From Escherichia coli (GTDB taxonomy: Bacteria; Pseudomonadota; Gammaproteobacteria; Enterobacterales; Enterobacteriaceae): a stretch of DNA of 3,340 nt. The notes under the pieces are model-generated. The model was not told the origin of the DNA. It did not search any database and saw nothing but the letters and a program-made list of their open reading frames with translations. The stretch is taken from assembly GCF_003334815.1 (NCBI RefSeq), contig NZ_QOWO01000083.1. The stretch is one strand, 5' to 3'. Below are positions 1 through 3,340 of this stretch, piece by piece. How positions within the stretch are numbered: position 1 is the stretch's first letter; the number at the start of each line of letters is the position of its first letter. The position numbers and the translations under genes were made by a program.

Positions 1-102
1 GCTGAACTGTTGCTGGAAGACTACAAAGCCTCCCTGAAATATCTCAGCGATCACCCGAAACTGCAGGGTATTGCCCAACAGAACAGCTTTAAACATACCT
101 GA
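1..102 (+). CDS. gadB: 3' end of glutamate decarboxylase (partial; N-terminus lies upstream of the window)
   Basis: Frame 1 is open from base 1 and translates to [33 protein letters not shown], ending at TGA 100-102 with a second in-frame stop TAA at 103-105. This matches my memory of the E. coli GadA/GadB C-terminus; gadB rather than gadA is inferred because gadC follows directly. Identity is from recall, not a search. Confidence 0.85.
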
Positions 103-122
103 TAACGTTTAACGGTAACGGT

Positions 123-148
123 GTCCCGAAACGAACCCGTTTCGGGAC
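123..148 (+). other. Stem-loop in the gadB-gadC intergenic RNA: 11-bp perfect stem (GTCCCGAAACG / CGTTTCGGGAC) with 4-nt loop AACC, no U-tract after it
   Basis: Direct reading: bases 123-133 are the exact reverse complement of 138-148. The downstream sequence is AATTTCC, so it is not a canonical intrinsic terminator; it could be a partial attenuator, a processing site, or a 3' stabiliser of the gadB message. Confidence 0.5.
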
Positions 149-191
149 AATTTCCAAAGTCTGTTCACTGGCATTAGCAACGGAAAATATT

Positions 192-212
192 GTTCTGAAT
201 ACGCTTCAGAAC
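192..212 (+). promoter_or_regulatory. Perfect 8-bp inverted repeat GTTCTGAA-N5-TTCAGAAC in the gadC leader
   Basis: Direct reading: 192-199 is the reverse complement of 205-212, with spacer TACGC. It sits about 45 nt upstream of the gadC start. Function is unknown; it could be an RNA hairpin or a dimeric protein-binding site. Confidence 0.3.
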
Positions 213-246
213 AAAACAGGTGCGGTTCCGACAGGAATACCGTTTT

Positions 247-252
247 AGGGGG
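247..252 (+). promoter_or_regulatory. Shine-Dalgarno sequence for gadC (AGGGGG)
   Basis: Purine-rich AGGGGG ends 5 nt before the ATG at 258, which is canonical spacing. Confidence 0.7.
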
Positions 253-257
253 ATAAT

Positions 258-1793
258 ATGGCTACATCAGTACAGACAGGTAAAGCTAAGCAGCTCACAT
301 TACTTGGATTCTTTGCCATAACGGCATCGATGGTAATGGCTGTTTATGAATACCCTACCTTCGCAACATCGGGCTTTTCATTAGTCTTCTTCCTGCTATT
401 AGGCGGGATTTTATGGTTTATTCCCGTGGGACTTTGTGCTGCGGAAATGGCCACCGTCGACGGCTGGGAAGAAGGTGGTGTCTTCGCCTGGGTATCAAAT
501 ACTCTGGGGCCGAGATGGGGATTTGCAGCGATCTCATTTGGCTATCTGCAAATCGCCATTGGTTTTATTCCGATGCTCTATTTCGTGTTAGGGGCACTCT
601 CCTACATCCTGAAATGGCCAGCGCTGAATGAAGACCCCATTACCAAAACTATTGCAGCACTCATCATTCTTTGGGCGCTGGCATTAACGCAGTTTGGTGG
701 CACGAAATACACGGCGCGAATTGCTAAAGTTGGCTTCTTCGCCGGTATCCTGTTACCTGCATTTATTTTGATCGCATTAGCGGCTATTTATCTGCACTCC
801 GGTGCCCCCGTTGCTATCGAAATGGATTCGAAGACCTTCTTCCCTGACTTCTCTAAAGTGGGCACCCTGGTAGTATTTGTTGCCTTCATTTTGAGTTATA
901 TGGGCGTAGAAGCATCCGCAACCCACGTCAATGAAATGAGCAACCCAGGGCGCGACTATCCGTTGGCTATGTTACTGCTGATGGTGGCGGCAATCTGCTT
1001 AAGCTCTGTTGGTGGTTTGTCTATTGCGATGGTCATTCCGGGTAATGAAATCAACCTCTCCGCAGGGGTAATGCAAACCTTTACCGTTCTGATGTCCCAT
1101 GTGGCACCAGAAATTGAGTGGACGGTTCGCGTGATCTCCGCACTGCTGTTGCTGGGTGTTCTGGCGGAAATCGCCTCCTGGATTGTTGGTCCTTCTCGCG
1201 GGATGTATGTCACAGCGCAGAAAAACCTGCTGCCAGCGGCATTCGCTAAAATGAACAAAAATGGCGTACCGGTAACGCTGGTCATTTCGCAGCTGGTGAT
1301 TACGTCTATCGCGTTGATCATCCTCACCAATACCGGTGGCGGTAACAACATGTCCTTCCTGATCGCACTGGCGCTGACGGTGGTGATTTATCTGTGTGCT
1401 TATTTCATGCTGTTTATTGGCTACATTGTGTTGGTTCTTAAACATCCTGACTTAAAACGCACATTTAATATCCCTGGTGGTAAAGGGGTGAAACTGGTCG
1501 TGGCAATTGTCGGTCTGCTGACTTCAATTATGGCGTTTATTGTTTCCTTCCTGCCGCCGGATAACATCCAGGGTGATTCTACCGATATGTATGTTGAATT
1601 ACTGGTTGTTAGTTTCCTGGTGGTACTTGCCCTGCCCTTTATTCTCTATGCTGTTCATGATCGTAAAGGCAAAGCAAATACCGGCGTCACTCTGGAGCCA
1701 ATCAACAGTCAGAACGCACCAAAAGGTCACTTCTTCCTGCACCCGCGTGCACGTTCACCACACTATATTGTGATGAATGACAAGAAACACTAA
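258..1793 (+). CDS. gadC: Glutamate:gamma-aminobutyrate (GABA) antiporter, APC superfamily, acid-resistance system 2
   Basis: Uninterrupted 512-codon ORF (511 aa plus TAA) with a strong SD. The translation is highly hydrophobic with many predicted transmembrane segments. The N-terminus [22 protein letters not shown] and the His/basic-rich C-terminal tail ending [10 protein letters not shown] match my memory of E. coli GadC (XasA). Position directly after gadB fits the gadBC operon. Confidence 0.96.
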
Positions 1794-1817
1794 CCATGTC
1801 TGAATGGTTATAAGACA

Positions 1818-1846
1818 AGGGAGCGATAATTCATCGCTCCCTTTTT
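1818..1846 (+). terminator. Rho-independent terminator of the gadBC transcript
   Basis: Direct reading: 10-bp GC-rich stem AGGGAGCGAT (1818-1827) / ATCGCTCCCT (1833-1842), 5-nt loop AATTC, then a run of five T (1842-1846). It starts 25 nt after the gadC stop codon. Confidence 0.8.
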
Positions 1847-1862
1847 CGTGCTTGCTGTCGTA

Positions 1863-1891
1863 TTGACTTAACGGGGATAAGTACGAGAATG
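1863..1891 (+). promoter_or_regulatory. Candidate sigma70-type promoter for the downstream lipoprotein gene: -35 TTGACT (1863-1868), about 16-bp spacer, -10-like GAGAAT (1885-1890)
   Basis: Direct reading. The -35 matches consensus at 5 of 6 positions and the -10 at 4 of 6, including the conserved A2 and T6. It lies between the gadC terminator and the 1924 start codon. The -10 is weak, so this is speculative. Confidence 0.25.
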
Positions 1892-1923
1892 AGCGCACAT
1901 CTGTTTACCGGAAACCAGCACAT

Positions 1924-3243
1924 ATGGATATCTGCTCCCGAAACAAGAAATTAACGATTAGAAGACCAGCGATACTAGTTGCACTGGCACTTTTACTGTG
2001 TAGTTGTAAAAGCACGCCTCCAGAGTCCATGGTGACACCACCAGCAGGTTCAAAGCCACCAGCCACGACGCAACAATCGTCACAACCGATGCGTGGCATC
2101 TGGCTGGCCACGGTTTCTCGGCTCGACTGGCCACCGGTTTCCTCGGTTAACATTAGTAACCCCACCAGCCGGGCCCGTGTACAACAACAGGCGATGATCG
2201 ACAAACTGGATCATCTGCAACGTCTCGGCATAAACACGGTCTTTTTCCAGGTCAAGCCGGACGGTACCGCCCTGTGGCCATCGAAAATTTTGCCGTGGTC
2301 CGATCTTATGACCGGTAAGATTGGTGAAAATCCGGGTTACGATCCGCTGCAATTTATGCTCGACGAAGCCCACAAGCGTGGGATGAAAGTACACGCCTGG
2401 TTTAACCCCTATCGCGTATCGGTTAATACGAAGCCCGGTACTATCAGGGAACTGAATAGCACTCTGTCTCAACAACCGGCGAGCGTCTATGTGCAACACC
2501 GCGACTGGATCAGAACGTCTGGCGATCGCTTTGTCCTCGACCCGGGCATCCCTGAGGTTCAGGACTGGATCACATCAATAGTCGCAGAAGTGGTTTCCCG
2601 CTATCCCGTAGATGGCGTGCAGTTTGACGACTATTTCTATACGGAGTCACCGGGTTCACGGCTAAATGATAACGAAACGTACCGTAAATACGGAGGCGCA
2701 TTTGCGTCAAAAGCAGACTGGCGGCGCAACAATACTCAGCAGTTAATTGCAAAGGTATCGCACACCATTAAAAGCATTAAGCCGGGAGTCGAATTTGGTG
2801 TTAGCCCGGCAGGCGTGTGGCGTAACCGATCACACGATCCGCTCGGTTCCGATACCCGAGGCGCGGCAGCCTATGACGAATCCTACGCTGACACCCGTCG
2901 ATGGGTGGAACAAGGATTGCTGGATTACATTGCTCCCCAAATTTACTGGCCGTTCTCACGGAGTGCCGCGCGTTATGACGTGTTGGCAAAATGGTGGGCG
3001 GATGTCGTTAAACCGACCAGGACCCGCCTGTATATCGGTATCGCCTTCTATAAAGTGGGTGAACCTTCAAAGATAGAGCCAGACTGGATGATTAACGGCG
3101 GCGTACCGGAACTGAAAAAGCAGCTCGATCTTAACGATGCTGTGCCCGAAATTAGCGGCACCATCTTGTTCCGTGAGGACTATCTGAATAAACCGCAGAC
3201 TCAACAAGCGGTCAGCTATCTGCAAAGTCGCTGGGGCAGTTAA
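1924..3243 (+). CDS. digH: Outer-membrane lipoprotein with a glycoside-hydrolase-like family 10 (GHL10) domain; divisome-associated glycan hydrolase YddW/DigH
   Basis: Uninterrupted 440-codon ORF (439 aa plus TAA). The N-terminus has a basic n-region (SRNKKLTIRR), a hydrophobic core (PAILVALALLL), and a Cys-containing lipobox-like motif (LLCSC), followed by a Pro/Ser/Thr-rich linker. The rest is a soluble domain rich in aromatic and acidic residues, typical of a TIM-barrel glycosidase fold. Size and position next to gadC match E. coli yddW as I recall it. There is no in-frame start between the upstream stop (1864-1866) and ATG 1924, and none between 1924 and the lipobox, so the start is well constrained even though the SD is weak (GGAA about 10-13 nt upstream). 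Confidence 0.9.
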   Translation: MDICSRNKKLTIRRPAILVALALLLCSCKSTPPESMVTPPAGSKPPATTQQSSQPMRGIWLATVSRLDWPPVSSVNISNPTSRARVQQQAMIDKLDHLQRLGINTVFFQVKPDGTALWPSKILPWSDLMTGKIGENPGYDPLQFMLDEAHKRGMKVHAWFNPYRVSVNTKPGTIRELNSTLSQQPASVYVQHRDWIRTSGDRFVLDPGIPEVQDWITSIVAEVVSRYPVDGVQFDDYFYTESPGSRLNDNETYRKYGGAFASKADWRRNNTQQLIAKVSHTIKSIKPGVEFGVSPAGVWRNRSHDPLGSDTRGAAAYDESYADTRRWVEQGLLDYIAPQIYWPFSRSAARYDVLAKWWADVVKPTRTRLYIGIAFYKVGEPSKIEPDWMINGGVPELKKQLDLNDAVPEISGTILFREDYLNKPQTQQAVSYLQSRWGS

Positions 3244-3276
3244 ACTCCCATTCTTACTTTGTACTGATGAATCCCC

Positions 3277-3300
3277 TAATGATTTTTATCAAAATCATTA
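3277..3300. promoter_or_regulatory. Perfect AT-rich palindrome TAATGATTTT-N4-AAAATCATTA in the intergenic region downstream of digH
   Basis: Direct reading: 3277-3286 is the exact reverse complement of 3291-3300, with spacer TATC. It is too AT-rich and lacks a GC stem and T-run, so it is not a convincing intrinsic terminator; a dimeric regulator-binding site in the next gene's promoter region is more likely. By recalled synteny the next gene would be dosC, whose start is outside the window. Confidence 0.3.
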
Positions 3301-3340
3301 AGTTAAGGTAGATACACATCTTGTCATATGATCAAATGGT

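Follow-up and report, generated by a model that had tools for sequence, protein, structure and literature searches.

This Escherichia coli locus raises the question of whether a window of 3,340 nt, the whole stretch of DNA that was analysed, holds a system not previously described, and of how its 3' end compares with the reference arrangement. A sequence-only reading had recognised the known gadB-gadC-yddW(digH) locus with no novel system, and that identification is upheld by identity of the window as a whole and by matches to TIGR00910, PDB 4DJI and the GHL10 family. Our interpretation, to which we would give a probability of about 0.9, is that a piece of E. coli DNA running from the 3' end of gadB through gadC and digH is joined to an insertion of IS10-Left type 20 bp past the digH stop codon, and that the window is probably a k=77 contig. 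The gadBC acid-resistance genes, digH and IS10 are all already known and well characterised. The features concerned are as follows.

1..102, + strand: 3' end of gadB (glutamate decarboxylase B), the last 33 codons (...QQNSFKHT) plus TGA, with annotated gadB/gad under the match.
122..149, + strand: perfect hairpin with a 12-bp stem and a 4-nt loop, an inverted repeat in the gadB-gadC spacer.
190..214, unstranded: perfect hairpin with a 10-bp stem and a 5-nt loop, an inverted repeat in the same spacer.
258..1793, + strand: gadC, glutamate/GABA antiporter, 511 aa, intact (TIGR00910; PDB; RefSeq gadC with the same coordinates).
1817..1846, + strand: predicted intrinsic terminator of the gadBC operon, with an 11-bp stem (AAGGGAGCGAT/ATCGCTCCCTT), a 5-nt loop and a T5 run.
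1863..1890, + strand: sigma-70 promoter-like site, a candidate only, TTGACT-16 nt-GAGAAT, from the consensus scan, 34 bp upstream of the digH start.
1924..3243, + strand: digH (yddW), GHL10-family glycosyl hydrolase, 439 aa, intact (Pfam; PDB; RefSeq digH with the same coordinates).
3244..3263, + strand: native digH 3' flank, 20 bp, matching the empty site up to 3263.
3255-3263, + strand: putative IS10 target TACTTTGTA, 9 bp, fitting NRCNNNGYN.
3264..3340, + strand: outside end of an IS10-family element, nt 1-77, IS10-Left sequence type (77/77 identity to the R100 copy).
3264-3286, + strand: terminal inverted repeat and transposase-binding region (nt 1-23), after the end anatomy in PMC3159471.
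Stretch to 3305, + strand: IHF-site region, up to nt +42, after the end anatomy in PMC3159471.
3309..3340, - strand: the 3' 32 nt of RNA-OUT, an antisense RNA repressing transposase translation (Rfam RF00240).

Many E. coli chromosomes carry bases 1-3263 at 100% identity, under the annotation gadB/gadC/digH, and at least 80% of the window is present in 5396 of the 5426 complete E. coli genomes. The genes, order, strand, spacers and hairpins of the gadB-gadC-digH(yddW) region of K-12 MG1655 (b1493-b1491, NC_000913.3 1,567,504-1,572,045) are as in the window, with 3262 of 3263 bases identical; the single SNP between the window and K-12 (1211, C vs A) is a synonymous one in gadC (GTC/GTA, Val). 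Up to base 3263, the window is the known gadB-gadC-digH locus in its reference arrangement and with essentially the reference sequence, and no novel system is present. Every 100%-identity match ends at that base, and synteny with the reference genomes breaks at 3263/3264: what follows digH in K-12 is a hairpin with a 14-bp stem, then yddY, a gene of 13 aa, and dosC-dosP, whereas the window runs instead into IS10. Since a mobile-element junction lies at 3263/3264, the locus departs from the reference arrangement at its 3' end.

The sequence-only reading may now be compared with these results. Its ORFs of 511 aa and 439 aa were correctly placed on the + strand, at 258-1793 and 1924-3243 respectively, and their assignments to gadC and GHL10 stand, the genes being intact and matching their families over the full length. 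The same applies to the gaps of 155 bp (103-257), 130 bp (1794-1923) and a final approximately 100 bp (97 bp, 3244-3340). The claim of three large intact ORFs is right for gadC and digH, whereas gadB is represented by no more than its last 33 codons plus stop (1-102). Similarly, the gaps were thought to hold regulatory-type structures only, a description that fits the gap of 155 bp and that of 130 bp, which contain conserved hairpins, the terminator of gadBC and the promoter-like site, and fails for the final one, where 3264-3340 is an IS10 end. That reading had also expected near-identity to the reference, which was found, and had named an insertion relative to reference genomes as evidence against itself; one is present at 3263/3264. 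The errors over gadB and IS10 leave the main identification unchanged, and the window can be put aside as regards new systems. Its biological weight is small and the main yield is negative and practical, namely that reading by sequence alone missed a mobile-element end when just its first 77 bases were present.

In the glutamate-dependent acid-resistance operon gadB-gadC, the decarboxylase uses up a proton and GadC swaps glutamate for GABA. The GadC of the window scores 1029.7 bits against the NCBIfam equivalog TIGR00910 (cut-off 673.5), with residues 1-511 corresponding to model positions 1-511 of 511, and residues 1-511 align with the 511-aa chain of PDB 4DJI/4DJK (1106 bits, E = 0). It is a member of TIGR00910 (APC superfamily), including the C-terminal region of the solved E. 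coli GadC, and the operon context is that of gadC, the 3' end of gadB lying 155 bp upstream on the same strand. Downstream, the hairpin at 1817..1846 is present in both the MFE and the centroid folds of the gadC-digH spacer (z = -3.64) and would act as the terminator of gadBC. A consensus scan for promoters and terminators gave 2 vs 4.2 and 5 vs 3.1 sites, respectively, in the window and in shuffled sequences, that is no excess, and the scan missed the gadC terminator, two of whose T residues had been assigned to the stem. Because of this weakness and this omission, inverted repeats and folding were relied upon for hairpins. The promoter-like site at 1863..1890 likewise carries little weight, since such sites in the window are no commoner than the shuffled expectation.

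The second intact gene, digH, has the coordinates of RefSeq digH (WP_000350395.1) in genomes with 100% DNA identity and is orthologous to b1491, annotated in K-12 as 'divisome localized glycosyl hydrolase'. The protein matches Pfam GHL10 (PF02638) with an E value of 7.5e-136, residues 55-389 corresponding to model positions 1-310 of 311, a full-length domain; no NCBIfam model matched it. The sequence-only reading had called the protein a lipoprotein; inspection by eye of the N-terminus, MDICSRNKKLTIRRPAILVALALLLCSCKS, shows a signal-peptide-like stretch, with basic and hydrophobic regions, and a lipobox-like L-C-S-C (Cys28) that is atypical at -2. The identical K-12 protein is localised at midcell and acts on denuded septal peptidoglycan glycans (PMC12288456), and by this identity the DigH of the window would be expected to break down denuded glycan strands at the division septum. 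The GHL10 peptidoglycan hydrolase Cwp19 of Clostridioides difficile (PDB 5OQ2) can be aligned with it (Cwp19 14-378 with DigH 43-431, E 5.5e-100), although Cwp19 comes from another organism and another cell-envelope context, DigH having a lipoprotein-like N-terminus and a Gram-negative setting, in which its substrates are denuded septal glycans (PMC12288456). Long antisense or alternative-frame ORFs inside gadC and digH (131, 148, 139, 109 and 99 aa) gave zero matches when screened against NCBIfam and are treated as spurious.

The last 77 bases, 3264-3340, are identical at 77 of 77 positions to the jemA-side IS10 (IS10-Left) of Tn10 in plasmid R100 (NC_002134.1 36132-37460; IS4 family; PGAP name 'ISVsa5 family'), while the tetD-side copy, IS10-Right, shows 4 differences over the same length, at nt 24, 25, 27 and 47. 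In an E. coli comparison genome they also match the beginning of a 1329-bp IS (7247-8575 of the compared locus) that carries an annotated transposase; this element shows the DDE transposase gene, of about 402 codons, and the inverted repeat of the inside end. At 100% identity the 77-mer was found at 6174 places in 1803 of the 5426 genomes, at many unrelated sites including plasmids; 4277 of these places are chromosomal, with up to 45 per genome. The terminal repeat, transposase-binding region and IHF site succeed one another in the outside-end layout described for IS10 (PMC3159471). On the opposite strand, the match to RF00240 (35.3 bits, model positions 39-70) misses the gathering score of 41 solely through the loss of its 5' end at the window boundary; taken from the complete element, this sequence scores 97.3 bits. 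RNA-OUT ends at IS10 nt 47 (PMC5006887), equivalent to window position 3310; its 5' half and its promoter pOUT fall beyond the window. Of the 1329 nt of IS10-Left, 77 are thus in the window, and the transposase gene, pIN/pOUT and the inside end would lie past 3340. The setting of the end is chromosomal and probably that of a lone IS, in contrast to IS10-Left within Tn10. The idea that the end might be a variant unlike canonical IS10, suggested by its differences from IS10-Right, was abandoned after comparison with both R100 copies showed it to be exactly IS10-Left.

In the 'fold-back inhibition' of IS10, read-through RNA folds back over the transposase start. When IS nt 1-134 were folded, the MFE structure lacked such pairing, and its stability resembled that of shuffled sequences (z = -0.91).

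Consideration of the two termini of the window suggests how it arose. It opens with 77 nt common to gadA and gadB, bases 1-77 being identical to the paralogue gadA and the first gadA/gadB difference falling at base 78, and it closes with exactly 77 nt of IS10; furthermore, it is coextensive with its source sequence. Short-read assemblers break contigs at repeats, and general knowledge of their behaviour indicates that the window is probably an entire k=77 short-read de Bruijn-graph contig bounded by two repeats. Since its boundaries are probably set by repeats (gadA/gadB and IS10), no meaning should be attached to the start and stop positions. The break at IS10 also makes it appear that the source genome has several IS10 copies.

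The insertion point lies 20 bp past the digH stop codon, at the 5' foot of a terminator-like hairpin of digH. The adjoining 9 bp, TACTTTGTA, fit the relaxed target consensus NRCNNNGYN at 4 of the 4 specified positions and the strict hot-spot NGCTNAGCN at just 3 of 6 (consensus sequences from PMC4574204), and would be expected to be duplicated past the far end of the IS. At the empty site the hairpin, with sequence TACTTTGTAACAAGCCGG, has a dG of -23.9 kcal/mol (z = -9.57); the 3' tail of the window lacks it, and its fold is no more stable than those of shuffled sequences (z = -0.27). We envisage that an IS10-Left-type element transposed into the digH-dosC spacer, such that its outside end faces digH and its transposase would be co-directional with digH, and that the complete 1329-bp IS and the 9-bp duplication would follow, and then dosC. 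Because the element sits at the 5' foot of the hairpin, digH transcripts would enter the IS without meeting their own hairpin, and the outward promoter pOUT, predicted to lie just beyond the window, would point back toward digH. Any effects on expression are expectations from this arrangement: the insertion serves as a strain marker, and at most might alter 3'-end formation of the digH mRNA or downstream dosCP expression.

The exact digH-IS10 junction has 0 occurrences in the 5,426 complete E. coli genomes, and was also not found in GTDB species representatives or JGI metagenome contigs. One genome of the 5,426 does contain an independent IS10 insertion 17 bp upstream of the site in the window. 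In this genome, E. coli LCP30S3_I3 (NZ_CM149863.1), a lone IS10-Left-type element lies between digH and dosC in the same orientation, its first 77 nt identical to those of the window and the whole IS identical to the R100 IS10-Left at 1329 of 1329 positions. This was a separate event; its 9-bp duplication, AGTTAAACT, overlaps the digH stop codon, whereas the insertion in the window follows TACTTTGTA at the hairpin foot.

With a single junction in view, IS10 could instead have mediated a rearrangement (adjacent deletion, inversion or IS10-IS10 recombination), so that something other than the digH hairpin and dosC lies beyond it. The several IS10 copies apparently present in the source genome, as judged from the contig break, would be substrates for recombination, and a search of JGI metagenome contigs did not yield the predicted right junction (inside end, TACTTTGTA, hairpin), an absence that says little because the left junction is missing from the same collections too. 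The 4/4 fit of the adjoining 9 bp to the target consensus speaks for insertion but discriminates weakly, since one end of an adjacent deletion would be expected to show it equally. For IS10 the commonest outcome, by a wide margin, is simple insertion, and we regard a rearrangement as unlikely. Were the 77 bp rather the left terminus of a full Tn10 (IS10-Left, jemABC, tetRACD, IS10-Right) situated after digH, the strain would be tetracycline-resistant via this insertion. Lone IS and Tn10 alike present their outside end to flanking DNA and so look alike within the window, and the end agrees perfectly with IS10-Left, which bounds the Tn10 of R100 on its outer left side, and not with IS10-Right. 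Nevertheless, lone chromosomal copies of this exact sequence type are common, as the 4277 places attest, and the sole other insertion at the locus is a lone 1329-bp IS with the full IS10-Left sequence. In addition, a single Tn10 in a genome with no other IS10-Left-type end would make the first 77-mer unique, and a k=77 contig should then pass nt 77. A complete Tn10 at this position therefore seems distinctly improbable.

A different kind of doubt concerns the join itself, which might be an assembly or sequencing chimera in a strain whose locus is ordinary and uninterrupted: the junction is unique among all the collections searched, and the window resembles a short-read contig, the ends of which are its least reliable part. 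A random join would not respect the end of an element, yet the break coincides exactly with nt 1 of the terminal repeat of the IS, beside 9 bp that agree with the target consensus of IS10, and the same element is found as an independent, real insertion 17 bp away in a complete genome. A chimera is accordingly hard to credit, and simple insertion of a lone IS10-Left-type element is the reading retained here.

Two independent IS10 insertions are thus known in equal orientation, 17 bp apart, 3' of digH. That the foot of the digH hairpin should be a recurrent and possibly selected IS10 landing site, one that might be adaptive in some hosts, we consider very unlikely. If it were so, loss of the digH terminator together with antisense transcription from pOUT, or else uncoupling of the downstream promoter region of yddY-dosCP (c-di-GMP/oxygen-sensing) from its upstream context, might change levels of a septal glycan hydrolase or of c-di-GMP signalling.

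As regards the spacers between the genes, ORFs of at least 20 aa in the two listed (gadB-gadC and gadC-digH) are just chance ORFs of 20-47 aa, none of them annotated in K-12. The gadB-gadC spacer folds with a z of -4.27 relative to shuffles. Its hairpin at 190..214, seen in the MFE and centroid folds, is terminator-like on the - strand only and is unchanged in strain MS1170. The hairpin at 122..149, standing between gadB and gadC, probably serves either as a partial terminator or to stabilise an mRNA 3' end; in a strain approximately 2% diverged, the sole difference in this spacer is at base 136, within the loop of that hairpin.

Over positions 1-3263 the window is 100% identical by megablast to many E. 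coli chromosomes, in which these bases are annotated as gadB (or 'gad'), gadC and digH, so that the gadB-gadC-digH assignment of the sequence-only reading is correct. Some match to the window is present in all 5,426 complete E. coli genomes, with at least 80% coverage in 5,396 of them, and the order in annotated genomes is pqqL-gadB-gadC-digH-dosC-dosP, on one strand throughout. A single difference separates K-12 MG1655 from window 1-3263 (1211, C vs A, the third base of a gadC valine codon). The same reading had described three intact ORFs; there are only two long ones, gadB being present as its last 102 bases, frame 1 of which encodes 33 residues followed by TGA. The remaining ORFs are short, or are nested in the gadC and digH ORFs on other frames.

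Features of the window, with the source of each
122-149: perfect hairpin of 12 bp, gadB-gadC spacer (inverted-repeat search)
190-214: perfect hairpin of 10 bp, TTGTTCTGAA-N5-TTCAGAACAA, gadB-gadC spacer (inverted-repeat search)
258-1793, plus strand: gadC ORF, 511 aa (ORF listing)
1817-1846: GC-rich hairpin of 11 bp, then a T run, gadC-digH spacer, 1794-1923 (inverted repeats and folding)
1863-1890: promoter-like site TTGACT-16-GAGAAT, gadC-digH spacer (consensus scan)
1924-3243, plus strand: digH ORF, 439 aa (ORF listing)
3309-3340, minus strand: 3' 32 nt of RNA-OUT, cut by the window end (Rfam, 35.3 bits)

Among the 5,426 complete genomes, every 100% match to the window ends at 3263. A search with the last 77 bases alone gives 100% matches at 6,174 places, spread over 1,803 genomes with a maximum of 45 in any one, and these lie at many unrelated chromosomal and plasmid sites; the 77 bases therefore behave as part of a mobile element. 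They align with nucleotides 1-77 of an element lying between digH and dosC in E. coli LCP30S3_I3, a spacer in which the annotated gene is an 'IS4-like element ISVsa5 family transposase'; the complete element, of the same sequence, gives a full RNA-OUT match (97.3 bits). The 77 bases are identical (77/77) to the Tn10 copy of plasmid R100 that adjoins jemA/gltS, and differ from the copy adjoining tetC/tetD at IS nucleotides 24, 25, 27 and 47. Since the published Tn10 gene order places the jem genes beside IS10-L and tetD beside IS10-R (PMC9412624), the window holds an outside end of IS10-Left type. Transposase contacts nucleotides +7 to +23 of the IS10 end and the IHF site reaches +42 (PMC3159471), while RNA-OUT is 69 nt long and terminates at IS10 nucleotide 47 (PMC5006887); in window coordinates, the terminal repeat thus corresponds to 3264-3286, the IHF region runs as far as 3305, and RNA-OUT has its 3' end at 3310. 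The final gap, previously credited with regulatory structures only, is thus occupied at 3264-3340 by the IS10 outside end, and an insertion relative to reference genomes, which the earlier reading had named as evidence against itself, was looked for and found at 3263/3264. Such an IS end carries the sites for transpososome assembly by transposase and IHF; it also includes the 3' stem of RNA-OUT, the antisense RNA by which transposase translation is limited.

In the uninterrupted allele, a hairpin with a 14-bp stem, GTAACAAGCCGGTG-CTTTACC-CACCGGCTTGTTAC, lies 17 nt past the digH stop (dG -23.9 kcal/mol, z = -9.57), its pairing being kept in the diverged strain MS1170 through a G-C to G-U change. 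The window departs from this allele after ...TACTTTGTA, three bases inside the 5' arm, and the IS sequence that stands behind digH instead is no more stably folded than expected by chance (z = -0.27). The nine bases preceding the IS agree with the consensus for IS10 targets in its relaxed form, NRCNNNGYN, at 4/4 specified positions and with the strict hot-spot NGCTNAGCN at 3/6 (consensus sequences from PMC4574204). The site is uninterrupted in 5,101 of the 5,103 genomes that match the surrounding 116 bp, and the exact junction of the window occurs in none of the 5,426 complete E. coli genomes.

The element of LCP30S3_I3 (L001 7247-8575; 1,329 bp) is flanked by a 9-bp duplication, AGTTAAACT. 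It is of the same IS10-Left type and in the same orientation, but its insertion point lies 17 bp further upstream than that in the window, and it is an independent event. This lone chromosomal IS is identical to R100 IS10-Left at 1329/1329 positions; the two R100 copies (L005 10001-11329 and 17819-19147) differ from each other at 15. As side observations, the LCP30S3_I3 duplication, equivalent to window 3238-3246, overlaps the digH stop codon; two insertions thus lie 17 bp apart in a spacer that 5,101 of 5,103 genomes carry uninterrupted; and both R100 copies are labelled 'ISVsa5 family' by PGAP. IS10-Left is classically described as the poorly active copy. Perfect (100%) matches to its end type occur in 790 E. 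coli records, with a maximum of 45 places per genome.

De Bruijn-graph assemblers stop contigs one k-mer inside a repeat, and 77 is a standard largest k for short reads. Bases 1-77 of the window are identical to gadA, base 78 being the first gadB/gadA difference, so that each end consists of exactly 77 nt of repeated sequence, shared by gadA and gadB at the 5' end and belonging to IS10 at the 3' end. The window, which comprises all 3,340 bases of its source, is most simply read as a complete k=77 short-read contig lying between the gadA/gadB duplication and a multi-copy IS10, and several IS10-Left-type copies are suggested for the source genome.

Because a single junction is visible, a complete Tn10 in place of a lone IS, an IS10-mediated rearrangement or an assembly chimera could each in principle have produced this end; all three are disfavoured. 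As to Tn10, the differences between its left and right copies mean that a single transposon would leave the first IS10-Left 77-mer unique, and the contig would therefore extend further, which argues mildly for at least two IS10-Left-type ends in the source genome. 

With simple insertion of IS10, the full element would follow the window end and, given a 9-bp duplication, its inside end ...CTCTCAG would adjoin TACTTTGTAACAAGCCGG; beyond the IS, the duplicated 9-mer would re-form the hairpin. The digH mRNA would then lack its native 3' hairpin and carry IS sequence in its place, transcription from pOUT would be directed back at digH, and yddY-dosCP, downstream, would be moved 1.3 kb further from digH. 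Such consequences make no new system. All components of the window are already known, and the earlier statement that no novel system is present holds; its observation is partly confirmed and its interpretation partly supported.

The regulatory character suggested for the 155-bp and 130-bp gaps is borne out by hairpins, a predicted terminator and a promoter-like site; neither spacer has an annotated gene or RNA in K-12 or a match in Rfam. The gadB-gadC spacer (103-257) folds much more stably than its shuffles (z = -4.27), and the hairpin and T run at 1817-1846 are the expected gadBC terminator. MS1170 differs from the window by 1.4% in gadC and 2.2% in digH, at 1/155 positions in the gadB-gadC spacer (within a hairpin loop) and at 2/130 in the gadC-digH spacer. 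The palindrome at 190-214, for which no annotation was found, is unchanged in MS1170 and resembles an intrinsic terminator on the minus strand only, a strand on which no gene ends at this position. A protein-binding site or an element of RNA stability is a possible function.

Glutamate decarboxylation by GadB uses up a proton; GadC is the antiporter that takes in external glutamate in exchange for GABA. The 511-residue GadC product matches the equivalog TIGR00910 end to end (1029.7 bits; curated cut-off 673.5) and, over residues 1-511, the GadC chain of the E. coli crystal structures 4DJI/4DJK. No NCBIfam model matched the 439-residue DigH product, which covers the entire Pfam GHL10 model (E 7.5e-136) and matches Cwp19 (5OQ2), a solved GHL10 peptidoglycan hydrolase (E 5.5e-100). 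Annotated in K-12 as 'divisome localized glycosyl hydrolase', DigH is described as a denuded-glycan-specific hydrolase that trims such glycans at the septum (PMC12288456). Its N-terminus, ...ALALLLCSCKS, is consistent with a putative lipoprotein, as the sequence-only reading had it; two Cys residues encoded within 1924-2010 have lipobox-like context (LLLC26 and LCSC28), either being a candidate for lipidation.

Downstream, K-12 MG1655 has yddY (b4746; L003 1679-1720), encoding a 13-aa protein, annotated in the interval from digH to dosC. In approximately 1,070 of 5,413 E. coli genomes, the match to the digH-dosC region breaks off 45 bp short of the start of dosC. In MS1170 all that remains of dosC is a 165-bp 3' pseudogene fragment (L006 4522-4686), immediately followed by dosP, which is intact; a large minority of E. 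coli is thus without the diguanylate cyclase partner of DosP.

Follow-up and report, generated by a model that had tools for sequence, protein, structure and literature searches.

Leaky internal intrinsic terminators are said to tune the stoichiometry of operons, as told of T1 in rpsU-dnaG-rpoD and, reportedly, in Rend-seq surveys such as that of Lalanne et al. from 2018. The protection of malE is classically said to be due to the REP hairpins between malE and malF, an attribution that reportedly goes back to Newbury et al. in 1987. In the malEFG operon, the malE segment is selectively stabilised after cleavage (summarised in PMC8081044). E. coli transcripts also end just past U-poor stem-loops, by which they are shielded from PNPase and RNase II (Dar & Sorek 2018, NAR; PMC6061677). 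In Salmonella, the 3' UTR of adiA is the source of the sRNA AdiZ. The most powerful acid-resistance system of E. coli has gadBC at its core. The cotranscription of the two genes is reported in the literature, and they are usually drawn as a two-gene operon regulated by its promoter only. Here, we analyse a hairpin located between these two genes, next to which RNA 3' ends map, and compare it with the systems listed above.

The gadB hairpin and the RNA 3' ends beside it

The window, meaning the whole stretch of E. coli DNA that was analysed (3,340 nt), contains the end of gadB, the gadB-gadC spacer, gadC and the gene that follows. Window position x corresponds to position 1570747 - x of the MG1655 genome (NC_000913.3), minus strand. 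The features of the window are as follows.

100-102, plus strand: stop codon TGA of gadB, whose last 102 nt are in the window (stop at NC_000913.3 position 1570645)
110-115 and 116-121, plus strand: two tandem copies of TAACGG in the gadB 3' UTR
122-149, plus strand: hairpin with a perfect 12-bp stem and the 4-nt loop AACC (folding, about -21 kcal/mol), defining a 3' end and putatively protective
149-159, plus strand: zone of mapped RNA 3' ends, with ..GGGACAAUUU-3' at 153 and the dominant end at 155 in the TRS re-analysis
190-214, plus strand: second perfect hairpin of the gadB-gadC spacer, 10 bp, arms TTGTTCTGAA and TTCAGAACAA (folding)
247-260, plus strand: Shine-Dalgarno sequence (AGGGGGA) and ATG start codon of gadC
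258-1793, plus strand: gadC (list of open reading frames)
1817-1847, plus strand: terminator hairpin and U-run at the operon end, after gadC, with a 3' end mapped at 1847
1924-3243: digH (yddW), the gene after gadC

An earlier note on this DNA had described a perfect 11-bp stem 20 nt past the gadB stop and without a T-run. The description is correct, except that the stem is actually 12 bp long: the arms GTCCCGAAACG (123-133) and CGTTTCGGGAC (138-148) form 11 perfect pairs around the loop AACC (134-137), and T122 pairs with A149 to give a 12-bp stem with seven G-C pairs. The 11-bp stem is followed by AATTTCC (149-155), with no U-run, and the hairpin is located 19-20 nt past the gadB stop and 108 nt ahead of gadC. 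Folding of positions 100-160 returned the hairpin as both the MFE (-22.7 kcal/mol) and the centroid (-20.7 kcal/mol) structure, and alternative structures do not outcompete the stem. The folding z-score of this segment is -3.2, none of 200 shuffled sequences was as stable, and the hairpin was retained when folded in a 236-nt context. A perfect stem of at least 11 bp with a loop of 3-8 nt is expected by chance 0.003 times per 3340-nt random sequence under a first-order Markov model.

RNA 3' ends directly past the stem are present in two independent published Term-seq experiments, performed in different labs with different strains and media. In the data of Adams et al. 2021 (eLife, PMC7815308; growth in M63 glucose), a 3' end is listed at 1570594(-), i.e. 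window position 153, with an average of 33,817 reads and the 61-nt context ...GTCCCGAAACGAACCCGTTTCGGGACAATT[T]CCAAAGTCTG (Supplementary file 1, sheet 'M63 0.4'). It is listed for M63 only and not in the LB sheets, and it carries the label 'orphan' because, at 51 nt past the stop, it falls just beyond the 50-nt limit that this study sets for 'primary' ends. In the TRS re-analysis of the Dar & Sorek Term-seq data, a terminus spans 1570588-1570598 with the dominant end at 1570592 (window 149-159, dominant 155); it is significant in 3/3 replicates and assigned to gadB under the class 'Alternative primary in TU'. The TERMITe tables hold no gadB entry. The ends at 153 and 155 are 4 nt and 6 nt past the 12-bp stem, and the two experiments together place the ends 4-7 nt beyond it. 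At the end of the operon, the gadC terminator (arms AAGGGAGCGAT and ATCGCTCCCTT, then the U-run) has its Term-seq ends at 1568900(-) in Adams et al. 2021, which is window position 1847, and at 1568896 in TRS; a simple consensus terminator scan missed it. The 1568900(-) end has 70,553 reads in the same M63 sheet, against 33,817 at the hairpin, which makes the hairpin end major but partial. Since the ends map there and the stem is not outcompeted, a 3' end is formed at the hairpin within gadBC; the note, too, had taken the hairpin for an intra-operon element. This 3' end is already in published supplementary tables, and we found no paper discussing the hairpin: a full-text search of the literature for a gadB-gadC stem-loop, a terminator, a gadB-only transcript, RNase E processing or a RIL-seq signal returned nothing specific to the element.

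A canonical intrinsic terminator has its in vivo RNA end about 7-9 nt from the base of the stem; the end positions at gadB are compatible with exonuclease stalling or with the trimming of terminated RNA. The main rival to the explanation that we favour below, and the less likely of the two, is that the hairpin and the following AAUUU are a leaky intrinsic (Rho-independent) terminator that releases some polymerases at about 153-158 and lets the rest reach gadC. A strong GC-rich stem followed by three U's would suit this explanation, as would the distance of 4-7 nt between stem and ends, which resembles the +6 distance that this dataset shows for the gadC terminator. The hairpin also has about half of the reads of the operon-end terminator, as partial termination predicts. 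On the other hand, the tail AATTTCCA has only 3 T in 8 nt, with A's at the positions proximal to the stem, and the site was not called by the consensus scan.

Other elements of the window were considered as well. The sequence ahead of gadC predicts that its translation starts independently of gadB. A scan of the spacer found no usable internal gadC promoter: the sole promoter-like match (228-257) was discarded, as a transcript from it would begin at the start codon or within it. The window is closed by an IS10 terminus (CTGATGAATCCCCTAATGATTTT..., 3263-3340) inserted 20 nt past the digH stop, which gave a partial match to RNA-OUT (35 bits, E = 2.6e-4). MG1655 has instead a hairpin that resembles a digH terminator (ACAAGCCGGTG...CACCGGCTTGT), and the digH-IS10 junction is absent from all complete E. 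coli genomes in the collection.

Conservation in Escherichia and recurrence in other genera

The 86-nt hairpin region occurs once per genome in 5406 complete E. coli genomes, being identical in 3541 and carrying one to four differences in 1863. A search with a 40-nt query (E-value limit 10) placed the hairpin at 5414 positions in the 5406 genomes, with a median of one per genome, and this single copy excludes a dispersed REP/BIME palindrome. Five of the approximately 5400 matches to the gadB-gadC spacer are on plasmids, not chromosomes. In sampled E. coli variants the changes fall in the loop (AACC, AAGC, CACC) or in the pair that closes it, and the loops of other species are CACC in Escherichia sp. 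E1V33, AATC in E. whittamii and CTCT in strain E69, the last with an additional A-to-G change that produces a G.U pair in the stem. In E. albertii (GCCCCGGGCCGACATCTTGTCCCGGGGC) three pairs of the stem are altered on both sides and the pairing is intact. In the species representative MOD1-EC7003 the stem is weakened. The compensatory changes within Escherichia all belong to one lineage, and we consider them supportive rather than decisive. Palindromes can gain paired changes through template-switch mutation, which could in principle account for E. albertii instead of selection on the RNA. The tail behind the stem is variable (AATTTCC, AATTCC, AAATTCC, AAACTCC) and its UUU is not conserved: close relatives with AAUUCC, AAAUUCC or AAACUCC have lost it and keep the hairpin, which argues against a leaky terminator.

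The whole gadB-gadC spacer is about 93% conserved in Escherichia. Just 5' of the hairpin, the single-stranded GUAACGG is invariant in 11 Escherichia sequences, and this motif, along with the defined 3' end, would agree with the release of the gadB 3' UTR, a stretch of about 50 nt closed by the hairpin, as a regulatory sRNA, for which AdiZ offers a precedent in another acid-resistance decarboxylase gene, adiA. We consider this very unlikely. The hairpin is without the U-tail required by AdiZ-like, 3' UTR-derived sRNAs of the Hfq type, no covariance model of Rfam 15 matched positions 100-260, with the E-value limit set as high as 10, and no mention was found in the RIL-seq-related literature; moreover, with the spacer at about 93%, the invariance of 7 nt says little.

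The tandem TAACGG at 110-121, pointed out by the note as a minor oddity, is indeed present. E. coli isolate 368_BP0078 carries three copies, and in other Escherichia species the first unit is imperfect. This copy variation points to replication slippage and not to function, and the repeat is probably incidental. It was also considered as an anti-terminator and rejected, given that it has only 5 bp of complementarity to the 3' arm of the hairpin, far weaker than the 12-bp stem. The second hairpin of the spacer (190-214) is invariant in six sampled E. coli sequences; read on the minus strand, with TATTTTCC behind it, it is called terminator-like. As a conserved partner of the gadB hairpin it was dismissed, since it shows mismatches and no covariation in other Escherichia species. 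An RNase E-like motif (AU/AUU) lies immediately 5' of it.

To look beyond Escherichia, we scanned one genome per species with GadC, yielding 80 loci. In 67 of these, gadB immediately precedes gadC, and 10 of the 67 have a spacer shorter than 50 nt. A hairpin of -10 kcal/mol or stronger is present in 56 of the 57 spacers of at least 50 nt, and in 48 of the 57 the first 70 nt past the gadB stop beat 95% of dinucleotide shuffles (median z -3.2). These hairpins start at a median of +17 from the stop (within 30 nt in 46/56), while their distance to gadC varies widely (quartiles 38 and 86.5 nt). No sequence relationship links the hairpins of different genera; among the members of one group the stem persists and the loop differs, and an independent hairpin family in Providencia and Proteus shows several compensatory pairs. 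Six of the ten spacers below 50 nt had no stem-loop in the initial hairpin scan, so that the architecture is common and not universal. Beyond Escherichia, GadC shares about 70-81% identity with its E. coli counterpart and the adjacent GadB only about 51-64%, an unexpected asymmetry within one operon.

By one uniform rule, a T-run, counted as a run of at least four T within the final 16 nt of the hairpin or the 9 nt behind it, accompanies 6 of the 56 post-gadB hairpins versus 29 of 60 post-gadC hairpins at the same loci (Fisher p = 1.3e-5, for loci that are not phylogenetically independent). These proportions and the recurrence near the stop codon identify the recurring feature across genera as a hairpin just past the stop, and not a terminator. 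The near-universal presence of a U-poor hairpin after gadB is, in our view, a modestly new comparative observation. With regard to leaky termination, an equivalent hairpin does have a proper U-run in a minority of taxa, e.g. Yersinia rohdei, Serratia and Comamonas, and the T-run is missing from the other 50 of the 56.

The paralogous situation at gadA was also considered, gadA being the first gene of the gadA-gadX operon.

MG1655 about 3666119-3666158, minus strand: hairpin of 15 bp starting 22 nt past the gadA stop, with an A-run before and a U-rich tail after

Like the gadB hairpin, that of gadA is strong, follows a near-identical stop context by about 20 nt, and stands behind a gene that opens its operon and has a partner further down. 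It differs in being longer, in its upstream A-run and in its more U-rich tail, and the two are not homologous, as the similarity of their flanks ends 7 nt past the stop codon. Adams et al. 2021 list no 3' end for gadA.

Two further explanations can be weighed against these comparisons. A stable hairpin may act as a passive trap that collects fragments of gadBC decay at which exonucleases have stalled, with no selected function. Term-seq captures steady-state ends, decay intermediates included, and E. coli has numerous 'orphan' or internal ends, as such a trap would have it. We nonetheless judge it improbable, given that the pairing is kept through compensatory change both in Escherichia and in Providencia/Proteus, and that without selection it would be hard to obtain unrelated hairpins with a shared offset in 56 of the 57 long spacers and after gadA. 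The other explanation takes the perfect 12-bp inverted repeat with its 4-bp spacer as a DNA-level palindrome, either an operator for a dimeric protein or a cruciform. To this we assign the lowest probability of all: the half-sites of E. albertii differ at three positions and have kept their pairing alone, other genera have unrelated sequences at the same position, the RNA ends map exactly at the 3' side of the palindrome, and no promoter-like site is placed for control by it.

A putative exonuclease barrier at the end of gadB

We propose, with moderate confidence, that the 122-149 hairpin is an exonuclease-blocking stem-loop setting the 3' terminus of a stable gadB-only mRNA, which exists beside the full-length gadBC transcript. 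Transcripts would begin at the gadB promoter, and most RNA polymerases would continue into gadC. Where an RNA has a downstream end, produced by endonucleases that attack the spacer or the gadC portion or by occasional Rho-dependent or weak termination, PNPase or RNase II would then trim it 3'->5', stall a few nt past the stem and leave a stable gadB-only mRNA ending in ..GGGACAAUUU(CC). The offset of 19-20 nt from the stop may keep the stem outside the footprint of the terminating ribosome, so that it would stay folded. The gadB segment would thus outlast the gadC segment, and one promoter would yield the soluble decarboxylase in excess of the membrane antiporter.

The earlier note had offered three mechanisms, namely protection from exonucleases, partial termination and processing by an RNase. 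Protection fits best, because the pairing is conserved by compensatory change and the U-tail is not, and because the hairpins of other genera are mostly without U-tracts; partial termination is possible; and direct RNase cleavage at the mapped ends is not supported. RNase E-like RN/WUU motifs occur at 150/151, 172/173, 188/189 and 243/244, and none coincides with 153 or 155, which led us to reject direct RNase E cleavage as the source of the mapped ends. RNase III needs a duplex of roughly 20 bp or more, and a processing site for this enzyme was likewise rejected, the duplex having only 12 bp. As a point against trimming, a weak intrinsic terminator could also carry three U's and give ends 4-7 nt past the stem. 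Regarding the origin of the downstream ends, the C/G ratio is 1.0 for 149-228 and 0.8 for 149-257, with no bias of C over G, and the spacer not being C-rich, a Rho origin is not indicated. The Rho table of Adams et al. 2021 has no 15705xx or 15706xx entry, in LB data where gadBC is weakly expressed.

If the barrier that we favour operates, the hairpin would be expected to affect the GadB:GadC stoichiometry. The presence of a conserved, 3'-end-forming element inside the operon implies that control at the promoter is joined by a second layer, acting post-transcriptionally, and this layer could let far more soluble decarboxylase than membrane antiporter come from one promoter. It is relevant to the reading of gadB versus gadC in RNA-seq and reporter data, as well as to the engineering of GABA-producing strains. 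Because it is unique in sequence, covarying and provided with mapped ends, the gadB hairpin is a clean test case for termination versus exonuclease protection. A broader proposal, which we put forward as speculative and rather unlikely, would make the hairpin without a U-tract, about 17-20 nt past the decarboxylase stop codon, a maintained 'operon punctuation' module across Proteobacteria and at least one Firmicute (Pectinatus), setting the decarboxylase:antiporter ratio post-transcriptionally. Such a module might be tunable (through Rho, ProQ or an exonuclease, in acid or stationary phase) or might release an AdiZ-like 3' UTR fragment.

Comparison with known systems

With leaky internal terminators, the gadB element shares a hairpin between the genes of an operon, a partial 3' end and read-through downstream. 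It has the GC-rich stem and short loop of an intrinsic terminator; unlike these terminators, it is without the defining U-tract (about 5 or more U in 8 nt), and its tail is not conserved.

In structure, the element resembles the class reported by Dar & Sorek 2018, whose members have a stable, terminator-sized stem-loop without a U-run or an upstream A-tract and a precise 3' end a few nt downstream. All of these are found at gadB, where a stable stem stands next to a narrow 3' end, with few U's after it and no A-tract before it. The class differs in that its members are located at gene ends, depend on Rho and have more C than G downstream, whereas the gadB hairpin is intra-operon, requires read-through into gadC and precedes a spacer that is not C-rich.

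In position, the gadB hairpin corresponds to the malE-malF type, being intercistronic between co-transcribed genes. Unlike the REP/BIME elements of malE-malF, it has a unique sequence in single copy per genome. The mechanism class of protective or intercistronic stem-loops is well known, and the gadB hairpin, under the exonuclease-barrier reading, would work like the known examples. By analogy with malEFG, where a structure between cistrons lets the promoter-proximal segment outlast the distal one and leads to unequal expression, the gadB hairpin may let the gadB segment outlast that of gadC.

Follow-up and report, generated by a model that had tools for sequence, protein, structure and literature searches.

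A near-invariant gadC leader carrying a candidate stem-loop in the gadB-gadC spacer of Escherichia coli

Introduction

Intercistronic stem-loops can set segmental mRNA stability or expression ratios, as in the malE-malF REP hairpins and in papBA processing. The 5′ UTR of ompA provides an example of a 5′-proximal hairpin that acts as an mRNA stabilizer. For LysR-type regulators, including MetR, we take the operator consensus to be TGAA-N5-TTCA, with the T-N11-A pattern.

The gadBC genes form the core of the strongest acid-resistance system of E. coli, and work on their regulation has dealt almost exclusively with the gadB promoter and leader. In the literature, gadBC is treated as one operon, gadC being co-transcribed from the gadB promoter. 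Here, we describe the spacer between the two genes and focus on an inverted repeat, hereafter named dyad 2, of which no description was found in the literature searched.

Dyad 2 shares several features with the intercistronic stem-loops. It is located in the untranslated gap of a two-gene operon whose first gene, gadB, has its own hairpin-defined 3′ end. It has a stable stem and a free loop, and analogous hairpins are present in unrelated gadBC spacers. Unlike the malE-malF REP hairpins, it is single-copy, does not belong to the REP family and is not positioned at a mapped 3′ end. In a manner similar to that of ompA-type stabilizers, it directly follows an AU-rich single-stranded stretch. Dyad 2 can also be compared with LysR/MetR operators, since its core matches all 8 specified bases within a candidate 15-bp dyad with a variable spacer. 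Unlike such operators, it has no promoter in the usual register and carries C, instead of A or T, at its centre. To our knowledge, there is no link between MetR and gadBC. As in intrinsic terminators, a U-rich run comes after the stem on the minus strand; in contrast to these, the stem is G+C-poor and no 3′ end is mapped there on either strand. Finally, as in RBS-sequestering leaders (RNA thermometers, translational operators), the hairpin lies upstream of a start codon, but it contains neither the Shine-Dalgarno (SD) sequence nor the AUG and ends 33 nt upstream.

Results

Organization of the locus and transcript ends

The window (the whole stretch of DNA that was analysed, 3,340 nt) is the gadB′-gadC-digH region of K-12. 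Positions 1-3263 are those of E. coli K-12 MG1655 (reverse complement of NC_000913.3), the sole exception being a synonymous SNP at 1211 (gadC codon 318, GTC versus GTA relative to MG1655). K-12 coordinates are obtained as 1570747 - p, where p is the position in the window. The features are as follows.

1-102, plus strand: 3′ end of gadB, identical to MG1655 gadB; stop codon TGA at 100-102, translation ending in ...QQNSFKHT
103-257: gadB-gadC spacer, 155 nt, untranslated (K-12 1570490-1570644)
122-149, plus strand: hairpin 1, a perfect 12-bp stem with a 4-nt loop, followed by AAUUU (-20.7 kcal/mol)
152-156 with 181-185, plus strand: proposed stem UUCCA/CGGAA from the RNAalifold consensus, enclosing a 24-nt loop (157-180)
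190-214, plus strand: dyad 2, 10-bp stem and 5-nt loop (K-12 1570533-1570557, minus strand)
200-204, plus strand: loop of dyad 2, site of C204T, the only common leader polymorphism in E. coli
222-243, plus strand: hairpin 3, GCGGUUCC-GACA-GGA..ACCGU, found in the single-sequence centroid fold and in the consensus fold; ends 4 nt before the SD
247-253 and 258-260, plus strand: gadC SD (AGGGGGA) and start codon
258-1793, plus strand: gadC, starting at the annotated K-12 gadC start
1817-1847, plus strand: gadC intrinsic terminator (hairpin 1817-1843), an 11-bp stem and a U run, identified by inverted repeat, fold and Term-seq
1924-3243: digH
From 3264: IS10-type end

In the curated Term-seq table of Adams et al. 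2021 (PMC7815308, supplementary file 1), 1568900(-) and 1570594(-) are consecutive 3′ ends, with none between them. The former corresponds to window position 1847, at the gadC terminator (70,553 reads), and the latter to position 153, just past hairpin 1 and its AAUUU (33,816 reads), each count being that of a row for one of three growth conditions. Because no 3′ end lies between 153 and 1847, RNA polymerase reads through dyad 2 into gadC. The spacer is co-transcribed with gadC, and the full gadBC transcript ends at 1847. The 3′ end at 153 indicates that hairpin 1 is either a real partial terminator or the 3′ end of a gadB-only RNA. About half as many reads map to this end as to that of the gadC terminator, suggesting a sizeable transcript of gadB alone.

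In the same table, no 3′ end is found at dyad 2 on either strand, including near K-12 1570560. An intrinsic terminator on the plus strand was rejected: the stem is followed by AAAACAGG, which has no U run, the terminator scan does not call it, and Term-seq gives no 3′ end. Small open reading frames were searched for on both strands of the spacer. No ATG with an SD was found, the only candidates being GTG ORFs of 18 and 33 amino acids and a TTG ORF of 23 amino acids.

Geometry and stability of dyad 2

The earlier note had described a perfect 8-bp dyad made of GTTCTGAA (192-199), TACGC (200-204) and TTCAGAAC (205-212), all of which we find at these positions. The perfect dyad is in fact two pairs longer, with 10-bp arms TTGTTCTGAA (190-199) and TTCAGAACAA (205-214) surrounding the 5-nt loop TACGC. 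It had rightly been called the second repeat of the leader, since a stronger 12-bp dyad occupies 122-133/138-149. Its position within 50 nt of the ribosome binding site (RBS) is also correct, with the dyad ending at 214, the SD at 247-253 and the AUG at 258-260.

The significance of dyad 2 was estimated with dinucleotide-preserving shuffles, counting perfect inverted repeats with a loop of 3-8 nt. At least 8 bp are reached in 1.9% of the shuffles of the 155-nt spacer, and at least 10 bp in 0.1% (P ~0.001). For the whole 3340-nt window, the expected numbers of inverted repeats are 0.31 (at least 8 bp) and 0.02 (at least 10 bp). As a 33-nt plus-strand RNA, dyad 2 folds with -10.9 kcal/mol (z = -6.5; none of 200 shuffles reached this stability); the corresponding values are -11.8 kcal/mol and z = -5.1 on the minus strand. 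The fold of the whole gadB-gadC spacer has a z of -3.2 relative to shuffles. In total, four stem-loops fill the spacer (122-149, 152-185, 190-214 and 222-243).

Dyad 2 occurs at a median of one place per E. coli genome. A REP/BIME element, for which many copies per genome are expected, was discarded on this basis. A scan of 103-257 against Rfam gave no family match, even at E-values up to 10.

Relation to the gadC ribosome binding site

Dyad 2 lies outside the ribosome footprint, its end being 33 nt upstream of the SD and 44 nt upstream of the AUG. In the thermodynamic model, the wild-type RBS (246-260) has a predicted probability of being unpaired of 0.80. A hairpin that masks the RBS was therefore rejected, as the stem ends at 214 and includes neither the SD nor the AUG, with a predicted RBS about 80% unpaired. 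Thus, from the earlier suggestion of a leader hairpin, the non-random arrangement and the stable fold are retained, but direct masking of the RBS is not, the stem lying 33 nt upstream of the SD.

When one arm was scrambled in silico (150 scrambles each), the cost of opening 246-260 rose from 1.2 to 2.6 kcal/mol for the left arm and to 3.3 kcal/mol for the right one. With scrambles that preserve the stem, the cost stays at 1.2 kcal/mol. In addition, AUAUUGUUCU (187-196) is predicted to pair with GGGGAUAAUAU, which comprises the SD and the AUG, at -8.5 kcal/mol. The left arm is complementary to the RBS no more than expected by chance (P = 0.38), so the effect of arm scrambling corresponds to generic insulation, without a designed switch.

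These results bear on the idea that dyad 2 is one state of a leader switch, in which cytoplasmic acidification or an sRNA would free the left arm (187-196) for pairing with the SD and AUG. Such a switch would use the -8.5 kcal/mol pairing of AUAUUGUUCU with GGGGAUAAUAU, and scrambling of the right arm does lower the predicted accessibility of the RBS. A·C or C·A mismatches are moreover present in two helices of some lineages (see below), A·C pairs can be stabilized by protonation, and the operon works at low internal pH. Nevertheless, we judge a switch quite improbable: the anti-RBS complementarity does not exceed chance, the E. coli stem is free of mismatches and, with its -10.9 kcal/mol, far outcompetes the alternative pairing, and no trigger was identified.

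Search for a promoter and an operator at dyad 2

The earlier note also proposed that the dyad could be an operator for an internal gadC promoter, and pointed to the hexamers TTCACT (164-169) and AAATAT (185-190). Both hexamers are present but are only 15 nt apart, and the promoter scan does not call them. No promoter-like site passes at or just upstream of dyad 2. The only one called in the spacer lies at 228-257 and would start transcription inside gadC; on the minus strand, none was found in the whole window. A transcription start site (TSS) between 150 and 250 had been suggested as a check. In the TSS table of Kim et al. 2012 (PMC3415461), the digH (yddW) TSS is directly followed by the gadB TSS and no gadC start is listed between them, a weak negative given that the catalogue is small. 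With no promoter called by the scan and no TSS listed by Kim et al. 2012, the proposed operator and internal promoter are left unsupported.

A modified version of this proposal was considered, in which dyad 2 is the operator of a dimeric, possibly LysR-type regulator of a weak gadC promoter that starts inside the dyad (TTCACT at 164-169, a 16-nt spacer and AATATT at 186-191). This spacing places the +1 at about 198-200, a typical repressor position, and both candidate hexamers are invariant across species. Moreover, TGAATACGCTTCA (196-208) matches the consensus TGAA-N5-TTCA once in the window for 0.06 matches expected, and the half-sites are 5 bp apart in 6 of 7 Escherichia lineages with a spacer of variable sequence. 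Against these points, the match involves 8 specified bases, the hexamer pair scores 8/12 and escapes the scan, and no TSS separates those of digH and gadB in the Kim 2012 list. Co-transcription of gadC from the gadB promoter, as described in the literature, and the variable spacing of the analogous second dyads in other genera also argue against an operator, as does the lack of a RutR box. Overall, we regard an operator as improbable.

Specific DNA-binding sites were also searched for. RutR is reported to target gadBC, but its box gave 0 matches at up to 3 mismatches. By inspection, the LexA-type pattern CTG-N10-CAG is off by one base in its spacing, and the sigma-54 -24/-12 pattern does not fit the invariant block. 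The GadEWX ChIP-exo text names only the gadB promoter region.

Conservation of the leader within E. coli

The 108-nt leader that contains dyad 2 (150-257) has at most 1 mismatch in 5,397 of 5,409 E. coli records (99.8%), and about 92% of the records are identical. Segments of the same length behave very differently: at most 1 mismatch is found in 64% of records for 42-149 (3′ end of gadB and hairpin 1), in 66% for 258-365 (5′ coding part of gadC) and in 30% for 1797-1904 (gadC-digH spacer). For the flanking segments 42-149 and 258-365, only about one quarter of the genomes are identical to K-12.

In the 53 nt centred on the dyad (176-228), 365 of the 5,409 records differ from K-12. Exactly one change, C204T at the last base of the loop, accounts for 321 of them, leaving 44 records with any other change. 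The other rare variants seen are A187G, A218T, T244C and G248A, none of which falls within the arms of dyad 2. Hence, in E. coli the stem is fixed and the loop is free, and the leader sequence is under strong constraint. The earlier view that the dyad is unlikely to be idle is reasonable in this respect, since it is embedded in sequence under strong purifying selection. The near-invariance of the 108-nt gadC leader is the most striking result of this study; dyad 2, as a hairpin, is an ordinary element. Importantly, the invariance extends to the unpaired linkers, which suggests sequence-specific recognition by some factor, beyond folding alone.

Conservation between Escherichia species

E. coli was compared with E. 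albertii, E. whittamii and four further lineages; labels such as L002 denote loci of this comparison. The leader (150-257) diverges from that of E. coli by 6-10%, and by 2% in the closest lineage, L002. At gadC four-fold sites, the closest lineage diverges by 11% and the remaining five by 30-39%. Dyad 2 is the most variable part of the leader (15 of 150 positions, 10%) and 154-189 is the least variable stretch (6 of 216 positions, 2.8%). Within dyad 2, 7 of 30 loop positions (5 nt in 6 species) and 8 of 120 arm positions differ from E. coli. The loop variants among Escherichia are TACGC, CACGC, GGCAC and GGCAT. The core CTGAA-N5-TTCAG is constant among the species compared, except for a 1-nt deletion in one assembly (L002).

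Stem pair 4 is U-A in E. coli, C-G in L004, U·G in L001 and C·A in L003, L005, L082 and E. albertii; a second mismatch is carried by the E. albertii dyad. A perfect dyad is thus limited to E. coli and one other lineage, the sister species having one or two mismatches, which weakens any claim that perfection itself is required. The mismatched stem is probably ancestral, with E. coli and L004 having reached perfect pairing by different substitutions, and the perfect stem of dyad 2 appears to be recent.

Among 13 sequences, one pair of dyad 2 covaries, eight are invariant and one shows only loss of pairing. The covarying pair (U-A to C-G) corresponds to a single compensatory event and is a C·A mismatch in 4 of the 13 sequences. 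As judged from this alignment, the covariation is too small to prove an RNA helix, and with only one covarying pair the comparative data do not separate a hairpin from an operator.

The neighbouring stem-loops were compared in the same way. Hairpin 1 contains four pairs with compensatory changes across Escherichia. The closing pair of the 152-185 stem is G-C in 3, A-U in 2 and A·C in 8 sequences. The 24-nt loop that this stem encloses (157-180, AAGTCTGTTCACTGGCATTAGCAA) is unchanged in all 13 Escherichia sequences sampled, and a metagenome scan with this invariant 24-mer returned 14 loci, of which nearly all have the K-12 sequence and one is a new variant. Hairpin 3, between dyad 2 and the SD, has 99% of its cells paired and 7 of its 8 pairs invariant.

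On the plus strand, the predicted energy of the dyad 2 hairpin ranges from -5.5 to -13.5 kcal/mol across Escherichia and is reduced to between -5.5 and -6.6 kcal/mol in E. albertii, E. whittamii and related lineages. On the minus strand, it is near -12 kcal/mol in most of those lineages, -7.6 in E. albertii and -4.8 in L002. The minus-strand energies are more even because C·A becomes G·U. This greater uniformity would fit a minus-strand intrinsic terminator for an antisense transcript coming from inside the 5′ end of gadC. Antisense RNAs are known elsewhere in the acid-resistance network (GadY, ArrS), and the terminator scan does call dyad 2 on the minus strand, where the 10-bp stem is followed by TATTTTCC. 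On the other hand, only 3 of the 10 stem pairs are G-C, the variants of L001 and L002 point to the plus strand, and neither a promoter-like site nor a gene is found upstream on the minus strand. In addition, the Term-seq table shows no minus-strand 3′ end near K-12 1570560. An antisense terminator is thus very improbable.

A further alternative is that the sequence is conserved rather than the pairing. The 108-nt leader would then be a platform to which a factor binds in trans, for instance an sRNA together with Hfq, or an RNA-binding protein such as CsrA, and dyad 2 would be incidental or nearly neutral. Several observations point in this direction: invariance is as marked in the unpaired stretches, among them the 24-nt block 157-180, as it is in the stems, no part of the leader varies more between species than dyad 2 (10% versus 2.8% for 154-189), and the probable ancestral state of the dyad has a mismatch. 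GGA motifs are present at 182-184, 234-236 and 251-253, and the leaders of gadA and gadB are known targets of CsrA (PMC11210196). Against this alternative, the arms are fixed in E. coli next to a variable loop, and the mismatch was independently repaired in two lineages. Moreover, the spacer matches no Rfam family, and among the rows listed for EPEC RIL-seq there are no gadB.gadC.IGR chimeras, only ArcZ-gadC ones inside the coding sequence. We consider a platform with an incidental dyad unlikely.

The gadB-gadC spacer in other genera

From genera other than Escherichia, we collected 39 gadB-gadC spacers with a length of 78 nt or more, whose sequences are unrelated to that of E. coli. A strong hairpin usually follows the gadB stop codon in these loci. 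The second-best hairpin has a z below -2 in 38% of the 39 loci, and averaging over 25 genera gives a mean z of -1.45 (t ~-3.6).

In a Providencia group (L026, L028, L029, L032 and L036), a second dyad keeps its arms, ATCAGT/ACTGAT, around a loop of 3-7 nt. It is located 26-35 nt upstream of gadC, between the terminator-like hairpin of gadB and the gadC SD. Its position is analogous to that of E. coli dyad 2 and its sequence is unrelated. The variable loop fits an RNA hairpin better than an operator with fixed spacing, and this bears on E. coli by analogy only.

Discussion

We tentatively propose that dyad 2 is a constitutive structural stem-loop of the gadBC read-through mRNA, a reading that we hold with a little less than even confidence. 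RNA rather than DNA would be the active form, and we infer roles in insulation of the RBS and in protection from nucleases. Dyad 2 would then be the DNA image of an RNA stem-loop of 10 bp with a 5-nt loop in the untranslated spacer, acting neither as a terminator nor as an RBS mask. By pairing with each other, its arms would keep the long gadC leader compact, leaving the SD and the AUG single-stranded. The stem-loop would also limit the access of nucleases to the untranslated gap.

A possible extension of this structural role involves RNase E. Conjecturally, the AU-rich linker GGAAAAUAUU (182-191) might be an RNase E entry site, with processing at about 189. Cleavage in this linker could make dyad 2 a 5′-proximal protective hairpin. 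After a putative cut at A187-U188/A189, which fits RN|WUU, 1 nt would separate the new 5′ end from the stem of dyad 2; several occurrences of this motif in the gadB-gadC spacer are expected by chance.

About half of the 3′ ends of the locus lie just after gadB, so that GadC output depends on read-through and on the action of the 105-nt leader. The leader is far more conserved than the neighbouring DNA, and the ratio of decarboxylase to antiporter may therefore be controlled post-transcriptionally at this point. A bolder reading, which we regard as a long shot, is that 150-257 is an undescribed cis-regulatory RNA leader that sets GadC synthesis independently of GadB on the same transcript, triggered by a trans-acting RNA or protein or by cytoplasmic pH. 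The A·C mismatches in two helices of the sister species would fit pairing stabilized by protonation. If dyad 2 is a passive structural element, the finding is routine.

Other observations

In the EPEC E2348/69 RIL-seq table, the rows listed include at least 13 ArcZ-gadC chimeric fragments within the gadC coding sequence (1673035-1673075), as well as Spot 42 chimeras with the pqqL-gadB spacer.

At the other end of the window, the match to K-12 stops 20 nt past the digH stop codon. There, an IS10-type terminal sequence starts (CTGATGAATCCCCTAATG..., 3264-3340), placing the insertion upstream of the K-12 digH terminator hairpin. On the minus strand, this region partially matches Rfam RNA-OUT with 35.3 bits, which falls short of the gathering score; the match is clipped by the end of the window. 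The junction between digH and the IS10-type sequence had 0 matches in the 5,426 complete E. coli genomes searched.

Upstream of digH, a promoter-like TTGACT-16-GAGAAT is found at 1863-1897, with the +1 expected at about A1897. This site agrees with the yddW (digH) TSS with a 27-nt 5′ UTR in the supplement of Kim et al. 2012 (PMC3415461).

Follow-up and report, generated by a model that had tools for sequence, protein, structure and literature searches.

The question raised by this locus is whether the 3' end of gadC encodes the C-terminal plug (C-plug) that blocks the glutamate/GABA antiporter GadC at neutral pH and undocks at acid pH, and whether that segment is complete here. The window, that is, the whole stretch of DNA that was analysed (3,340 bases), is a segment of the Escherichia coli chromosome with the wider gene order pqqL-gadB-gadC-digH-dosC-dosP. 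When the window was compared by megablast with 5,426 complete E. coli genomes, the region was found in all of them, and 5,396 cover at least 80% of its length. Many E. coli genomes are identical to it (100%) over positions 1-3263, where they carry features annotated as gadB or gad, gadC and digH. The gene and the two segments at its 3' end are as follows:

258..1793, plus strand: gadC coding sequence from the list of open reading frames, 511 codons and a TAA stop, encoding a glutamate/GABA antiporter of the APC superfamily.
1578..1664, plus strand: last hydrophobic segment by Kyte-Doolittle hydropathy, approximately residues 441-469, the final transmembrane helix directly before the tail.
1668..1790, plus strand: C-terminal tail of GadC (the 'C-plug' domain), residues 471-511, placed from the translation and from published deletion boundaries.

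By its sequence, the product of 258-1793 (plus strand) is E. coli GadC, and the reference protein itself rather than a relative of it. It aligns at 511 of 511 residues, the tail included, to the chain of PDB entries 4DJI and 4DJK, which bears the title 'probable glutamate/gamma-aminobutyrate antiporter'. At the protein level the crystallised E. coli GadC (XasA) does not differ from the gadC product of the window, and its genomic context, pqqL-gadB-gadC-digH-dosC, is the same. The product passes TIGR00910, the NCBIfam equivalog model for GadC, with 1029.7 bits against a cut-off of 673.5; residues 1-511 correspond to profile positions 1-511 of 511, and this end-to-end match indicates that the curated model takes in the GadC tail. 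The RefSeq coding sequence at the matching position (WP_000246019.1, GadC) spans the same bases. The operon partner of gadC is also in place, as the C terminus of GadB is encoded at positions 1-102 of the window and RefSeq annotates gadB or gad directly upstream in matching genomes.

In the gadC frame, positions 1668-1793 comprise codons 471-511 and the stop codon. Hydropathy was computed in 19-residue Kyte-Doolittle windows with a threshold of at least 1.6. The final run of windows reaching this threshold covers residues 441-469 and peaks at 2.83, and windows with a start at residue 460 or beyond never exceed 0.05. A hydrophilic extension of about 40 residues past the last transmembrane helix is a mark of the C-plug, and the extension found here has 41 residues with no hydrophobic window after residue 469. 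In terms of composition, GRAVY is -0.88 for the tail against +1.00 for residues 1-470. The tail holds four His (491, 495, 502 and 511), compared with nine in the whole of GadC, as well as two Arg (497 and 499) and four Lys, and its acidic residues are only one Asp and one Glu. By the hypergeometric distribution, the probability of at least four His within 41 of 511 positions is 0.003, and that of at least ten His, Arg and Lys residues in the tail is 0.0003, although much of this enrichment reflects the presence of a soluble tail on a membrane protein.

These results agree with the original prediction, made from the letters of the DNA alone, on each point of description. The tail peptide that it quoted is found exactly and in frame; the last 40 or so residues are, as it stated, hydrophilic, with several His, Arg and Lys, after the final hydrophobic segment; and the segment lies after the last hydrophobic helix and not within one. 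The tail had also been called intact, free of truncation and frameshift, and the reading frame indeed runs without interruption and encodes residues 1-511 with 100% identity to 4DJI/4DJK. Alignment to the crystal-structure sequence had been proposed as a check, and it leaves every plug residue as in the characterised protein.

The C-plug in the GadC crystal structure was reportedly described by Ma et al. in 2012. The boundary of the tail used here coincides with that of published constructs: GadC-deltaC consists of residues 1-470 (PMC3663535; PMC8989999), that is, it lacks exactly residues 471-511; 'GadC-deltaC41' has the last 41 residues removed (PMC11610993); and a DEER study takes residues 471-511 as the C terminus (PMC9407458). 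In the GadC structure at pH 8, as discussed by Ma et al. 2013, the transporter is inward-facing and the C-plug blocks the path (PMC3663535). At pH 8, residues 471-511 sit within the intracellular cavity, from which acid pH dislodges them (PMC9407458). Transport by wild-type GadC is undetectable once the pH is 6.5 or higher; without the plug, activity returns at pH 6.5 and the pH profile moves upward, by 0.5 unit with Glu and about 1 unit with Gln as the substrate (PMC3663535).

The movement of the tail has been followed directly in nanodiscs by del Alamo et al. 2022, with a construct that derives from O157:H7 gadC in a Cys-less background and is not the exact sequence of the window (PMC9407458). 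Detachment of the tail is cooperative, with a pKa of 6.07 +/- 0.11 measured by DEER for the pair L143C in the core and E480C in the tail, and a label at V505C gains mobility with a pKa of 6.30 +/- 0.04 as measured by CW-EPR; both values coincide with the pH at which GadC transport stops (PMC9407458). After the plug has detached, TM1 and TM6 enter the vacated cavity and outward-facing states are sampled (PMC9407458). Published work on this sequence, or on one nearly identical to it, has thus demonstrated the docked position, the undocking by acid and the upward pH shift upon deletion. Together with the identity of the gadC product to the crystallised sequence, the DEER and EPR work implies that the tail encoded here occupies the cytoplasmic vestibule when the pH is neutral or alkaline and is detached at acid pH.

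We therefore consider it nearly certain that positions 1668-1793 encode the cytoplasmic C-terminal autoinhibitory domain of GadC (the C-plug, residues 471-511), which blocks the transporter at neutral pH and undocks in acid. There is no evidence against the identification itself. The claim that the C-plug occludes the path at neutral pH and is displaced at acid pH, which the original prediction had made from general knowledge of GadC, is borne out by the published structure, deletion and DEER/EPR results. Its further step, from an intact tail to a functional and pH-gated antiporter, holds only in part. Normal gating is to be expected of an intact tail, but function does not follow from it, since plug-less GadC transports well; that GadC is functional follows from the identity of the whole reading frame to the characterised protein. 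Plug-less GadC has in fact been used deliberately, in the engineering of GABA production (PMC11610993) and in fluorescent fusions (PMC8989999).

The first alternative to be weighed is that the tail is a disordered hydrophilic extension without a gating role, and that substrate protonation and the transmembrane core account for the whole pH dependence of GadC. GadC-deltaC retains a strong dependence on pH, as its transport of Glu is lost at pH 7 or above and its transport of Gln also drops as the pH rises (PMC3663535). The loss of Glu transport is attributed to the fact that only Glu(0) and GABA(+) are carried by GadC (PMC3663535). The retained pH dependence of GadC-deltaC means that the plug is a modulator and not the sole gate of the pH dependence of GadC, but it does not deprive the tail of a role: deletion of the tail moves the pH profile by 0.5-1 unit (PMC3663535), and cooperative detachment of the tail from its docked state at neutral pH, at a pKa of about 6.1-6.3, matches the shut-off of transport (PMC9407458). 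An extension without a gating role is therefore already contradicted by published deletion and EPR data, and we regard it as very improbable, also in view of its conservation.

In order to describe this conservation, we used a homologue search (E-value of 1e-30 or lower), which returned 1,143 proteins, and an alignment of 26 sequences, namely E. coli GadC and 25 orthologues at 72-81% overall identity. These come from named Proteobacteria (Yersinia, Proteus, Morganella, Providencia, Serratia, Acinetobacter, Halomonas, Alcaligenes, Orrella, Lampropedia and others) and from unnamed metagenome proteins. The alignment delimits one further segment within the tail:

1725..1766, plus strand: conserved plug core, residues 490-503, from the 26-sequence alignment.

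All 26 sequences share H491, F493, H495, P496, A498 and R499, while conservation reaches 92% at I482 and 88% at both R497 and H502. The E. coli residue is matched at a mean identity of 0.75 across residues 490-503, which compares with 0.44 in the stretch 471-489, 0.26 in 504-511 and 0.77 in residues 1-470. The C-plug motif GHFF(L/I)HPRAR is found at residues 490-499. Judged from the alignment, the plug consists of a variable tether that carries a conserved core, GHFF(L/I)HPRARS.H. The poor conservation of the linker (residues 471-489) and of the last eight residues would fit a tail without a gating role, but six core positions that are invariant among orthologues differing by 19-28% overall are unexpected for a functionless disordered tail.

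The tails of the proteobacterial orthologues are approximately 40-57 residues long and share the core GHFF(I/L)HPRARS(T/P)H(H/Y). They differ from E. coli in having Ile in place of Leu494 (81%), His in place of Tyr503 (85%) and His in place of Gln485 (81%), and most have Val/His where E. coli has Glu480/Pro481. The last eight residues of the E. coli tail are unrelated to theirs in both sequence and length. The orthologues mostly have more tail His than E. coli, an example of such a His-richer tail being ...HIKTHNAP.GHFFIHPRARSTHH... The departures of the E. coli tail from the orthologue consensus (positions 480, 481, 485, 494 and 503) leave it with fewer titratable His than most of its relatives. 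It is conceivable, though in our judgement rather unlikely, that the number and placement of tail His tune the undocking pKa between species, in which case the plug would be an evolvable pH set-point.

More distant relatives were surveyed by an exhaustive search of 1.84 billion cluster representatives. Glu/GABA-type antiporters at 30-50% identity, including an Enterococcus cluster, have the same 12-helix APC/LeuT-type core. At 44% identity or below, most have only 4-17 residues past the last helix and the plug motif is absent; these many short-tailed homologues would also suit a tail without a gating role. A few antiporters at 41-49% identity carry a weaker motif, F.(H/K)PRGR, and such a plug might conceivably reflect an older and wider origin of autoinhibition. 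Plug-like motifs of the forms HFFHPRGR, FVKPRGR and FIHPRGR were observed among the relatives P0125, P0149 and P0202 (41-49% identity). AdiC (PDB 3OB6, 3LRB, 5J4I and others) also shares the 12-helix APC/LeuT-type core with GadC; its chains are 445-453 residues long, and its alignment to GadC stops at GadC residue 385.

A second alternative is that the tail mainly serves another purpose, besides or instead of plugging, such as the docking of a partner (GadB, for instance) or action as a folding, sorting or turnover signal. The move of GadB to the membrane at low pH may be counted in favour of such a role. Functional fluorescent GadC fusions were obtained only after removal of residues 471-511 (PMC8989999), which implies that a free C terminus matters for something structural, but this result is equally explained by a bulky tag that hinders docking and undocking of the plug, no partner is reported in the cited GadC papers, and purified GadC alone, in proteoliposomes and nanodiscs, displays the plug effect (PMC3663535, PMC9407458), so that we consider this alternative the least probable of all.

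Taking the tail as an autoinhibitory plug, the mechanism is best described as follows. Near neutral cytoplasmic pH, the tail is folded back and docked in the vestibule of the inward-facing 12-helix transporter, where it blocks the substrate path and keeps the intracellular gate from closing, so that no exchange takes place. As the cytoplasm acidifies (pKa of about 6.1-6.3), the tail undocks and becomes disordered. We infer that the trigger is protonation of the conserved His 491, 495 and 502, together with the loss of contacts made by the HPRAR core; a role of the tail His as pH sensor would fit both a pKa near 6 and their conservation. No mutagenesis of the GadC tail His was found in the searchable literature. 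Control by pH has at least two layers, of which the plug is one and the protonation state of the substrates is another.

Of the 5426 complete E. coli genomes, 5393 carry the 261-base stretch that surrounds the tail, with at least 80% coverage and an identity of 95% or higher. Among the shorter E. coli and Shigella proteins inspected (P0030, P0010, P0003, P0008 and P0009), there was no C-terminally truncated gadC product: these proteins have an N-terminal truncation, an internal deletion or a frameshift, and their tail is unchanged or carries a single substitution. A GadC of 406 residues with a truncated N terminus, named from Shigella sonnei, represents 1,091 member sequences. This suggests that inactivation of gadC at its 5' end is common in the S. 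sonnei lineage, with the tail unchanged.

On either side of gadC, the operon contributes three further features:

1-102: 3' end of gadB, last 33 codons, from the translation.
122-149: perfect 12-bp inverted repeat with a 4-nt loop (GTCCCGAAACGA / CGTTTCGGGACA region) in the gadB-gadC spacer, from the RNA fold.
1817..1846, plus strand: likely intrinsic terminator of gadBC, a G+C-rich hairpin with an 11-bp stem (AAGGGAGCGAT / ATCGCTCCCTT), a 5-nt loop and TTTTT after it.

GadB, the glutamate decarboxylase encoded upstream in the same operon, also has a His-containing C-terminal segment, with its end encoded at positions 1-99, and this segment is reported to close the protein at neutral pH; it is unrelated in sequence to the GadC plug and belongs to a soluble PLP enzyme. 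The GadB tail carries a penultimate His and closes the enzyme at neutral pH, and in the GadB mechanism His465 reacts with the PLP-Lys aldimine. The closing of the enzyme at neutral pH by the GadB C-terminal tail is also remarked upon in PMC11610993. If this is true for GadB, both genes of the operon end in His-containing, pH-released C-terminal plugs of unrelated sequence.

In the gadB-gadC spacer, positions 103-160 fold with -22.7 kcal/mol (z = -3.7). The hairpin at 122-149 is not followed by a T run and therefore does not readily pass for a terminator; within the gadBC transcript, it could serve in mRNA stabilisation or processing. The hairpin at 1817-1846 starts 24 bases past the gadC stop codon, and the RNA fold of 1794-1860 reaches -22.2 kcal/mol (z = -3.6), with none of 200 shuffles folding as well. 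This hairpin is likely the intrinsic terminator of gadBC. It was absent from the list produced by a simple consensus terminator scan, which may have missed it owing to the ability of the stem to continue into the run of T.

The remainder of the window holds the following:

1924-3243, plus strand: digH (yddW), an open reading frame of 439 residues from the list of open reading frames, annotated by RefSeq as 'family 10 glycosylhydrolase'.
3264-3340: terminus of an IS10 element (Tn10-type, 'ISVsa5') in the digH-dosC spacer, 20 bp past the digH stop codon.

The N terminus of DigH is signal-peptide-like and contains LLLCSC. A comparison of DigH with NCBIfam returned no family at an E-value of 1e-10 or lower. 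Most E. coli genomes cease to match the window at position 3263, and the alignment breaks exactly there. The 77 bases from 3264 to 3340 are identical to Shigella flexneri plasmid NC_002134.1 and to many other plasmids. The Rfam family RNA-OUT matches the minus strand at 3309-3340 with 35.3 bits against a gathering score of 41, falling below it because the match is truncated by the end of the window. The exact digH/IS10 junction occurs in none of the 5,426 complete E. coli genomes. In strain LCP30S3_I3, the same element lies between digH and dosC, likewise oriented and 17 bp further upstream, which suggests independent IS10 insertions in one short spacer. This IS10 end, 20 bp downstream of digH and well outside gadC, is the only local difference between the window and most E. 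coli genomes.

The C-plug of GadC is an already known, textbook feature, and there is nothing new about it in the window. Its presence here matters only as annotation. In general, the C-plug is a well-studied case of a transporter autoinhibited by its own tail, a picture that the window leaves unchanged.

Follow-up and report, generated by a model that had tools for sequence, protein, structure and literature searches.

The closest described counterparts of the elements found between gadC and digH (yddW) of Escherichia coli are the Rho-independent terminators at the ends of E. coli operons, the sigma-70 promoters that combine a strong -35 with a weak -10 and, for translation in the orthologs of digH, the AUU start codons of infC and pcnB. 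The predicted gadBC terminator resembles the first in its GC-rich stem of 9-11 bp, its 5-nt loop, its adjoining T run and its position 23-25 nt past the last stop codon of the operon, on the same strand; it differs from them in the shortness of the T run (5 T, then CGTG). The digH promoter is similar to the second group, with TTGACT and GAGAAT separated by 16 bp, no extended -10 and transcription starting at an A 7 nt further on. It departs from them in that its off-consensus -12 and -10 and a block within its spacer are kept across three families of Enterobacterales, none of which a plain constitutive promoter needs. For E. coli promoters in general, a match at about 8 of the 12 consensus positions is typical. 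As for translation, digH orthologs resemble infC and pcnB in having a predicted near-cognate AUC or AUU start after a Shine-Dalgarno (SD) sequence. In contrast to these two genes, most of these digH loci would use AUC rather than AUU and E. coli digH itself has ATG; the autoregulatory logic of infC has no known counterpart in digH. Our analysis indicates that the gadC-digH spacer is very likely the boundary of two independent transcription units.

The window (the whole stretch of DNA analysed, 3340 bases) corresponds to an E. coli K-12-type locus and contains the 3' end of gadB (to position 102), gadC and digH; from position 3264 on, it consists of the end of an IS10 element and not of chromosome. 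The gadC-digH spacer covers 130 bases (1794-1923). A query spanning it (1700-2000) showed 100% identity to K-12-type genomes and was matched in 5412 of 5426 complete E. coli genomes. In MG1655 (NC_000913.3), gadB, gadC and digH are located on the minus strand, and genome positions are obtained as 1,570,747 minus the window coordinate. DigH is an outer-membrane lipoprotein (PMC10546733) that functions as a cell-wall glycosidase (PMC12288456). Its signal peptide ends in the lipobox L-C-S-C (...ALLLCS-C), the lipidated Cys28 being encoded at 2005-2007, and L-x-S-C is kept in nearly all of 80 DigH orthologs, as in bacterial lipoprotein precursors. Searching the spacer against Rfam returned no family, and NCBIfam contained none for DigH or for the 95-aa protein encoded upstream in some orthologs. 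The following features are used below.

258-1793, plus strand: coding sequence of gadC (glutamate:GABA antiporter), stop codon TAA at 1791-1793; from the list of open reading frames and the annotation of MG1655 and other genomes.
1817-1846, plus strand: predicted intrinsic terminator of gadBC; from folding and stem conservation.
1843-1889, plus strand: second predicted RNA hairpin (-16.6 kcal/mol, z = -3.5), overlapping the -35 and the -10.
1863-1868, plus strand: -35 of the digH promoter, TTGACT, 5/6 consensus; from the promoter scan and ortholog conservation, invariant in Escherichia.
1875-1884, plus strand: conserved spacer block, GGATAAGTAC in E. coli; from the information profile of the ungapped stack, invariant in 11 Escherichia.
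1885-1890, plus strand: -10 of the digH promoter, GAGAAT, 4/6 consensus with A-11 and T-7 kept; from the scan, conservation and the mapped start site.
1897, plus strand: transcription start site (TSS) of digH, an A; mapped by Kim et al. (2012) at 1566874 of NC_000913.2, that is 1568850 of NC_000913.3, minus strand.
1897-1923, plus strand: digH leader, 27 nt, unstructured; fold of 1897-1945, -5.6 kcal/mol, z = 0.07.
1924-3243, plus strand: coding sequence of digH (yddW), 439 aa; from the list of open reading frames and the MG1655 annotation.

When both strands of the spacer were scanned, TTGACT-N16-GAGAAT (1863-1890) was the sole promoter-like match, in agreement with the preliminary description of this DNA, and it carries 9 of the 12 consensus positions. 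A promoter match on a single sequence proves nothing by itself and is no better than chance: the whole window contained 2 such matches against 4.2 +/- 2.3 in shuffled sequences, fewer than chance. That this one is a real promoter of digH follows from two independent lines of evidence, a mapped TSS and its conservation in orthologs, and we conclude that it is digH's own.

The TSS was already present in the data of Kim et al. (2012; PLoS Genet, PMC3415461), obtained from MG1655 in mid-log phase in M9 glucose by 5'-triphosphate enrichment and modified 5' RACE sequencing. In the portion of their supplementary file 2 covered here, b1491 (yddW) has 30 reads and a 5' UTR of 27 nt, against 6 reads for gadB and 2 for dosC; it ranks 15th by reads among 60 neighbouring TSS rows of that portion (top quartile, median about 6-7). 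The upstream sequence given there, CGTGCTTGCTGTCGTATTGACTTAACGGGGATAAGTACGAGAATGAGCGCA, ends in ...GAGAATGAGCGCA, and its last A is position 1897 of the window, exactly 7 nt after GAGAAT, a position that had been predicted from the hexamers before the table entry was found. The rows listed in the same portion include no second TSS for yddW and none for its Klebsiella ortholog KPN_01669. A full-text literature search on yddW/digH/b1491 found no paper on digH transcription. A short upstream open reading frame starting at ATG 1889 was considered and rejected, as it begins 5' of the mapped TSS and its ATG is missing in many orthologs (GAGAATA).

Compared with the 8/12 match of typical promoters, a 9/12 match means that the digH promoter is not weak on paper. 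The presence of two hexamers with a 16-nt spacer, of A-11 and T-7, and of a 5' end 7 nt past the -10, together with the ortholog conservation, points to a promoter of the sigma-70 type, its dependence on sigma-70 being deduced from the motif and the mid-log activity only. By eye, the region shows no obvious fit to the consensus sequences of sigma-E, sigma-32, sigma-28 or sigma-54, or to RcsB or CpxR boxes. The level of sigma-S is low in exponential phase. The match to consensus and the TSS seen in growing cells thus explain the exponential-phase activity of digH without an activator or an alternative sigma factor. The preliminary description had judged the promoter to be weak or in need of such a factor, a view hard to reconcile with a 9/12 match that keeps A-11 and T-7, fires in exponential phase and, in the portion of the TSS table covered here, ranks 15th of 60 against a median of about 6-7 reads.

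To follow the promoter beyond E. coli, 80 loci encoding DigH relatives (74-98% identity) were fetched from species-representative genomes; the genera in this set include Citrobacter, Klebsiella, Raoultella, Leclercia, Cedecea, Buttiauxella, Phytobacter, Erwinia, Pantoea and Rahnella. The motif TTGAC(T/A)-N16-GA(G/A)AAT, or a version whose -10 differs at one further position, was carried by 42 of the 80 loci, 37 of which come from genera other than Escherichia. At this promoter score, 43 of 80 loci were counted before one likely false hit (L051) was set aside, and shuffled upstream regions gave a mean of 0.77 loci and a maximum of 3. The spacer was exactly 16 nt in all 42 loci, and the distance to the lipobox codon was nearly constant. 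In an ungapped stack, information was about zero upstream of the -35, maximal over ATTGACTT and over GAGAAT plus the next G, intermediate over the spacer block (ortholog consensus cGAATAnTA(c/a), -22 to -13), and fell after the -10. The -10 itself was GAGAAT or GAAAAT, with CACAAT or CAAAAT in three loci, and never the consensus.

The genes upstream of promoter-bearing digH are diverse, forming more than 20 unrelated clusters and lying in either orientation, so the conservation of the promoter is not a by-product of a shared neighbour; gadC is the upstream gene only in five loci of the 80, all from Escherichia. The homology between Escherichia and Citrobacter begins 3-4 nt 5' of the -35, so that gadBC and its terminator abut an older digH promoter. 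The promoter belongs to digH and not to the gad locus, and is an ancestral element that was there before gadBC came to lie next to it. Among 11 sequences from Escherichia, cryptic clades included, neither the two hexamers nor the block GATAAGTAC nor the leader segment CATCTGTTTACCGGAAA varied. The K-12 allele of the spacer, taacGggg, occurs in only 1320 of 5426 genomes; among seven other aligned E. coli strains, five have taacCggg and one (BL21) the K-12 base.

The promoter-less orthologs of digH are those of Enterobacter, Kosakonia, Lelliottia and the C. freundii group, which have a gene of about 95 aa with a VF530 domain (PF09905) directly upstream, often almost without a gap. In these genera, digH is probably co-transcribed with the PF09905 gene.

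The conserved off-consensus -10 and the spacer block hint at a constraint beyond recognition by RNA polymerase, and the block may possibly be a regulator site. This raises the possibility, which we find doubtful, that the digH promoter is also controlled by sigma-S or by a factor binding the spacer block, the exponential-phase activity being a basal level. Such control would account for the conservation of the block from -22 to -13 (cGAATAnTA) and for a -10 that is never consensus in 42 loci. E. coli also has a C at -13, which is a sigma-S determinant, but this base is not kept in orthologs. A -35 so close to consensus and so well conserved is unusual for sigma-S-selective promoters, and the TSS was seen in mid-log minimal-glucose cells with reads above the local median. 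Expression data are divided as well. In one RNA-seq set, digH falls together with dosP, osmC, uspF, hya and gadBC, which we take to be stationary-phase (sigma-S-class) genes; this co-variation in a single set would allow a partial dependence on sigma-S. The genomic SELEX peak of the RpoS holoenzyme, however, lies inside yddW (v2 position 1566238, about 2533 in the window) and not in the gadC-yddW spacer. In a study of alcohol stress, the DigH protein increased more than 7-fold along with MltA, EmtA and MliC, and Slp, MdtE and MdtF decreased, but the change in DigH could be post-transcriptional.

Upstream of the sigma-70-type digH promoter, the fold of the spacer is in keeping with the earlier claim that a strong intrinsic terminator follows gadC. 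The stem is formed by GGGAGCGAT (1819-1827) and ATCGCUCCC (1833-1841) around the loop AATTC (1828-1832), and the T5 tract at 1842-1846 is followed by CGTG; the hairpin can be read as GGGAGCGAT-AATTC-ATCGCTCCC, then TTTTT (1819-1846). A1817-A1818 can lengthen the stem by pairing with T1842-T1843, for a total of 9-11 bp, and the hairpin starts 23-25 nt past the gadC stop codon. Folded alone, it reaches -18.4 kcal/mol, a stability attained by 0 of 200 shuffled sequences (z = -6.57). We thus have the elements of an intrinsic terminator, a stable GC-rich stem-loop with a U-rich, if short, tract (UUUUU) directly 3' of the stem. Among 11 aligned Escherichia sequences, the stem was invariant and the loop variable (AATTC, AAGTC, AGTTA, AAATTA); a stem kept while the loop drifts would be modest support for selection, as compensatory changes are lacking. 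The T run is replaced by a REP/BIME-like insertion in two Escherichia lineages. A 35-mer of the terminator was matched in 3783 of 5426 E. coli genomes, in 3763 of them at 99% identity or more. A consensus terminator scan of the window did not score the 1817-1846 hairpin. As we read the rule of the tool, extension of the stem into the T run leaves too few T in the tail, so that the miss reflects a limitation of the scan and is not counter-evidence. No entry for gadC, digH or yddW was present in the portions covered here of two supplements, those of Adams 2021 (3'-end mapping) and of Yan 2018 (SMRT-Cappable-seq).

The second hairpin (1843-1889) would form only in transcripts that read through the terminator. 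We rejected it as a functional element: the right arm owes its invariance to the promoter of which it is part, and the left arm, in which both pair-improving and pair-breaking changes are seen among the 11 Escherichia, lacks double compensation. It is probably incidental.

The preliminary description had considered digH to be probably separate from the acid-induced gadBC transcript. This was borne out by the TSS at A1897, which in mid-log M9-glucose cells has 30 reads against 6 for gadB, by the predicted terminator between the genes and by the promoter that accompanies digH in genera without gadBC. With a terminator and a TSS between them, and a linkage found in Escherichia only, digH does not appear as a member of the gadBC operon. 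In the portion covered here, the tables of Aquino et al. (2017) likewise assign gadC to the transcription units 'gadBC' and 'gadC' only.

A leaky terminator could nevertheless make the gadB promoter the source of a substantial share of digH mRNA in acid or in stationary phase. The gadBC mRNAs are among the most abundant in stationary phase, and a read-through of a few percent could rival a moderate promoter. Two properties of the terminator would favour leakage, namely the short U tract (U5 then CGUG) and the 23-25 nt between stop codon and hairpin, slightly under the plateau observed with tR2, for which the interference of ribosomes vanished in a reporter system at more than 27 nt (PMC4824070). 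On the other side, the hairpin is stable and its stem invariant, and gadBC is linked to digH in Escherichia only. In RNA-seq of EC958 with azidothymidine, digH, gadC and gadB all decrease (log2 -2.80, -2.35 and -1.75, respectively), which parallel regulation fits too. The fold change of digH exceeds those of gadC and gadB, although it should be the smaller one if read-through topped up a constitutive promoter, and the unlinked stationary-phase genes dosP, osmC, uspF and hya fall in the same data; the joint fall looks like a general stationary-phase programme. The proteins Slp, MdtE and MdtF, which belong to the acid-fitness island, go down in alcohol stress while DigH goes up. A 2026 preprint names a unit 'gadC-yddY-digH', the basis of which is not given there. 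Weighing these observations, we regard a substantial contribution of read-through as unlikely; if it were real, septal glycan cleavage would be linked to acid stress.

The idea that the promoter-like match arose by chance and that digH is expressed from elsewhere, which could draw on the window having fewer such matches than its shuffles (2 against 4.2), is practically untenable and already refuted by the TSS mapped exactly 7 nt downstream of GAGAAT and by the comparison with shuffled sequences (42 loci against 0.77 expected), in addition to which the portion of the Kim et al. (2012) table covered here lists no other yddW TSS.

With two independent transcription units as the preferred reading, we propose the following sequence of events. 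RNA polymerase that has started at the gadB promoter, which is induced by acid and in stationary phase, would meet a Rho-independent terminator 23-25 nt past the gadC stop codon, and most gadBC transcripts would end around 1846-1849. Sixteen bases past the terminator, the ancestral digH promoter, with its near-consensus -35 and non-consensus -10, directs transcription from A1897, at a moderate and constitutive level in growing cells. The resulting mRNA has a 27-nt unstructured leader with a poor SD, from which translation initiation is probably inefficient, leading to a low level of DigH.

In E. coli, the SD-like GGAA (1910-1913) lies 10 nt before ATG 1924 and forms a duplex of only -3.5 kcal/mol with the anti-SD, confirming that the SD is poor; the short unstructured leader partly offsets this. 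The overall judgement of weak expression signals in the preliminary description thus holds for the SD and is overstated for a promoter with a 9/12 match and top-quartile reads.

The orthologs present a different arrangement of the start region, which varies among genera. Of the 42 loci with the promoter, 27 have a putative start codon ATC (ATT in two) in frame behind a conserved SD. This SD takes the form GGAG-N6 in 24 loci and AGGAAG-N3-4 in the other three, from Erwinia/Pantoea, and the putative start usually lies 28 codons ahead of the lipobox Cys. A canonical start is missing from 15 of the 43 sequences with the promoter (the 42 loci and the window), which contain no ATG, GTG or TTG in frame from the predicted TSS to the hydrophobic core; several of them have a stop codon in frame just upstream of the start region. 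We rejected the CTG found at the position of the E. coli ATG as the ortholog start, as this position varies (CTG, CCG, ACG, TCG, TTG, AGG); an overlapping GGAG is constant there, indicating that what is conserved at this position is the SD and not a start codon. The combination of a well-placed SD with the lack of a canonical start would point to non-AUG initiation in these orthologs, in contrast to the window, which has ATG. Annotation pipelines have already arrived at non-AUG starts for digH, since RefSeq proteins WP_074388337.1, WP_425338998.1, WP_255459235.1, WP_166865005.1 and WP_199735025.1 begin at these codons, at the first Ile codon in some and at the second in others; our search of the literature found neither experiments on nor published discussion of a non-AUG start of digH.

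The median anti-SD duplex was -5.9 kcal/mol in the AUC/AUU group (27 loci) against -3.5 kcal/mol in the 15 sequences with ATG, one of which is the window and which comprise Escherichia and some Citrobacter, Klebsiella and Raoultella. A weaker SD thus goes with ATG and a stronger one with AUC/AUU, in loci that are phylogenetically related, so that the counts are not independent events. Among 19 ortholog leaders that were folded, z was mostly positive and no hairpin consistently masked the SD, the leaders of both groups being unstructured. These patterns would fit selection for a translation of digH that is low without being abolished. On comparative grounds, low translation initiation of digH may be under selection and reached by two interchangeable routes, a good SD with AUC/AUU or an AUG with a lost SD, which together with the off-consensus -10 would make a cassette that is weak by design. 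We find this plausible while leaning slightly against it. If true, it would provide a natural example of compensation between start codon and SD.

The gadC-digH spacer is an ordinary operon boundary whose TSS has been in public data since 2012 and was thus already known. What is gained is a clean annotation, with a terminator at 1817-1846, a promoter at 1863-1890 and a TSS at A1897. For E. coli, the consequences of this textbook-like boundary are small. If low initiation is indeed under selection, it would mean limited expression of a potentially dangerous cell-wall glycosidase. For the field of septal peptidoglycan hydrolases, the points of interest are the conserved signs of limited digH expression and the spacer block, which could be the site of a regulator.

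Within the digH promoter, a spacer block reading cGAATAnTA(c/a) recurred at the corresponding place in 42 ortholog loci and was more strongly conserved than a sigma-70 spacer requires. The -10 was held off consensus, with GAGAAT or GAAAAT found at this position and never TATAAT. No known box could be established as a match to the spacer block, which may be a regulator site. A second RNA hairpin (fold -16.6 kcal/mol, z = -3.5) could form in read-through transcripts only, and we consider it probably incidental because variation in its left arm goes both ways, some variants improving the pairing and others breaking pairs.

Window 1843-1889: second RNA hairpin, across the -35 and -10
Window 1875-1884 (approximately -22 to -13): conserved spacer block

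Insertions between gadC and digH were observed in three Escherichia loci, designated here by L-numbers.

L004, 1686-1982, and L005, 1812-2105: REP/BIME-like insert of about 167 bp, in the gadC terminator region
L082 (E. coli GN25), 1795-2505: IS200/IS605-family tnpA element, lying between the terminator T run, which it abuts, and the digH -35

The REP/BIME-like insert was present in two lineages, one of them E. whittamii. In both, the terminator hairpin was retained with its T run altered to TTTAG, a partial duplicate of the hairpin left arm lay 3' of the insert, and the digH promoter was undisturbed despite the insertion. In GN25, with its IS200/IS605-family insert, the promoter was likewise unaltered.

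Published genomic SELEX placed an RpoS-holoenzyme binding peak within yddW/digH (NC_000913.2 1566238, window ~2533). RpoH peaks were reported for two spacers, yddV-yddW and gadC-gadB, and no peak for the gadC-yddW spacer (PMC5493296).

The digH orthologs lacking the conserved promoter were located directly downstream of a gene of about 95 aa with a VF530 DNA-binding domain (PF09905), whose stop almost adjoined the digH start (L018, L021, L027, L032, L033, L037, L046, L060, L067, L072, and L079). The same gene was found upstream of the conserved promoter in Citrobacter sp. (L007 and L008).

Many digH orthologs had no ATG, GTG or TTG, the conserved SD (GGAG-N6, or AGGAAG-N3-4 in three loci) being followed instead by an in-frame ATC or ATT about 28 codons upstream of the lipobox Cys (L015, L017, L022, L023, L026, L035, L036, L039, L050, L053, L057, L063, L069, L073, and others). 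RefSeq proteins start at these Ile codons, varying between the first and the second. The presence of ATG was anticorrelated with SD strength (-5.9 kcal/mol for ATC/ATT versus -3.5 kcal/mol for ATG).

Homology of the window to MG1655 ran to 3263, 20 nt beyond the digH stop, and ended immediately before the MG1655 hairpin ACAAGCCGGTG...CACCGGCTTGT. The window is closed by an IS10 end.

Window 3264-3340: IS10 end (CTGATGAATCCCCTAATGATTTT...)
Window 3309-3340, minus strand: partial match to RNA-OUT, inside the IS10 end

This digH/IS10 junction was found in no complete E. coli genome of the collection. Outward transcription from pOUT of the IS10 end would be antisense to digH.

The gadB-gadC spacer contained a further hairpin.

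Window 122-149: 12-bp hairpin (GTCCCGAAACGA/CCGTTTCGGGAC region), fold -20.7 kcal/mol, z = -4.0

It was followed by AAUUUCC, with no U-tract. Less like a terminator, it resembles an RNA-stabilising element or a partial attenuator internal to the gadBC operon.

Follow-up and report, generated by a model that had tools for sequence, protein, structure and literature searches.

Cys28 and the lipoprotein signal and two-part tether of the Escherichia coli septal glycan hydrolase DigH

DigH (YddW) of Escherichia coli is a hydrolase specific for denuded (peptide-free) septal glycans that gathers at midcell and the septum; its overproduction suppresses the chaining of tol-pal cells, and Prc acts as its negative regulator. 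The literature also places it in the outer membrane: YddW appears among the E. coli outer-membrane lipoproteins with validated localisation in the work of El Rayes et al., and a membrane proteomics study quantified DigH as an outer-membrane lipoprotein. Several described proteins offer points of comparison for its N-terminus. According to El Rayes et al., RcsF, NlpD and Pal are sorted efficiently by the Lol system only with linkers of more than 22 residues. MepS, which like DigH is a Prc-controlled peptidoglycan hydrolase and an outer-membrane lipoprotein, carries a disordered N-terminal tether that binds the adaptor NlpI via conserved hydrophobic residues. At the lipobox itself, MltA, MltB and EmtA have in common with DigH a Sec-type signal, a lipobox cysteine, no Asp at +2 or +3 and a Lys or Pro soon after, and the closest solved GHL10 catalytic domain is that of Clostridioides difficile Cwp19 (PDB 5oq2/5oq3).

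Where the mature protein begins is the subject of a small conflict in print. Table S1 of Rao et al. 2020 (PMC7139219) lists 26 as the “Cys” position of YddW, yet it gives the lipobox as LCSC and the next residues as KSTP, an entry that corresponds to Cys28 and contradicts the table’s own “26”. The deposited atomistic YddW model from that resource starts with a triacylated Cys followed by Ser, Cys, Lys, Ser, Thr, Pro, Pro and Glu, and was therefore built with C26 as the anchor. The literature on DigH other than the original description (PMC7104345) yielded no experimental mature N-terminus, and the 2025 DigH paper makes no mention of lipoprotein, lipobox or cysteine. Overall, the feature considered here is the already known DigH lipoprotein signal and tether, ordinary save for this annotation conflict and for a conserved stretch in the tether; what is new, albeit in a small way, is a comparative assignment of the lipidated residue to Cys28, against one published model, and the description of a two-part tether with a conserved motif.

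The digH locus and its catalytic domain

The window, that is, the whole stretch of DNA analysed (3,340 bases), contains the 3′ end of gadB, gadC and an open reading frame of 439 amino acids (Table 1), the last of these being the gene of DigH (UniProt P64426), an E. coli cell-division enzyme already known. Positions 1794–3263, a segment that includes the gene, are 100% identical to E. coli EPI300 (K-12-derived), in whose record the ORF is named digH, a “family 10 glycosylhydrolase” (WP_000350395.1) lying between gadC and dosC. The protein is the same in the two strains, and the strain from which the window comes differs in having an IS10-type insertion 20 nt past the stop codon. Among 5,426 complete E. 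coli genomes, only 8 lack a match to the digH region and the other 5,418 have one. The ATG that opens the reading frame is the earliest start codon downstream of the upstream in-frame stop, and the codons, read by eye, hold no further in-frame ATG, GTG or TTG ahead of the hydrophobic core of the signal peptide. Between the two genes, a hairpin of intrinsic-terminator type divides digH from the gadBC transcript; the promoter/terminator consensus scan reported no terminator, this hairpin included. The sigma-70-like candidate upstream of digH is the sole promoter-like match in 1700–3340, and it is a weak one, being no better than chance expectation.

The earlier note on this DNA had called the product a GHL10 protein, and rightly so: Pfam PF02638 aligns to residues 55–389 over positions 1–310 of the 311 in the model (E 7.5e-136). 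The NCBIfam scan of DigH matched no family and hence supplied no curated name. An AlphaFold2 model built from a 106-sequence alignment (mean pLDDT 91, pTM 0.86) has the barrel beginning at residue 57. Its nearest solved structure is the functional region of Cwp19 (5oq2), both by sequence (E 5.5e-100) and in a Foldseek comparison with the model (E 9.5e-47, TM 0.94, 43% identity). The alignment with Cwp19 begins only at DigH residue 43, and the lipobox and proximal tether of DigH have no counterpart there. Cwp19 is a Gram-positive cell-wall protein.

Table 1. Features of the window (coordinates in bases of the 3,340-base stretch)
Feature	Position	Strand	Basis or remark
gadB 3′ end	1–102		
gadC	258–1793		NCBIfam TIGR00910 equivalog, 1029.7 bits
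gadC intrinsic terminator (9-bp GC-rich stem, 5-nt loop, T5)	1819–1846	+	read from sequence; folds at −18.8 kcal/mol, z = −4.75
candidate sigma-70-like digH promoter (TTGACT, 16 nt, GAGAAT)	1863–1890	+	9/12 positions
digH (yddW) CDS, 439 aa	1924–3243	+	ORF; EPI300 identity; Pfam GHL10 at residues 55–389
signal-peptide n-region M1–R14 (positive charge: K8, K9, R13, R14)	1924–1965	+	5 K/R vs 1 D/E in residues 1–17
signal-peptide hydrophobic core P15–L25	1966–1998	+	hydropathy, AlphaFold2 helix, conservation
lipobox L25-C26-S27-C28	1996–2007	+	C26 = −2 residue; C28 = probable lipidated +1; inferred LspA cut S27/C28
sorting positions +2/+3, K29 S30, no Asp	2008–2013	+	read from sequence
conserved proximal tether K29–P39	2008–2040	+	consensus [SA]-S-K-P-P-x-S-L-V-T-P; E. 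coli KSTPPESMVTP
variable distal tether P40–Q54, Pro/Gln/Ser/Thr-rich	2041–2085	+	entropy 2.10 bits, indels
GHL10 catalytic (TIM-barrel) domain	2086–3090	+	Pfam PF02638, E 7.5e-136; AlphaFold2 pLDDT >90

The double-cysteine lipobox

The stretch 1990–2088 (+) encodes LLLCSCKSTPPESMVTPPAGSKPPATTQQSSQP, i.e., DigH residues 23–55, with the codons of Cys26 and Cys28 (both TGT) at 1999–2001 and 2005–2007. A positive n-region is followed by a hydrophobic h-region, as lipoprotein signal peptides require: Kyte-Doolittle 7-residue means are 2.5–3.4 across residues 18–25, AlphaFold2 places a helix at residues 15–26, and the core is conserved among orthologues as A-x-A-L-L-L. That an N-terminal lipoprotein-type signal here holds two cysteines in a non-textbook context, as had been claimed from the letters alone, is confirmed by the translation and by the strict lipobox pattern [LVI][ASTVI][GAS]C, which has no match in residues 1–60. 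LCSC deviates from that pattern only at −2, where it has Cys, and LLLC deviates at both −2 and −1. A relaxed PROSITE PS51257-type pattern, having a small residue (G/A/S) at −1 with Cys permitted at −2, matches LVALALLLCSC and ends at Cys28 only.

How unusual this arrangement is can be read from a reference set of 114 predicted E. coli K-12 lipoproteins, each with its lipobox and next four residues (PMC7139219 Table S1). The −1 residue is G, A or S in 111 of the 114 and Leu in none, whereas the −2 position accommodates 12 residue types, with Cys solely in YddW; at +2, Ser is the commonest residue (36/114) and Lys is found in YddW alone. The −2 Cys and the +2 Lys, neither seen in another member of this set, distinguish E. 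coli DigH from MltA and MltB (LAAC then SSKP) and from EmtA (LAGC then SSKH), while the DigH orthologues, with C-[SA]-S-K-P-P, are Ser-rich at +2/+3 just as those three are. A log-odds matrix was made from the 113 lipoproteins other than YddW, for the lipobox alone and for positions −3 to +5, and it gave 1.96 bits for the Cys26 register (LLL-C-SCKS) against 1.46 bits for the Cys28 register (LCS-C-KSTP), both of which lie in the lowest ~5% of K-12 lipoproteins. On the E. coli sequence alone, then, the position matrix does not separate Cys26 from Cys28; it was rejected as the decider between them and kept as a sign of single-sequence ambiguity.

The decision comes from the orthologues. A search of 5.8 billion proteins gave 120 close DigH homologues of 75–100% identity (from Escherichia, Citrobacter, Pseudocitrobacter, Kosakonia, Cedecea, Lelliottia, Buttiauxella, Pectobacterium, Erwinia, Ewingella, Rahnella, Pantoea and Gibbsiella), with 84 distinct N-termini. 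The residue aligned to Cys28 is Cys in 84 of these 84, and the residue aligned to Cys26 is Ala in 37, Val in 34, Thr in 4, Ser in 3, Cys in 2, Phe in 2, Ile in 1 and Gly in 1, with Cys solely in the sequences of E. coli and E. fergusonii. Around them, −1 is Ser (74), Gly (8) or Asn (2) and −3 is chiefly Leu (73) or Val (9). For the orthologue consensus LAS-C-SSKP, read in the Cys28 register, the K-12 matrix gives 14 bits. The −2 codon is TGT in E. coli, TGC in E. fergusonii, TCC in Citrobacter and GTC or GCC in others; TCC versus TGC/TGT would represent a single-base change at a tolerant position. Because Cys28 is invariant and position 26 varies, Cys26 is best taken as the tolerant −2 residue of the lipobox, and the double cysteine appears to be a lineage-specific substitution at −2, not a second lipidation site. 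The earlier note had left the choice of acylated cysteine open, which is correct for the single sequence, as the matrix makes plain, but not once the orthologues are brought in, with Cys28 invariant and Cys26 specific to Escherichia. On this comparative evidence the lipobox is very probably L25-C26-S27-C28, with C28 acylated and C26 lost with the signal peptide. The cysteine content of the protein also bears on the choice. The only cysteines of E. coli DigH are those at positions 4, 26 and 28, and beyond the lipobox Cys the residue is absent from 103 of 104 full-length orthologues; were Cys28 lipidated, mature DigH would be cysteine-free, and were Cys26 lipidated, an unpaired Cys would sit at +3 in the oxidising periplasm.

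We put at roughly 0.88 the probability that 1990–2088 covers the codons for the last part of a lipoprotein signal peptide, of Sec type and cut by signal peptidase II, and for the N-terminal tether of DigH, and that the pathway as a whole runs through Cys28. Sequence features, conservation and predicted disorder were computed here, and from these we infer every enzymatic step. The precursor would be inserted via Sec, after which Lgt would attach diacylglycerol to the Cys28 thiol, LspA would cut between Ser27 and Cys28, with Cys26 and Cys4 going with the signal peptide, and Lnt would N-acylate Cys28. With Lys-Ser, and no Asp, at +2/+3, DigH would then be expected to be passed on by LolCDE, LolA and LolB and to end up in the outer membrane, in its inner leaflet. 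Cys26 itself may have arisen by a Ser/Ala-to-Cys substitution at −2 in the Escherichia lineage.

According to the “+2 rule”, Asp at +2 keeps lipoproteins in the inner membrane. The E. coli protein has no Asp there in either register (+2/+3 would be Ser-Cys if Cys26 were +1), and the orthologues have Ser or Ala at +2 and Ser at +3, so that Lol sorting of DigH to the outer membrane is predicted. The earlier note had drawn attention to this +2 residue, and the sequence agrees with it; the prediction fits the outer-membrane location known from the literature.

The specificity of Lgt and LspA demands a small residue at −1, and this counts against lipidation of Cys26. In that alternative Leu25 would be the last residue removed by LspA, leaving a mature protein with Cys-Ser-Cys-Lys at its N-terminus, as in the deposited model (where the lipidated residue is written CysT) and in keeping with the “26” of Table S1; the alternative would also place the commonest residue, Ser, at +2, and its matrix score is marginally the higher of the two. 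However, the Leu that it requires at −1 has no precedent in the 114 K-12 lipoproteins, position 26 is never Cys outside Escherichia while Cys28 never changes, a lone free Cys would be left at +3 of a protein otherwise cysteine-free in the periplasm, and the lipobox entry of the very table that gives “26” speaks for the other cysteine. We consider lipidation of Cys26 highly improbable. The Cys26 anchor in the simulation resource is probably wrong, and the UniProt feature table was probably the source of its “26”.

It can also be envisioned that both cysteines are substrates, with Lgt sometimes acting on Cys26 or on both, such that DigH would exist in mixed or partly unprocessed forms and the −2 Cys would tune its maturation in Escherichia. 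Two thiols two residues apart at the membrane surface make this conceivable, as does the absence of a −2 Cys from every K-12 lipoprotein in the set other than YddW. The pair is moreover well kept: an exact word of at least 28 nt across the Cys26 and Cys28 codons occurs in no fewer than 5,150 of the 5,426 E. coli genomes, and the −2 Cys is shared by E. fergusonii. Yet a neutral substitution at a tolerant −2 position predicts equal retention, and Cys26 with Leu at −1 is no recognised lipobox, for which reasons dual use of the cysteines seems a very slim prospect. The proposal that DigH is a soluble periplasmic enzyme, released by signal peptidase I (e.g., after C-S-C, which formally fits the small-residue −3/−1 rule) or exported by Tat via the R13-R14 pair of its n-region, can be set aside almost entirely, since the lipoboxes of the orthologues are canonical (L-[AV]-[SG]-C), since the dipeptide aligned to R13-R14 is KK in 28, KR in 9 and RR in only 2 unique orthologue N-termini and Tat does not accept KK, since the E. 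coli T-I-R-R-P-A-I does not match the Tat motif S/T-R-R-x-F-L-K, and since the literature lists and measures YddW/DigH as an outer-membrane lipoprotein.

The placing of the mature N-terminus at Cys28 matters for construct design, for lipoprotein catalogues and for membrane simulations. It also illustrates that scoring the lipobox of one sequence may tell little in a case that a comparison of orthologues decides. The general picture of lipoprotein biogenesis is unchanged by it.

A tether with a conserved and a variable part

Pro, Ser and Thr make up 58% of residues 29–54, against 20% of the rest of the protein. In the domain these residues never make up more than 38% of any 26-residue segment, and with a binomial P of 3e-5 the enrichment is beyond chance. 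AlphaFold2 predicts no secondary structure at residues 27–56, with pLDDT block means of 52–60 for residues 21–50. The earlier description of a low-complexity, disordered linker holds for this composition and for the predicted disorder (~26 residues), but it does not do justice to the first 11 residues, which are conserved almost like the catalytic domain. The Henikoff-weighted column entropy averages 0.63 bits for residues 29–39, 2.10 bits for residues 40–54 and 0.41 bits for the GHL10 domain, and P at +6, V at +10 and T at +11 are invariant in all 84 distinct orthologue N-termini. The tether is thus composed of a conserved proximal element and a freely varying distal spacer.

The codons indicate the level at which the proximal element is conserved. 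Each of its conserved residues is encoded by 2–4 different codons over eight genera, and codon differences in the motif are synonymous in 141 cases and nonsynonymous in 80; in the last 10 codons of the distal tether, by comparison, nonsynonymous differences (182) far exceed synonymous ones (50). This synonymous turnover argues that selection acts on the peptide and not on the DNA. Conservation of the motif at the DNA or RNA level was rejected on the same grounds, i.e., the 2–4 synonymous codons per residue, together with an Rfam search that found no RNA family in the window. DigH differs in this respect from RcsF, in which the length and the disorder of the linker matter but its sequence does not, whereas the first 11 tether residues of DigH are under purifying selection.

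Among 1.84 billion cluster representatives, searched exhaustively, there were 7,387 homologues, in which the enterobacterial DigH clade occupies very few 50% clusters. The next-best representatives reach no more than about 50% identity, and most of them are long proteins of several domains that have an ordinary signal peptide. A lipobox-like N-terminus is present in 11 of the top 150 representatives, four of these 11 being Escherichia/enterobacterial DigH, and among the lipobox-like representatives outside the enterobacterial DigH clade (top 150 of the 7,387) none has the tether motif. The combination of lipobox and motif is therefore a module specific to the enterobacterial DigH clade and, being confined to it, one for which distant homologues cannot extend the conservation test.

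What the conserved stretch might do is a matter of analogy. The motif S-x-P-P-x-S-L-V-T-P (residues 30–39) might serve as a short linear docking motif comparable to the tether of MepS, a suggestion that we advance as speculative and on balance doubtful; the NlpI/Prc degradation system, a Lol component or a septal partner could be what it docks on. The likeness to MepS is one of analogy: the MepS tether turns helical on binding, whereas the DigH motif is short and flanked by Pro. Docking of the motif on the GHL10 domain of DigH itself was considered and found unsupported, as AlphaFold2 gives the tether the low confidence noted above and no trustworthy contacts. If the docking idea were true, the abundance or placement of DigH would be controlled via its tether, and the conserved proximal motif is in any case a lead on the control of a Prc-regulated, septum-localised hydrolase.

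The tether is 26–27 residues long in E. coli and 23–32 (median 29) across all orthologues, and 26 residues when extended measure at most about 8–9 nm. DigH, whose YddW entry belongs to the El Rayes et al. survey, is thus like RcsF, NlpD and Pal in having an N-terminal linker of more than 22 residues that is disordered (by prediction in the case of DigH), and its tether exceeds the >22-residue unstructured criterion of that study, orthologues included. The ~26 predicted-disordered residues K29–Q54 would accordingly be long enough for efficient handling by Lol, and also long enough to let the GHL10 domain of the mature protein, roughly 43 kDa, reach the septal peptidoglycan.

Published lipidation site of YddW

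Two statements about the lipidated cysteine of DigH (YddW) can be found within a single published resource. Table S1 of PMC7139219 lists the lipidated residue as Cys 26, yet gives the lipobox as LCSC/KSTP, which matches Cys28 (the residues concerned are encoded at window positions 1999-2007). The simulation model of YddW deposited with the same paper (Data S1) begins lipid-Cys-Ser-Cys-Lys, and it is therefore Cys26 that was used in the model. At the level of sequence comparison, Cys26 as the lipidation site is contradicted by the orthologues.

Flanks of digH in the window strain

On the 3′ side, an IS10-type element has inserted 20 nt past the digH stop codon, such that digH is parted from yddY and dosC in the window strain, with the insertion falling between digH and yddY, whose small protein product has been described (PMC6001520). 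In K-12-type strains a hairpin (AACAAGCCGGTG...CACCGGCTTGTT) lies 3′ of digH, and the insertion point is upstream of this hairpin. The same IS10-type end as in the window is carried by 2,175 plasmids. Strain LCP30S3_I3 has an annotated "IS4-like element ISVsa5 family transposase" 3 nt past the digH stop, and this insertion is an event independent of the one in the window strain.

On the 5′ side, gadC is followed by a clear intrinsic terminator with a predicted folding energy of -18.8 kcal/mol (z -4.75), which the consensus terminator scan missed. A 21-codon ORF in a different reading frame runs across the start codon of digH. It begins with an ATG that falls within the sole promoter-like -10 hexamer (1885-1890), and evidence of its expression was not found.

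Features flanking digH in the window and in the comparison loci
Feature	Position	Detail
Intrinsic terminator after gadC	window 1819-1846	stem GGGAGCGAT/ATCGCTCCC, loop AATTC, then T5
21-codon ORF (MSAHLFTGNQHIWISAPETRN)	window 1889-1954	read from sequence
IS10-type element end, terminal 77 bases	window 3264-3340	begins CTGATGAATCCCCTAATGATTTT
yddY, 13-aa small protein gene	L001 (K-12-type locus downstream of digH) 4735-4776	between digH and dosC
VF530 (PF09905) genes	L003 2608-2895; L004 2706-2996; L005 2708-2995	same strand as digH

Gene order and relatives across genera

E. coli and E. fergusonii have the order gadB-gadC-digH-dosC-dosP in common. Directly 5′ of digH, the place of gadB-gadC is taken in Citrobacter, Kosakonia and Pectobacterium by a gene of about 95 aa belonging to Pfam VF530, and in two of these genera the gap between this gene and digH is just 4-5 nt.

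DigH (window 1924-3243) matched 0 families in NCBIfam release 20, despite which the gene name digH is present in the RefSeq annotation. The nearest GHL10 relatives beyond Enterobacterales (P0122-P0270) share about 50% identity or less. Most of these are secreted proteins of great length, reaching 2,692 aa, with several domains, and in some of them GHL10 is present two or three times. The compact form, a lipoprotein, has the look of a derivative specific to its clade.
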